Notes under the pieces: generated by a model
Told to the model about the DNA's origin: nothing
The model's database searches: none
Seen by the model: the letters and a program-made list of their open reading frames with translations, nothing else
Shown: positions 1 to 64,000 of the stretch, in pieces
How the letters are laid out: the number at the start of each line of letters is the position of its first letter
Position numbering within the stretch: position 1 is the first letter of the stretch
Program-made: the position numbers and the translations under genes
DNA from: Tortispora ganteri
Taxonomy: Eukaryota
Length of the DNA: 64,000 nucleotides
Assembly: GCA_003707115.1 (NCBI GenBank)
Contig: PPNB01000011.1
Coordinates: 186,001-250,000 of the forward strand
Direction of reading: 5' to 3'

Positions 1-1
1 T

Positions 2-310
2 GACGCTACTAGGCGTACATCAAAGAACAGACGACGAGAAGAACGAAAGCGCGCGCGTGGAAAGAAAGGATCGGCGTACGAGGAAGAATATCTTGTCAAT
101 TCACTAGGCAGACTTTTCGCTCGTGTAGAAGACACACGTAAAGACGTGAATTCGTTGATTGAAGCTTTAGTACGTGTTGCCGAAGTAGATAAAGCTCAAA
201 AGATACAAAAATTGATGGTGGAGTTGATATCTACTCTTAACGCTAGAACTAGTGATCTTGAACAGCCACTGATGCAAGATTTCCAAGGTCTAAAGATCTT
301 GGATTTTTAA
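2..310 (+). CDS. ELP1: Elongator subunit Elp1/Iki3, 3' end (gene starts before the window)
   Basis: Not in the ORF track. Manual translation of frame +2 gives ...RRTSKNRRREERKRARGKKGSAYEEEYLVNSLGRL...KILDF*, the basic C-terminal motif of Elp1. Stop TAA at 308-310. Confidence 0.9.
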   Translation, partial: DATRRTSKNRRREERKRARGKKGSAYEEEYLVNSLGRLFARVEDTRKDVNSLIEALVRVAEVDKAQKIQKLMVELISTLNARTSDLEQPLMQDFQGLKILDF

Positions 311-350
311 TTTACTTTATTATGATTAATGATATGTTTTATGTGATTAG

Positions 351-1505
351 TTACTCCACTGGAGGGAAGTCCAGATGTTCTTCAGTAGATACTGGAGCAT
401 CACCAATACTAGTGAGTATGACTTGAGTGACAGCATCATCCAGGCCGGCAAAAAAGTCAGTGTTGTAACCGGACAAAAGAGAGGCTGAAGTATTGGTATT
501 GACCCATTTGTCGGCACATGGTACGGCTGTACGCAGCATTCCGAGAACTGCTTTCTCATCCTCCTGCTGGTAGTAGATGACACAATTTGGGCCTGCATCA
601 AACGTATATGCAGCTATTATCTTGCCAGCGGCCCTGTTGAGCTCTTCGACGGCGCGAATGGCTTGCCTAGAGGCGTCGGTCATGTAGAAGATAGGTGGCA
701 TTGAATCCAGACATACAGCATGGAATTGGTTGGAGTCGGCCATTGTGAGGGTAGCGAAAAGCTCAAAATCGTGATTCAATATGGCGTTTTTCATTTCTTC
801 GTAACGTCTAGGGACAACGTTTTGGATTCTATGTTGGAACAATGACGAAGTTTTTACAGTTGTTTGCATGCCAGATGTCGAAGATATGTCTTTCTTCTGC
901 GCCGATATGACAAGAATAGCAGCTTTTATAGTCGGCCAGTGTGATTTTGGCGCAATTTGAACTGCAAGAGAGTCTGAGCCATCATCTTTTGTGCCCATTT
1001 CCCAGCCCACGAAGCCTCCCATAAGTGACCTACAGGCAGAACCTGATCCCTGACGGGCGATACGCGAGAGTTCCTCTGGGGACTGTGGAAGCTCATAGAG
1101 GTTTGCGACGGCGCGCACAAGGGCGGCAAATCCAGCAGCGGATGATGCAAGTCCTGCAGCGGTGGGGAAATTGTTCTTGGAAAATATGTGGACATGGTAA
1201 GTAGACAGTGGAGGGAGACTGGAATTTGATTGTTCGAGCGTTGCACGCAAAGCACGCAGTTCGCGCATACATGCAGACAGCCTTGTAGATTGTTCTATGG
1301 GTTCCGGGACGCCGTTCAGGACAAGACTGTCGTCTTTGTAGGCAGGAGAAGCTGTAGCGGTGGTGTAAGCTGCCAGGTCATCTGTAGACAACGTTACGGA
1401 GATAGATGAGTTAGTGGGCAGGTTCAATTTGGTATCACGTTTGCCCCAGTATTTAAGGGTGGCAATATTGACCGGTGCCTTTGCGGAGGCGACATATACG
1501 GGCAT
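351..1505 (-). CDS. ERG19: Diphosphomevalonate decarboxylase
   Basis: APVNIATLKYWGKRD, NNFPTAAGLASSAAGFAAL, GSGSACRS and YTFDAGPN GHMP-family motifs. Confidence 0.97.
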   Translation of the reverse strand: MPVYVASAKAPVNIATLKYWGKRDTKLNLPTNSSISVTLSTDDLAAYTTATASPAYKDDSLVLNGVPEPIEQSTRLSACMRELRALRATLEQSNSSLPPLSTYHVHIFSKNNFPTAAGLASSAAGFAALVRAVANLYELPQSPEELSRIARQGSGSACRSLMGGFVGWEMGTKDDGSDSLAVQIAPKSHWPTIKAAILVISAQKKDISSTSGMQTTVKTSSLFQHRIQNVVPRRYEEMKNAILNHDFELFATLTMADSNQFHAVCLDSMPPIFYMTDASRQAIRAVEELNRAAGKIIAAYTFDAGPNCVIYYQQEDEKAVLGMLRTAVPCADKWVNTNTSASLLSGYNTDFFAGLDDAVTQVILTSIGDAPVSTEEHLDFPPVE

Positions 1506-1614
1506 TGTAGGTGTTTTAAGGCAAGAAAGGAAGCGTCCACGCGGAGGTTGGTGAGAAGGAAATAAGGTTTTTGCACGAGAAGAAGAAAAAAATAGTCTTT
1601 AGACTGAGACGTTC

Positions 1615-3351
1615 ATGATGGTTGAGGAGGATCATGCGGTTAAACGGGTGAAGACAGATGGATATACACCTGGTATTGCGCCAATCAGGAAGGAGTATTT
1701 ATTGGATCGGCCAGTTGATGATATTGTGGAGATCGACGACGACGCTGCCGAGGGTATCATCGAGGGTAAACCAGAGAAGAAGAAGAAGAAAGCTCGAGGT
1801 CAGAATAAGGCTAGAACATTTACGAATATAAGAGAGAAGATCCAGTTATGTGACAAAATTGTTAATGGTGAGGAGTGTCAATTTGGTGGATCTTGTAAGT
1901 TTGAGCACGATGTCGAAAAGTATCTGGCGAACAAGTCGCCTGATCTAGAAGGACCATGCCCCGTAGAGGCAGATCTGGGTCGTTGTAGACAAGGCGTCAA
2001 ATGCAGATGGTATTCACATCACGTTAACAAAGATATAGTACGATCTTCTAAGACAAATGAGACGAATTGGGTTTCTATGGAACAACGAGGGGCTCTATCA
2101 AAACGACAGATGGAACTCAAGCGCGCAGAAGAATATATTAAAATTGAGGAGTCCGAGGAACGTCGCGCAGAATACATTGAGACACGTCTTGCCGCTTGTG
2201 AGAAACGTACTATTGATTACGGTAGTGGAAGACTGCTTTCGCCACTTACTACAGTCGGTAACCTACCCTACAGACGTCTGATGAAAGAATTGGGTGCAGA
2301 TGTCACATATAGCGAGATGGCAATGAGTCTTCCACTTGTGCAAGGACAGCGGTCCGAATGGGCGCTGCCAAAGGCTCACAAATCTGAATTGCCACAGTTT
2401 GGGATCCAAATTGCAGCTTCAAAGATGTGGCAGGCCGTCAAAGCTACTGACGCATTGACTCAACTTTGTCCTGATATTGGTGAAATCAACCTGAATTGTG
2501 GATGCCCAATTGACCTAGTTTATAAGAACGGTGCAGGATCTGGACTGATGGATCATCCATCTAGACTGCTTAAAATACTAAATGGGATCCCGCTGATGAC
2601 TGATACTGCTCCAGCCACGGTTAAAATTAGAATGGGCGTCCGCACAAATAAACCAACTGCGCACCATCTTGTCACACGTATTGTGAAAGAGTCACCTGCT
2701 GCTGCGATCACGTTACATGGACGTTCTCGCGAGCAGCGGTATACTAAGAATGCCGACTGGGATTACATTAAAGAATGTGCAAGTATCACACAGCGCACAT
2801 ACAACGAGTTTGTTGACAGTCAAGAGGGCGCAGATAACCGACAGTATATTCGACCGGGTAAGAAGCTCTGGTTTATTGGTAATGGCGATTGTTATTCGTG
2901 GGAAGACTTTATGAATGCAACAACAGACTCAGATATTGATGGTGTAATGGTGGCACGGGGTGCTCTGATAAAGCCTTGGATTTTCGAAGAAATAGAGAGT
3001 CGCCAATACCTAGACAAATCTTCAAGTGAGAGATTGGGATACGTAAAGAAATTTGCAGAATATGGGCTAAGCCATTGGGGTTCTGACGAAATGGGTGTTA
3101 ACACTACACGAAGGTTCCTATGCGAATTTCTGTCATTTACGTACCGATATGTGCCAGTCGGTCTTCTTGAAAGACTACCGCCAAACATCCAGGACAGACC
3201 GCTGCCATGGAAAGGACGGGACGATATGGAGACGCTACTGGGCTCCGCCAATTATGAAGACTGGATCAAAATATCGGAGATGTTCCTAGGACCAGCACCC
3301 GAGACCTTCGATTTTCAACCAAAGCATAAAAGCAATGCTTACAAAACTTGA
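1615..3351 (+). CDS. DUS3: tRNA-dihydrouridine(47) synthase with CCCH zinc fingers
   Basis: LSPLTTVGNLPYRRL, NLNCGCPIDLV, HGRSREQRY, ARGALIKPWIFEEI and C-terminal PKHKSNAY. Confidence 0.96.
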   Translation: MMVEEDHAVKRVKTDGYTPGIAPIRKEYLLDRPVDDIVEIDDDAAEGIIEGKPEKKKKKARGQNKARTFTNIREKIQLCDKIVNGEECQFGGSCKFEHDVEKYLANKSPDLEGPCPVEADLGRCRQGVKCRWYSHHVNKDIVRSSKTNETNWVSMEQRGALSKRQMELKRAEEYIKIEESEERRAEYIETRLAACEKRTIDYGSGRLLSPLTTVGNLPYRRLMKELGADVTYSEMAMSLPLVQGQRSEWALPKAHKSELPQFGIQIAASKMWQAVKATDALTQLCPDIGEINLNCGCPIDLVYKNGAGSGLMDHPSRLLKILNGIPLMTDTAPATVKIRMGVRTNKPTAHHLVTRIVKESPAAAITLHGRSREQRYTKNADWDYIKECASITQRTYNEFVDSQEGADNRQYIRPGKKLWFIGNGDCYSWEDFMNATTDSDIDGVMVARGALIKPWIFEEIESRQYLDKSSSERLGYVKKFAEYGLSHWGSDEMGVNTTRRFLCEFLSFTYRYVPVGLLERLPPNIQDRPLPWKGRDDMETLLGSANYEDWIKISEMFLGPAPETFDFQPKHKSNAYKT

Positions 3352-3479
3352 ACAACATCTGTAAGGAAACAATTGAGATGAAAAATAATGAGAACCATAT
3401 AACCAGAATGAAGTTGTATAAAAAGTACAATGATAGATCGCCAATAGAACGACAGTGTAGAATAGAAGTGAAGAGTTGT

Positions 3480-4100
3480 TTACTTATCCTTGGAACTCTC
3501 GGAAGATCCACGTAATTTGGCATCAAGTTTTTTATTCTCATCGCTGAGTGATTCGTACTGTTTATTAAGTCCTTCAGATTGTTTCTTGAGAGTTTCTAGA
3601 TCAGTAATCTTCTGCTGAAGTTTCTCTTTTAGGCTCTTGATCTCGTCATCTTTTTTCTTCACCATAGAGGTAGTCTCAAAAGCAAAATTAGCGTCTTTCG
3701 TAACGGACATGAGTTTTTCCTGTAGCTCCAATTGTAGAACCACATTGGCAAATGTCCTATTGAGTACGATTGCCAGGAATAGCGTGAATCCAGTGAGGTA
3801 GAAGTTGCGCTGCGCATAGAACCTACGTGCAAGGTAATCGGTCCGGTCAGACGTTACACTGACACGTCTCTCCTCCTCTGAGGTGACGCGCACTGTCCTA
3901 TTAATCGAATCAAGAAACAAGACAACAATAAAGCCGAATACAGCTCGAGCAGTGTACTTGATGTGGGCTGAATCGACTAATTTATTGACTTGCTTCACTA
4001 TTCCTCTACGTACTTTGTCGGGAATAGGCATAACAAGCAGTAAAAATCCTACCATCTCAAATATTAGTATACCAAACACTAAAGTATAATAAATTGTCAT
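3480..4100 (-). CDS. YET3: BAP31/Yet-family ER membrane protein
   Basis: MTIYYTLVF N-terminus, three TM segments, RFYAQRNFYLTGFTLFL, C-terminal coiled coil and Lys-containing ER-retrieval-like tail. The paralogue assignment is uncertain. Confidence 0.85.
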   Translation of the reverse strand: MTIYYTLVFGILIFEMVGFLLLVMPIPDKVRRGIVKQVNKLVDSAHIKYTARAVFGFIVVLFLDSINRTVRVTSEEERRVSVTSDRTDYLARRFYAQRNFYLTGFTLFLAIVLNRTFANVVLQLELQEKLMSVTKDANFAFETTSMVKKKDDEIKSLKEKLQQKITDLETLKKQSEGLNKQYESLSDENKKLDAKLRGSSESSKDK

Positions 4101-4375
4101 TGTTTCAGTGCAATTGCTTAATGCGGTGTAGAATCGTTAGTCAAGGCGTGAGGGAACGCCATCGAGTATGTTGGATTGAAATAAACTTTTTAATTAAAGT
4201 AGGGTTAATAGGGTAAAAATGATTTGCTAAGGTATAGCGGTTATGCCAAGGCTGTGTAGGATATAGTGTTTAGCGAGATCTGACGAGATGAATATTGGCA
4301 GAAAAACTACAAGAGTAGAATATTATCGGATCAATGCATTTTATGTAGAAAAGTAAAAAAAAAAATATATGCTTA

Positions 4376-6436
4376 ATGGAGAAAAGGGGGTCGGGTGGTG
4401 GTAGTGGTGGCACCATTACCTTGGCGTTGGGGAAACGAGAGCCTATTTTGATGATGAACCACAACCATTACTTTTTAGTGAATATGGATAATAATCATAA
4501 TAATATTGAAAAGGATACTCAAAATGAGAAGATTGATGCAGTTAATGAAAATAATTTGCAGTATATAAGAAGTATATTGAAAGCAGGAAAGGAAGCTAAA
4601 GGACCAACAGAGTACGGCACTTTTATAGTCTTAGTGCTTTCACAATCAATAACCATGATAAAGCAACCTTACGTTGATAGATTATACTGGTTGAACTCTA
4701 TTTACAAGAGTTTGAAGTTGAATGATGATTTATGCAAGGCTGTTGGCTGGAAATTGTTGCCTAGGTTGATATATTTCTCTAATTCCCCTGACAAGTTCGA
4801 AAAGTTCGATGATGAAGCAGAATCTAAAGATATAACTACAAGAAATATCACTAATGCTATTGCCTTTATTACTTCTTCTAATTGTGATCCTCATATTTTT
4901 TTCCTATCACTTATAAACACTCTACAGAACCTCCAGTACGAGTACCGGTTGATGCGATCTACACTGCCGTACTACCAAAGAACAGAACACCAGAAACCGT
5001 TCGCTCATAGATTGACTCTTCTTTTTGAATGTCTTAACCGTGTGATTCCTCGGCTAGATTCTACACCTCCGTCATCTATAATTTGTTTGACCTATAATGC
5101 CTTTGTTACAGCAACCCTGCAGCTAGCTTCAGGTTGTAATCCGCGCATCTGGGGGTTATTGTTTAGACCTCTGTTTCTGTTCCTGAGAGATTTTCCGACT
5201 ATGATAAAACCCTTAATTTCTTATCTGGCACCAGATGAACTTGCTCATATTCGAAAACTACTGCAATGCGCTGCTATCAACACACAAGAGATACTCCTTC
5301 AACATCTGTCGATTCAGTGGTCTGTCCGCCACTACAACTCATCTCGTGAATCATCAATCCCCCATCTACCAAAAATTGTTCGTGAAGCTGCTCCTGTTAT
5401 AGATGATGCTCTTTTTAACAGGAGTGTAATGGTTGACATTTCTTCCAAGTATCCGATCTTAGCGCTGTCATATGATGTCGACCATAGTGTCATTCTCAAG
5501 CAGATCGTAACTCATGCTAAAGAGTTTGCGAATACCAAGAAACCGAACACTTCTTCTAGTTTATTTACTTCTGTCCCATTGTTAATAAAATTTATTAACA
5601 CTGTTTCTCCGAATAATGCTACTGAACCTACTACAGTGCCGACATTCTCCGTGCCTTCGCTCGATGAAATCGCCAAGGAAGACGAAACACTGCTCTCATC
5701 ATTCTCTGATGTGGCTATACTATTCACAATAGCCGAATACATTGCCAATTTTGGCAGTTTATCTGGCCTGAAAATACCCTGGAACGACATGGTGGATATA
5801 TGGATCTATTTCCTGCGCAATGTGCATGTACGCCAACTATGCAGTACTGTTGATGCCCTCACGACACTGCTGCTGTACTCTATTGAAACTAAAAACGCTC
5901 CGGAGGCTCTTGAAAACAAAGAAAAAGAAAAACTGGAACAGCTACTCACTATGCTGCTAAAACTTTTCACTACAAACTCCTCTAAATTGCGATTGCCTTT
6001 ACGTGCCTGCCTGCTGAATGTTATGCGACTAGTGGACAAAAGTGCTGTTATTAGTCATTTGTCAGAGACATTGAGCAACAGCGAATTGACTGAATCCGAG
6101 TCTTCAGCAGTGGCTGCACTCATAGATTGTCTGTTCATGGATGAAGACGGCGAATCGTTCTTGAATGAGTTCTCTGAAGACCAAGTGTCTAAGCTACAGA
6201 GCAGTATCCTAGCACATATGCGCGCTTATATACCGCGATCAGAGGCCAACTTTTTGCGCGTGTGGACAACTGCGTTTATGAGATTCGGACCAGCAAATAG
6301 TGACCAACTCCTTGCGGCATGCATTGATTCAGGAGACAGTGTCGATATCGAGCCTGTCAAGGAGACAATTGCGATGTTCAGCGAGCAGGTCAAGCTGAAT
6401 GCAGGTTTAAAAAATCTACAATTTAGCGAGGCATAA
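4376..6436 (+). CDS. Probable Ybp1/Ybp2 (Yap1-binding, ALF4/glomulin-like) family protein; true start may be ATG 4484
   Basis: 686-aa helical ORF. AVGWKLLPRL, STPPSSII, LFLFLRDF and SIQWS resemble, in order, the IGWDLP, TLYPSRF, VYTFCRNY and QWS blocks I recall from Ybp1. The match is divergent. Confidence 0.55.
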   Translation: MEKRGSGGGSGGTITLALGKREPILMMNHNHYFLVNMDNNHNNIEKDTQNEKIDAVNENNLQYIRSILKAGKEAKGPTEYGTFIVLVLSQSITMIKQPYVDRLYWLNSIYKSLKLNDDLCKAVGWKLLPRLIYFSNSPDKFEKFDDEAESKDITTRNITNAIAFITSSNCDPHIFFLSLINTLQNLQYEYRLMRSTLPYYQRTEHQKPFAHRLTLLFECLNRVIPRLDSTPPSSIICLTYNAFVTATLQLASGCNPRIWGLLFRPLFLFLRDFPTMIKPLISYLAPDELAHIRKLLQCAAINTQEILLQHLSIQWSVRHYNSSRESSIPHLPKIVREAAPVIDDALFNRSVMVDISSKYPILALSYDVDHSVILKQIVTHAKEFANTKKPNTSSSLFTSVPLLIKFINTVSPNNATEPTTVPTFSVPSLDEIAKEDETLLSSFSDVAILFTIAEYIANFGSLSGLKIPWNDMVDIWIYFLRNVHVRQLCSTVDALTTLLLYSIETKNAPEALENKEKEKLEQLLTMLLKLFTTNSSKLRLPLRACLLNVMRLVDKSAVISHLSETLSNSELTESESSAVAALIDCLFMDEDGESFLNEFSEDQVSKLQSSILAHMRAYIPRSEANFLRVWTTAFMRFGPANSDQLLAACIDSGDSVDIEPVKETIAMFSEQVKLNAGLKNLQFSEA

Positions 6437-6483
6437 ATAAGGAGAAAAATAAAATTCGTTAATGATAGTAATGGTATGTTTCG

Positions 6484-7002
6484 TTAGCTTTCCGAAAAGG
6501 TAAAGAATTCTTCTTGCATTCGCCTGACAAGATTTTCAAACTCTTCTTCACCGTTTTTACGTGTTCTGATCAATTTTTTAACCTCTTTTTGCGTTTTTTC
6601 TGGCAATTCAAAACCCAAAGATCTCGATCGAGCGACGGCTTTAGCGGCAAGTGCCGTTCGCATATCTTTGGATCCACCTACCAGTTCGAGCACAGCTTGC
6701 GGTGCGCTGTCGCTGAGTCTGGGTTCCATATGTAACACACGTGTATAACCACCTTTTCTATTTTTGTACCTTTCTGCAAGAGTGTTTTGCATTTTTGGAA
6801 TCACTTCATCTTGACGGAATATCTTTGCTTGAAGAAGCCGCTGCGACTCCTCGTTTGGTAAGGTCTTTGCCAGCGTGATCAGTGGTTCTATATACCGCTG
6901 AGCACGCTTTGCTTTCGCTAAAGTTGTGCATACTGACTCATGCACAATCAGTGACGTGGCTAAGTTCATGGTAGTAGCAAGTTTGACTGGTATTTTGCGC
7001 AT
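6484..7002 (-). CDS. MRPL8: Mitochondrial ribosomal protein bL17m
   Basis: NLATSLIVHESVCTTLAKAK, IEPLITLAK, RKGGYTRVL and DSAPQAVLELV. Confidence 0.92.
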   Translation of the reverse strand: MRKIPVKLATTMNLATSLIVHESVCTTLAKAKRAQRYIEPLITLAKTLPNEESQRLLQAKIFRQDEVIPKMQNTLAERYKNRKGGYTRVLHMEPRLSDSAPQAVLELVGGSKDMRTALAAKAVARSRSLGFELPEKTQKEVKKLIRTRKNGEEEFENLVRRMQEEFFTFSES

Positions 7003-7173
7003 TTTGTGTCAATCGGAGCGATTTAGTGGTGTATGAACGTTAGCCGAGAAATTGTGAGGTTCGAAAAAGGGAACAGCGGAGGTTTCTTATTGGCTGAATC
7101 TTCGGGACGGTTTACCACACCTCGTGAACCAAAACGGACAACTAATCATTCGATATATACACACAAAACGACT

Positions 7174-7470
7174 ATGAACCGTTTAGTAGGATTCTTTGCC
7201 GGCATAGGAATGGTATCATTTGTAACTCTGGAGATGTCCGACCGTATACTAACGGACAGAGCGCTGGAGTCGGCAGCTGTACGTAACAGTAACACTATTG
7301 CCATGAGAATCACAGACCCGCAAGTACGGGCGGCGGAGAACGAGTACAGGAGGAAATCTATCCAACCGCGAGAAGAAATAGTCAATGGTGGCATAAAGGA
7401 GGCATTTAAGGACTTGTGGAATCAAAAAATTTTCGAAACAGCCGAATATATCAACAATGCTTTCAAGTAG
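7174..7470 (+). CDS. Probable MICOS subunit Mic12/Aim5-like (the ORF track starts at 7033; ATG 7174 is more likely)
   Basis: MNRLVGFFAGIG TM-like start and C-terminal EAFKDLWNQKI resemble the GF(F/L)GG and KDxWN blocks of Mic12. 98 aa. Confidence 0.6.
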   Translation: MNRLVGFFAGIGMVSFVTLEMSDRILTDRALESAAVRNSNTIAMRITDPQVRAAENEYRRKSIQPREEIVNGGIKEAFKDLWNQKIFETAEYINNAFK

Positions 7471-7622
7471 AAAGAATGTTTTCCGCAGGATCGGTCAAAC
7501 GTATACAGTCCAGTTTTATCTACATGTGTACGTGTTATAAAAGTCAAATAGAATTTACAAAATTGTCATTAAATGCTTAGCGATGTAAGTAGCCCTACTG
7601 TATTCAGATAAATTTGAGTGAA

Positions 7623-7808
7623 TTAAGCAGACTCTGGTACTGCACTGGAATACTGTGAGTCTCTAATCATGAATGGCCATGCAGCAAAAAAGCCTAAACC
7701 GGCACCCCAGAAAGCAAGAGTTTGTAGTTCACGACCCAATGGTGTATGATAGCTGGGTGCTCTAACGTGGAAGCGCATAGTCTGCATCAGTGTTCGTGAA
7801 ACTCTCAT
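7623..7808 (-). CDS. Small single-TM mitochondrial protein, Cox26-like
   Basis: 61 aa with an Arg-rich, acid-free N-terminus and a W-x8-WP TM segment (FWGAGLGFFAAWPF), as in Cox26. TATA-like TATATAAA upstream on the minus strand near 7890-7897. Confidence 0.5.
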   Translation of the reverse strand: MRVSRTLMQTMRFHVRAPSYHTPLGRELQTLAFWGAGLGFFAAWPFMIRDSQYSSAVPESA

Positions 7809-8237
7809 GGTGAATTGCAGTAGTTGTAATGGTGTTTATAGTTATAGCTGTAGTAGTTAAGATAGACCCTTACGCATGCGCAAAAATGTGTTTATATATT
7901 AATCGAAACAGCAGCATCACAGTGGGGTGATTTCGTGAATTTCCCTTTAGTTTTCGATGTCATATTCGCATCTGGTGATCTTTCGAGGTATTTTAGGTTC
8001 ACGTAATTATCTTACAGCCAATAGCACACACTGAAATGGCTTAGCAGGTCCACATATGTTTGAAATTCCCATACACTTAAAGTTCAATAAACTTTAAATC
8101 AGGTTACTTTTAGAAAAGCACCTGTTTTTTTCCTCACGGGAAAGTGTTCGTGAGTTTTTTTAGACAAAAAAAGGATCAGGTTACACGGTAAAATCACAAA
8201 TTGACCGTTAGATTCCGATTAGTGCTTTTTCCCGTAA

Positions 8238-9512
8238 ATGCCCGATTCCGACAACCAACCTTTGCGGTTCCATATCAGCCCTTTGAGTGAGGGCATAATA
8301 AACAGCCCGCAGGGTCTGGAAAACCTGTTTGCTGAGTATGGATCCATTCTAGCGGGCCTAGAAGTCCATTACACTGGTGTCCAGACGGCGTTCGGTTTTA
8401 TAACGCTTAACACAACTCAGAATGGTGCTGCAAAACTTCGATCGCGTTTAAACAATGTTCGATACAAGGGTGTTACTCTGAAAGTTGATCTTGCACGTGA
8501 ATCAGCGCTCGATCTATATCGTAAATCGATCAACGCTTCATCCAGTGTAGCAGTACATGAGCACTCGAGCCTCAGATTCCCACAACGAAGTGGTTACAAG
8601 TCACTGGTGCTTGCAGGCGCTATGCGCAAATCTCCAAGAAAAAACATAAAGAAAATGTCTGTCCGCGTTCCCAAAGGTCGACGCATGATCAAGCTCCTTC
8701 CAGGATTACACAAGACCAGACTCTGGGGTATAACATCGAAGGATACGCATCATCTCACATTCTTCTTCGATAACGGAGTCTGGAAAGACGGCGAAGGCAA
8801 TGCAGTCGAATACACTCATCTCGATACGGACAACGCCGTGCAACTGAATTCATATACTGCTAAAATCTTAGATGAACTGGTTAGCAAAGACACTACGACA
8901 CAGGATGGTCCTGAACGCATTGTCCAGTTCGGAGACGATGACGAATACACTAAAATTGTTCAGTTCAAATCTAGTTCGGTTAATCAGGACCCGGACGAAT
9001 CATCTGACGAGGACGATATTGCAGATATTCTTGCACAAGCGAATCAGAAATCTCCTTCGTTGGAGGAAGACCAAACAGACAAAGAGTCTGAGTCTGATCA
9101 GATAATTGCGCCTGTGCCACAGAGAGCAGCACAAACACAAGTTCTGCATGACCTTTTCCGGCCTACAGACGACAGTTCCGTATTCACGCTATTTGGTGCC
9201 CCCTCTGTAGACGAGCCTGCAATCATACCCGTTACAAAGGCTTTGAAACATGAGGAAGAGCCCATAGATAGTGTGCCAGAGAAGATACCAGAACAGAGCA
9301 AAAAGCTGTTTTTCATTCATGCAGATTCTCCTTTCTTAGAGGCGAAGACTGTTGTTGCTGCGCTTCCACCGTTATCGAACTTCGATAAAGTCGCTTGGAC
9401 AAATGCATTTAATGAAGGCAGAGGTGAATATGTCAAGGAACTTAAAATGAGAAAACACGACGCTAAGAGGCGTGCAAGGAAGCTCAATATGGCTCAGGGA
9501 AAACTCTTCTGA
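8238..9512 (+). CDS. Nucleolar RRM protein, Nop8-like
   Basis: N-terminal RRM (RFHISPL...FGFITL...LNNVRYKGVTLKVDLA), KTRLWG motif, acidic middle and basic C-terminal helix. Confidence 0.65.
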   Translation: MPDSDNQPLRFHISPLSEGIINSPQGLENLFAEYGSILAGLEVHYTGVQTAFGFITLNTTQNGAAKLRSRLNNVRYKGVTLKVDLARESALDLYRKSINASSSVAVHEHSSLRFPQRSGYKSLVLAGAMRKSPRKNIKKMSVRVPKGRRMIKLLPGLHKTRLWGITSKDTHHLTFFFDNGVWKDGEGNAVEYTHLDTDNAVQLNSYTAKILDELVSKDTTTQDGPERIVQFGDDDEYTKIVQFKSSSVNQDPDESSDEDDIADILAQANQKSPSLEEDQTDKESESDQIIAPVPQRAAQTQVLHDLFRPTDDSSVFTLFGAPSVDEPAIIPVTKALKHEEEPIDSVPEKIPEQSKKLFFIHADSPFLEAKTVVAALPPLSNFDKVAWTNAFNEGRGEYVKELKMRKHDAKRRARKLNMAQGKLF

Positions 9513-9519
9513 ACACATT

Positions 9520-11331
9520 TCATGCATGTGCCACTATTATCACCACAAAGTTCAATTGCTTCGCTTGGTTATTTGTAATATAGTTTGCAGCAATGAGCTC
9601 TGTGGGGACCTTTGAAACGACATTACTTATGATACTTTTCATGTCATTGTTCACGATGTTCGAATCGTAAGCAATTGTAGCCCAACATGCTTTTGAGGTA
9701 GGCAATTCATTTTTTGGATCAGTCCAAACTTCTATTTTGATATCGCCCAGTTCAGTGCAACTGTAGTTACTAGAGCGCGACTGTTCAAAAAGGACGTTAT
9801 CGGAAGACATCATATTAGCAGCCAAAGTAAGCCATTCAACAGGGGCTGAACGTGGTAGTTTTTCCACCTGCATGAAATAGCAAGGCCCAGTAAAAGTAGA
9901 TTGACTATTCCAAACATCACAGGCAGTATCTATGTACGTCTTGGTCATGTAATCTGACACGAAGCAAAGAAAATATCCTGCCAAACTGCTGGTATTTTTA
10001 GCCGGTTTCACCAATGATTCATAAACCCGCGATATATGACGAAATGCCAATTCACAGTCTGATTTTGGTGCCCTAATTGCGGACAATTGACCTGTTTCGG
10101 GCTGCAGAGGGATTTGGCCCGACAGATGCACCAAGTTTAAGTCGACAATGCCTTGTGAATATGGTCCAATATTCGCAGGAGCCCAGTGACTATAACTGCG
10201 TACATGAAGTCCCTGTACAGGATTATTACTGTCGGCATATTTAACTGTGAGGCAAATCTCAGAGGTATTATCGACGGGGTTCTGTATACATGCACGAGCA
10301 GGTGGTAATGAACCTTTAAAGAAGGAAGCGTATTCTTTGTTGATATTCACAAAGTGAGATATATCGCGCAACTGCAACAAAACACTGACAGGTCGTTTGA
10401 TGCTTGGATCTGGTAACTCGCGAGCCAAGCTTTCGAAAGTGTTGCCTGAGACCGTAACACAGTAGGGCCCTTTAGGTGAAACCGGGTCTATAAATGTTCT
10501 GTTAGTGCCAATAGGAATAGCAGTATCTAGCGCATCAGGAGCAATTGTATCGTTTGAAGATGCTTCATCGGGATCAAATTGTTCTAGAGTTACTGCAGTT
10601 AATTTGCTGTCTGTGGTGATGACAGGCGAGCTGATGTAAAAGACGCCGCCAGACTCTTCCTCTATACTGTAGCTTTCTAGTACTAGACGTTTTGTGAGAA
10701 AAAGCGGACAGTCAAGAACGAGTGTTTCGTACTCACCTCCCTCTCCGCAAGGATGTAAACCGTACTTGCTGTATAATCTCAATAGATCAGGACGCATTTC
10801 GTCGAGAGAGCGACCCAGATGGTGTTTTTCCAAACCAATAGCAGCGACTTTGACCAGTACTGCCTCCAAATGACTGGATATCATTGAATCAAGCAGCAAA
10901 AGCTGATCTCTTTCCCACAAATATGCTAGTGAGGTAAGATTGAGTCTTTCACAAACATCTTCGACTCGGATTCGTTGATAGTTGGAGAGGATGGCTCCCA
11001 CCGAGACGCCTTTGATATCGGGTTGGTGCGCTAGAACATCCTTTAGCAGCTCATAAAGATCTTCTGTCTCGTCTCCAACACTATGTTTGTATTGCATATC
11101 GGTACTTAAAGCGGTTCCGGCAATTGGGCGGCGGTACAGGGGTACATCAAAACATTCTGCCAAGTATGGGATGGCATCATGGCCCACTGTTTGGTACATG
11201 TAGCTGTTCATTTCATCACCTACGGGTGGGTGCAGGTTGGCGATTGCTACTAACTGGTGGCCGAGATGCACACATTCCATAACATTATAACATGAATCTT
11301 TACCACCAGAAATGAGTGCGACAAATTTCAT
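9520..11331 (-). CDS. DPH6: Diphthine-ammonia ligase with C-terminal YjgF/RidA-like domains
   Basis: MKFVALISGGKDSCYN, YMYQTVGH, GAILSNYQRIRVE, CGEGGEYET and SHWAPANIGPYSQ. Confidence 0.96.
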   Translation of the reverse strand: MKFVALISGGKDSCYNVMECVHLGHQLVAIANLHPPVGDEMNSYMYQTVGHDAIPYLAECFDVPLYRRPIAGTALSTDMQYKHSVGDETEDLYELLKDVLAHQPDIKGVSVGAILSNYQRIRVEDVCERLNLTSLAYLWERDQLLLLDSMISSHLEAVLVKVAAIGLEKHHLGRSLDEMRPDLLRLYSKYGLHPCGEGGEYETLVLDCPLFLTKRLVLESYSIEEESGGVFYISSPVITTDSKLTAVTLEQFDPDEASSNDTIAPDALDTAIPIGTNRTFIDPVSPKGPYCVTVSGNTFESLARELPDPSIKRPVSVLLQLRDISHFVNINKEYASFFKGSLPPARACIQNPVDNTSEICLTVKYADSNNPVQGLHVRSYSHWAPANIGPYSQGIVDLNLVHLSGQIPLQPETGQLSAIRAPKSDCELAFRHISRVYESLVKPAKNTSSLAGYFLCFVSDYMTKTYIDTACDVWNSQSTFTGPCYFMQVEKLPRSAPVEWLTLAANMMSSDNVLFEQSRSSNYSCTELGDIKIEVWTDPKNELPTSKACWATIAYDSNIVNNDMKSIISNVVSKVPTELIAANYITNNQAKQLNFVVIIVAHA

Positions 11332-11596
11332 CGCGGGTGTGTCTAATTCTACGTTGAACGAAAAGTGTACGATACTCTCTATAACTCATATGCACGCACC
11401 GCCAATAAAGTCGGTCAACATAAAAGTCTCAAACTTTTAAATATCTCTTTACTCTAACCGCCAATAAAAAAAGCTGGCATGAAAATTGCTGTATCAAGCA
11501 ATACATGTCTTCCTTGACGGTATTGAGGTAAAGAAAAAGTCTCTATTGGGTGGACTGGGAGTTATATATATAGCGGCGAACAATTTCAGTGGAGAG

Positions 11597-11624
11597 AAAT
11601 AAATAAATAAATAAATAAATAAAT
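11597..11624. repeat. (AAAT)7 microsatellite just downstream of the tricalbin stop codon
   Basis: aaataaataaataaataaataaataaat read directly. Confidence 0.9.
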
Positions 11625-11643
11625 AAAAATAAATTAACAAATC

Positions 11644-14600
11644 CTAACTTTTCACGTTGAATTTCACTTGGATCTCCATATCACCTCCTAGAGATACCCA
11701 TATAGGATTTCCACTAATAATTTCTGATACTTTGACGGTACCCTCACACAAACGCTCATCACGACCTAGCGTATGATGACTATACACGCGGAAAACAATA
11801 CTACCACCATTCGGCACCTTATTCGAGACAAACGCATCGTCAAATTTCGGCTGGCCAGCAGATGCCTTCACGCCTTTGGTCTTGTGAATCTCCCGCAGCT
11901 TCGAGTTACCTGAGTCCGTGTACACGCGCGCCTGCACTGTTTCGTCCTTGGGGAATCCGGTAGCAGTTACAAGAACAATTCCAACTGTTTGGTACTCAGT
12001 CCGGCCACCCGTACGACTAGTGTTAGCAGTAGTCGTGCTTGTACCCGAATTGGACCGCAGTCGACCGCTAGGCGGTGTAGGCGGCACCAAACTCGTATCG
12101 CCGTTCTGGCTCACAACGGAATAGTCCTCCACCACAGAACTCTCTTCGCCAATAGGCGCAGCAGAAATCTCCTGCGCTGTGTCAACTTCCTTGCCAGTAT
12201 CAGGGTCAATAGCTTTCTCCTTCTTACCACCAGTAAATAAGTTCGTGATCTTTTTCACACCACTAGAAGCCACCCCAACACCCTTCAAAGGCATCGAACC
12301 TACACCACGCACGATCTTGCCAGCAGGTGCAAACGTGCCAGAAAAGATTCCACCTTCAACTTGCGTTTTGCGCGAAATCCATTTGGGCTTGAAAAGCAAA
12401 CTGACGCGCAATTGCCCGGCTGGCTCGCCTTTCTCTCCAATCAAGTCCAACGTAAAAGTTTTAGGCTCAATGGGCTCCACTTGTCCCATATCAAGAGTGG
12501 CATTACCAAGGAAATCGTCATCGCCAACAGTTATATCCCAGTCCATAACTTCAAGGTCAAGTTTGTCGTAAATCCTGTTACGAACAGGGAATTCAAAGTA
12601 CTCATTCCACACAGGGTTCAGTGTCTTCTTGATAACTTTAGACTTAAAGATTTGCACATTGTTCAGTTTCACAAGAGTATACGGATCAGATTTGCCAGAC
12701 ATATCAGCCGCAGGCAAATTAGAAGCATCCAATATATCAATACGCATATTGCCCATGTTCATTATACTCTCTGAAGGATCAAGATCTATCAACAGCGGCT
12801 GGAATCGACATTGAATGTTTACTTTAGAAATATCTCCAGATGATGAAGTAAGAGAAACAGTGGTCGGTTTCTCGTAAGAGCTCTTCAGCAACGTTAAGGT
12901 AGGAATAGTAGCTGAAGCAATAGTGTCATCCCAATCGGCGGAATATTGTTTATCAGCCATCCGAATTATCGTTTGTGAGTATTCTAGCTCTCTAATAATA
13001 GCATCGTTAGTCTCGTTAAAGTCAACTTTCCTAGATTCTGCGCGTGATGTGCTGTATGAGGGGTATGAATGATCATCAACAAGAACCTCGATGTAAGTGT
13101 GAGGCTGTGCTAGCACGGCATTCTTAATAGTGAATATTAAAACACCAGATTTGTATTTGATGATCTCATCAAATGACAAATCATGGACAGGCGCCTCGTC
13201 GTCGTCAATGGTAGCATCATCATCATCGGCGTCATCATCATCAGCACGGACGCTTTTTTTGGATTTATCAGGATTAGACTGCTCTTCGGCCTCTGCTTCC
13301 TTTGCTGCTTCTAACTCTTTGGCTCGTTCTTCAGGAGTTTTAACGCGATAAGTAGGGAAAAAGCTGGCTCTGTACTCGAGAATACCTTTGGGCGATTTCT
13401 TATTCATGACCAATCTTCCTTGATGAACTGTCTCGTCAATAACAGTGTCGTACTCGCCATCGGATTTCTTTTTGATGTATGGTGTGATATCGAAAACAAA
13501 ACTTCCAAGACTTCTATCCCTTCCACTTCTTTCTGAATCCATGACTTCGATAGTGCATCTCTCGCCAAGCGTGTATACAGCAGCATACACATAATCATGC
13601 CAAACCGGGTCTGTCTCGTCATCTAAAGTAAAAGTACGGCCTCTCATGAAGCTATTCATCAATACGCGAACGTATGGATCAACTTTACCGATGGTTTCAA
13701 TGTTTCGAAGGTCTGTCGCTTTGATAAATTCAAACCTCATAACACCAATCGGAGGGAAATAACCGGTATCTGAATCAATACCCTTGATATGAACAGGTTT
13801 GAATGTCACTCCAAGGCGCACACGGCCAAAAGGTCTCATATTGAACCATTCAATTTCACGCTGCTGGATGTAATTGACAAGAGTATCAAGTTTGGTATGG
13901 TACGAGGCAATAACAGGATCTTTTCCAGACCTATAATCAAAGACTTTAACACCAAGCTTCATAGAACGACGATCGCGGACAATGCATTCATATGCTTCAT
14001 CCCATACAGGATTATTAGAGTGTTTCACACGCTTAGTAGCGTAAACTGGCTTTCCGTTAATAAGAATTTGAGCATAAGGAGAAAATGTCTTGACTCCCTC
14101 TTTAGTTGGGTCTAAATCCTTCACTTGATGAACAGTAAACTTCAAAATACCCGTATTGAGTTGAGGTGGAGGCTCAATAGTTCCATCTTCTAGCTCACGA
14201 CCTTTTTCAACCGGAAAGAAATAGGCACCATAATTAAGCTCGCCAGTGGATTTTGCGTTTTTGATAAGGGGTACAAACTTGTTCTCAACTGCAGGCTCGC
14301 TTTCAAAAACTTCAAGAGGGAAAGAAGCTGCGCCGAGAAGCTGATCTTTTCTGCGACTGTTGTAATCGTATAGCTTAATAAATATAGTGTCGCCAAGGTT
14401 ACGCACAAGCAGATATTTAGTTTCGTTCCACACGGGATTGCAAGTATTCTTCTTGATTGAGGAACGGGTGAGTTCTTCTAATTCGGTGAATCCTATTCTG
14501 CAATAAGGATCCATGTCTGGGGTACCTCTAAGGCCTTTAGCGCCATAGAGTGTGAGAGCCATGATACCGACTGCTGAATCTCCTTCGTTTGACAGCATTT

Positions 14601-16086
14601 CTTCGACATTCAGCTGGAAGAAATGAGGAGCATACATCATTGGACCTAAGTTGGAATGTACCATGTCCTTAATAAACGAATCTAAACCAGGAAGGACGTT
14701 TATATCAAAACCAAAAGTTTCACCGCCAATTGGTTTAAGTACATAATCAAAATATGGAGGTTCCAAAAACGAGATGTCAACAGTCTTGACATGAGGAAAC
14801 GTAGACATGAGTTTAATACGCACTCGTAAGTGACCCTGAAACGACATGTCTTCAAGCAAAATTGGCAAATTTTTAGCAACCATGGCTTTTCCAATTCTGA
14901 TCTTAAAAACCACCTTAGGATTAACTTTTGTGGATAACTGTTTAGCGGTGAGATCTTCGGTATCGTTGGGCAAGAATGAGAATTTCCAATCCATGACCAC
15001 AATATCGTCTTCTGTCTTAGGGAAAGTACGCACTGAATCAATACGAGGAGGTTTAGTTCCAAGAGTGAACGTATCCAAGAACATGCTGTCAATGAAGGAG
15101 GGAGTATTGCCCGCGAGCACCTGATTTGTAGTTCCAACTACAGTAGCTGAGAGCACAGGCTCATATATCATCCAGAATTTTACCAGGAAGCTATTTAGCC
15201 ACTCCATTGTTTCATAGTCAGTTTCTAGCTTGCGCATAGCCATTTCACGAATAACATCGTCGCGGACATTTCTGCGGAGTCGGATAATTGATGTACGATA
15301 GTATGTAGCGGTGAAAGCGAGAATTACAGCTGGCCAAGTAATTCCACCACCAAGATAACCAGCAAACCACGAGAAGAAACCGGTGAGTGCAATAGCGCCG
15401 GCATTGTGCCACCAATCGCCAAAAAAGCGCTCATCGAGGAAGGTTTCGAGCAGCGTGATTCTGTCGCGCAAATCGAGGTCTTTATCATCATCTCTAAACC
15501 CAGGAAGCCACTTTCCTACCTCTTTCCAGCCAACAGCTGAAGCCGTCGGGGTATCAGATATCTCACCTGATGGTTTGGTGACGTCGCTTACAGGCATCTG
15601 TACGATCTCCTGTGTAGTAGGCGTATTTTCAGTAGGAGGCAAAGAGTTTGCAGATTTGCTAGTATTCAAAGACATGCTGCTTTCAATAGCGGTACGGCCG
15701 ACATGCATGCCAGCATTTACACCGGCACTAACGCCTGCAGTTACGCCTGCATTCACGCCCTTGACGATATCGGTAGCATGCGAAATCGAGTTCACTCGTT
15801 TGACGAATCCATCAGCGCGGCCAGTAAACGAAGAGACTAATGATTCATGACGTTTCGGGGTGTTACCGTTTGATTTTACGGGTGTCGATTGGAACGAATT
15901 AGTCGTTGGAGATTTAGAGATAGCTTCAGGAATTGTGCTGCTATTTGTGGGCGGACTCACGGGGTAAGATTTACTACCCATAGCCGTATCGGTGTTATCG
16001 GCTTGTTGGGCATTTCCATATGTTTCTACCTTCTGTTTAATAGTATCTGCAACCTCATCGGGCGATTTTAAATGCGATTCAGTCAT
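11644..16086 (-). CDS. Tricalbin (ER-PM tether; TM hairpin, SMP domain, multiple C2 domains); ORF is open to 16197, first ATG at 16086
   Basis: ETMEWLNSFLVKFWMIYEPVLS (SMP domain), TLGTKPPRIDSVRTFP and repeated C2 motifs (GKSDPY, KTLNPVWNE). Confidence 0.94.
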   Translation of the reverse strand: MTESHLKSPDEVADTIKQKVETYGNAQQADNTDTAMGSKSYPVSPPTNSSTIPEAISKSPTTNSFQSTPVKSNGNTPKRHESLVSSFTGRADGFVKRVNSISHATDIVKGVNAGVTAGVSAGVNAGMHVGRTAIESSMSLNTSKSANSLPPTENTPTTQEIVQMPVSDVTKPSGEISDTPTASAVGWKEVGKWLPGFRDDDKDLDLRDRITLLETFLDERFFGDWWHNAGAIALTGFFSWFAGYLGGGITWPAVILAFTATYYRTSIIRLRRNVRDDVIREMAMRKLETDYETMEWLNSFLVKFWMIYEPVLSATVVGTTNQVLAGNTPSFIDSMFLDTFTLGTKPPRIDSVRTFPKTEDDIVVMDWKFSFLPNDTEDLTAKQLSTKVNPKVVFKIRIGKAMVAKNLPILLEDMSFQGHLRVRIKLMSTFPHVKTVDISFLEPPYFDYVLKPIGGETFGFDINVLPGLDSFIKDMVHSNLGPMMYAPHFFQLNVEEMLSNEGDSAVGIMALTLYGAKGLRGTPDMDPYCRIGFTELEELTRSSIKKNTCNPVWNETKYLLVRNLGDTIFIKLYDYNSRRKDQLLGAASFPLEVFESEPAVENKFVPLIKNAKSTGELNYGAYFFPVEKGRELEDGTIEPPPQLNTGILKFTVHQVKDLDPTKEGVKTFSPYAQILINGKPVYATKRVKHSNNPVWDEAYECIVRDRRSMKLGVKVFDYRSGKDPVIASYHTKLDTLVNYIQQREIEWFNMRPFGRVRLGVTFKPVHIKGIDSDTGYFPPIGVMRFEFIKATDLRNIETIGKVDPYVRVLMNSFMRGRTFTLDDETDPVWHDYVYAAVYTLGERCTIEVMDSERSGRDRSLGSFVFDITPYIKKKSDGEYDTVIDETVHQGRLVMNKKSPKGILEYRASFFPTYRVKTPEERAKELEAAKEAEAEEQSNPDKSKKSVRADDDDADDDDATIDDDEAPVHDLSFDEIIKYKSGVLIFTIKNAVLAQPHTYIEVLVDDHSYPSYSTSRAESRKVDFNETNDAIIRELEYSQTIIRMADKQYSADWDDTIASATIPTLTLLKSSYEKPTTVSLTSSSGDISKVNIQCRFQPLLIDLDPSESIMNMGNMRIDILDASNLPAADMSGKSDPYTLVKLNNVQIFKSKVIKKTLNPVWNEYFEFPVRNRIYDKLDLEVMDWDITVGDDDFLGNATLDMGQVEPIEPKTFTLDLIGEKGEPAGQLRVSLLFKPKWISRKTQVEGGIFSGTFAPAGKIVRGVGSMPLKGVGVASSGVKKITNLFTGGKKEKAIDPDTGKEVDTAQEISAAPIGEESSVVEDYSVVSQNGDTSLVPPTPPSGRLRSNSGTSTTTANTSRTGGRTEYQTVGIVLVTATGFPKDETVQARVYTDSGNSKLREIHKTKGVKASAGQPKFDDAFVSNKVPNGGSIVFRVYSHHTLGRDERLCEGTVKVSEIISGNPIWVSLGGDMEIQVKFNVKS

Positions 16087-16617
16087 ACTCGATCGGCTCA
16101 AAGATCGATTAGGATGGAGTAGCGTGATAAAAAAAGGAGAATGCTCACATGAATGTAGGAGTCCGGAATTATGAGGGTAGAGGGTCCAATTGACCAATAG
16201 TAAAACTTACCTGAAAGTAAAGTTTTATGCGAAATACTGTGAATGCAGCTGCCGATCCGGTCTCACGGTAAAAGGAATAGTATTCACAAACGTGAAATAT
16301 ACCTTAGGTGAATAGAAATGTCTATTGATTACGATATTTACATACAAAGTTGTGTAAAGTGGTTATAGTGTTGAAGATCTTATGGTGTAAACACTGTACA
16401 CGGAAAGTCTGACGAAAACGCGTTTGTATATTTTAGAAGACGCGCTTGTTACTAATCGTTTGCGGATATAAGTATTATATTAAATTATTTAATCAGTATT
16501 GTCGTAAACCAGTAAGAAGAGAATATTATATAGCATTAAAGGTCTGCATATGAGCCTTCTCTCTTTCTCGTCTGGTTGCACATTAGAAATATATTAAAAC
16601 CGTTTTTCATGACCGGC

Positions 16618-18063
16618 TTAGAAACGTAAAATACGACGTCGCAATTCGGATAACGACTCGTAAAATGCACGGGGTCCCGTAGTCTCAAGAGACCCGGCGT
16701 TCTCTTCTAATCGGCGAATCAAATACTCGCGTGTCTCGCGCGCAGGTCCCCAGGGTACGTACTTCAAAACAACACGGTTTTCCTTAGCCAAAGCTTCGCC
16801 ATAGTCTTCACAGAGACCCATCAGTTGAGCAAACACTACTCTACCGTCGGCATCCTCTAAATGTGCTTTGTCGGCGTGCCGCTGCAGCATCTCATTGGTA
16901 AGCTCCATGCTTCGCCAGTTGTGAGTGGCCACAATAAGCTTGCTGACAACATCCTCAGCATCTTCAATACATACACCAACACCTTCATTGAAGCTTTTGT
17001 CTGTATCGGCTTTGGTGTTGTGGATTACCCCGCGATCAGGTTCGCTCTCCATGTAAGCACCGCGGACGAGCTTAAGGCAGATCTTATAGTTCTGCTTTCG
17101 TGCATCTTCAATTAGTTCGTATAAAGTTTTCAAAGAGTCTTTAAGGTACATCTGAATGGTACCGCCCACAATCACCTGACCATTGACGTTGTACTCTTTC
17201 ATCATTTGCTGCTGACTCGCATACACGCCCTGCTGCAGATCGTACTTTTCGGCATCAAAAACCACAATCACCTTGCCCTTACCGTTCTCTGCAACATAGT
17301 CGCAAATAGCTCGGCAAGCACCTAAATACTCTGCGCGCGCGCGATCGAGCTCTGGATCGACACCTTCCGGTTCATTGAATCGGCGAAGAACCATAGCTGC
17401 ATCGTCGGTGAGACCGGTTGGCTTCAATGCGCAGGCACCAGCGGCTTTGAGCCCTGTAGTAATAGTTCCATCTTGAGCGGTATGTGGAGCAACTTTGAGG
17501 AATACTTCTTCGATCGATTGGATAGTGATCTGCACGACGGAGTTATTCGCAATACGACTGCGGATGGATTTCTTCTTGGTGTTGGTTTCGGCGTTTTCAG
17601 CCGCATAATTAAGCATTACGTTAGCAAATCCACGCTTCTGTAGTACCTTGATAGTTTTGAGTACCTCTTTGGGCGTCTCGCCTCCAGTGTAAATAGGGCC
17701 AATAATATTACGCACGATAAACAGTGGCGTGTATGGGAGGAGCTTCACCGAGAGGCCAACGAGCAGCGGGTAAGAGGACATAAAGGATACTAAAGTAAAT
17801 CGAAGCAGTTCGAGCATATTCATTCTATTAAGATAAGCGGATTCTTTGAAGCTGGGCTGGGGCGGGTCCTCGACAGGGGCCATGTCGCTCAATGACGACA
17901 CATAACGGTTACCAGCGGGTGGTTGCTGTTGCGGTTGCAGCGGGGTATTGTTAGCATTTGGCTGAAAATGCAAAGCACGTCTAAATACAACAGGGGACAT
18001 AAGCGTGAGAACCGATGCAGGTCTGGCTAGGGGCACGGTGCGAAATAGCGATAATCGATACAT
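16618..18063 (-). CDS. PUT1: Proline dehydrogenase, mitochondrial (ORF is open to 18213; ATG 18063 gives a presequence)
   Basis: ALKPTGL, FDAE, GTIQMYLKD, KLVRGAYM, VATHN, AQLMG and KYVPWGP..YLIRRLEEN. Confidence 0.94.
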   Translation of the reverse strand: MYRLSLFRTVPLARPASVLTLMSPVVFRRALHFQPNANNTPLQPQQQPPAGNRYVSSLSDMAPVEDPPQPSFKESAYLNRMNMLELLRFTLVSFMSSYPLLVGLSVKLLPYTPLFIVRNIIGPIYTGGETPKEVLKTIKVLQKRGFANVMLNYAAENAETNTKKKSIRSRIANNSVVQITIQSIEEVFLKVAPHTAQDGTITTGLKAAGACALKPTGLTDDAAMVLRRFNEPEGVDPELDRARAEYLGACRAICDYVAENGKGKVIVVFDAEKYDLQQGVYASQQQMMKEYNVNGQVIVGGTIQMYLKDSLKTLYELIEDARKQNYKICLKLVRGAYMESEPDRGVIHNTKADTDKSFNEGVGVCIEDAEDVVSKLIVATHNWRSMELTNEMLQRHADKAHLEDADGRVVFAQLMGLCEDYGEALAKENRVVLKYVPWGPARETREYLIRRLEENAGSLETTGPRAFYESLSELRRRILRF

Positions 18064-18997
18064 AACAGGACAGACCGGAACTATAGGAATAGGGTATAAA
18101 CAGCGAACAAACGAGAGCAATAATATTAGATGTAAAAGGAAAAGCGGTGATTTGAGAATTATGTGGGGAAAACACAAAAAATAACGAAATAAAAAAATAC
18201 GTCGAGAAAACACCGGAACGGGAAAGGCAGGAATATTTATAGAGGGCTCTCCTCATACTCTTATAATACTACGTGTCGCACTTCCGTATTAAAGCAATAG
18301 GTTAAAACCTTAAAAGCTTATCAGTTGCCAAAATCAAATAGTATAACGTAGCATTATTGGCTCTAATCGAAACGTTGTCAGCCGCATATTGAAATCTAAC
18401 GGCACTGATTAGCAGCGTATTAAGGGTCCCTATGATTCGCTGAAAAAGTATATTTTCTCGTCTAAAATTTGCTGAATTGCTTTGGTATAAGTTTTCTTAG
18501 CACAACGGGCATATTTATAAAACATTGCAAAAACTTACTGGTTCGTTAACTAAAGAATAGATGTCACTCAAGTCAGTAAATCGCTAAGGACGTTCTAATT
18601 TTATCCTTTTAAGCGCTCACTATTGGCTCAATTTAAACTCTAATCCCCACAAAATACACCATAATTTTTCCATGTTGCATACCAATTAAAGTTAAGCCTC
18701 AACTGGCTCGTTACTACATTCCAGCTTTTTTTTTTATTATATATCAATTGGCACGGCATTGTTCTTGATTAGTGAGAGCTGGAAAAATTTCAATTATTAA
18801 TTTATTAAAAAGGTGTACATTGTACGTCTGTCAGCAATCTAACAGTAGTCTATGCCATGTTGTGCCTTATTGTTCACAGCTCTAGCAATACTTCTAGCAA
18901 GCAAAAAATGGACTTTCATATAACTTTTTACAGAGTAAACTAAATCTCATTCAATTCAAAAAATCATTCGACAAAAACCACTGATATCTATCATAGT

Positions 18998-20962
18998 TCA
19001 AGAAGACGCTTCGGCAGCAGGAGTGGCAGCCGGGGCAGCAGACTCTTCAGCAGCTTCTTTTGGTGAACCAGCTTCGTTCTCGTACAACGAAGAGAGAGTT
19101 TCTTGGACCTTTCCTTGGAAAGCTGCTTCATCATCGAACAAAGGGACAATCTTGTCGTCAAGCTCAAGCAACTTTGTAGTGATCTTTCCAGCAAGTTCAG
19201 GCTCGTAGTGAGGGGCAACCTTATTGAAAATAGCTTGGCCTAAAATCTGCTTTTGCAATTCAGGCTTTCCTCTTTGTGTATTGAGGTTAGCAAGCAAAGT
19301 AGCGCTGTCAAGCTGAATAGGGGCTCCAGGGGCTCCAGGTTGGATAGGCATGGGCATAGGAGGACGCATGCCGGGTTGGCCGGGCTGGCCAGGGCGAGCA
19401 TTGGGTCCCGGCTGACCAGGAATCGCTCCAGGGTAGCCATTGTACATAGCAGGAACACCGTAAACTGGCATAGGTTGTCCGTTAGGTCCGCGACCAGCCC
19501 ATTGCTGAGGAGGCATACCAGGACGTCCACCCATGGCCATTTGAGGCATCATCATCTGTTGTCCTTGAGGACCCATCATACCAGGGCGACCGCCAGGAGG
19601 AGCAAATCCAGGTTGCTGGCCTCCATAAAACATGGGAGCGCCCATGAACTGTCCGGGCATACCCTGCTGTTGCATGCGCAACTGGTTGCGGGCAGCGGCT
19701 TGTTGCTCAAGTTGAGAACGTCTGATGTCTTTACGTAGAGCCAAGGCAACATAGAGGGGTTTTCCGTGCACCATACGTTCATGCATTTCAGAAATAGCCT
19801 TACTGGCCTCCTCAGGTGCAGAGAAGCAAACGAAACCAAATCCACGCGACTTTCCGTTGTCATCGGTCATAACTCTAGCAGAGGTGATGGTACCAAAACT
19901 TTCAAATTCCTTTACAAGAGCCTCATCGTCGATCTCGTCGTCCAAGTTCTTAACGTACAAGTTAACGCCTTGGTACTTGTTGAGCTTCTCGAGGCGTATA
20001 GCTTCATATTGCTTTCGGAGCTCTTCTTCACGCTCATGCTTCTTTTGGGCACGACCAACGTAGAGCTTTTTACCATTAATTTCCTTGTCGTTAAGCTCTT
20101 CAACAGCCTTGGCGGCTTCTTCGTGCTTTTCGTAGTTAACAAAGCCAAAGCCACGGGAATTACCTTCCGCGTCGGTGGAAAGAACAGCAGAGGTAACATT
20201 ACCGTACTTAGCGAACATCTCCTCGAAAGACTTTTGAGTCATAGAGGGGTCGATATTCTTGACATAAATGTTGGTGAAGTTAGCCTTAAGTTCCTCAACC
20301 TTGGACTGACGTTCCTTCTTGGAGATATGGTGACCAACGTAGACCTTTTGGTCATTCAAAAGCATCCCGTTAATGTGAGTAATAGCGGACTCAGCGGATT
20401 CAGCGGACTCGTAGTGAACAAATCCGTAACCTTTAGAAACACCGTACTCGTCAGTAGCTATCTTGCAAGACAAAATTTTTCCAAAGGTGGAAAAGGTATC
20501 ATGAAGTGCCTTGTTGTCAATAGAGGGGTCCAAGTTCTTGATGAAGATGTTTCCAGCACCGTCTCTGCGGAGCTTGGGGTCACGCTGAGACCACATGATG
20601 CGGCAAGGGCGGCCCTTAATGGGGGTGTAGTTGAGTTCCTCGATAGCCCTTTCACCATCAGACATCTTCTGGTAGTTGACGTAAGCGTAGCCTAGAGATT
20701 GGCGAGAAACAGCATCGCGGCATACACGAATAGATGCAACAAGGCCTACCTGGTTGAAGATCTCAAAAAGCTGAGCTTCAGTAACAGCAGGATCAAGTTC
20801 ACCTACGTAAAGGGAGGCGGATGCGGGTTGAGCGACAGCGGCAGCAGCAGCTTCACCGTTTTCAGGTTGAGTAGGAGCCTGAGAGGCAGATTCACTGCTA
20901 GCGGGTTCCTGGACGGAGAGGTTCTTAATGGCCTCGGTGGCAGATTCGACTTCAGCAGACAT
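18998..20962 (-). CDS. PAB1: Cytoplasmic poly(A)-binding protein
   Basis: Four RRMs ([37 protein letters not shown]), a Pro/Met/Gln linker and a C-terminal PABC/MLLE-like domain. Confidence 0.98.
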
Positions 20963-21581
20963 TTTTGCGAAAATCAAAGAACAAAAAAGTTAAGAAGGAA
21001 AAGTTAAAAATTCTCGATCCTGAGGTTTTTTTTTCCTGGGGTTTGATTAACTAAAATTAACAGAAAACTTTTGACTAGTGCCGTAAATTATTTCTTGGTT
21101 AAAAGAAATAAAGTAAAATAATCTGTAGAAGATGATTTTTTCGGGGTTTGATTGAATAGAGGTTTTTTGTTGGTATAAAACTAGATGAAGACGCGACTAG
21201 ACTAAAATGTGCAAATGAGCTTAAGTCGAAGCAGCGAGCTTAGTACTATAACGTGTGTTTTTTTTTCTGGTATATATATAATATCTGTAAATCAAAGACA
21301 AAGAAAAGAAAAACTAGTCTTTGCTTTATCGATATAACTTTAGATATTATCAAGAAAGAGGGGGGGGCGAGGTGTTAAAAGAAAAAACTTTGTGATTGAT
21401 GGTAGTAAAATAAAGAGTAGGCCGGAACGGTGGAAAAAAAGATAGAGATATAACTTAAAGTTATACGTTTCCATGACTACAAGTACTTAAATTTGGTACC
21501 ATAGTATAATGATTGTGCTAGTTTTAAATAATTATGACGCTTTAAATTATGTAAGATGATCATTCTATGAGATGTATGTTA

Positions 21582-24542
21582 TTAAGATAAATCAAAGCCT
21601 TTCGTCGATTGAATAGCGTACATGAGCCGTTCGCGTAGCAGTTCTTTGGACTGGTAATTTGGCAGCTTTAACAGGTTCACGCACGTAGATGCAGACGGTA
21701 GTCTGTAAATCTCATTACCGGCATGTCTAATAGAGAACTTAGGATTTAACTGCTTAAATCCTTGTAATGGAGGACGTGACGATGATGTCACAAATAGCAG
21801 AAACTTGGCTTTGTCTTCCTCTGACATTTCCTTTAGTACTTCCCAGAACGCTTTGATTGTTGGGCTAGATTCGTCGTAAACGCTGTATACTGTATTATTT
21901 TTCAAGTCTTCAATACTCACAGGTTTCATCGTTCCACAAACTAACTCTTGTAATTCAGCAGCATTAAACATAGATAGCCACGAAATTGGCAGCACCTTTC
22001 CAAGGCCAGACAAGAAAGCATTAGTCTGCGCTCGAAGCTCAGTATTTAGTTTGTAGTTACTGACCTGAAAAACATACCACGCAACATTCTTCTTAGTGAC
22101 AAACTGGTCTTCAGGTGCTGAAGATAATTTCACTTCATTTCCTTCTGCATTAACCACTGAATAAGGTATATGGAGCTCATCGATATCCCCTTCATAGTTC
22201 TTCAGATTCATCAAACTGCGGTAAAATTCCGGGTCCAGGTCAATCAAATCATCAGTGCTATTTTCAACGGCGTAATTCCTCCATTTACGCATAAAAAATT
22301 GTGCTAGTTGCACTTCGAGTAAAACCTGGGACCTCACAGCCTTTCCAATAAGCATTCCGCAAAAATGAAGCATTTTTAATTGTTCTGGTGATCTAGCTGT
22401 AGGGTTTGGATACAGAAAATGCGAGGAGCTCTCCACAAATAGTCCTAATTCAGGAGAGAACAGCTCTTTACATGCCAGAGTTATAAATTCCTTAGTCAGT
22501 CCACCACCATCAATACCCGCCTCTATACCATGGGCATTATGGAACTCGATTTTAGTATGCTTGCGGAAATCATTTCCAAGGAAGGTAATGGCATCTATTC
22601 CACTTCCAATAACATCGTCGCGATCTATCGGGATAGTAACACCTGTATTCATGCTAAATTCACTCCAGTGACTTTGTTGTCGCAACATATCCGATTCTTT
22701 TTCAATCACAGTGCTCAATAAATCAACTCTCCAATTGAACGGTAACATAAAGGGACATTCTTCAATAATGTGCAGCAGTGTCATCTGCTCCATTTCATTA
22801 TTGTTTTCATGACCAATGAAATGTTCCATTCGCTTATAATAATACTGGTATGAGTAACCATTCAGCATGTTTTGAGCTAACTCATCCATGTTGTTCGACC
22901 TTAAGGCAGCGGTGTCGACCCAAAATCCAGGCTTGGTAAACTGGTCTCGTGAATCTTTGATAAATAATACTTTCAACAACTTAAGTACAACTCCTTCCAA
23001 TGTTCCAGTAGAAAGCGGCAGATCGTTAGAGATATGTGTAGACCTAGGAATAACATGCTCCGAAAGGATTATATTGTATGCACAGTTCCTCATGCAAGTC
23101 GTTAGCTTGCGAATCAGATCCATAGGAACCATTTCACCAGAGTAAAATGTCTCATTCTCCTCCAGCTTAGCCCATAGCTGAAACAAAATCACTACAAATA
23201 GGAGAGCTATCATCTGACTGCCGCTAGCTGAATGTAAGTAATTCGAAAGAGAAGCGGAGTTCAGGTTCTCATCAAAGAACTCGTAGGTTGAAGACAAAAC
23301 CGCTTTTAACATAACAGCCAACAAATCTGTTTCATGTGACAAGCAAAACAGCATAAATGAGGTGACAGAAGAGGTGGAATTGAGGATGTAAAGGGCGCCT
23401 AGCATAACTGATAACTGCGTAGTGAAAAGCGGCGAGCTAGAACGATGAGAAATAGCGTTGTGCAAAAATTCTTTGTTGTATAGATATAACAGTTGTTCAA
23501 GTATATGAACAGGTACTTCTTTTATTGAGACTCCTCTGATGCTAACCCCTGGTTCAGGAAGCGATGATATGACTTCGTCCTCGTAATCCGGGGAATGACC
23601 TACCAAATTGAACAAGAAAGAAGTAGGAGTGTCATTGTCTGAATATATATACACTATGCCTTTATAAGACACGCATAAGTAAATAATTTGTGATAATGCA
23701 GAGATGTTTTCCAGGCTCATAGGAGCTGTACGAAACCATGCTATTAGATTGGCGAGACAGACAAGACGATCAGCTGGAGTAGCAAGCGCTGCTGAGAATT
23801 CATCATAGGACTGTAATAGAACTGTCCATATTTGGCTTAGCGTAAACTTTTCTGTAAGGCCTGTAAGCAAAGATTTCTTTTCAGAAATCAGAAGATCCGG
23901 GGAGATGAGAAGCGATGCTAGAGATGTGATCTCGTTTAGTTCAATGTCTGCTACGAGAATAGAAACAACATATGGGAAATATGCTGGGCACCGCATGAGT
24001 GCGTCGTATGCTTCTTTCTTTAACTTTGAGAAGGATGGTAGAGTGGTTTGTGAGGACAGGCGCATCAAATGAGCCAGAATAGTAGAGGCGTCCGGGACGG
24101 GGTCAGAAGCATTAGCGGGTATCTCAGTCAATATGCTAGACAAATACGAGATAAGTAAGGAGACCAAAGAATCGGCTGTTTTTGCAGAAAATACTGATGT
24201 GTCGTTACAAGCGTCTATTCTTTCCAGAAGAGTGACGAGGTTTTCTGGAGAGTAAGAAGGCTTCGCATATGCGATTTGAAGGACCCGCAGGTACGGATCA
24301 GATGGGGCAGAAGAGGAAGAGAAGAGGCGCCACAGTGAAGAACGTGTGTAGTGAGAGCGCCAAAGCGCTTGTATACGTACAGCTGCCAGTTGACGCTTTC
24401 TAGTTAGGAGGCGATTTTCGCGCGATTGCGACGCCTGTTGGAGAATTGACTGTCTTGAACCGCCAGAGCGGGCTCCAGAGCCACCAAGGTTAACTTGCCG
24501 GCGGGACTGAGGGCCTGAAAAGTTAGAGAACAACATAGACAT
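21582..24542 (-). CDS. HUL5: HECT E3 ubiquitin ligase, Hul5/UBE3C type
   Basis: N-terminal IQ motif (AAVRIQALWRS), EAGIDGGGLTKEF, RLPSASTCVNLLKLPNY with the catalytic Cys, terminal GFDLS. Confidence 0.9.
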   Translation of the reverse strand: MSMLFSNFSGPQSRRQVNLGGSGARSGGSRQSILQQASQSRENRLLTRKRQLAAVRIQALWRSHYTRSSLWRLFSSSSAPSDPYLRVLQIAYAKPSYSPENLVTLLERIDACNDTSVFSAKTADSLVSLLISYLSSILTEIPANASDPVPDASTILAHLMRLSSQTTLPSFSKLKKEAYDALMRCPAYFPYVVSILVADIELNEITSLASLLISPDLLISEKKSLLTGLTEKFTLSQIWTVLLQSYDEFSAALATPADRLVCLANLIAWFRTAPMSLENISALSQIIYLCVSYKGIVYIYSDNDTPTSFLFNLVGHSPDYEDEVISSLPEPGVSIRGVSIKEVPVHILEQLLYLYNKEFLHNAISHRSSSPLFTTQLSVMLGALYILNSTSSVTSFMLFCLSHETDLLAVMLKAVLSSTYEFFDENLNSASLSNYLHSASGSQMIALLFVVILFQLWAKLEENETFYSGEMVPMDLIRKLTTCMRNCAYNIILSEHVIPRSTHISNDLPLSTGTLEGVVLKLLKVLFIKDSRDQFTKPGFWVDTAALRSNNMDELAQNMLNGYSYQYYYKRMEHFIGHENNNEMEQMTLLHIIEECPFMLPFNWRVDLLSTVIEKESDMLRQQSHWSEFSMNTGVTIPIDRDDVIGSGIDAITFLGNDFRKHTKIEFHNAHGIEAGIDGGGLTKEFITLACKELFSPELGLFVESSSHFLYPNPTARSPEQLKMLHFCGMLIGKAVRSQVLLEVQLAQFFMRKWRNYAVENSTDDLIDLDPEFYRSLMNLKNYEGDIDELHIPYSVVNAEGNEVKLSSAPEDQFVTKKNVAWYVFQVSNYKLNTELRAQTNAFLSGLGKVLPISWLSMFNAAELQELVCGTMKPVSIEDLKNNTVYSVYDESSPTIKAFWEVLKEMSEEDKAKFLLFVTSSSRPPLQGFKQLNPKFSIRHAGNEIYRLPSASTCVNLLKLPNYQSKELLRERLMYAIQSTKGFDLS

Positions 24543-24767
24543 TATGTAGTTTTTATAAATAACATGCTAGGGTAACAAAAAGACGAGTAGCTACAAATAT
24601 AAGATATATAGAAGCAGATCTATTAGAAGGCGAACTCTGTATAGGGAAGGTGCTAGAGTAGTGGAATAATGGCGATTCGCATAGCAACGGTTGCGCGGTA
24701 GTGACTTCAAATAGGCGCAGGCATTTTCCACCTTTTGATCTTTTATTATACCAAAAAGAGATCAGAA

Positions 24768-25778
24768 ATGTTACGGCTTGTTAGTCGTAGAACATTTTTG
24801 CAGGCGCCTATGGCGTCACGTTGTGCTTTTCCAGTTATTAGCAGACAAAATTTTCATAAGAACAGCGCGGTGCTGAAAGAGGAGGACGACATGCCAGATC
24901 TAAACACCGAGTCACGGGAGATTCGTCAGATTCTGGAAGGCGAAAAGCTCGAGAAGATGCCTTCACCGGAAGAGGTTACGGGAGTGCCTGTGCAGGAGAT
25001 TCTGAAGCGTGAGAAAGATATTGTCAAGCCCGATGTTATGAACGAAAAGGAGTCATCCGAGTTAAGTGCCAGCTTTAGCTCTAGGGGAATTGACCTGAGC
25101 GGAGTTTTTGGTGAATTATCTACACGGAAAGTCGTCCCGGAAGGTCGACAGCCTACAAGCGAAGAAATATACGCATTGGGACGCAAAATCGAGCAGATCC
25201 GAACACAGGGCGGACTGGACTGGGCGGACGATGATATCAAGTCGTCTACGCTGAAGGAGTACATTGAGAAAAAACGATATGAGCGGGGACTGTTGCTGAC
25301 AGAAGAACAGAAGGCGGAAGCGGAGCGAGCACGCGAACTGAAGGCGCTTAACCCGCCTGTAAAGAGCGATCCTATTCTTGCGCAGTGCGTGAACCTATTG
25401 ATGAAGGACGGTAAGAAGGCGCAGGCGGAGAGAATCCTGGCACGCACGTTGTACCTGCTACATCTGAAGTCGCGAAAGGATCCTTTGCACGTGCTGAAGG
25501 AGGCACTTGACTTGTTGGCTCCTCTCACAAAGGTGCGTAAGAAACGAGTCACGGGCGCTAAGTCTGTAGACATGCCAGTTCCCTTAAATGAGAGGCAACG
25601 TATTCGGCAGGCATTTGTATGGATACGCGATGCGAGCGCCGGATTTCCATCAAGAGATATCGCAGTGAGACTATCGGAGGAAATCTGGAACACATATAAT
25701 GGTACTTCTTCGTCATTCGCAAAACGCGAAGCCATCTACAAATCTGCCATATCCGGTCGGTTCAATCTCGCAGCATAA
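24768..25778 (+). CDS. RSM7: Mitochondrial ribosomal protein uS7m
   Basis: Presequence MLRLVSRR; NLLMKDGKKAQAE and PVPLNERQRIRQAFVWI S7 motifs. Confidence 0.93.
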   Translation: MLRLVSRRTFLQAPMASRCAFPVISRQNFHKNSAVLKEEDDMPDLNTESREIRQILEGEKLEKMPSPEEVTGVPVQEILKREKDIVKPDVMNEKESSELSASFSSRGIDLSGVFGELSTRKVVPEGRQPTSEEIYALGRKIEQIRTQGGLDWADDDIKSSTLKEYIEKKRYERGLLLTEEQKAEAERARELKALNPPVKSDPILAQCVNLLMKDGKKAQAERILARTLYLLHLKSRKDPLHVLKEALDLLAPLTKVRKKRVTGAKSVDMPVPLNERQRIRQAFVWIRDASAGFPSRDIAVRLSEEIWNTYNGTSSSFAKREAIYKSAISGRFNLAA

Positions 25779-25895
25779 TGTAATGATAAATTATACGCAC
25801 TTAGTAAACTCTAATTCTGTTTTGACCTTTTATTGATCGGATAAAGCAATTATGTATACTAAATCTGATCTGAAACAACAAATTATTAACCAGAA

Positions 25896-27278
25896 ATGTC
25901 CGAGGATCAAACTAAAGAGAAATATCAAATTGACTTGCATGCAATGTGCCCTGAGTTCAAGGAACTTACGCCACTGAAGCCTGGGTTCGCGCTCAGAGCC
26001 AAAACGACCGTGTTTCAGATTACCTCCACAATATTTTCTACTGCGATTGTTCTCTCGGTAATGTTGAGTGCCCTTCTTTCTGCTATTTTCAGCCATATTT
26101 TTTTACGTAAAAACCGTCCATTTATTGAACAGGAGAAAGCTGCTAAAGTGACGCGGTCGCGAGGTATCAAGAAAGCTGTACATGATCTCGCGTACTATGC
26201 AGATCTCCAGGGTATGATCCTCGATACCCGTGAAATCCTTACAGATGATGGTTTTTACCTGCAAATGCACCGCATTTTACCTAAAGAAGGCGCCGACGAG
26301 TTCGAGTCGCGACCGCCTGTTTTGCTCCTCCACGGCCTTATGGCCAGCTGTGCGACTTATTGCTCTAACGAAGACAAGTCTCTTGCTTTCTACCTCGTTC
26401 GCAATGGCTTTGATGTTTGGATAGCCGACAATCGTTGCGGTGATTTTAGAAAACACACTACGTATACGAAACACGACCCGAGAATGTGGACATGGGACGT
26501 ACGCCACATGGCTCTGTACGACCTTCCGGCATTTATAGACACAATACTCACTCAATCCGGCACAAAATTTACTAAACTTGGTCTGGTAGCTCACTCTCAA
26601 GGCGTTGCTCAAATATTCATGTCTTTCTCGCGGTACTTGTGTCCTGAGCTTAACGACCGCGTCTACGCTGTATGCGGCCTTGGCCCTGCTGTTTTTACGG
26701 GCCCTGTTCTACGCTCGTTTTTCTTCAGTCTGTTTCATTGGCCTACATCTGTATTTCATTTTTTGTTTGGAAATACTGCTGTGTTTCCACACCTCATAAA
26801 AATCCGCAAATTCGTCCCGGGCAGTCTCTACAGCTCCTCCGCCTACCTATTTTTCATGTTCATCTTCGACAATGACGACTCTCTCTGGGATAGGGCTCTC
26901 ATAGGCAGACAGTTTATATTCATGCCCATATACCTCTCGTCTAACTGCCTACGCTGGTGGGTTGGCAGAAACTCTGTCAATGACCGCGGCTGTATCCTCC
27001 ACCCGCACGATCCTAGCGATCCTGCCTCTAAGCCCTGGTTCGACCGCAAAACAGCACCAATAGCATTATGGATAGGTGGAAAGGATTCACTTGTCGACGG
27101 TAATAGGCTTGTTTCCTACTTGCAGGAAAATGAGCCTTTGGCGCAGTTGCACAGCGCAAACATTATCCCTGATTATGCACATTTGGATACTCTATGGGCC
27201 CTGGATAGTGTCGAGACAGTCGCCTCTGGCGTACGCGATCATCTACTGCGTCACGCGTTTTTGTCTAAAGACGAATAG
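25896..27278 (+). CDS. Steryl-ester hydrolase / AB-hydrolase lipase, Yeh1/Yeh2/Tgl1 family
   Basis: N-terminal TM, TDDGFYLQMHRI, PPVLLLHGL, GFDVWIADNR, nucleophile motif AHSQG and YAHLDTLWA. Confidence 0.88.
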   Translation: MSEDQTKEKYQIDLHAMCPEFKELTPLKPGFALRAKTTVFQITSTIFSTAIVLSVMLSALLSAIFSHIFLRKNRPFIEQEKAAKVTRSRGIKKAVHDLAYYADLQGMILDTREILTDDGFYLQMHRILPKEGADEFESRPPVLLLHGLMASCATYCSNEDKSLAFYLVRNGFDVWIADNRCGDFRKHTTYTKHDPRMWTWDVRHMALYDLPAFIDTILTQSGTKFTKLGLVAHSQGVAQIFMSFSRYLCPELNDRVYAVCGLGPAVFTGPVLRSFFFSLFHWPTSVFHFLFGNTAVFPHLIKIRKFVPGSLYSSSAYLFFMFIFDNDDSLWDRALIGRQFIFMPIYLSSNCLRWWVGRNSVNDRGCILHPHDPSDPASKPWFDRKTAPIALWIGGKDSLVDGNRLVSYLQENEPLAQLHSANIIPDYAHLDTLWALDSVETVASGVRDHLLRHAFLSKDE

Positions 27279-27791
27279 TTTTATGACACATTTTTAATTT
27301 TTTTGCTTTTCTTCTTTTGCCTCTCTTTTTTTCCAACTATGCTTGCATTTTTAATTTACGATACATTATCAACTCTCTACAAAACTTCTTGGAACTCCAT
27401 ATACCTCAAAGTTAACCAATCAGCATAATTATGTCCCTTGCTGTTAAACTGCATTTATGCGCCTGTCACTGTGCTGCTGCATATATGCATTGACTCCCCT
27501 TGGCACCCTCGTTGATTATGTGCTTAACAGAATGACAAGTTGATCCGGGTAATATACAATAATTTTAGGCACTTAAAGTGACCCTCAGGGGCCCTCTACT
27601 GGTGAATAAGTGCCTATATTTGTCTTTGTGCACCTGTAGGGTTCATTTTGATGGTCCACATGAACTTCTTGCATGCACTTCGCGAGTATTAATCAAGGGT
27701 TCTCATGGGCTGCGCTGCCTTATGTCCCTACAAACCGAAAGGTTTATAAGAGTATTGTATTCCAGTCTCATTCTCTAGTACACTGTTCAAA

Positions 27792-28925
27792 ATGGTTTCT
27801 CCTATTATTCTCCTCGGATTCTTCCAAGCAGTTCTTGCTTCCAAGCACCACCAAAAATCCTCGACTCCTACTTGCGACGCATGTGTTGCTGCTACCAGTA
27901 CCGTCACTTATGTTGATGACGATATTTTGAGCACTAACGAAAAGTCTATTGTCGAACAGGCTCTTGCTGGTAACCCTCCTGCCGGTGTTATCGTAGTTGA
28001 TGACAGCAATGATAACTCTCGTTACTGCTTTGTCCAATCCAGCTACACCACCTCCAAACCTTACATTATCTATCCTCCTAACATGCAGTGCTCTAGTACT
28101 TCTACTCATACATTTGACATTTACCGCGACGGCCATGCTGTTGTTGCTACCTCCTGTGTTGCTGTCACAAAGACCTATGAACACAAGTCTACTCCTACCG
28201 ATGAGGACTGTGATGAAGAAGAGGACGACCACAGCGAATGGAGCGGAAAATGGTACGAGTTCTACTCCAGCAGCGACACTGACAGCTACCAACATGATTA
28301 TGAAGAGGACTGTGATGAGGATGGACAAACTGTTATCATCTCCAATGGTCGCACTGTCATCCAACAATCTACCTTGGTCTGCTTCGATGCTAAGGACTAC
28401 GACGTTGTTATTCTTCGCCCTGATGTCAACGAAGACGCGGCCACTGACCCTGCTGTTACTGCAGGATATGGTCTTGCCAATGACGACACCTCCGCTTATG
28501 CTCAGGCTATCCTTACCCAGTTCAACGACCTGAGAACCGCTCATGGTGGCGGTGACGCTCTTGTCTGGAATACCACCCTTGCTGAACAGGCTCTTACTTA
28601 CGCTAGGTCTTGCGACTGCAAGTCCCGTACTACCAGTTCTATTGGCTACCTTGCTGCCCAAGGTGCTGGTATTCTCAGCGCTATTGGACAGTGGCTCCGT
28701 CCTGCTATGAACTCCAATGGCGACATCGGAACTGAGCCCATGACTGATCCTACTCCTACCAATCTTCCCTTTTACGGTTATCTCAGCCAGATTGTCTGGA
28801 AGGCTACTACTGATGTCGGTTGCGCTACTTACCAGTGCTCTGAAGGATTCTATACCACTGTCTGTCTCTTCTCGCCTGTCGGCAATGTTGCCGGCGAGTT
28901 TGGCGCTAACTTCACTCCAGCATAA
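27792..28925 (+). CDS. Secreted CAP/SCP (Pry1-like) protein with a Cys-containing acidic N-terminal extension
   Basis: Signal peptide. C-terminal NDLRTAHG, LVWNTTLAEQA, QIVWKATTDVGCA and VCLFSPVGNV match the CAP fold. Confidence 0.85.
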   Translation: MVSPIILLGFFQAVLASKHHQKSSTPTCDACVAATSTVTYVDDDILSTNEKSIVEQALAGNPPAGVIVVDDSNDNSRYCFVQSSYTTSKPYIIYPPNMQCSSTSTHTFDIYRDGHAVVATSCVAVTKTYEHKSTPTDEDCDEEEDDHSEWSGKWYEFYSSSDTDSYQHDYEEDCDEDGQTVIISNGRTVIQQSTLVCFDAKDYDVVILRPDVNEDAATDPAVTAGYGLANDDTSAYAQAILTQFNDLRTAHGGGDALVWNTTLAEQALTYARSCDCKSRTTSSIGYLAAQGAGILSAIGQWLRPAMNSNGDIGTEPMTDPTPTNLPFYGYLSQIVWKATTDVGCATYQCSEGFYTTVCLFSPVGNVAGEFGANFTPA

Positions 28926-29119
28926 ACAATTAAAGGTTTATTGTCGCTATCTTGTCTATATTTAGTATATATAACAGTGACAGTATCATTGCTGGAGTGT
29001 TAACTTTTGCTTTCTCTTTTGTCTTATCAATTTATGTAATATAATATTGTTCCAGCGTGTTATTAGTAGAAATTTTAAAAAGTAAGGGGGAAAATAATAC
29101 GTTTTGTTTTTCACTCCGT

Positions 29120-31075
29120 TTAATGACTATCTCTAGGAATGAACCTTTCGGCAATATTTCGGTAACGAGCCACAGATTTCGGAGCCATTCCTGCGTCCAA
29201 TTGCTCCACAGTATCACGGTATATCTCCTGCCACGGCGTTTGACTTTCTGGAATCTTGTAGCCGCCATTCTTCATAAGTTCCTGTTTTCTCTTTTCGATC
29301 TCTTCTTTAGGTAGCAGAATATCCGCTGCGCGTTTGTTTAAATCGATCCTTAGACGGTCACCATTCTTTAAAATAGCCAATCCTTGCGATAAAGCGGCTT
29401 CAGGCGACGCATTAAGAATTGAAGGTGAACCACTCGTGCCTGACTGTCGGCCGTCACCAATACACGGCAGACTTGTTACATTCTGTTTCAATAAACGCGC
29501 AGGAGGTTGCATGTTGACTACCTCGGCGGCGCCAGGGTATCCAATGGGTCCAGCGCCGCGGATCAGCAAAATAGTGTGCTCGTCAATCTCCGGCAGGTTA
29601 TCGATGTTAGCATGGTAGTCTTCAGGACCGTCAAACACAACAACAGGTCCTTCAAATGCATTCGGATCATCAGGATTGCTCAAATATCTCTTTCTGAACT
29701 CTTCAGAGATCACACATGTCTTCATTATAGCAGAATCAAAGAGCGTGCCCTTAAGGTTCAAGAATCCAGCAGAAGCGACCATTGGCTCCTTGAACGACTT
29801 AATTACTCGACGGTCAGTAGAGAACTTTCCAGAGCAATTCTCGCCCATAGTTTTGCCGTTGACAGTCATAGCATTGGCGTGACCAATACCATTTGCAAGA
29901 AGTTCGGCCATAATCGCAGGAAGACCACCAGCGCGATAATATTCTTCACAGAGGTATTCACCAGCAGGTTGTATATTCAGCAGAAGAGGTACATGGTACC
30001 CGACACGTTCCCAGTCGTCGTTATTCAACGGTACACCGATGCACTTAGCAATAGCGTTCACGTGAATAGGCGCGTTTGTACTTCCGCCAATAGCAGTGTT
30101 GGCGACAATAGCGTTCTCGAAAGCCTCACGGACCAGAATGTCTGAAGGACGGATGTTCTGCTCGGTCAACTCTACAATACGAAGACCGGTCAGATACGCA
30201 CATTCACCGCGGTCACGGTACGGTGCAGGAATTGTAGCAGATCCGGGAAGAGCCATTCCAAGTGCTTCAGCCATGGCATTCATTGTAGACGCCGTGCCCA
30301 TGGTGTTGCAATGACCAACACTCGGAGCGCTACCTTCAGCAATCTCTGAGAACTGCTCTGTTGTAATTGCTCCTGTGGCATGGAGCTCCCTAGCCTTCCA
30401 AATCGCCGTTCCACTGCCTGCAAGCTCACCATTGTAGTAGCCGTTCAACATAGGGCCGACGTTCATAACGATCGCTGGTATGTTAAGCGTTGAGGCCGCC
30501 ATAAGACAGGCTGGTGTGGTTTTATCGCAGCCGGTGAGTAAAACAACGCCATCTATTGGGTAGCCAAAAAGAAGCTCAACTAATCCGAGATAAGCTAAAT
30601 TGCGATCCAGTGCAGGGCCAGGTCTTTTACCTGTTTCCTGGATCGGATGAACAGGGAACTCCAAGCACACGCCGCCGGCGGTACGAATACCTTCACGAAC
30701 ACGTTTTGCAAGTTCAAGATGGTGTCTGTTACATGGACTCAAGTCTGAGCCAGTTTGTGCAATACCAATAATCGGTTTTCCGCTTTTGAGTTCTTCTCTC
30801 GTAAGACCAAAGTTGAGATAACGCTCAATATGAAGAGCGGTAGCGCTAGGATCTTCCTTATTATCGAACCAAATCTTGCTGCGGTATTTCCTGTGAACTT
30901 TACCGTTCGCTAAACCGTTTGCTCCTGCCTTCTGCAAATCGCGTAAAAGTTTCTCAGCGCTAGCAGCTCTTTTCTCTGCCTCTTCTAACCGTACTTTAAG
31001 CTCTTCAGGTGAAAGCTGTGCAATTTCTTTTGCTTCTTGCTCTGCCTTTCCGCAGTTACAACCTTCGCATGCCAT
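29120..31075 (-). CDS. IlvD/Edd-family [2Fe-2S] dehydratase, XylD (D-xylonate dehydratase)-like
   Basis: [79 protein letters not shown] and terminal PRDSH. Confidence 0.9.
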
Positions 31076-31194
31076 TTTCGTTTCACGTCAGATTTAGCAA
31101 ACCAAAACAACCTGTTAGCCGACTGTAGGTTCACTTGCAACACCGATAAGAGAACATCTCTTATATATAAGACTACCCGTAGAATGGTTATAAT

Positions 31195-31550
31195 GTGGGG
31201 TAACACCCTCGAAAAAAATAAATCTGGCCAATGGGAACAAATGAAATAAATAAACGTGGGGTAGTTACACCCATGTCCCAACCCCTCGCCATCTTAACCC
31301 CCCTCCCCACATTCCTCTTTTGGATAACAGGCCGAACTATATTATAACGCTTTTAGTAGAAAATATACCCTTGAAAAAAATACCAAGAATCATCTGCCGC
31401 ATATTAAAAGTGAGGGGTTTTGGTTTATTTGACGTATATCGAAGCTACGAGAATGGCGGAAATCGATAAGCGTAAGTTATTGTTTTATTTTTAAGTTTCT
31501 CTTTTGAGGAAACAAAATGGAGGGGGCCAAGCTTTGTTAAATAGCCCCAC
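31195..31550. promoter_or_regulatory. Four Mig1/CreA-type GTGGGG boxes in the dehydratase promoter, with TATA at 31161-31170
   Basis: GTGGGG at 31195 and 31256; CCCCAC at 31305 and 31545. Several have an adjacent AT-rich flank. Confidence 0.55.
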
Positions 31551-31560
31551 AATCCGACGA

Positions 31561-33255
31561 CTAATAAAGACTGATATAGGCTAGATTGTCGGGCAACGCC
31601 TTGAATGTGTCAGGAATTGAAAGACCTTGAGTTCTCAGGCTCCAGACATGGGAAACGACGTCTAACAGCGGATGGACATTCGTCATACAAACCATCTCAA
31701 TGTCTTTGATCCTTGAGACAAAGTACTCGTACTGGTCTTCGCGTGCACATACACTGCCCATCAGCATCACAAAAGGCAGCGCCGCAGCAGTGCGCGAATT
31801 AGGATCGATCATGTCGACCTGCATTTGGATAGTCGAAACGAGCATCTCAGACTCAGACTCCAGCTTCTCTGGTCGCAAAAATATATAGAAATATATCATC
31901 GCAGCTGCATGAAAAGCTTCATCACAATGAACTAAATACCTTTCCTTTTTCTTCAAGATAGACGTCTCGCGTTTGTAATGATTCTCAACTTGTCGTTTCC
32001 AGAGCGCTAGTTCCAGCGCGTCCAAGTCATCCTTTGACGGCCGTTTAAACCGGCACCGCAAAATCTGGATAATCACTACTGTCAGATGTGATGAGAACCC
32101 ATAAAACAGATCAATCGCGTCATTTGCATCAGGATCCTCTATCCAGTGAGTCGTCCAGAAACTCAGCAAAAAATCCAGTCCTTCTATCACAGGCGGTGAA
32201 GGGGTAAAGTCCCGGAGCAGTCCTGCCGTCACTAGCGATATCGTGTAAGTCAGCCATTTCGCCAAGAACCACAGCTCAGAACTGGGCTGCTGACCATTCA
32301 GATTGCTCACGATCACCCTTAACACATTGGTCGCACCTACACAGTGCATCTCGACTAACGGAAGGTTGTTCTGAACAACATAACTCGTGGCCAGCGCCAG
32401 GCTGGCAGACATTTTAGCTAGCCCAGCAGGGCTATCTGATAATTTTGAGTCGTACAACGCATCTCGCAACCCTGTGAGCGAAGATATAATAAGCTCGTTC
32501 CGTGCGTTGTGGTCTTCTGCAAAGCTGAAGATTTTAAGTTGATGAATGTATGAAAGATGCAGAAGAGATGACATGAGAAAAGGGTAGTTGATAGCCATAG
32601 GAACAAGAGAGGATATAAAAGGCGTCGGAAGCATATGTACAGCACAAAACCTCGCAGTGCTGGTTATATAGAACTCCCATAGAGCGTCAGCATCGACTGA
32701 GCTGACAGAATCCGAAATGAGCGCCGGGCTTCGTCTGTTGTGGTATGTCATTTCCAGCGAGGGAGAGCTTTGCACACTTATTTCCTCGCTCAAAGCTTCG
32801 GGATCATCGTCAGTAGTGCAAATAGGGGTTTCAGTAGAGAAATCTGTGTCTGTGAGGTTTTGCAAAGGAAGTGGAAGATACGCGTCTACCACCGGAAAAA
32901 AGGTCGAGTCGGGGAGAGAAACTGGTATACTCGTTGGAGTTTCTATATTCTCAATGCTTTCTACCTTTTCTTTTGGTGGTTCTGCGTTCATTTCAAGTTC
33001 GGCGTCGGAAAGATAGCTGCGCCCTTTGTGAGAAGACGTTTTAATCTTGTGAGAGTTGTCCTGCATTCCCACATAAAACTGAAACAATCTGTACTCACAA
33101 TCGGAGTGCGCTTTGTTACATGATGCGCACCTTGGTCGTTCTTGCGAACAACGTCGCTTAAGTCGCTTACATCTTTCACAGTTTCCTCTGGATCTTACTG
33201 CTAAGCCGGCCTTCCGAGACTGGCTCTCAACCTTCTTCGTTTCTCGCGATAACAT
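31561..33255 (-). CDS. Zn(II)2Cys6 transcription factor with a fungal-specific TF domain
   Basis: RSRGNCERCKRLKRRCSQERPRCASCNKAHSDCEY binuclear cluster. Confidence 0.9.
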   Translation of the reverse strand: MLSRETKKVESQSRKAGLAVRSRGNCERCKRLKRRCSQERPRCASCNKAHSDCEYRLFQFYVGMQDNSHKIKTSSHKGRSYLSDAELEMNAEPPKEKVESIENIETPTSIPVSLPDSTFFPVVDAYLPLPLQNLTDTDFSTETPICTTDDDPEALSEEISVQSSPSLEMTYHNRRSPALISDSVSSVDADALWEFYITSTARFCAVHMLPTPFISSLVPMAINYPFLMSSLLHLSYIHQLKIFSFAEDHNARNELIISSLTGLRDALYDSKLSDSPAGLAKMSASLALATSYVVQNNLPLVEMHCVGATNVLRVIVSNLNGQQPSSELWFLAKWLTYTISLVTAGLLRDFTPSPPVIEGLDFLLSFWTTHWIEDPDANDAIDLFYGFSSHLTVVIIQILRCRFKRPSKDDLDALELALWKRQVENHYKRETSILKKKERYLVHCDEAFHAAAMIYFYIFLRPEKLESESEMLVSTIQMQVDMIDPNSRTAAALPFVMLMGSVCAREDQYEYFVSRIKDIEMVCMTNVHPLLDVVSHVWSLRTQGLSIPDTFKALPDNLAYISLY

Positions 33256-33626
33256 TCGATTAGCGTGTGTGTATCTGTAATGCTGCAGCTATATACATAA
33301 AGAATTCCTCTTATTCTATCATTTCAACGCGAAATAGTCACCAATATGATGAGAAAATATGCAGTTGAAATACTATAATGGGTCGGTCCACTTGTAAAGA
33401 TAAGGTGAGTTCGAAATCCCAATAAGGTTTGCACAGATCAGACGTTACGATTGGTCAAAAAGCGTCACTATCATTCGCACACCATGATAACCCTGTCCCT
33501 GCCCCGCGAAGGCTTAGGCGTTTAATATGCTCACGACTTGAGTCAATATGCTCTACTTATAGATCATTAAAATTGACTCACTTTTTATGATACTAGCAAT
33601 TGCTAATGTCACCACAGTTATCTAAA

Positions 33627-35063
33627 TCATGAAGAGGTGGAAGAAACAGAGGACGAGATGTCTCCTATGTCGCACCAACCATGCACAGGCAAACAGTTGA
33701 AGTATTTACACCAACTGCAATGACCTCCACCGTTATAAAAGTTCTTGAATAATAACACAAACGCAACAATTGCTACCGCCAATGCTAAAAATCTAACAGC
33801 TCCCCATGCATACCAGGCTATAGATTTCCCACGCAACGCTCGTTTTGGATGTTTCCAATATATATGGATTGTAGGCACTTTAGAGCGATTGTTCTCATTC
33901 CCGCAAAGGCGTCTGATAAAGAATGGCGACCTCATCAGTAGTACACCCAGTAAAATTCCCATAATAAACCCACCAATATGTGCAAAGTTGTCCAGTCCTG
34001 GGAGCAAGCCTAGCACAAAACATATAATGATCTCGACTATATGCAAGATAAGCAGTCGAACTGGCCGTTCATACAAATGCCAATTAAACAGCAGATCAAG
34101 TAGGTCAATCGCCAGTATTCCGAACAAACTTCCTGACGCGCCAGAACTTGCTACTCCAGCCGGAGAGTAGTTGGCTCCTAGAAGAAATCCAAATATGCCG
34201 CACGCAAAATAAACAATGAAGAACCTAATTGATCCAATCTCCTGCTCGAGAATTACTCCGAGCCGTATCTGCAGAGCAAGATTTAAAGCTATATGGAGAA
34301 TACCGGCATGCAGGAAGATTGGTGTGATGAACCGGAACCACTGATCAGGTGGAGATCCAATAGGTTGGAAACCGCAAAGCTCACTTAACGAACAAACATC
34401 GGTGTCAATAGTTGTGGAATTAGGACAAGGATATAGTAGTGTTTCTTGATCTATAAGACCAGGAACTTGATGCATACATGGTGCAAATCTAGCGCCCATA
34501 TTAATTAATACATATGTGCTAGGCCCTATCATGGGGTTGAATGAGGGTTGTGTCTGAATTGGGCTACCAGTGAGAATACCCATTTTGACAAACTCGACTA
34601 TAAAAACAATTATCTGAGCTGCTGAAACAATAGTTATGACGTATGGAAACGTTCTCCAATTAATTCTCGAAAAAAATGAGCCTTTTGAAGGTTCAGTTTG
34701 CTTATTTAAGTCAGAAAAAGTGTCAGTGTCGCCCCAGTTTGGCGACGGACGGTGATCCAAGTGTGCGTTCGCTGAGTAGCCGTCTAAACGCTTTACCGAG
34801 AATCCATTAATAGGGAAATCGTCTGATTCACTATTAGTATTCACTAAGGACGATTCAAAAGCATTAAGTTCAATTGGACGGCAGATAGGTCTAGAGTACG
34901 TGTAGTCGTCCTGAACGTTCGACGACCAGGATGACTGTGAGACGTCATTAATCCGCGATAAGGTAGGGCGAGAGTAGTTATATGCTGAATATTCGGGCGT
35001 TTCAAGCTGATAAAAGTTAGATGGATCATATGATTCGTCTTTAGGTGGGTATTGCCTAGACAT
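33627..35063 (-). CDS. Rhomboid intramembrane serine protease (secretase type); ORF is open to 35102
   Basis: NPMIGPS, QWFRFITPIFLHAGILH, catalytic GASGS and AHIGG. Confidence 0.93.
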   Translation of the reverse strand: MSRQYPPKDESYDPSNFYQLETPEYSAYNYSRPTLSRINDVSQSSWSSNVQDDYTYSRPICRPIELNAFESSLVNTNSESDDFPINGFSVKRLDGYSANAHLDHRPSPNWGDTDTFSDLNKQTEPSKGSFFSRINWRTFPYVITIVSAAQIIVFIVEFVKMGILTGSPIQTQPSFNPMIGPSTYVLINMGARFAPCMHQVPGLIDQETLLYPCPNSTTIDTDVCSLSELCGFQPIGSPPDQWFRFITPIFLHAGILHIALNLALQIRLGVILEQEIGSIRFFIVYFACGIFGFLLGANYSPAGVASSGASGSLFGILAIDLLDLLFNWHLYERPVRLLILHIVEIIICFVLGLLPGLDNFAHIGGFIMGILLGVLLMRSPFFIRRLCGNENNRSKVPTIHIYWKHPKRALRGKSIAWYAWGAVRFLALAVAIVAFVLLFKNFYNGGGHCSWCKYFNCLPVHGWCDIGDISSSVSSTSS

Positions 35064-35472
35064 GGTGAATGAAATGTGACTAAATAACAAAGAGAACAAC
35101 AAATAGATATGGAATCTGCGGCGGGAGCTGTTGTTGAGTTATGCGCGTTTAATGTAAGACTCCTACTTTTTAACTAGAAGCTTCAATGACTAGAATGCAA
35201 AAAGAGAGACAAAATGAATAGTGAAAGGCGGTGTTCTTATTTGAAAAGATACTTTTAATAGCTCAGGGGTGATTTAAAGAAGTGACAGCTGGTTAGTGGT
35301 GGCCGTTTAAGGTTATATTAGGATATTATCAACCAATCACAGACGTTTATAGGTAGTATATGTCTTCGCCGGTCTAAAACTGCCGCATTTGGTACCTTAA
35401 ACTAGTGATCTGCGGTATACAATAACAAATACGTAATTTAGCATGTGTACACGCATAGGGGCGCGTAATACG

Positions 35473-37701
35473 CTATCTATTAGCAGAGCTCGAGGCCATC
35501 TCCTCGGGCATGTGCTGCGGGAACTCATTTAGAATCGGCGATCCGTGCAGGCTAGGATACACATCCATGCCGGGCGATGGATTTTCCGCATAGTTTATGG
35601 TGTCATTCAAATTTTGGTGTGGTATCAATGAACCGTGCACTGCCTCGTTCATCATAGAGATCCTCTGATACTTTGCATCTTTGTCATTTCTTTCGTTGAC
35701 GTGCAGCAGCTGCGTGGGATGTTGTTGAAGCTCCTCCTCGTTCTCCGCTTCTCGGTCGCTGCTGCTGTCGCTGCAAGCGTCGTCATCATCGTCGTCGTCG
35801 TCATTATTTTCCCGGTCTTCATAGTGCGAGTTATCACTCTGTAATCTCTCCGGGTGCATTATATATGGCCCATGACTGCCGCCGCCTTGTAGTATCCTGT
35901 CCCGCAGCCCTATGGGCTGACACGACACCATCAAATTGACGCGGCCAAGAGCAAACTCCATAGGAGCAAACCCACGGCAGGATATCTGCAGGGCCCAGCG
36001 GAACTCGCTGACGAGACCCGCATACGCCTCCACTTCTTCGGCGCTCGAAGATGTTACCATTAACAGTGTAGCAAATGTGCCAATAAGCGCAAAATGCTGC
36101 GCAGCCTGTGCGTGCCAGAATGCCTCTAGATGTTCCCTTCTGAGACTTTTCGTGAACTCAATAGCAGCCACCACGCGTGCTCTCGCTGCATTTCGACAGA
36201 CCAGTACTAATTCGGGAGGAGAAAGCTCTGTTAGAGATTGGATAATGCGCCGGTGCAGCATGATCTCAGCAGCAAAGTATGCCAGATGTAGGTACCCTGT
36301 AGAAGAGAACATTCTAGATTGCTCATAGTTCATGTGAAGACACTCTGGAAGCGATTTGTACCATTGTCGCAATCGTGCCTGTACGGGTTCAGCTGCATTC
36401 AGTACATTTTCCACGTCCACTAGTGTATTTAGCGACTTCAAGGAAAAGAATATGTCGTGAATATCTCCAACAATTTCGCTCAAGCCTACAAACTCCTTGA
36501 ATAACAGTCTTCCAGTTTCTGAATCAGCGCTTTCAGGTTTTCTTATCTCTTCTGTTCCAGTTTTCTCGCGGAAATCCATAGCCTGGACTTTTTTCACTAG
36601 CCAGTCGGTGTGGTTGATACGAGACGAATGGCCAGTTATCAGAGATCCCCATTTGTCTTCAGCCCAAACAGCCCATGCCAGTCGTCTTCTGAGACCTCTT
36701 TCCCATTTAGGAATCTTCCAGTTACTGCAGTCAAGATGCAATCCTAATTCTTCAGAGATTGCCACGACTTGCGACAGCAAGGCCCAGTTACCACTGGTGC
36801 CGGAACGCACGCGTTGTAACAGAAGCAGCCCAGCCTGGACGGTAGACAGTTTGGGCGACTGCACTACAAACGAGAAAGTTCTCAACGCTATTGAATCTAA
36901 AGCTCGTAGGTCTGGTTTAGGCAGCGCTGCAAGCGTAGTGTCATAATCCCACCAGTTCAATGCCAGCATGTAAACAGCAGCGAGTAGTGATGGAGAAAAC
37001 TCCCGATATGACCTCTTATACTTCTCTAAAAACACTTCACGGTGGAGTATAGGGTAATTGGGGTGAATAATGCGGAAATAGAGATCAATTAAAGCAGCAC
37101 CATGTGGGGCTATAATGCGCTCGATCGCATCACAGTCTTGCAGAAGTTCCTGGTATCCATCGAGGTACTGGTCCTTTTCCATTATAAACACAGTAGATGG
37201 CGCGACGCGTCTGAACTTAACGCTAGGAGATATTTCCACTTCATCTAAAGAGTCGAACTTGACGTGCTCGAGAACTTTCGGCTCGAACGAAGAAGTAGGG
37301 CCGAGCAGAGCCGAGCATCGTGGAAATTGTAATCCTAGAGTTTTTTTTAACAGTGAATATCCCTTTATTTCTGAATAATCTGATATGCTCTTATCTGTGG
37401 GTGAATTATCTGTAGTCATTGACTCGAGTATAGGCGGTTTAGAGGATTTCTTACGCTTTGGTAAAGGTCCTGCATTGAACGTGCATGTCTGGTTCCGCAA
37501 TCGACACAAAATGCAATCTTTCTTACCGTCTTCAAACACACATCGCGACTTCCTCTTCCTACACATATCACATGGCCTATTAACTGGCTTGGCTTTAATT
37601 GAATCACTAGGAGAAATTGTCTGCTGGCTCGAATCCATCTCGTCCTCTTCTTTCTGCGCAGGCATATGATTATGGGTCTTCGCTAGTGATCGTTTAGCCA
37701 T
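35473..37701 (-). CDS. DAL81: Zn2Cys6 transcription factor Dal81/TamA
   Basis: RPCDMCRKRKSRC cluster; IAPHGAALIDLYFRIIHPNYPILHREVFLEKYKRSYRE and WKIPKWERGLRRRLAWAVW are characteristic of Dal81. Confidence 0.88.
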   Translation of the reverse strand: MAKRSLAKTHNHMPAQKEEDEMDSSQQTISPSDSIKAKPVNRPCDMCRKRKSRCVFEDGKKDCILCRLRNQTCTFNAGPLPKRKKSSKPPILESMTTDNSPTDKSISDYSEIKGYSLLKKTLGLQFPRCSALLGPTSSFEPKVLEHVKFDSLDEVEISPSVKFRRVAPSTVFIMEKDQYLDGYQELLQDCDAIERIIAPHGAALIDLYFRIIHPNYPILHREVFLEKYKRSYREFSPSLLAAVYMLALNWWDYDTTLAALPKPDLRALDSIALRTFSFVVQSPKLSTVQAGLLLLQRVRSGTSGNWALLSQVVAISEELGLHLDCSNWKIPKWERGLRRRLAWAVWAEDKWGSLITGHSSRINHTDWLVKKVQAMDFREKTGTEEIRKPESADSETGRLLFKEFVGLSEIVGDIHDIFFSLKSLNTLVDVENVLNAAEPVQARLRQWYKSLPECLHMNYEQSRMFSSTGYLHLAYFAAEIMLHRRIIQSLTELSPPELVLVCRNAARARVVAAIEFTKSLRREHLEAFWHAQAAQHFALIGTFATLLMVTSSSAEEVEAYAGLVSEFRWALQISCRGFAPMEFALGRVNLMVSCQPIGLRDRILQGGGSHGPYIMHPERLQSDNSHYEDRENNDDDDDDDDACSDSSSDREAENEEELQQHPTQLLHVNERNDKDAKYQRISMMNEAVHGSLIPHQNLNDTINYAENPSPGMDVYPSLHGSPILNEFPQHMPEEMASSSANR

Positions 37702-37869
37702 CTGCTATGGAAAAGGAGCACCTTTCTAATAAATATTCACCAGATCACAATAGCGATATCTATATAATACTAAAAAAAATGTCTGCAATATTGTCTAGCA
37801 CGCTGATACAGCCTAATGATCAGAACAAAAATAAAGAAAATCCCTTTGCACTTACTTTATATACAATTA

Positions 37870-37885
37870 TCGGTCAACTCCGTAC
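37870..37885. promoter_or_regulatory. TCGG-N6-CCG Ppr1/UaY-type site upstream of DAL81
   Basis: TCGG TCAACT CCGTAC, about 170 bp upstream of the DAL81 ATG. Confidence 0.5.
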
Positions 37886-38056
37886 CTTTCATGGTGACTT
37901 TAAAATACCGTTTTAAGGTTAATGGGACTTGCCGTTTTGGGTAATACCATCTCGGGTGAGTACACAATATTTTCTCATTATCGGATACACCGGCGATGAC
38001 CCTTAATAAAATAAAAAAAAATAGCTATTTACTTACAGGTTGATCTCAGTTTATGC

Positions 38057-41000
38057 TTACTTTAAGACAGCAATAAGATCTCCAGCTTCCACAAAGTCGC
38101 CCGACTTGTGGCATACTTTCAGAACTTCGCCATCTTGCGGTGCAGTGACCGTCATCTCAGTCTTCATAGCCTCAACAACAATGAGTCCTTGACCCTTAAC
38201 AACCTTATCTCCAGGCTTTACGAGAGCCTTCCAGAACCGTCCTGCAACTTCACCGTAGACCATCACAGCATCGTCGCCAAAGTCTTCGTCCTCAACAGCG
38301 TTGCTCATGCTGTTTTGTTCTAGCTCGTCGTTTGCAACCTGGATCAGTTTGGCAATCTCCTCAGTGCCCTCCATTACGTTCTTCTGGTACTCTTCAATGC
38401 TCGTCTTGTTCTCCTCAATCCACTTGCAGTACTCGCCGTGATTAAACATAGACTGCGTAATATCAATTGTGTATCGGCCGTGCTTTACTTCTTCAGACAA
38501 CTTGTCGAGCTCCTCCTCGCTAATAGGATAGTACTCAATGATGTCAAAGGGATCGACAAGCCACGGTCTATTCTGCTGACCAAGTACAAGCTTATCCCAG
38601 ATAGGAATCGTGCGGCCAATCAATTGGTATCCTCCGGGCGAGTCCATGCCGTAGATGCACATGTACATGCCTCCAAGACCAACTGTGCCTTCGGGAGTGA
38701 ATGTACGCGAAGGATTGTACTTTGTACCAACAAGACGATCCCTGGGGTCAAGTGGAACAGCGCACGGTGCTCCAAGGAACACATCGCCAACACCGAGAAC
38801 AAGGAACTGTGCTCTGTACATAAGATCTTTGACCTTGTCGCGGCTGTCGAGCTGATTTACCTTCTGTAAGAAGTCCACATTATTGGGCAACCAGGGAGCC
38901 TTCGACCTAATAGTCTCTTGGTATCGTTGCACTGCAGCAAGGGTCTTAGTATCTTCGAAAGCCATGGGTAACCGAACACGTCTGCAAGGAACAGACCAAT
39001 TGTCGTCAAACACCAATTCGTTCTCATACTTGATCAACGTGTCTAATAACTTCTTCTGACTCGTTTTGGTGCCATCAAATTCAATAAGTACTGATCTTAC
39101 ACCAGGCGACATCTCAATAACACCAGTGGTATAATTCTTGAAAACAAGTTGAGTCAGTCTATAAACTCTGTAAGGCATGCGCAAATCTAAAAGGTTATCA
39201 CCGTATTCAACGAGAATATATCTGTCTCCCGCTTGTCTATAAACGATCTTAGGAATTCCATCCCTAGCCTCGCTCCTGTACAGCACAGGATCTTCAAGTT
39301 TCGACTGAATAGACAGAACAAGGTCTTCAGGTACCTCGTCCTTCAGGTTTTCAATGACATCATCGTACGCCTTCTTTAACTGCAGAGCGCCCTGAAAATC
39401 AACAAGCACAAACTGGATCATGTCGCCAGGCTTCAATTGTCCAACTTTCCACATCTCGGCTTCGACAACTGTGACAGGACAAACAAAACCGCCTAATGAT
39501 GGGCCGTCACAGGTTAAGATAACAGGCTCGTCTCCCGTGAAGTTCAAAGCACCAATAGCGTAGACATAATCGTGCGCATTAGATGGATGCAAACCAGCTT
39601 CTCCACCGTCCTTACGAGCCCATTCAGGTTTGGGTCCGATCAGACGTACACCAAAGCGGTTTGAGTTATAGTGTACCTTCCATTCGGATGATAACAAGGT
39701 ATCTATGCTCTGCGGTAAGAAGAAATCCGGAGATGTATGCGGTCCAGCCATAACACCAATCTTCCAAGTCTTAGGATACTTAGGAATGACGGCGGTTGAA
39801 GGCTCTGCAGGTTCGCTCACAGGAGCAGGGATCTCACAGGCTTTGACGGATTCGTCACCGAGGAAAATGACATCTCCAAACTTTAGAACACGTCCGTTAA
39901 ACCCGCCCATGTTTCCAAGCGCAAAGGTTGATCGGCTTCCAAGATACTCGGGGACGTCAATACCGCCTCGAATGGCAATATACGATCGGCAGCCGTTTAT
40001 AAGTTTTCCAACGCTCAGTTTCTGTCCTGATCTAATTTGTATAGGCCTCCACATAGACACTGGCTCGTCATCAATAGTGACTTTAGCTTCACCACCGCAA
40101 ACAGCTGCGATACCGTCTCTGTGGAACAAGAGAGTAGGGCCCATCAATGTACATTCAATTCCAGGCGCATTGGAATGGTTGCCAACAAGACGGTTAGCCA
40201 TACGGAAAGCATAGTCATCCATAGGTCCAGAAGGAGGAACACCGATATGCCAAAGAAGCTTGCGTCCAGGATAGTCTTGAACAGTTGTGTAGCTTCCTGG
40301 TACGGTAACTTCAACAGCATTAGGCTTGTATGAGAAAGTATCAAGAACACGTGTGTAAACATCGCCAGATCTGAAGAAAGAAGTGCGTGCAATTGCACGA
40401 AGATAGTCAATGTTGGTAACAATTCCTCCTACACTGGTTTCGTCCAAAGCTTTGATAAGTTTATCAAGGGCCTCGTTTCTGTCCTTGCCGTATACAATGA
40501 TCTTGGCAATCATAGGATCGTAATTGGCAGAAACCTCAGATCCCTTAGAGATCCAAGTATCTATACGAGCGTCATCAGGGAATGATACATTAGTGATCTG
40601 TCCAGGTGAAGGATTAAAATCTTTGGCAGGATTTTCAGCATAGAGCCGCGCTTCCATTGATGCACCTTTGATCTTAATCTTCTGAGAGAAATCAGGAGGA
40701 GTATCTGCAGCAACTAACAGCATCCATTCGACCAAATCTAAGCCAGTGACTTCTTCGGTTACTGGATGTTCAACCTGAAGACGAGTGTTGACTTCCAAGA
40801 AGTAAAATTCTTCACGCACTGAGTCGTATATGAACTCAACCGTGCCAGCACATTTATACTTCATAGTTTTCGCAAGGCTCTCAGCAGACTGTCGCAACCC
40901 GATGCGCACTTTCTCAGGAATAAACGGACCAGGTGTCTCTTCAATGACTTTCTGATTGCGACGTTGCAAAGAGCAGTCACGTTCACCAAGAGAAATAGCA

Positions 41001-43477
41001 CCACCACGTCCGTCACCGAATATCTGCACCTCGACGTGACGCGAATTGTCAATGAAGCGTTCAAGGAAAACACCAGAATCGTTAAAGAACTGTTGGCCTA
41101 AACGGCGTACTGAATCATATGCAGCAACTAACTCCTCTTCGTTGTTGCAACGTTGCAAGCCGATTCCACCACCTCCAGCAGTAGACTTCAGCATTATAGG
41201 GTATTCGATCTTCTTGGCAGCAGCAACTGTTTCCTCTAACGAGGCTAGCAGACCAGTTCCAGGAACAAGAGGCACCTTTGCTTTCTCAGCAATCTCACGA
41301 GCAGAGTGTTTAAGGCCCATAGATTTGATTACGGAGGCAGAAGGGCCAACAAAAACAATAGAATTCTTCTCGCAAGCTTCTGCAAAATCCGCGTTTTCGG
41401 AGAGGAAACCATAGCCTGGAATAATAGCCTGGGCATTGGTTTTCTTAGCAGCTGCAATAATCTTTTCAATAGACAGATACGTTTCTGCAGCAGTGTCGCC
41501 TTCTAAGAAAACTGCCTCGTCTGCTTCAAGAGCGTGAGGAGCATACCGATCTGAGGCAGAGTAGACCGAAACGGATCCTATTTTCATCTTTTTTAAAGTT
41601 TTCAGAATACGCACGGCAATTTCGCCTCTGTTAGCTATTAAAACTTTCTCAAAAGGGCGCTTAACTGAGGAAGTCTTGGTGGATTCGATGTACTTCCGCC
41701 ACCCTCCATATTGCGAGATATCGACAGCAGCGGGATCGGAGTACCCGGTCTCTTCACATATAAATCCCTTAACAATATCGCCAGAAGCCAGCTCAACAGA
41801 TCCAATTCCTAGAGGCCCCGGGATCAGAGAAACAAACTTGCCGAAGTTCTCAACAGGGATGTCGTAGGTCTCGATTTCAATAGAAACGCCGCCAGACACT
41901 ACTTTACGAAGACCCGGTTTCGCTGGAACCGTACCAGCAAGAGCATATAGCTTGTAATTCGGAGACGTAGAGGTCTTTTCTACGAAGACAGCCTTTGCAT
42001 CTTCCAGTTGATAGTGAAGCGGCATGCCCTTTAAGTGGGCGCCTACTACTGACACTCTCACAGTATCAGCAGGTTTAGGCAGGCCAGGGATAAGTTTGTC
42101 TTCGTTTTTAGCAATTACAGCATTTGAGTTTCCTAGAAGACGCTCCTTAGGAGACAAAAACTTCTCAGCGAGGTCCAGGAGTGCATAATCGTTGAACTTC
42201 CTGGATATCAGAGTGACGCCGAAAGGAAGACCGTCTTTGCGAAAACCGACGGGAATAGCCAACGCAGATAAGTCACTTAGGTTGACAAAGTTAGTATAAG
42301 TGCCTTGTTTGCTGTTGCATGCGATAGGCTCTTTAGCTATGTCGTCGAAAGAAGGCACCAAAGGACAAGTAGGCACGATGAACCCGTCTACGTCTGCAAA
42401 CTGGATTTCTATCTGTCTTAGAATACTCTTTCTAAGGTATTCGTACTTAAAAGCATCCTCAGCTGAGAAATTTTCGGCCTTGAGAATGATTTCGCGTACT
42501 ACAGGGTCCATATCTTCTTTGTGTTCTTTAATAAAATCAGAAATCGCAGCGTATCGTTCAGCTACCCAAGGACCTTCGTAGAGGCATGCGGCCAGCTTGT
42601 AAAGGATATCAAAACTTTTGGGAACGAGATCGACGCCGATCTGCTTGAAATTGTCTAGCGCTGTATCGTAAAGCTCTGGGTTCTGGGTGTCATTATACCA
42701 TAGTGGTTTATCCGGTATAGCGAACCTAGGTGACGGGCCAAAAGTGGTCAAAGGATGTTCTGGCAACGCACGAGAATAACCATCACGTGGGTCGTACTTT
42801 GCGACTATGGAGAAGACGAGCTGAGCGTCAGCCAAAACCAGAGCAAAGATCGACACGGTATCGAGAGATCTACATGCGGGTATGACACCTGTGCACGAGA
42901 GCAGACCTAGCGAGGGTTTGAGACCGATGATGTTGTTCAGACCAGCAGGAACACGGCCAGAGCCGGCGGTGTCAGTGCCGAAGGAGAAAGGTGCAATTCC
43001 GCGTGCGACAGTTGACGCGGAGCCAGAAGATGAGCCACCGGAAACGTGGTTAGGTGAGAAAGCGTTTGGCACCTTGCCGTAAGGAGACCGGGTGCCCACT
43101 AGGCCAGTGGCAAACTGATCGAGGTTACTTTTTCCGAGAACAATGGCGCCAGCTTTCTTGATGTGATCGACTACTACGGCGTCCTCAGCAGCCAAGTAGG
43201 AGTAGGAAGGACATGCAGCGGTAGAGTTAAACCCAGCAACGTCGATATTATCCTTTACAACGCACGGAACGCCGTATAAGGGAAGATCTTTAGCATGAGG
43301 CAGCTTTTGCAGAGCTTCCCATTGCGAGGTGATGAGGCTAGGAGTTGCGATTTGGATCCAGGCAGGGTCGTCGGAGCTGAGGGTAGATAGATGGTCTAAG
43401 AGGAATGAAAGACCTTCGGAGCTCTTGAGACCCAGCATGTGGTCTCGCCACTGAGAAATAGTCCAGCCTTGCACCAT
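38057..43477 (-). CDS. DUR1,2: Urea amidolyase (allophanate hydrolase-urea carboxylase fusion)
   Basis: Amidase signature GGSSSGS/GTDTAGSGRVPA, biotin carboxylase VLIANRGEIA and ERDCSLQRRNQKV, CT domains and biotinyl EAMKTE. 1806 aa. Confidence 0.98.
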   Translation of the reverse strand: MVQGWTISQWRDHMLGLKSSEGLSFLLDHLSTLSSDDPAWIQIATPSLITSQWEALQKLPHAKDLPLYGVPCVVKDNIDVAGFNSTAACPSYSYLAAEDAVVVDHIKKAGAIVLGKSNLDQFATGLVGTRSPYGKVPNAFSPNHVSGGSSSGSASTVARGIAPFSFGTDTAGSGRVPAGLNNIIGLKPSLGLLSCTGVIPACRSLDTVSIFALVLADAQLVFSIVAKYDPRDGYSRALPEHPLTTFGPSPRFAIPDKPLWYNDTQNPELYDTALDNFKQIGVDLVPKSFDILYKLAACLYEGPWVAERYAAISDFIKEHKEDMDPVVREIILKAENFSAEDAFKYEYLRKSILRQIEIQFADVDGFIVPTCPLVPSFDDIAKEPIACNSKQGTYTNFVNLSDLSALAIPVGFRKDGLPFGVTLISRKFNDYALLDLAEKFLSPKERLLGNSNAVIAKNEDKLIPGLPKPADTVRVSVVGAHLKGMPLHYQLEDAKAVFVEKTSTSPNYKLYALAGTVPAKPGLRKVVSGGVSIEIETYDIPVENFGKFVSLIPGPLGIGSVELASGDIVKGFICEETGYSDPAAVDISQYGGWRKYIESTKTSSVKRPFEKVLIANRGEIAVRILKTLKKMKIGSVSVYSASDRYAPHALEADEAVFLEGDTAAETYLSIEKIIAAAKKTNAQAIIPGYGFLSENADFAEACEKNSIVFVGPSASVIKSMGLKHSAREIAEKAKVPLVPGTGLLASLEETVAAAKKIEYPIMLKSTAGGGGIGLQRCNNEEELVAAYDSVRRLGQQFFNDSGVFLERFIDNSRHVEVQIFGDGRGGAISLGERDCSLQRRNQKVIEETPGPFIPEKVRIGLRQSAESLAKTMKYKCAGTVEFIYDSVREEFYFLEVNTRLQVEHPVTEEVTGLDLVEWMLLVAADTPPDFSQKIKIKGASMEARLYAENPAKDFNPSPGQITNVSFPDDARIDTWISKGSEVSANYDPMIAKIIVYGKDRNEALDKLIKALDETSVGGIVTNIDYLRAIARTSFFRSGDVYTRVLDTFSYKPNAVEVTVPGSYTTVQDYPGRKLLWHIGVPPSGPMDDYAFRMANRLVGNHSNAPGIECTLMGPTLLFHRDGIAAVCGGEAKVTIDDEPVSMWRPIQIRSGQKLSVGKLINGCRSYIAIRGGIDVPEYLGSRSTFALGNMGGFNGRVLKFGDVIFLGDESVKACEIPAPVSEPAEPSTAVIPKYPKTWKIGVMAGPHTSPDFFLPQSIDTLLSSEWKVHYNSNRFGVRLIGPKPEWARKDGGEAGLHPSNAHDYVYAIGALNFTGDEPVILTCDGPSLGGFVCPVTVVEAEMWKVGQLKPGDMIQFVLVDFQGALQLKKAYDDVIENLKDEVPEDLVLSIQSKLEDPVLYRSEARDGIPKIVYRQAGDRYILVEYGDNLLDLRMPYRVYRLTQLVFKNYTTGVIEMSPGVRSVLIEFDGTKTSQKKLLDTLIKYENELVFDDNWSVPCRRVRLPMAFEDTKTLAAVQRYQETIRSKAPWLPNNVDFLQKVNQLDSRDKVKDLMYRAQFLVLGVGDVFLGAPCAVPLDPRDRLVGTKYNPSRTFTPEGTVGLGGMYMCIYGMDSPGGYQLIGRTIPIWDKLVLGQQNRPWLVDPFDIIEYYPISEEELDKLSEEVKHGRYTIDITQSMFNHGEYCKWIEENKTSIEEYQKNVMEGTEEIAKLIQVANDELEQNSMSNAVEDEDFGDDAVMVYGEVAGRFWKALVKPGDKVVKGQGLIVVEAMKTEMTVTAPQDGEVLKVCHKSGDFVEAGDLIAVLK

Positions 43478-43885
43478 TTCAGTTTAAAAACTCGGACACT
43501 AAAAGTGGAATGTGAGGTAGAAAAGGAAGACTGAGAGAACCGGTAAGAAGACGCAGAGAAATACAGTATTGAGAATTAAGGTTTTAGATAGCTGAACACC
43601 TTGTCAATCTTCCGGCAAAACGGGTCATAAAAAGGCAGGCCTTACAGCAGCAGCAGCAGCTCAAACTGTGTAGCAATAACTTTGCAGTCCAGGTGAGATA
43701 TAATTTTTTGTGCAATATATAAATGTTTGATAGTTGTATTAAAGCTTTTAAGGAGCATTTCGCTGACATTCTGTCCGAGACTGTCCGGCACCTGTGATGG
43801 TACAAGGTTCACTGCTCTAAACTCTAATGGTCTAGATAAGATCCCTCCCCGACGGGCATACGGCCAATGAGAAAGCTTCAATAGC

Positions 43886-43901
43886 TCGGAGATGTCCGTA
43901 C
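43886..43901. promoter_or_regulatory. TCGG-N6-CCG Ppr1/UaY-type site in the DUR1,2/APE1 divergent promoter; GATAAG at 43835
   Basis: TCGG AGATGT CCGTAC; further TGTCCG half-sites at 43772 and 43782. Confidence 0.55.
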
Positions 43902-44611
43902 ACTACTAGTTCTGCCGCCCACACTAGTCGCCTGCTTGTAGAGGCCAATCGCGGTCGCTGCTAAAGAACATCCAAAACCGCCGGGCTTGTATATCTTCGG
44001 ACTGGCGAATGATTAAGAGCAGTTTGCATTGCAGCCCCGATCTACGCCGCTACCTCCGCACGATCAGACACGCACTACCTACCGTTCAAGCCAGCCCTAA
44101 GCGCCCACTGACTCATTTAGTCAGTTCCTTAAAGCCTATTTAAGCTTCCTAATTTCTGCAATGAACAGATGTCAATTTATAGAGTAAGGCAACGCTGCTA
44201 TTGGAAGTTGCTCGCAGACACGACTCAGCCAGTCGCTGCTGCAATCGCTTCGATGATATATGTCACGTGACATTTATGCTCCCAAGTTATCAACTTGTGC
44301 GTACATTTTTAAAGGTAGTACCAGATCGCTGTCATCTCCACGTGCGACCTATGCAACGTATAGCGCTGGTCTCTAATATAGCATTTAACTGCATAATACA
44401 CATATATGTACATGGTTTTTTTTTTACTTATATGATTACCCTGATGTTCAGCGATTATATGGACAGCTTCCATATATTCACTATCTTCCCAAGGGGTCTC
44501 CTCCCCACACCCACTTCCTAGCCACGCTTTGCTGTCCAGCCACTCTCCTCCACCCTACCCTTAATCTATCTTTGTGACTTACACTACTCGCCACATTCTT
44601 TAGACCATATA

Positions 44612-46120
44612 ATGTCAAGCTCTCAAGTATTGCAAGACTCCTTACGATCCCTTATTGAGGAAAATAGACGTCTAGTCGACAAGTTGACCCTACTAGAGCC
44701 TCCGGCTACCAAGGAGTCTTCTACCCCTGCTCGCCCCTCAAAGGCCCCCGAGAAGTCGTACTCGGAACAGTACGTTGAATGGACTCCGCAGTGCCCCACC
44801 GTCTACCATGCCGTTAGTTCGCTTACCCAGAAACTTTTAGATGCTGGGTTTGTACAATTGAGCGAACGCGACCACTGGGACAACCTGGGAGCAGGTACCA
44901 AGGCTTTCGTCGTTCGAAACGGTTCCTGTCTTATCGCGTTCGTCGTCGGCGGCGACATAAAGGAGAAAGACCCCGGTTTTGGTATGGTCGGATGCCATGT
45001 TGATGCGATAACTGTTCGTCTGAAACCATTGTCTAAGAAAACCGCAGACGGTGGCTACACTATGCTGGCGGTCGCTCCCTATGCCGGAGGACTCAATCCT
45101 ACGTGGTGGGACCGTGATCTAGGGCTGGGCGGAAGAGTCCTTGTGAAGTCCGCTGACGGGACAATTGCTACCAAGTTAATTCATTTTGATCACCCAGTTG
45201 CTCGCATTCCGACCTTGGCGCCCCATTTCGGAGCGCCCGCTGATGGACCTTTCAATATGGAAACCCAAATGACCCCTATCATCGCTCTGGAGCCTGCTGA
45301 TCCTACCGACAATGAACCCACAGCGGAAGAGGCAAAGTCTCACTTAGTTAACAGGCACAATATCCATCTGTTGCGTGCGATTGCAGAAAATCTCGACGTC
45401 AAAGTTGCAGACCTGCTTGACTTCGATCTCGAACTCTTCGACACTCAACCCGCGGCTTTCGGTGGCCTCAAGAAAGACTTCCTCTTCGCCCCGCGCATCG
45501 ACGACAAGATCTGCTCGTTTGCCGCTTTGAATGCACTGATCGATTCGGCAGACGAATATGTGGCCTCTGGAGATGCCGTAATCATGTGTGGTCTTTTCGA
45601 CAACGAAGAAATCGGCTCGCTTACTAGACAGGGCGCGCGTGGTGGACTGCTCGAAAACTCGATCAGACGCATCAGCGAATTCAACAGCTGGAATGTAGAC
45701 ATATCTCTAGCCAAATCGTTCCTTATCTCTGCAGATGTGTCTCACGCCTACAACCCAAACTTCCCTAACGTGTACCTTGAAAACCACCGCCCGCAGCTGA
45801 ACGTGGGCCCTGTTGTGTCGTGCGATGCCAGCGGACACATGGCCACAGATGCTGTAAGCACTGTATTTGCCGAAGCTATTGCGAAGAAATGTGGCTCTAC
45901 ATTGCAGTACTTCCAAATTCGAAACGATTCGCGATCTGGTGGCACTATTGGTCCCATGCTCTCTGCGTCGATGGGCTGCCGCACTATCGACATCGGTATC
46001 GGACAACTATCTATGCACTCTATTCGCGCAACAACCGGCTCCAAAGACGTCGATCTTTTTTGGAAATTTGTTTGCGGCTTTTATTTGAATTGGAAAGAGG
46101 TAGATTCGAAATTTGTCTGA
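44612..46120 (+). CDS. APE1: Vacuolar aminopeptidase I (M18) with helical propeptide
   Basis: HVD, WWDRDLGLGGRV, PRIDDKICSF, FDNEEIGS, GGTIGP and LSMHSIR; amphipathic N-terminal propeptide. Confidence 0.9.
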   Translation: MSSSQVLQDSLRSLIEENRRLVDKLTLLEPPATKESSTPARPSKAPEKSYSEQYVEWTPQCPTVYHAVSSLTQKLLDAGFVQLSERDHWDNLGAGTKAFVVRNGSCLIAFVVGGDIKEKDPGFGMVGCHVDAITVRLKPLSKKTADGGYTMLAVAPYAGGLNPTWWDRDLGLGGRVLVKSADGTIATKLIHFDHPVARIPTLAPHFGAPADGPFNMETQMTPIIALEPADPTDNEPTAEEAKSHLVNRHNIHLLRAIAENLDVKVADLLDFDLELFDTQPAAFGGLKKDFLFAPRIDDKICSFAALNALIDSADEYVASGDAVIMCGLFDNEEIGSLTRQGARGGLLENSIRRISEFNSWNVDISLAKSFLISADVSHAYNPNFPNVYLENHRPQLNVGPVVSCDASGHMATDAVSTVFAEAIAKKCGSTLQYFQIRNDSRSGGTIGPMLSASMGCRTIDIGIGQLSMHSIRATTGSKDVDLFWKFVCGFYLNWKEVDSKFV

Positions 46121-46348
46121 TGCATTCGCTGGTTTGCATTACAGAAAACAATACATTGTACCGCCAGGTGCAGTATATACGGCTGATAAAGTTTACACAC
46201 ATATGACCCCCTTTCAGAAATTCTCAGACCTAAAACCCACACGCGTTAGAAACAGGACAACAAGTCACAGATTTTTGTCCTGAATTCGCAAGTAGCAAGG
46301 GATAAATACGCCACACCTTGTTAGTACAACAGATATTTGACTAATAAG

Positions 46349-46936
46349 ATGCTTTTTACCAGGATTTTGCTCTACTTTGCACTCCTAGTGAGTGCCCATA
46401 ATGTTGCATTACGGCCTCGAGGAAGAGAATGCTTCTTCGAGGATTTAAACCCAGGCGACGTGTTGAGACTTAATTTCATGGCATCTGATCGCACTAGACA
46501 GGTCAGTTCGCCGAAAATTGACTTTTTTGTAACCGATCATGCTGGAAGAATTATTGAAAGCAAATCTCAAGTCTCCTCTGGCGACTGGGAAACGGTCATT
46601 GATACAAAAGGCCGCTACAAGTACTGTTTCTCTAACGATGCTTCAGATAATGTAGGTATTGAGGTTTTGTTTAATGTTCATGGAATTATGCATGTCGACC
46701 CCGGTGCAGATGACGAATTAGCACGAGAAGTGAACAGACTGCGCGACATCGTGAGACAGGTCAAGGACGAACAAGAATACATAATTGTCCGCGAAAGAAC
46801 TCACAGAAACACCGCTGAGTCCACTAATTCTCGTGTGAAATACTGGTCTGTATTTCAATTACTGGTTTTAGTGTCTAATGTCAGTTTTCAGATCTGGTAT
46901 CTAAAACGCTTCTTCGAAGTAAAAGCTGTTATCTAA
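46349..46936 (+). CDS. EMP24: p24/GOLD cargo receptor, Emp24 type
   Basis: Signal peptide, ECFFE, YKYCFSN, EQEYIIVRERTHRNTAESTNSRVK, TM segment and KRFFEVK tail. Confidence 0.92.
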   Translation: MLFTRILLYFALLVSAHNVALRPRGRECFFEDLNPGDVLRLNFMASDRTRQVSSPKIDFFVTDHAGRIIESKSQVSSGDWETVIDTKGRYKYCFSNDASDNVGIEVLFNVHGIMHVDPGADDELAREVNRLRDIVRQVKDEQEYIIVRERTHRNTAESTNSRVKYWSVFQLLVLVSNVSFQIWYLKRFFEVKAVI

Positions 46937-47081
46937 TGAACAAACTTTCAGCTTAGAATGAACGAAGAAGAAACAAGTAAGAAGTTTATTGAATCGAGTG
47001 CTATTTCGTTCTTATATCTGCTCGTTTCCTTCTAATGAGTCTAATCTCATAATAAAAAATATATGTCTCATAAATTGGTAA

Positions 47082-48665
47082 TCATTTCTCTGCAACCCAC
47101 AGCGATAGTCGTCCCTTGACCCCTAATATTCCAGATAAAGCACACGCCCAGTCCTCATCGTCTGCAAGAACCACTTTGTCGCCCTCTTCATCTAAATTCC
47201 AGATCCTCAGAGGTCTCCGGCATTCGAGTTTGTCTTGAATTTTCTTAGCCAGACGTTTGAACTCGATATTGGCTGGAACAGATGTCGTTCTTGTGTCTCC
47301 GCGGAAATGAATTTTTAGTCTTATAGCATTTGGGCTCCCTTTAATGCGCTGCTCAACATCGTCCTGTTGCGCAACGGCCTTGCTCTCTGGAAGGTACACA
47401 TCTTCAACGTCAAATTCTTCTTCTTCCATTAAATCGGCAGGAACAGTCCATTCCTCCATGTTAAGCGATGGCGTGGCCACATCTACGTTGTCCAGATGAC
47501 CTTTATTCACAATTATCTCGGGTTTAGATCCTTGCTGTGCACTCTGATATGGCATCGATTGGAAATCTAGAGTCTTCTGCGGCCTCTGATGGGCGTCCAC
47601 GTCTGAAGGAGTTCTCTTGATTTTTGAACTAACTGAACGAATAATGCGCTGTACTGGTGACCTCACGTTGCCCCGTCCGGGGCTGTATAAGGAAGAATCT
47701 AGTGGGGGAGTGACCGGCGAGGATAGCTCTGCGGGTGCCGACGATGACATCGAAGTCTCTGAGGGACTGCGATCTCGCGGTGATTTATTACCGGACCCAA
47801 CAGCCATATGTGAACCCGAAAGGTTTGGCATCACCAGGTTGCTCGCAGCGTACGACTTCACAGTACTATCGGGTATTGACTGCGCAGAGTCGGAAGAATT
47901 AGTCTTACGAAGTGAAAGGCTTCGTTGTGTAGACTTAACAAGCTGCTTGAACTCTTTATCAGATAACGTAGCAGAGTCGTACCGGTCATCATACACGGAA
48001 GATGCAGCTACAGAAGCAGATCGGTTAATGGTAGAGCCAGTCAGTTTCGGTGATCCTGTAAGACTCTTGCTGCGGCCTATAAAGTCCTTCGGAGCCAAGT
48101 TGCGTACTTTTAATTCTGCTGGACGATATATCACACCAGAAGGAACAGAAAAAACTGTGTAACCTTCCCCTTGCTCAGTAATAGCCTCGTCAATTACGTC
48201 GTGCGAATGTGTGACCTTCTCTTTCTGCGCATAGCACAAGTCATTCATGCCTTTGCGGATCTGGCCCATATATATAAAGCAAAGACCCCTATTAAATAAT
48301 ATTTCGCATGCATAGAGTTTAAAGTCAAGGCCTAGTTGTCTGTAGTCGATAACGCTGTTACCGCGAAGAAAAGAAAGGGCATCGTTAAAATTAGCTGCAG
48401 CCTTTTCGAACTTTCCAAGAAGAAAATTAGAGACGCCCATCTGGAAAGCAGCAACTGCAAGGTACCGATCTCTCGACAAGGCTACTTCAAATGCCATTAC
48501 TGCACGCTGATGATTCGCTATAGTGGCATATATGATTCCTTGATTAAAAGCAATCTTCGATGTAAGGTCCATACTTTTGAAAATCTCAATAGCCTCCTCG
48601 TATTCGTGATTCTCATAGCATTTTCCAGCAGTCACCCACAACTCAATCTGCCTCCTTATACTCAT
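47082..48665 (-). CDS. noxR: NADPH oxidase regulator NoxR (p67phox homologue; TPR domain and C-terminal PB1)
   Basis: MSIRRQIELW, YLAVAAFQMGVSNFLLG, LRGNSVIDYRQLGLDFKLYACEILFNRG, activation region GYTVFSVPSGVIYRP and PB1 (IRLKIHF...DEEGD). Confidence 0.92.
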   Translation of the reverse strand: MSIRRQIELWVTAGKCYENHEYEEAIEIFKSMDLTSKIAFNQGIIYATIANHQRAVMAFEVALSRDRYLAVAAFQMGVSNFLLGKFEKAAANFNDALSFLRGNSVIDYRQLGLDFKLYACEILFNRGLCFIYMGQIRKGMNDLCYAQKEKVTHSHDVIDEAITEQGEGYTVFSVPSGVIYRPAELKVRNLAPKDFIGRSKSLTGSPKLTGSTINRSASVAASSVYDDRYDSATLSDKEFKQLVKSTQRSLSLRKTNSSDSAQSIPDSTVKSYAASNLVMPNLSGSHMAVGSGNKSPRDRSPSETSMSSSAPAELSSPVTPPLDSSLYSPGRGNVRSPVQRIIRSVSSKIKRTPSDVDAHQRPQKTLDFQSMPYQSAQQGSKPEIIVNKGHLDNVDVATPSLNMEEWTVPADLMEEEEFDVEDVYLPESKAVAQQDDVEQRIKGSPNAIRLKIHFRGDTRTTSVPANIEFKRLAKKIQDKLECRRPLRIWNLDEEGDKVVLADDEDWACALSGILGVKGRLSLWVAEK

Positions 48666-49276
48666 AACACTTATTAAACGTAAACAAACCAGTGATTAGG
48701 CGCCAAATCTAGAGATAATATATCAGAAGTTACCAAGGGGGTTTGCTCGATACTTTCTTAACTGCATCATTCCAGTGGGTGTAGCTTTTTAGAGTTTCAT
48801 TATTCCTAAACTCTAATCTTGCTTCTAAGAATAGATTTTCACTACACTATGCACTACAAAAAAAGCATTTATCTATGCGGAGACCTTTTAATTCTCCTCG
48901 TATCTGCACAGTCTCTTTTCATGTATATGTAGATTTGGGTATAATTAATTAGAAGTTGAGTGAACACAGGAGCGGCTAACGCGGTCTGTATAACGAAAGG
49001 TACCACTTAAACTCTCTTAAACTCTCCTTATTGCATATGTCAGGTCTTGGAATGTATGATCTAAGGCACTATAACCCGTAGCGACATTCAAAAGAAATAA
49101 AACTGAAATCAAAAATTGCATGTTAGATTCTCCTCTTTTGCATATTCTGACTTCCCTTAAACTTTGTAAACACGCCTTACTTTACCGGGGGGTTTTACTG
49201 CACCTTTGTAACCAGTCTTTGTGTGTATCTGAAACACGCCAAAGCTTGAAATTTGCTACATGCATGGCTCTTCCAT

Positions 49277-50665
49277 TTAAAGAACAATATCAGCGCACTT
49301 CAGCGCTTCTGCAACAATGAGTGAGCTCCTGCGGAACTTGCGTTCTGCAAATTTCTCAAAAATCACATTGTGGGTCTCCTTTGGTGATCGACACATTTCA
49401 AGGAATATCTCCATCGCTGGTACAAGCTGATTGTAGGTATAGTTGGAGTAGTAGACATGCGCAGCTGTCCATCCTCCCTTTCCAAGAACTTTGCGAGACA
49501 AACAATGAGATGCTGCAGAAATCCAACTGGCAGGGGCTCCAACAAATCTTTCGTCCATAATAGACATCTCAAGAAAATATTTGGCCAATGTTCTAGTAGA
49601 TGTGTCGTAATCATCTGCTTTTGATGAGCGCCTTAGGAAACTCATGGGACCAGGATATGCCATGTTAAATTCTAATACTCCCACAAAAAATCTCTCGGCT
49701 TTAAGCAGCTCTTCGACAGTGTAGGCATGATCAATCATATAAATGATCTCTTGTGCTGAAGGGCAATTGACTTCCTCAAATTTAGCAGCAATAAAGATAG
49801 CTGTTGCTCCCATTAACTGCAAGCTAGAAAGGTCAATTTTTTTCTTTGAGAGGAAACGATCAACGTAATTAATGGTAAGAAATAATGTTTCAGATAAAAG
49901 CTGAAATCTTGCATGAACTTGAACTAACCATTCAACTAATATAGTGCGATACTCCCATTGTATATCAGTTTGATGGTCCATGTAATGAGGGTCAGGAGAC
50001 ATATCTGATTCGAGCTTGTGCATGTATTCGAAAATCTCATCTGCGTACTCCAATACCATAGAGACGTCATAAGTGTCTTCATCTTTTTCCATAACATCAG
50101 GAGTAAGTTTAGACGCAAACTCCGCCTTGGTTCTGCTCAGTTCTGCTACATCGTGAGGCTCGTATATTGGGTACACAGCTTTAGGGTTGGTACGTGATAA
50201 TGCCTTGAGCGCTTCTCGCTGCTTGCTTTGGTACTCGAATGAGTTGATATCTTCTTCGGACATCTGAGATTCAGTATCCGACATGGGATCCGTCAACTCT
50301 GAATCATTGATTCTGCTAGCAATAGCGTCATGATAAACAGATGCAGAAGAACTATATCCAGTTAATTCAGGCTCCAGCTTCTTATGACGAGCGACTGCAA
50401 TGTCATTACATCCGACGTGGTCTACATAAACGTGTTTACGTTTAGTCGGATCAGCGGTAACATGCTGTTTCGCGCTAGGAGCAGCCAGTACTTGCTTGCT
50501 AACATTAGTGGTCAGATTTCCAAGTACTACTCTCTGAGATCCAGGATTAGTAGCAGGCTTTAGTGCCTTAAGGCCGCCATTCTTGGATGGATGGGCGAAC
50601 TTGGAGACATCATTTTCATTGTAATGGCGGCTTGAGGTTTTCAGTGTGTATGTTTTCTTTTCCAT
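49277..50665 (-). CDS. B-type cyclin, Clb3/Clb4 type
   Basis: D-box RVVLGNLTTN, EDTYDVSMVLEYADEIFEY, cyclin box and PGPMSFLRR..KADDYD. Confidence 0.92.
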   Translation of the reverse strand: MEKKTYTLKTSSRHYNENDVSKFAHPSKNGGLKALKPATNPGSQRVVLGNLTTNVSKQVLAAPSAKQHVTADPTKRKHVYVDHVGCNDIAVARHKKLEPELTGYSSSASVYHDAIASRINDSELTDPMSDTESQMSEEDINSFEYQSKQREALKALSRTNPKAVYPIYEPHDVAELSRTKAEFASKLTPDVMEKDEDTYDVSMVLEYADEIFEYMHKLESDMSPDPHYMDHQTDIQWEYRTILVEWLVQVHARFQLLSETLFLTINYVDRFLSKKKIDLSSLQLMGATAIFIAAKFEEVNCPSAQEIIYMIDHAYTVEELLKAERFFVGVLEFNMAYPGPMSFLRRSSKADDYDTSTRTLAKYFLEMSIMDERFVGAPASWISAASHCLSRKVLGKGGWTAAHVYYSNYTYNQLVPAMEIFLEMCRSPKETHNVIFEKFAERKFRRSSLIVAEALKCADIVL

Positions 50666-51112
50666 ATTTTAGTTATAAGCTCTTGGACAGTAAAGTGATC
50701 CAAGGTATATAGTTATGTACTTGACTAGTTAGGGAAAGAGTGCTCTTTGGCTGGAGTGGAGAGCTATAAACAAGACGGTGCGCTGATTCTAATCCGATGG
50801 CTGCTGTAGCTAGACTTTCCGTTAATAGAAACTGTTAAAAGAAAGGAATTGAAGTCAAATAGGAGAAAGAAGAGGAGTATGGCTAGAATCACAACAACAA
50901 TAGGGAAATGTAGAAGCTATAAAAGGTTCAAAGGAGTTTTTAGATCTGTTTACCAAATAAAATCCCAAAAGAGAATTGTGCAAACAAATTCAACCAATAG
51001 GAGACATCGTTCAAAGTTTATATCTTAAAAGGTTTCCCATACAGACGTACGTCACATTGCATAATTCACGTATGTGTCGTAATAATATATATATGTAAAA
51101 TCTAATATCAAT

Positions 51113-53986
51113 TTACTGGGTTCCATTGTAGTATCCTCCGCTTGCAAGATCAAAAAATGGAAGACTGGACGAGCTCCCTTCGCGGCTAGGATTGGGAATC
51201 GGCGAAAAGAACTGGCCCCATATTGAATTCATAGGAACGTCCAGCATCATTTCATACACCCTTTCGCCTTCCGCTTGCGGCATTACAGATGAATAAATGC
51301 TATTTGAATCACCCGAATTGGCCGGTGGCGGTATATCCCATCCCTCAGGGCGAAATTCTGATAATCGATCCGGATTCTCCATATCAGTAGCCGTCGAAAT
51401 TATATCGGGCTGTTGATCATTAGTGCCAATCGTACCTCCATTCATTACTCGCGGACCCCCGGAAAATCCAGATTCCATAGAGCTCTGTGTTCTAATTGAG
51501 CTTTGTGCTGAGATATCCGTGTGGCTCCCGTAGGATGCCTTTTGCGACACTCTAGCTGAATTTTCCATCTGAGGCAAACCTGCTGTCGCTTCAGTTACTG
51601 CATTATCCCATGATGTTTTTCTTCCAAAAAGCTGTTCAATGCCTTCACCAGAAGATAGGTCATTCATCCCTGCTGCTGTCCGGAAAAACAATTTCATATC
51701 GTCATCCCAGTCAGACATGGCATCCGTAAAGTCCGTAAGTCCTTTGTTCAAGTTAGGATTCAAACACAGTTCATCGGACGGTGTCTTATTGTTATCACCT
51801 ATGGGACCATCTTTGCAAGGCAACTCGGTAAGCGGGCTAGCAGTTCCAGTAGAGTTGTTATATTGTTCGTCGTTTTTCAATTCTGCATTCTCTGAAGGGA
51901 ATGATTCTCGCTCGCGCTCTTCCATGGTATACAGTTGAATAATTGCAGCCGTCAATAACTTGAAAGTGTCCCGACACTCAGATGCCGCGTCGCATTTATT
52001 CACTAAAGAATTTAGTACCGTAATACAAGCATTGCTTGCATCTTCAATCTCCTGGACTGAAATCTGCGATCTCACCACCGGCGAATGGTAAATAGAATAC
52101 AAAAAAGATGTACCAGCCATAAAAAGATTGTGGACTGCAACCCAAGTATAATTTATAGACTTATCATGCAGCAATCTATAGTATATGTAGATAATGCTCT
52201 TTCCTGCATCATTGATAACGAGATTGTTCTCCTGAGGAATCATAGGAGAGGCTGGACAAATACCATACATTAGCAAACGTGTTTGATGATAGTTAATATC
52301 AATAAAACTGAGATTGAAATTGCAACTCATATCACTAGGACTTTTAGGACAACTGGCATACCAGCGTCGTACTCTGTCCCACATATCAACCTTCCAATCC
52401 TCCAGCGTGGAGAACCGTCTCGGTAGCTCTCCCTTATCGTACAGAATAAATTGGATTTCTGATTGAAGTTTCCGGATTACAAACATTGCCTGTGAAACCT
52501 GCTTGTATGATGGCGCAATATTTGCCGGCGGTTGTATGAATCCCTCCGGTGTGATCAAAGCATCATCAAGCAAAGAAGGAAATGGCACCTTGATTGACTG
52601 GTCAGGAATTCCAGGTGGGCGACCTAGGTACACACATATTTGTCTATCGACCACGTATGTACACCAAAACAAGCGTCTGCGCATATCAAGTCTGAATAGA
52701 TTGATTCTTGGTCGCAAGTCCGCGGCAAACCGAGAATATTCCTTTTGACTAACCCCGGAAGACTCGGTAGCATGATCACTGCCAGAATCTTTCCCCAAGA
52801 ACTTTTGCACCTCTGAAACTGATGTTTCGTGCCTCCAAGACCGAATTCCGCTCTCGGAATGTAGCCCTAAATCAACACATATGCGCAAGGCAATTCCCAA
52901 TGTATACCAAACACCTGGAAATGCTGGTCTCATGATAGAATACAAGCACAAAAGCAATATTGCCTGTAACGCCTCAAGTCTATCGCTACTGTTCATCAAC
53001 ATATCAGCATGGCGCATAGCAGCAGCGTGATAAGCTTCGGGGAGACGATCGGGATAATGTTGATGATTCACAGCGATAGCGATAGCAAAAACCAAATTCA
53101 GGAAATATAACGCGGTAGGGTTAAACTCCAGCGGTTGTGATTGTTCAGCAGAACTAATAGAGGACGGTGTTGGTATATGAGGAGGAGTTGAAGGCGGTGG
53201 AGTTGAGGACAAGACAACGTCGGGAGACAGGTCGCCATAAACTGGTCTAAAACAGTTATTAATAAACTCTTCTCTATGGATGATAGGAAGTTGTGCGTTG
53301 GCCTGAGTAAAGAATGTTTCTAAGAGACGTTCTGCTACATCTTTGGAGGGAAGACGAGCGGGGTATATGGGTGTATCGTCCACAGACTGTTTAGGGACGC
53401 TAGAAGAAGAAAAATTGCTAATACTGCTCATGTCTAGATCAGACCCCCGAAGCTGGACAGCCGCAAACATTAAACGTGCAAAAGAAATGCCCGAAGTAGC
53501 GCCAAGAAATGAGTTCTGGGCGCCGGAAGCGCCGCTAGCAGAAACTCTGCCGACTTGTGAGACCAGCACTTCAGGCGCTAGCAATGAAGATGTGCCATTA
53601 GTTGTACGCTTATCTGTTATTGGAGAAGCTATAGCTTCTGTGGAGTTACCTGAAGGAGTGGAATTCTGCGAGATAGAGAGTTTCGCACGTCCATTATAAA
53701 AAGCTTCAGGATCTAAACCAATTTCTTTCAGGGCGCTTTCGAGCTTTGACACTTTAGTTTCAAGGTTATAAACATAAGATCGGGGCATTTCGCGACCTGT
53801 CGCAGGGTCTACACCCACACATTCTGCTCTTGCGCGCAGACAGCTCGAGCAGGAAGGAAACTTTTGGTCACATTTTATCTTCTTATGCCTGCATCTCAGA
53901 CATGCTGATATCGACCGGTAAACCGTTGCTTTCGGAGAAGGCGATTCAAAATGTGGCGACGAGGACTGGCTGATTTTAGCCTTCAT
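51113..53986 (-). CDS. PPR1: Zn2Cys6 transcription factor Ppr1/UaY
   Basis: SACLRCRHKKIKCDQKFPSC...DPATGREMPRSYV linker typical of Ppr1, GISFARLM and INYTWVAVHNLFMAGTS. Confidence 0.88.
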   Translation of the reverse strand: MKAKISQSSSPHFESPSPKATVYRSISACLRCRHKKIKCDQKFPSCSSCLRARAECVGVDPATGREMPRSYVYNLETKVSKLESALKEIGLDPEAFYNGRAKLSISQNSTPSGNSTEAIASPITDKRTTNGTSSLLAPEVLVSQVGRVSASGASGAQNSFLGATSGISFARLMFAAVQLRGSDLDMSSISNFSSSSVPKQSVDDTPIYPARLPSKDVAERLLETFFTQANAQLPIIHREEFINNCFRPVYGDLSPDVVLSSTPPPSTPPHIPTPSSISSAEQSQPLEFNPTALYFLNLVFAIAIAVNHQHYPDRLPEAYHAAAMRHADMLMNSSDRLEALQAILLLCLYSIMRPAFPGVWYTLGIALRICVDLGLHSESGIRSWRHETSVSEVQKFLGKDSGSDHATESSGVSQKEYSRFAADLRPRINLFRLDMRRRLFWCTYVVDRQICVYLGRPPGIPDQSIKVPFPSLLDDALITPEGFIQPPANIAPSYKQVSQAMFVIRKLQSEIQFILYDKGELPRRFSTLEDWKVDMWDRVRRWYASCPKSPSDMSCNFNLSFIDINYHQTRLLMYGICPASPMIPQENNLVINDAGKSIIYIYYRLLHDKSINYTWVAVHNLFMAGTSFLYSIYHSPVVRSQISVQEIEDASNACITVLNSLVNKCDAASECRDTFKLLTAAIIQLYTMEERERESFPSENAELKNDEQYNNSTGTASPLTELPCKDGPIGDNNKTPSDELCLNPNLNKGLTDFTDAMSDWDDDMKLFFRTAAGMNDLSSGEGIEQLFGRKTSWDNAVTEATAGLPQMENSARVSQKASYGSHTDISAQSSIRTQSSMESGFSGGPRVMNGGTIGTNDQQPDIISTATDMENPDRLSEFRPEGWDIPPPANSGDSNSIYSSVMPQAEGERVYEMMLDVPMNSIWGQFFSPIPNPSREGSSSSLPFFDLASGGYYNGTQ

Positions 53987-54357
53987 TGCGCTCAGTTTTG
54001 GTCAGATCCGATCCTATTTTTGGCACTAGTCAATGGGAAGTGAGCAAGTCGTTGAGCGAATCGCGTAGAGAAGAAGTACAGGTCTAGTTAAAGGCTCCAG
54101 TCTATTGTACAAGGTGCGCCAAAAACAGTAGAGGAAAATAATGTAACAAATTTTAGTGCCTGAAGCACGGTTCTAAGACAACCTGGGGTTTCTCGACTAA
54201 TTAACTATTGATAAGGCAAAATAAGAGATTAAATTATTACGTGGGATCGTTTTGGGAAGGAACAATATAGATGAGGGTTAGGGTAATCTAACAGAAAATA
54301 CATACACTGAAATGCAGGGCAATTGTCAAGGTCAAAATAATGGGATAGTCTGTAAAA

Positions 54358-54855
54358 CTAAAGCTTACATTGAATGGTTTTCAGACGCTGGAGACCTTCG
54401 CGAAGAGAAGCCGACATGCCGTTTTTGTTGGGTCTTCTGGTATCCTTATCGACAAAAACATGCACGATCTCGCCTGCAGCACAAGGGTGATCCGAGGGCT
54501 TAGCGCCCTTTCTGAATATACCCACTTCATAGCGCACGCTGCTATTACCGAGTTCTATTATTCGCAGACCAAGTACCAGCTCGTCCGGGAACTGCACCCC
54601 TTCGAAGTACTGGCAGCTGCTCGACACTACATAACCGAGCTGATCTGATTGGCCTTCCTTGCGTACCTCACCTTCGCGCGCTTCCACAGGAAAGAGACCG
54701 CATTCTCTCACCAAGTAAGTATTTATGATTGAGTCAAAGTAATAGTAGTACACAGCATTATTGACATGTCCGTACTGGTCGTTGTCTATCCAGCGGGTTT
54801 GCTGGTCCAACTTATAGGGATAGTCTTTTAATTGCCGCGATCTTTTGTCTCCCAT
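54358..54855 (-). CDS. Hotdog-fold acyl-CoA thioesterase (4HBT/YbgC-like)
   Basis: TRWIDNDQYGHVNNAVYYYYFD, LGNSSVRYEVGIF and VHVFVD. Confidence 0.88.
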   Translation of the reverse strand: MGDKRSRQLKDYPYKLDQQTRWIDNDQYGHVNNAVYYYYFDSIINTYLVRECGLFPVEAREGEVRKEGQSDQLGYVVSSSCQYFEGVQFPDELVLGLRIIELGNSSVRYEVGIFRKGAKPSDHPCAAGEIVHVFVDKDTRRPNKNGMSASLREGLQRLKTIQCKL

Positions 54856-55309
54856 GTGCACTGATTCGATTGTTAAGTGTATGATAATATATTGTATGCA
54901 GTAGTCAATAGGTGTAGTTGTACAAGTGGAAAGTTGTCTCGGCTGTTACCTACCGTCTTATTAATGTACAACCTAGGCTTAAAGCAGCACCCCCGCATTG
55001 TCTTTTGGGAACCGAGCAGTAACGGTTGTTATGAGAGATATAACACCGAGGGAAAAAAAATCTACGAAAATGGAACGCTATACGATATTGTATGAAAGCA
55101 GTGGGCAATCGGGATACGCATAAGCGCGGGCAACACAAGATACACGAGAAAGAGTACGAGAGCTACATATCTCTGATTCACGTCATACCCCGGTCACAAG
55201 CGCCACCGAAAGTCGCGCTCACAAGGCGTAGCGAGGACTCCGAGTTACATCAAGGAAGACTACAGCGAACGGTGTAAAAAATTTTAACGTCGAATCATAA
55301 TGCCATCAT

Positions 55310-55711
55310 CTACACAACAACACCAGAGTTGGAGGCGATACGGGGCCAAAGATCAGCACATTCCTTACCGACGGGACCGGTGATAGCGGATCCCTTCATT
55401 TCACCCTTGGGGTTGACAATAACTCCAGCGTTGTCCTCGAAATAGAGGAAAACACCATCTTTTCTTCTCCATGGCTTGGATTGGCGAACAACAATAGCAG
55501 GCATGACTTTCTTTCGGAGTTCTGGCTTACCCTTCTTGACGGTAGCCATGACCATGTCGCCTACACCAGCAGCGGGAAGACGGTTAAGACGAGCACCGGT
55601 GCCTTTTACGGCAATAATGTAAAGGTTGCGGGCACCAGTGTTATCGCAGCAGTTAATAACTGCGCCAGTAGGGAGACCTAATGAAACCCGGTATTTTGTT
55701 CCAGTAGACAT
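55310..55711 (-). CDS. RPL23: 60S ribosomal protein uL14 (L23), intronless
   Basis: [31 protein letters not shown] and [25 protein letters not shown]. Confidence 0.98.
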
Positions 55712-55946
55712 TGTGAATGTGAGTGAAAAGGTGAATAAGTACTTGCTGAATGGGATCTATGAAGGGTGTAACTGCGTCCTCTCCCAACACACCTGCATCA
55801 CCGTGACTGGTATAAACCCTAATAGGGCCTTGGAGTTAATAACCCCTCTAATTCGTAATGCTATCAAAAATACGTAGAAAAGATTGATCCACCTTTAGAA
55901 AAAAATAGCATTAATGTAAAAAAAAAAAATCCCTGCACTTGTATAG

Positions 55947-57503
55947 CTATGCGTCAGTCATGGTAACGTCGCCGTAGTCAACGTCTCCATTGGCGCCTTC
56001 CTTAGGCGGAGACGCCGATGCAGAATGTTTCTTATCTATAATAGCATCAAGAGATTCTTTGCTCAACGGAGTCTGTGTAGGCTTTATTACAGGATCTGTG
56101 ATTTTGAAGGTAGACCTGGGCCTTGAAAAAGTTTCCGAAATATCAGTATCTTCTGTCCTACTGGCGTGTATATTGCGACGACCGCCATCGCCTTCATCTT
56201 CAGAATCCGACAGCTCGCCATCGTGCTGCACTGTAGCGTCCCAGCCGGGTTGTCCGCCATTTCTCTCGTCCTTGTGTAGATCTTCGTCGATATCGTCTTC
56301 AGGGGCATCTCTAGGCACGTTTTGTATCTGAACACTAGGCGCAAACTTTGTGCGCTCTAAGTTTTCAAGAACAGAGCTGAGCACCTTGTTCAAATACTGT
56401 TTGGTGTTGGCATTTTGCATGTTGCTCTGTCTCACTTCGAGCATGTAGTCGGGGCCGAAGTATTCGTAATAGTCATTATAAGGAATTTCTGGTCCCACAA
56501 TTTCCTGGTTCAGAATGCCGCATTCGTAGCACCATGCGCGGGCGACGTTTCTCATAGTGTAACCTCCACCGCCTACAACAAGAGTAGGCAAATTAAACGA
56601 TCTGACAAACTTAACACAGTTTGCATGACCGTACATACTCAGGTTAAAGCAGCCTAAGCGATCGCCCGACAATGAGTCACCGCCGCACTGAAGAACCACA
56701 GCCCCTGGTTGGTACCACTCCATGATGTGAGAGATTACAGGCTCAAAGACGCTTTGATACGTTATATCGTCGATCCCGTCGCGCAACGGGATGTTAACAG
56801 AGTGGTATTTTCCTTTTCCTATTCCGATATCGCGAAGTTCACCAGTTCCGGGAAAATACTCACCGTATTTATGAAACGAGCATGTCATGACTCTGTCAGT
56901 AGTGTAGAAGGCCTCCTCCACGCCATCGCCGTGGTGTACATCTATATCGATGTAGAGCACACGTTGATGGTAGCGAAGAAACTCCAGAATACCTAGAACT
57001 ATATCGTTGACGTAGCAAAATCCAGAAGCCTCGCTCTTTTTCGCATGGTGCAGGCCACCAGCGTAGTTGACGGCAATATCGCACTTCCCACGGTTGAGAC
57101 GTGCAGCGCCTTCCATGGAACCGCCGCCGGAGATACTGCAGAACTCAAAGAGTCCATCAAACAAAGGATTTTCGTCAAACATATTAAACTTTAGGAGTTC
57201 CTTGGAAGAAGTCTCGAGAGATTCGGGGCAGTTTCTGTAGATGAAATCTATGTACTCGTCGGAATGAAACTGACACATCTCCTGGCGAGTTGCAGGTTTG
57301 GCACGGTATATCTCCATCTTCTTGTACAAGCCATAGTTCATAACAAGAGAATGCGTCATGCGTATTCGGTGCGGTTTCATAGGATGACCAGCACCGTAGG
57401 CGTAGTTGCCGACATCGGCGTCATAGAAGTAAGCAACCCGCTTTTTCTGGCCTTGGATCTCCTTAAAAGGTTCCAATTGTTGAGGCGCGCTGTTCAGGGA
57501 CAT
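55947..57503 (-). CDS. RPD3: Class I histone deacetylase
   Basis: [47 protein letters not shown] and GGGGY. Confidence 0.96.
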
Positions 57504-57963
57504 CTTTTGCAGACAAAAAGGATAATATTATGTTTTCAGAATTCAAAGACCAGCCTCGCAAGTGACACCGCAATACACCTCTCTTTGTCGTCTTTTAAGA
57601 GTATTTTCGGCTGTCCGAGTGATAGGAGTGCAAGTGTGGGTAGGGCTTTGTGGTGTTCGCGCTGGAAGTGTTTTAGAGGCCGGGTAATGTGTGAAGCAAT
57701 CGCAAGTAGTGTACTATCAAGTGTTCGTGCCCATTAGAGAGTTAACATCAAATTTGGCGTTAGTAAAATAGAAAGGTAATAATTTACTGTGCTTTTCGTA
57801 TTAGCATTTACTCGACAGTGCGCACTTCTGTGTCGTTTTGGCGTGAAACAGAGTTCTTCAGACTCTTTGTGCAGAGTATCGATCCCTAACCCCAATAAAA
57901 AAGCATCGCAACAGCACCATACAGTCTTCTTTGCAATCGAAAAGCAACAGATACGCAGGGAAT

Positions 57964-59442
57964 ATGGATCTACAAAGCAGCATTCTTCATAAGTTGAATG
58001 ATTTAGGGACGATTGACGACTCAGCGCTAGCATTTCCTGATCAGGAACCGGCACAAGTGCGAGCGGCATTGAACTCACTAGCGTCGAGGGACATGGTGAA
58101 ATTTCAGCAACTTGAAGTGGAACAATGGGAACTGACCAAAGAGGCGCAAGAGATCGTTGAAAATGGCAGTCATGAATTTCGTTTGCTTGCAGAGGTGACT
58201 AAAGCCGTGGGCGGCCTTAAAATCTCCGATGTCGGCGCTAAACTTGGCCCTGGAGGACGCATAGGCCAGGCTACAGCTTTCAAGAATGGTTGGATTAAAA
58301 AGGACGGCGATGTGCTCGTTGCGAGCGACAAGATTCCTTCAGAGGACTTTGTTGCTAAAAATTTGGCGTACATTAAGAAACACCAGACATTTGACGACGA
58401 AAAGGTGCTATCTGATTTAAAGAAGCGCAAGCTGATCAGCAAGGTGAAGAAGATCTCTTTTGCCATCCAGAAAGGCGAGAAGTTTTCGCTTGAAATCAAG
58501 CAGCTTGAGACTGACTTGACTGCTGAAATGATACAGAATGAAAGCTGGAAGGATGCTGAGTTCAAGTCCTACAACTTCGACACAGACGGTGCCCTGCCTC
58601 TTTCCGGGGCTTTTCATCCGCTCAACAAGGTGAGAGAAGAGTTCCGCCAGATTTTCTTTTCTATGGGGTTCACTGAAATGCCGACGAACCAGTACGTGGA
58701 GAGTGGGTTTTGGAACTTCGATACGCTGTTTGTTCCCCAGCAGCATCCTGCCAGAGACCTCCAGGACACGTTCTACATTAAGGACCCTGTTCGCGCTGAT
58801 GAGCCGGAAGATAAGCAGTTTTTTAATAACGTGAAAAAAGTGCACGAAGGAGGAGCTTTTGATTCTATTGGATACAGATACGATTGGTCGGCTGAAGAAA
58901 CGCTCAAACTAGTGCTGAGAACGCACACCACAGCCACGAGTGGCCGCATGTTGCATGCACTGGCCGAAGACCCGAGACCTGTAAGGTACTTCAGCATTGA
59001 CCGAGTGTTCCGTAACGAAGCTGTAGATGCCACGCATTTAGCTGAGTTTCATCAGATCGAAGGTGTGATTGCTGATTACGATATCTCACTAGGCGATCTA
59101 ATTGGCTTTATGGACGCTTTCTTTTCGCGCATGGGTGTGACGAATCTGAGATTCAAGCCCGCGTATAACCCGTATACAGAACCTTCACTTGAGATTTTCT
59201 CATGGCACGAGGGTCTTGGAAAATGGGTAGAGATAGGCAACTCTGGCATGTTTCGGCCAGAGATGCTTGAGCCAATGGGGCTTCCCAAGAACCTACGCGT
59301 ACTCGGCTGGGGTTTGAGTCTTGAACGGCCTACAATGATCAAATATGGAGTCAGCAATATCCGCGAACTTCTAGGCCACAAAGTGAGCCTGGAATTCATC
59401 GAGAGTAATCCTGCCGTTCGATTAGACGAGAGGCTGGTTTGA
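57964..59442 (+). CDS. FRS2: Cytoplasmic phenylalanyl-tRNA synthetase alpha subunit (ORF is open from 57931)
   Basis: FWNFDTLFVPQQHPARDLQDTFY, DRVFRNEAVDATHLAEFHQ and WGLSLERPTMIKY. Confidence 0.97.
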   Translation: MDLQSSILHKLNDLGTIDDSALAFPDQEPAQVRAALNSLASRDMVKFQQLEVEQWELTKEAQEIVENGSHEFRLLAEVTKAVGGLKISDVGAKLGPGGRIGQATAFKNGWIKKDGDVLVASDKIPSEDFVAKNLAYIKKHQTFDDEKVLSDLKKRKLISKVKKISFAIQKGEKFSLEIKQLETDLTAEMIQNESWKDAEFKSYNFDTDGALPLSGAFHPLNKVREEFRQIFFSMGFTEMPTNQYVESGFWNFDTLFVPQQHPARDLQDTFYIKDPVRADEPEDKQFFNNVKKVHEGGAFDSIGYRYDWSAEETLKLVLRTHTTATSGRMLHALAEDPRPVRYFSIDRVFRNEAVDATHLAEFHQIEGVIADYDISLGDLIGFMDAFFSRMGVTNLRFKPAYNPYTEPSLEIFSWHEGLGKWVEIGNSGMFRPEMLEPMGLPKNLRVLGWGLSLERPTMIKYGVSNIRELLGHKVSLEFIESNPAVRLDERLV

Positions 59443-60250
59443 GCGAGTGATTTGGAGTCTAATCAAGAGGTTTTGTGATCTAAGCGCAAAACGTAGTAGC
59501 TTTAGCAGAGCGTATCAGAATAATGATCTAACATGTCCGGCTATATTGTCAGTAGTCCGTATAATGTAATACCGGTCGGCGGCGCTGCGGAGTTTCGCGG
59601 AGTTAGGTTATCGATTGACAGCGCGATCGATCTTAGATAATCAAAAGGCTGAGCCGCGAGACGTCAATTCACGTGTGTCCCGAGGGTAAATCTTTACGGA
59701 GCGGTTACAGATCTTAACGCCGAAATGGGACCGGATTTTAGGTTTTCGCGTTCCTGTGTTCCGCTTGGAAGGAGTGAACGCAGATGCATGCGCAGACACA
59801 GCGTACGCACAACGCAGTAAAGATTTATTTATCCAGTAAGCTGATTTATGTACTTTAGGGCATATCAGACCACTAACGCGACTGTGTGGATCAATTTAGG
59901 CTATGGACGCGCGGTAGATGGAATGGGTGACGCGTCGTCCAGGCGGGTAGTTTCTAGAAGTAAAAGATTAGGATTTTATTTGGCGAATAAAGTTGCACGT
60001 TAAGGTATAAGTTCACGGTTTGATACTGTGATTGGTGAATAGTTGGGATTCGAAAGCCAAACAACCACCGGAAATGAGAACTTAGGTAAGCCCGGGACAC
60101 TATAAAGCCGAAGATCCGTGAATGTAAAAAACTATTAATAATGCGTAAAAAAATGAGTCAGCTTTGGCACAACGGATATAACGTTTCCGCTACACTAAAT
60201 AGATATATATATAATAGTCTTTAATTTTATATTACACTACTACATTAAAC

Positions 60251-61051
60251 ATGTCCAGCATACTAAGATCAAGGCCCACAATGGAACCTGCGCTGAGCTT
60301 CACCGAGACATACATACTGGCTAATAAGGCCAGATCGAAATTGACCAAATCTTTAGACCTAGCCGACCATGATCTACGAGCTGTTGTTATACATGCGAAC
60401 TTTCTCGACGACCTTGTAGCCAAAATCAACGATCGCAACTATTATCTCAAGACTATCACTACGCCGAGCCAGTCCTCCAAGAAGAGCACGCCCTCACCGC
60501 TCAAGAAGGCGTACAATGAGGCATATGTCGGAAATGTGTCTACGGTCAGATTTGCTGAGCCCGCGGACTCGCGCAAGAATTACAGAGACATGCCTACAAT
60601 CGATTCAGTCTACTATGAACAGGACGAAGACATGGTCCAATCCGATACATCATACCCCATCAAAGTTACTGTTGAGGCTCTGGAACCTATTGATTCTGAT
60701 AGTTCTTCGGTCTCTGATGATACTCTCGATGAATCCGATATATCTGCTGGTTCAGAGAATTCGGACAACTTTATTGAGCCTTTGAGTGATGACCTGACTG
60801 ACGATTATAGCAGTAATGATGAATATGATTCTGAAACTAGTTCGCTAAATGAATCAGAATCAGAATCAGAGTCCGAATCAGATTCAGAGTCTAGTCATTA
60901 TATGACACCAATGAAAGAAGAACAATACAGTCAGAACTATGCTTTCTTCAGAATATTCTCTAAAGCGTTCTCATCGACAAGCTTGTGCTGTAAGTCGGCA
61001 CATTACAAGCAGAATGTTCAGCCTACTATAAATATGGGGTTGGCTGCTTGA
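60251..61051 (+). CDS. Ecm13/YJR115W-family protein with an acidic Ser/Glu/Asp tail
   Basis: TETYILANKARSKL...DHDLRAVVIHANFLDDL resembles the conserved Ecm13 N-terminal motif; (ES)n repeat at about 60851-60892. Confidence 0.7.
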   Translation: MSSILRSRPTMEPALSFTETYILANKARSKLTKSLDLADHDLRAVVIHANFLDDLVAKINDRNYYLKTITTPSQSSKKSTPSPLKKAYNEAYVGNVSTVRFAEPADSRKNYRDMPTIDSVYYEQDEDMVQSDTSYPIKVTVEALEPIDSDSSSVSDDTLDESDISAGSENSDNFIEPLSDDLTDDYSSNDEYDSETSSLNESESESESESDSESSHYMTPMKEEQYSQNYAFFRIFSKAFSSTSLCCKSAHYKQNVQPTINMGLAA

Positions 61052-61337
61052 TTTTGATTGACTGGTCGCTTGCTGATGGATGTGAATGTTTTCATATATT
61101 GAGCTATTTTAACGATATGATTTTGATGACGGTTGAAGCAACTTAACTTTGCTATTAGGTTGCAGGTATTGAACTCCTATTTCTTTATTTTCTTTTTTTT
61201 TTTTATCACTTTTCCCCAACATTCAACAGTATAAATGACTTCATGTTATTGGCACCTCTTCCGTAGAAATCGTGATCCCAAACAGCGTAGATTGTCTAGA
61301 CTGCTAGGCTGCTATACAATCAAAGACTGCAAGGCAG

Positions 61338-61955
61338 CTAAGTATATCTAGTCTTGCCAATATCAAAGGGCAGGTATCTGTACTTTATCATGTGACGGAT
61401 TTGATGTCTCATAGTCATAGCAAAGAGGGCAAAGAAGTAAATGACAAGAATGGGCCAGAACACCGGAATATCAAAAACACTGAACCATGTAGCAATAAAC
61501 GCCCAAAGAGTAGCCTGGGTCGCAGAATGCCAGAACTTGAATTCAGGCAATCTTCTTATAAAGGGCCTGAATTCTTCATTGCCTGAGGAGCCAGAGGCAG
61601 CACCCCCAGTTCCAGCGCCTATACTGGAAGGATCGAAATCTTCCTCGTCCAGGGGCCGACCTTCTTCCACGTCTATGTCCCTCTGTTCTTGCTCCAAACC
61701 TGGGTCAAACTTAGGCTGCAAAAATGCCACGAAAAGGTTTAATAGATATATAAACAACGTATAGCAAACAATGTACCATCCTTGCGCGTAGACTATCCGT
61801 AGCATGAAGATACAAAGCAGCGCGACTTCCCCAAGCCATCGGTACATCACATACGGCGTAGTTTTGTCCAGGTACGACTGGTATACTCTATTAATTTTGG
61901 ACGTCTGCGTATACACAGACTCAAACGCACCTGGTTGCTCATCAAATGTATCCAT
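61338..61955 (-). CDS. RER1: Golgi-to-ER retrieval receptor
   Basis: YLLNLFVAFLQPKFDP, EEFRPFIRRLPEFKFW and TMRHQIRHMIKYRYLPF. Confidence 0.97.
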   Translation of the reverse strand: MDTFDEQPGAFESVYTQTSKINRVYQSYLDKTTPYVMYRWLGEVALLCIFMLRIVYAQGWYIVCYTLFIYLLNLFVAFLQPKFDPGLEQEQRDIDVEEGRPLDEEDFDPSSIGAGTGGAASGSSGNEEFRPFIRRLPEFKFWHSATQATLWAFIATWFSVFDIPVFWPILVIYFFALFAMTMRHQIRHMIKYRYLPFDIGKTRYT

Positions 61956-62888
61956 AATGGCCGCTTTTCGTGTAATTTGCGAATGTTCGCCGTCAGAATA
62001 GCGTACAGGGCGAGTGTTCGAATTGCTTGTGGTTAAGAAACCTATAAACGGGTTTTAAAGTAGGGTTATTAGGTTCAAGTTTTGAAATGCCTCAAATTGC
62101 ACATTCATAGTATAGTCGCCAGCACAGTTTTACCATCCGTAGCGACATTTTGGTTAGTTAATTGCGTATGCAAACAAGGCATTTCGATCTGGCTGGCAGT
62201 GCTGTCCAAAATCGCACAAACTTGGCTAGTCAGTCTTTCGCTATTAGCGCAATCTAAAGCCTACTTGAGAGTACAGTGATACATGGCATAGAAGGAAGGC
62301 CACATGGGAGTAAATATAAACAAATGTAGACATTTATGCATGTATGCATCGCCGTCGATAGTTGACGGATATGAGAATAATTTTGTGAGTCTTGCTATAG
62401 CTATTAAGCCACCTAACGATACTATATAAACCGATACGTTGTTATTGGAGTACAATATGTAAAAAAAAATTAAAGCGTAAAAATCAACCCAGAACCAAAA
62501 TTAAATGTCCGATAACTGTGATAGCAGATATCAGATCAAATATAAACCTGTTAGTTGTATTGTATATCTTTATCAGGGCTGTGAGGCGCATAGCTGCGGA
62601 TCACCCACGATAAGCGATAGTACACACGACACCCCTAAAGGCAACAAACAAAGGAAAACAAACACCAACTTAGGGGCAATAAATCAACAGCCAAGTAAAA
62701 AGTAAACCACTACATAGTCATATAGAGAGTTGTATCAAAAGCAAAAGAGGAGGATCAGGCGATCAATGATCGTGGATCCTAAGCCGACAGGAGAGATAAG
62801 AGGGGACGAAAAAGATCAAATGACGATAAGGTGAGATCTTATGTAAGTGGGAAAAGCACAATCATTCAGCAACAGCTCTTATGACTTT

Positions 62889-63101
62889 TTACAATGCTTT
62901 AGAGCTCTTCCCGGTCCAGGAGAAATGTTCCTTGATGCAAGAGCCGCCTGAACAACCACATTCCTTACGATGGGTGCTATCAGCAGTACGATCAGGGAGA
63001 ACTAGAGAAGGGTGGTGTCCAGGGAGAGAGGGGACGCGGTTGCTCTTATTAGGGGGGATGTAAATCTCATTCATAACGCGATTAATAGTGGTAGAGTCCA
63101 T
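62889..63101 (-). CDS. Candidate small protein of unknown function (70 aa)
   Basis: ATG in a good context (acacaATGG), TATA-like ATATATAATA about 70 bp upstream, and located in an otherwise gene-free 2 kb stretch. Confidence 0.45.
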   Translation of the reverse strand: MDSTTINRVMNEIYIPPNKSNRVPSLPGHHPSLVLPDRTADSTHRKECGCSGGSCIKEHFSWTGKSSKAL

Positions 63102-64000
63102 TGTGTCGTGACAAAAGAGTACTATTAGATAGCGTACAACAAAAAAGAAAGTATAATATGGCTGGTGTGTTATTATATATGAGAATTCATGATAACCGCA
63201 TTAGCGATACAGTCTAAAGTTTATTTCTCCTGGTTGTATAGATCACTTCCTATTTTAGTAATACCCAGAATAATCAGCGGAAAATAAGCTTTAATATAAC
63301 TTGAACATTTGACTCATTCTTATAGGTAAAACCACTCGTATCTGGCGCTATCTTAATGCACAGAACTTCTGAGAAATGGCTATATGTTTCTTGAGTGACC
63401 CAGTACTTGATAGCAGTTATTATATCCGTAAATTTTCTTCTAGAACAGTCCGCACGCTTATTTTATTACTGCTCAATCTTAATCGTCATTGTTGATCTAA
63501 ACTCCCAAATATAGCTACACTTATGGTCTAGCCTTGTCGTATAAGTCTGGTTTCCCATAGCCTGGATTCCGAACTCTATTACGTTTCTCTATTCGGTTCA
63601 AACCTGCTTCAATGAGCCGTAAGCGCCGCAATACAGGTCAATGACAATTGTATACGTAAAATTGGGGTCAGCGATTTTTTTGGTAAGAAAAATTCAGCCT
63701 TTCAGGACACTTTCTCATTTTACAAAGCAGTAAAAGGTTTGCCTGTTTTCGATTCCTTTAAGCTCGGTTAAACTTTGAAAACGTAAAAATGAGAATCACA
63801 CCTTCAAAGCCCCTCTTCTCGCTATTCGGTCCGAATCTTGCATTGCGTCTCGTTTAAATTACAGAAACTGCGGCGGGCGGCAGATGCCATGCGGCATTTT
63901 GGGGGTATAACTCCTAAGACGTTAAGCCGGGTGACGGTCGGCGTGTATTAACCTGTGGCCGTCAGTATCGTATCGCCCGGACTTACTGGCACGCCTAAAA

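Follow-up and report, generated by a model that had tools for sequence, protein, structure and literature searches.

A XylD-type dehydratase with a fungus-specific N-terminal extension in the budding yeast Tortispora ganteri

Introduction

Two neighbouring genes in a 64-kb stretch of Tortispora ganteri DNA (the window) raise the question of whether a budding yeast carries a native unit for sugar-acid breakdown, consisting of a dehydratase and its own regulator. The intronless dehydratase ORF (651 aa) occupies 29120..31075 on the minus strand. Upstream of it, across a 485-bp intergenic region and promoter (31076..31560, minus strand), lies the gene for a Zn2Cys6 transcription factor of 564 aa (31561..33255, minus strand), which matches Pfam Zn_clus and Fungal_trans_2 as well as the signature regex, has its Zn cluster at 33097-33180 (minus strand), and has at most a putative functional tie to the dehydratase. 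Both ORFs, their strand and their 485-bp spacing are as the first-pass annotation gave them. The reading favoured here, with a joint probability of about 0.62, is that the enzyme is a cytosolic, XylD-type aldonate dehydratase with a xylonate- or gluconate-like substrate, that it derives from one old fungal acquisition, and that the Zn2Cys6 gene is a chance neighbour.

Family and fold

Two Pfam domains cover residues 100-629 of the dehydratase, ILVD_EDD_N (E 3e-101, 339 bits against a cut-off of 27) and ILV_EDD_C (E 1e-39, 136 bits against a gathering cut-off of 27.7), and by these matches the ORF is a member of the IlvD/EDD dehydratase superfamily. Residues 60-651 match positions 6-595 of the NCBIfam profile for the XylD-type subfamily of pentonate/hexonate dehydratases (NF009560) at 952 bits, the cut-off being 684, while the edd (167 against 708) and YjhG/YagF (140 against 808) equivalogs both score below theirs. 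Among PDB sequences, 7m3k matches at 892 bits and Caulobacter XylD at 760 bits. The AlphaFold2 model (pLDDT 83.8) gives a TM score of 0.96 with 7m3k, at 66% identity, and of 0.95 with the Caulobacter crescentus enzyme (CcXyDHT, 5oyn), at 58% identity end to end. The N-terminal RSKIWFDN... block, likened to Caulobacter XylD on first inspection, aligns with 5oyn without gaps. The closest known enzymes are Brucella 7m3k and the IlvD/Edd proteins of Microvirga, Methylobacterium, Enterovirga and Salinarimonas, with 66-72% identity over residues ~60-651; no biochemical reports on this 7m3k/Methylobacteriaceae-like group were found in the literature searched.

Active site and substrate

The motifs listed in the first-pass annotation are all present: SPC115N, GC183-D184-K185-T, GHC256NT, GDGRQS545GT547 and the terminal H651. 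Residue roles were transferred from excerpts of PMC5770437 via the ungapped alignment to 5oyn. On the minus strand, Cys115 (30731..30733) corresponds to Cys60 of Caulobacter XylD, the first [2Fe-2S] ligand and one specific to the subfamily; Cys183-Asp184-Lys185 (30521..30529) to Cys128, Asp129 and the carbamylated Lys130 of the cluster and Mg2+ site; Cys256 in GHCNT (30308..30310) to the third cluster ligand, which is Cys200 in the excerpts of PMC5770437 and 201 by offset from the 5oyn chain; Ser545-Gly546-Thr547 (29435..29443) to Ser490, the proposed base, and Thr492; the recognition-helix core Leu81...Glu84-Arg85 (30821..30835) to Leu26, Glu29 and Arg30; and the C-terminal His651 (29123..29125) to His591. 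According to the same excerpts of PMC5770437, the C-terminal His of the Caulobacter enzyme reaches the active site of the partner subunit. All of these residues except Leu81 and Glu84 are invariant in an alignment of 44 sequences (A2). Trp171 and Arg174 of Caulobacter XylD likewise have counterparts in Trp226 and Arg229. By alignment, the dehydratase keeps the cluster, Mg2+, catalytic, recognition-helix and C-terminal residues of the XylD-type class, sharing with the Caulobacter enzyme the Cys ligands, Asp-Lys, Ser/Thr, helix Leu/Glu/Arg and C-terminal His.

The enzyme would dehydrate a 2,3-dihydroxy sugar acid to the 2-keto-3-deoxy acid, as Caulobacter XylD does, with Ser545 as the base, the [2Fe-2S] cluster held by Cys115, Cys183 and Cys256, and Mg2+ bound by Asp184 and a carbamylated Lys185; the helix bearing Leu81, Glu84 and Arg85, together with His651, both from the partner subunit, would complete the active site. 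Because the recognition helix is like that of the xylonate enzyme, a substrate of D-xylonate/D-gluconate configuration seems most likely. The helix positions are Tyr, Gly and Trp in the Rhizobium leguminosarum L-arabinonate dehydratase (5j83/5j84), which is otherwise alike in fold and cofactor set (PMC5770437, in excerpt, section 11 for the helix).

The same fold and chemistry could instead serve a substrate configured like L-arabinonate, D-galactonate or D-fuconate, such as would arise if galactose or arabinose were broken down by a non-phosphorylative route. The best PDB match, 7m3k, was named 'galactonate dehydratase' by its depositors, and some fungal relatives among the matches listed are named 'L-arabonate dehydratase', the names in both cases being annotation. 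The active-site loop (residues 146-151) reads QETGKR, as in 7m3k and the Methylobacteriaceae-like enzymes, whereas Caulobacter XylD has FENCRR (within HPIFENCRRP), so specificity may differ from that of the latter. Two bacterial loci, L005 of Microvirga and L064 of Sphingomonas, also encode a KDPG/KHG aldolase close to the dehydratase. An arabinonate-type substrate is, however, at odds with the Leu/Glu/Arg helix, with the score against the L-arabinonate dehydratase equivalog (483 bits, under the cut-off of 882), and with the 39-40% identity to the arabinonate enzyme in structure comparison. A galactonate-type substrate has to be set against dgdA/dgdB of A. niger, which we take to be enolase-type enzymes. 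It is to these that the A. niger sugar model, in excerpts of PMC9781776, gives D-galactonate dehydratase. A substrate of this second kind is considered unlikely.

The preferred D-xylonate/D-gluconate-type substrate can be viewed beside the bacterial relatives. XylDs from Agrobacterium, Rhizobium, Sphingomonas, Burkholderia xenovorans and a Rhodobacterales species have been assayed and dehydrate xylonate (PMC11775059, in excerpt), and the groups with measured enzymes bracket the fungal clade in the trees described below, the matching being by group and perhaps to other proteins. Genes of the Methylobacteriaceae-like dehydratases have bacterial regulators, transporters and dehydrogenases beside them. 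In one subset of 12 bacterial loci, five have GntR/FCD regulators in the vicinity; short-chain dehydrogenases occur in 7/17 loci, TRAP transporter genes in L016 and L083, and the KDPG aldolase in L005 and L064; a further locus (L071) has a xylan/xylose set of GH43 xylosidase, aldose epimerase, lactonase and PfkB kinase. These neighbours speak for a sugar-acid role of the relatives. On the other side, Weimberg genes are missing from the closest bacterial loci, the scanned ORFs of 17 loci having no match to the FAH family or to aldehyde dehydrogenases. For the fungal members, no reports of activity, substrate or expression were found in the literature searched.

The Zn2Cys6 neighbour and the promoter

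The locus was originally read as a two-gene catabolic unit in which the dehydratase has a regulator of its own, the Zn2Cys6 protein encoded upstream. The tandem, co-oriented arrangement with 485 bp between the genes stands, and pairing with a Zn2Cys6 regulator is common among fungal catabolic genes. The pairing itself, however, is not conserved: the Zn2Cys6 signature occurs in neither of two other eukaryotic loci, being absent in all frames of L001 (10 kb to either side) and of L003 (upstream side only, 9.6 kb, as the contig ends within the gene), and tblastn of the regulator against both gave no match. The neighbours in L001 are EMG1, a P5A-ATPase, PSF1 and Sec7. Nor does the 485-bp promoter contain any CGG/CCG pairs up to 17 nt apart, which further argues against regulation by the adjacent gene product. 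The window holds three Zn2Cys6 genes among ~29 ORFs, so that chance adjacency is not rare; the Atlas clusters of the transcription factor are from Ascomycota. A dedicated regulator is on balance quite improbable, and the Zn2Cys6 gene most likely lies there by chance. The wider notion of a catabolic module found no backing either, since none of the 29 ORFs in the 64-kb window encodes a partner enzyme for a Weimberg or Dahms pathway, be it a sugar dehydrogenase, a lactonase, a dehydratase or aldolase for 2-keto-3-deoxy acids, or a semialdehyde dehydrogenase; the gene sits in a eukaryotic host with no xylXABCD-type operon around it.

The promoter has features of its own. A TATA-like run, TTATATATAA, lies at about 31161-31170 (minus strand), ~90 nt ahead of the ATG, and four GTGGGG/CCCCAC sites are found at 31195-31200, 31256-31261, 31305-31310 and 31545-31550. 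The window has 13 GTGGGG sites in all, so these 485 bp hold four of them where about 0.1 would be expected, the clustering having been spotted before it was tested (post hoc). GTGGGG is presumably the Mig1/CreA consensus, and the boxes suggest glucose repression of the Mig1/CreA type, as expected for a catabolic gene.

Comparison with Ilv3 and cellular location

Ilv3 and the other dihydroxy-acid dehydratases belong to the same superfamily and have the CDK and GHC motifs, and a second, cytosolic dihydroxy-acid dehydratase might serve branched-chain amino-acid or pantothenate metabolism or act as a self-resistance copy. Database names ('dihydroxy-acid dehydratase') agree with such a role, and enzymes of the family can be promiscuous (excerpts of PMC5770437 and PMC9795676). 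The protein nevertheless scores under both ilvD equivalog cut-offs (TIGR00110, 338 against 618; NF009103, 221 against 710), and on failing them is taken not to be Ilv3-like. Its identity to solved dihydroxy-acid dehydratases, fungal AstD included, is 25-31%; these enzymes rank below 8ej0 in the PDB list, at 229-239 bits against the dehydratase; and each of the three trees places the protein with XylD-like enzymes. A dihydroxy-acid dehydratase is thus very improbable. The initial assignment as XylD-type rather than Ilv3-type holds, with NF009560 above and TIGR00110 below cut-off and the PDB bit scores in agreement.

Yeast Ilv3 carries a presequence, whereas the N terminus of the Tortispora dehydratase is acidic. 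With six Asp/Glu against two Lys/Arg in the first 25 residues, the earlier view that a mitochondrial presequence is missing is upheld on the basis of composition, and the XylD-type enzyme is most likely non-mitochondrial and cytosolic.

Distribution and origin of the fungal family

Tortispora caseinolytica has a protein (CANCADRAFT_33052) with 97% identity to the dehydratase, encoded on a 323-kb contig, and four more full-length relatives have 645-652 aa. Filamentous ascomycete names account for 59/120 among the matches listed for a fungal fragment, and the Atlas cluster (658 aa) is 81% Eukaryota, mainly Ascomycota. The enzyme is thereby no yeast peculiarity, for the family occurs in many filamentous ascomycetes.

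The fungal sequences are monophyletic in three trees, with SH-aLRT values of 97 (7 rows), 95 (25 rows) and 92 (extension columns removed), and the yeast-like sequences form a clade (91, 93) whose sister group comprises 18 named filamentous fungi (99). In the 25-row tree and in that with the extension columns removed, the fungi form a group at 99 with seven rows of the Methylobacteriaceae/Enterovirga/Salinarimonas type; in the three trees, rows of the Methylobacteriaceae type are sister to the fungal clade (SH-aLRT 95-99). The bacterial rows were taken from the best matches to the query (35/80 loci, then 16/80); 7m3k lies outside the trees. A single clade of all 26 bacterial rows was not rejected by the AU test (lnL difference 3.7, p 0.40). 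Nesting in the Alphaproteobacteria, and therefore the donor, both hinge on a long-branch root. By these comparisons, the dehydratase is a budding-yeast representative of an ascomycete-wide family most closely related to the XylD-like enzymes of Methylobacteriaceae-like Alphaproteobacteria.

The trees fit an old acquisition with later losses, in keeping with the suggestion that the gene was 'patchily retained'. A single ancient entry into fungi would have been followed by the gain of the Cys-cluster and helix extension, and then by loss from most yeasts. The codon usage of the dehydratase gene is native: its codon-usage distance (0.104) is the third lowest among the window's 29 ORFs, and its GC3 is 0.43 (range 0.39-0.54). 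The 69-72% identity to Microvirga and Methylobacterium proteins could be read as a sign that Tortispora took the gene up from bacteria recently, or that the assembly is contaminated with bacterial DNA. This reading is scarcely credible, being contradicted by the ordinary yeast genes on either side in the 64-kb window, by the typical codon usage and GC3, by the T. caseinolytica copy, and by a fungus-only extension and a clade common to filamentous fungi and outside any bacterial genus.

The N-terminal extension

Bacterial relatives start at about residue 60 of the query, and residues 1-62 (30890..31075, minus strand) form a fungus-specific extension lacking in Caulobacter XylD and in the 7m3k/Methylobacteriaceae-like enzymes, which are bacterial proteins of ~600 aa without a Cys-rich extension. 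It belongs to the ORF because the first internal Met comes no earlier than about residue 192. It contains a Cys cluster, C3-x2-C6-x-C8 (CEGCNC; 31052..31069, minus strand), and in the AlphaFold2 model a long amphipathic helix at residues 23-52 (30920..31009, minus strand; block pLDDT 67-83), which is probably a coiled coil; residues 1-7 have pLDDT below 50. The fungal sequences align over an IEDY-like motif and, after it, a helix with a heptad-like pattern. The extension was found in P0003, P0004, P0005, P0008, L001, L003 and the named filamentous fungi. Among sequences bearing it, 68/70 keep the central C-X2-C with 3-5 Cys, and none of 56 relatives without it has a Cys ahead of the RS..WF anchor. 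The ~60-aa extension (MACEGCNCG plus helix) noted from the sequence is real, then, and is a conserved, fungus-only module; the fungal family that carries it is widespread yet unstudied.

The Cys spacing presumably resembles the CIAPIN1 (Dre2/anamorsin) Fe-S motif. PF05093 had no significant match to residues 1-62 alone (E 0.28); when 44 full-length members were scanned, one matched, with E 0.68. That the extension is a built-in metal or Fe-S device, through which a bacterial-type XylD acquires, keeps or regulates its cluster in the eukaryotic cytosol, is a decidedly doubtful proposal. If true, the extension might be transplantable as a remedy for the bottleneck that XylD forms in engineered yeast, and the family would point to ascomycetes having an oxidative, non-phosphorylative sugar-acid route of their own, which is missing from current fungal sugar models.

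As a minor observation, weak coiled-coil-type Pfam noise was seen in the helix of the extension.

Identity of the dehydratase

Two ORFs lie 485 bp apart on the minus strand (standard code), just as the first-pass annotation had claimed: a 651-aa ORF at 29120-31075, with both IlvD/EDD Pfam domains, and a 564-aa Zn2Cys6 regulator at 31561-33255, with the Pfam domains Zn_clus and Fungal_trans_2. The dehydratase had been read as XylD-like rather than Ilv3, and this reading stands because family scores, structure matches and XylD residue roles agree. The protein scores 952 bits against the NCBIfam subfamily NF009560 (cut-off 684), and falls below the cut-offs of ilvD TIGR00110 (338 vs 618) and of the equivalogs for L-arabinonate dehydratase (483 vs 882), edd (167 vs 708) and YjhG/YagF (140 vs 808). 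The best PDB matches are 7m3k, a Brucella protein titled galactonate dehydratase (892 bits), and 5oyn, the Caulobacter D-xylonate dehydratase XylD (760 bits); L-arabinonate dehydratase reaches 437 bits, and the dihydroxy-acid dehydratases ranked below 8ej0 reach 229-239 bits. Identity to dihydroxy-acid dehydratases, fungal AstD among them, is 25-31%. An AlphaFold2 model built from a 44-sequence alignment (mean pLDDT 83.8) superposes on 7m3k with a TM score of 0.96 and on 5oyn with 0.95.

Residue roles in Caulobacter XylD, as given in excerpts of PMC5770437, were transferred through alignment of the window protein to 5oyn. On this basis the [2Fe-2S] ligands would be Cys115 (XylD Cys60), Cys183 (Cys128) and Cys256 (Cys200 in the paper's numbering, 201 by alignment offset), and the Mg2+ site would involve Asp184 (Asp129) and Lys185 (Lys130, carbamylated in XylD). 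Ser545 corresponds to the proposed catalytic base, Ser490, and Thr547 to that serine's partner, Thr492, while Trp226 corresponds to Trp171, which hydrogen-bonds Thr492, Arg229 to Arg174, which forms a salt bridge to the C-terminal carboxylate, and His651 to His591, the C-terminal histidine that reaches the partner's active site. In the substrate-recognition helix, Leu81, Glu84 and Arg85 match Caulobacter Leu26, Glu29 and Arg30, whereas the L-arabinonate enzyme has Tyr, Gly and Trp at the recognition-helix positions (excerpts of PMC5770437). The loop near this helix is the same in the window protein as in 7m3k, but Caulobacter XylD differs there (HPIFENCRRP). Sequence and model together give good support for assigning the window protein to the XylD type, as a non-mitochondrial Fe-S sugar-acid dehydratase; the exact substrate is inferred.

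A large ascomycete family

The closest match is CANCADRAFT_33052 of T. caseinolytica NRRL Y-17796 (97% identity, on a 323-kb contig), followed by four full-length yeast-like relatives, P0003, P0004, P0005 and P0008 (645-652 aa, 67-68% identity, full coverage), and then by bacterial proteins, numbering in the hundreds, that are ~600 aa long and 69-72% identical; those named come from Microvirga, Methylobacterium, Enterovirga, Salinarimonas and Beijerinckiaceae. When the N-terminal 200 residues of the fragment P0240 were searched against longer proteins, 59 fungal species names appeared among the 120 matches listed, from the genera Aspergillus, Penicillium, Monascus, Paecilomyces, Penicilliopsis, Geosmithia, Fusarium, Xylaria, Hypoxylon, Poronia, Discula, Malbranchea, Exophiala, Fonsecaea, Rhinocladiella and Aureobasidium. 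The fungus-named proteins are 613-668 aa long, save one 432-aa fragment, and carry the database names 'dihydroxy-acid dehydratase', 'IlvD/Edd family dehydratase', 'L-arabonate dehydratase' or 'hypothetical'. A 658-aa ESM Atlas cluster is 81% Eukaryota, mainly Ascomycota. Among 50%-identity representatives the XylD-like family is reduced to one full-length representative plus fragments, three of which are N-terminal (P0155, P0240 and P0255), and a metagenome scan with P0003 gave 50 pattern matches, none confirmed. The window gene is one ordinary member of a large ascomycete XylD-type family, of which, as of CANCADRAFT_33052, no study was found in the open-access literature (PMC, bioRxiv).

The copy at L003:9644-11566, on a eukaryotic contig of 54% GC, bears introns, with at least four frame changes; it keeps the start MPCEGCTCG and sits on a long branch within the yeast-like clade. 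In P0002, a 746-aa bacterial relative, a stretch running approximately from 'VGPMLNGW' to 'GGSTNAPIH' occurs twice, through internal duplication or an assembly chimera.

A fungus-only N-terminal module

In alignments the bacterial relatives start at about residue 60 of the window protein. The preceding extension belongs to the ORF, since the first internal Met comes only at about residue 192, and the model shows two helices in it, one short (10-19) and one long (23-52), with low confidence at residues 1-7 and in the linker, 50-61. Residues 1-25 hold six acidic and two basic residues, and the N-terminus is in this composition unlike a mitochondrial presequence, in keeping with the earlier claim that none is present. 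The ~60-aa extension that had been described is also genuine: it recurs in the four full-length yeast-like relatives, P0003, P0004, P0005 and P0008, on the yeast-like contig L001 and the intron-bearing contig L003, in the three fragments, and in named filamentous fungi.

The extension was surveyed in 126 sequences (the 120 listed in the P0240-based search, five yeast-like sequences and the window protein), 70 of which have at least 40 residues ahead of the RS..WF anchor. Nearly all of these extensions (68/70) are rich in Cys, spaced as C-Xn-C-X2-C-X-C in 40; six, which make up the yeast-like group with the window protein included, have C-X2-C-X-C alone, and the remaining 22 show other spacings with 3-5 Cys. 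The two exceptions, with no Cys in the stretch examined (the first 45 residues), resemble bacterial proteins with over-long start calls. An IEDY-like motif precedes the helix in 67 of the 70, and in the 56 sequences that lack the extension no Cys stands ahead of the anchor. The Cys-cluster-and-helix module is, as judged from these sequences, conserved and fungus-only.

Nothing significant matches the module in Pfam, or in the PDB, where the best match has an E value of 1.1. CIAPIN1 was rejected as an identity for the extension, with E 0.28 for the N-terminus alone and a match, at E 0.68, in just one of 44 full-length members. The N-terminal 60 residues of P0005 retrieved only P0005 itself, a 60-aa region being too weak a query for a database of that size.

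In the alignments, the R-x-(E/Q)-C-A-Y motif of the fungal sequences has a Cys (window Cys292) at a position taken by Met, Ala, Val or Ile in the close bacterial relatives. The Cys of FPCH is present in many bacterial relatives and is Val or Thr in fungi.

Origin of the family

Three quick IQ-TREE trees were made (LG+C20 PMSF, SH-aLRT support), with long-branch outgroups and with bacterial rows selected by hand among the loci that best resemble the query (35/80, then 16/80) plus named proteins. In the first (56 rows) the seven eukaryotic rows are monophyletic (97), and their sister group (95) consists of nine Methylobacteriaceae-like rows. In the second (54 rows), which includes 18 named filamentous fungi, the 25 fungal rows all fall together in a clade (95), within which seven yeast-like rows (91) separate from the 18 filamentous ones (99), and the fungi group at 99 with seven rows of Methylobacteriaceae/Enterovirga/Salinarimonas type. 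Removal of the extension columns from the same rows left the topology unchanged (supports 92, 93, 99 and 99).

That the fungal clade adjoins Methylobacteriaceae-like enzymes is well supported by the sequence trees. The rooting, and hence bacterium-to-fungus transfer from a Methylobacteriaceae-like group, is suggested: when the 26 ingroup bacterial rows were forced to be monophyletic, the AU test did not reject the constraint (lnL difference 3.7, p 0.40), and the donor is therefore not claimed as proven. Nothing in the codon usage points to a recent arrival: the dehydratase gene lies at a distance of 0.104 from the other ORFs, third lowest of 29, and has a GC3 of 0.43. The simplest history would be a single old acquisition before the yeast/filamentous ascomycete split, after which the N-terminal module would have been gained, introns would have entered some lineages (L003), and the gene would have been lost from most yeasts.

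Branching within the filamentous-fungus clade of the second tree departs from the species tree, a discordance that hints at paralogues or fungus-to-fungus transfer. Fusarium nematophilum, for example, is joined to Penicillium and Aspergillus sclerotioniger (SH-aLRT 100).

Metabolic setting

The neighbours of the bacterial relatives were scanned at 17 loci (selected ORFs only, E 1e-5 or 1e-8). They include GntR/FCD regulators (5/12 loci of the second batch), TRAP transporter genes (L016, L083), short-chain dehydrogenases (7/17 loci) and KDPG/KHG aldolases (L005, L064). The Halomonas locus L071 has a xylan/xylose set comprising a GH43 xylosidase, ABC transporter, aldose epimerase, SMP-30 lactonase and PfkB kinase. 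Genes of the Weimberg steps (FAH-family, aldehyde dehydrogenase) were absent from the selected ORFs scanned at the 17 loci. Judged by these neighbour genes, the bacterial relatives resemble enzymes of sugar-acid catabolism, with varied downstream routes. Xylonate dehydratase activity has been measured for XylDs of Agrobacterium, Rhizobium, Sphingomonas, Burkholderia xenovorans and two Rhodobacterales (excerpts of PMC11775059); the Agrobacterium, Rhizobium, Sphingomonas, Burkholderia and Rhodobacterales groups surround the fungal clade in the trees, matched by group, not by protein.

Older A. niger biochemistry reportedly describes a non-phosphorylated gluconate route with gluconate dehydratase and KDG aldolase. 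The A. niger genes gaaB, dgdA and dgdB presumably encode enolase-superfamily enzymes. It is to these, and not to the XylD-type family, that the A. niger sugar model assigns the gluconate/galactonate dehydratase steps in the portion of PMC9781776 consulted; the family points to a sugar-acid step of fungal metabolism that may have been overlooked. Caulobacter XylD also accepts D-gluconate (excerpts of PMC9795676), and a XylD-type enzyme would be a candidate for the A. niger gluconate dehydratase step. In the same excerpts of this 2022 review, the oxidative non-phosphorylative routes for pentoses are assigned to bacteria and archaea alone. The Weimberg pathway of M. thermophila was rejected as precedent for a native fungal dehydratase; it is engineered, from Caulobacter xylD and a native xylose dehydrogenase (excerpts of PMC9869559).

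In yeast, Weimberg/Dahms engineering is held back because bacterial XylD is poorly activated; the enzymes tested were all bacterial (excerpts of PMC11775059). Because of this poor activation, and because the family would already reside in a eukaryotic cytosol, its members are ready engineering candidates, and the Cys-rich module adds to their interest.

The adjacent regulator and the promoter

What the first-pass annotation had proposed, a candidate Weimberg/Dahms module native to the yeast and with a regulator of its own, is not supported by the data at hand. At the two other eukaryotic loci with the gene, tblastn with the Zn2Cys6 protein gave no match, and a six-frame search for the Zn2Cys6 signature, which matched the three known genes of the window, found none (0/2; flanks of 10 kb on each side for L001, and 9.6 kb upstream for L003, where the contig ends inside the gene), so that the pair was not seen there. 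The L001 locus is not syntenic with the window, as its neighbours are EMG1, a P5A-ATPase, PSF1, Rad26-like and Sec7; in L003, the ORFs upstream of the gene gave only an SBF-like transporter ~8 kb off. CGG/CCG pairs at most 17 nt apart are absent from the 485-bp promoter, and in the ESM Atlas the regulator falls into generic Fungal_trans_2 clusters of ascomycetes. A chance Zn2Cys6 neighbour is not improbable, since the 64-kb window holds three such genes.

Partner enzymes are also missing: sugar dehydrogenase, lactonase, 2-keto-3-deoxy-acid dehydratase/aldolase and semialdehyde dehydrogenase were not found among the 27 other ORFs scanned in the window (at least 150 aa). These are ordinary budding-yeast genes (among them mevalonate-PP decarboxylase, Dus3, tricalbin, Pab1-like, HECT ligase, lipase-like hydrolase, CAP-domain protein, rhomboid, urea amidolyase, aminopeptidase I, cyclin, histone deacetylase, PheRS and Rer1). 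The regulator link, from which the module idea came, is not supported, and interest now lies in the large ascomycete XylD-type family with its fungus-only module rather than in a regulator-enzyme module.

The intergenic promoter region (31076-31560, minus strand) has a TATA-like run ~90 nt before the dehydratase ATG, and four of the window's 13 GTGGGG/CCCCAC sites, against ~0.1 expected, an enrichment noticed first and counted afterwards. Three of the four have the extended form AAYGTGGGG. The sites resemble Mig1/CreA boxes and may be glucose-repression boxes of this type; if so, the gene would be under glucose repression, fitting a catabolic enzyme.

Another regulator-enzyme adjacency occurs in the window: a second Zn2Cys6 gene (Fungal_trans, PF04082; 35473-37701) lies directly upstream of the DUR1,2-like urea amidolyase gene (1806 aa, 38057-43477), on the same strand.
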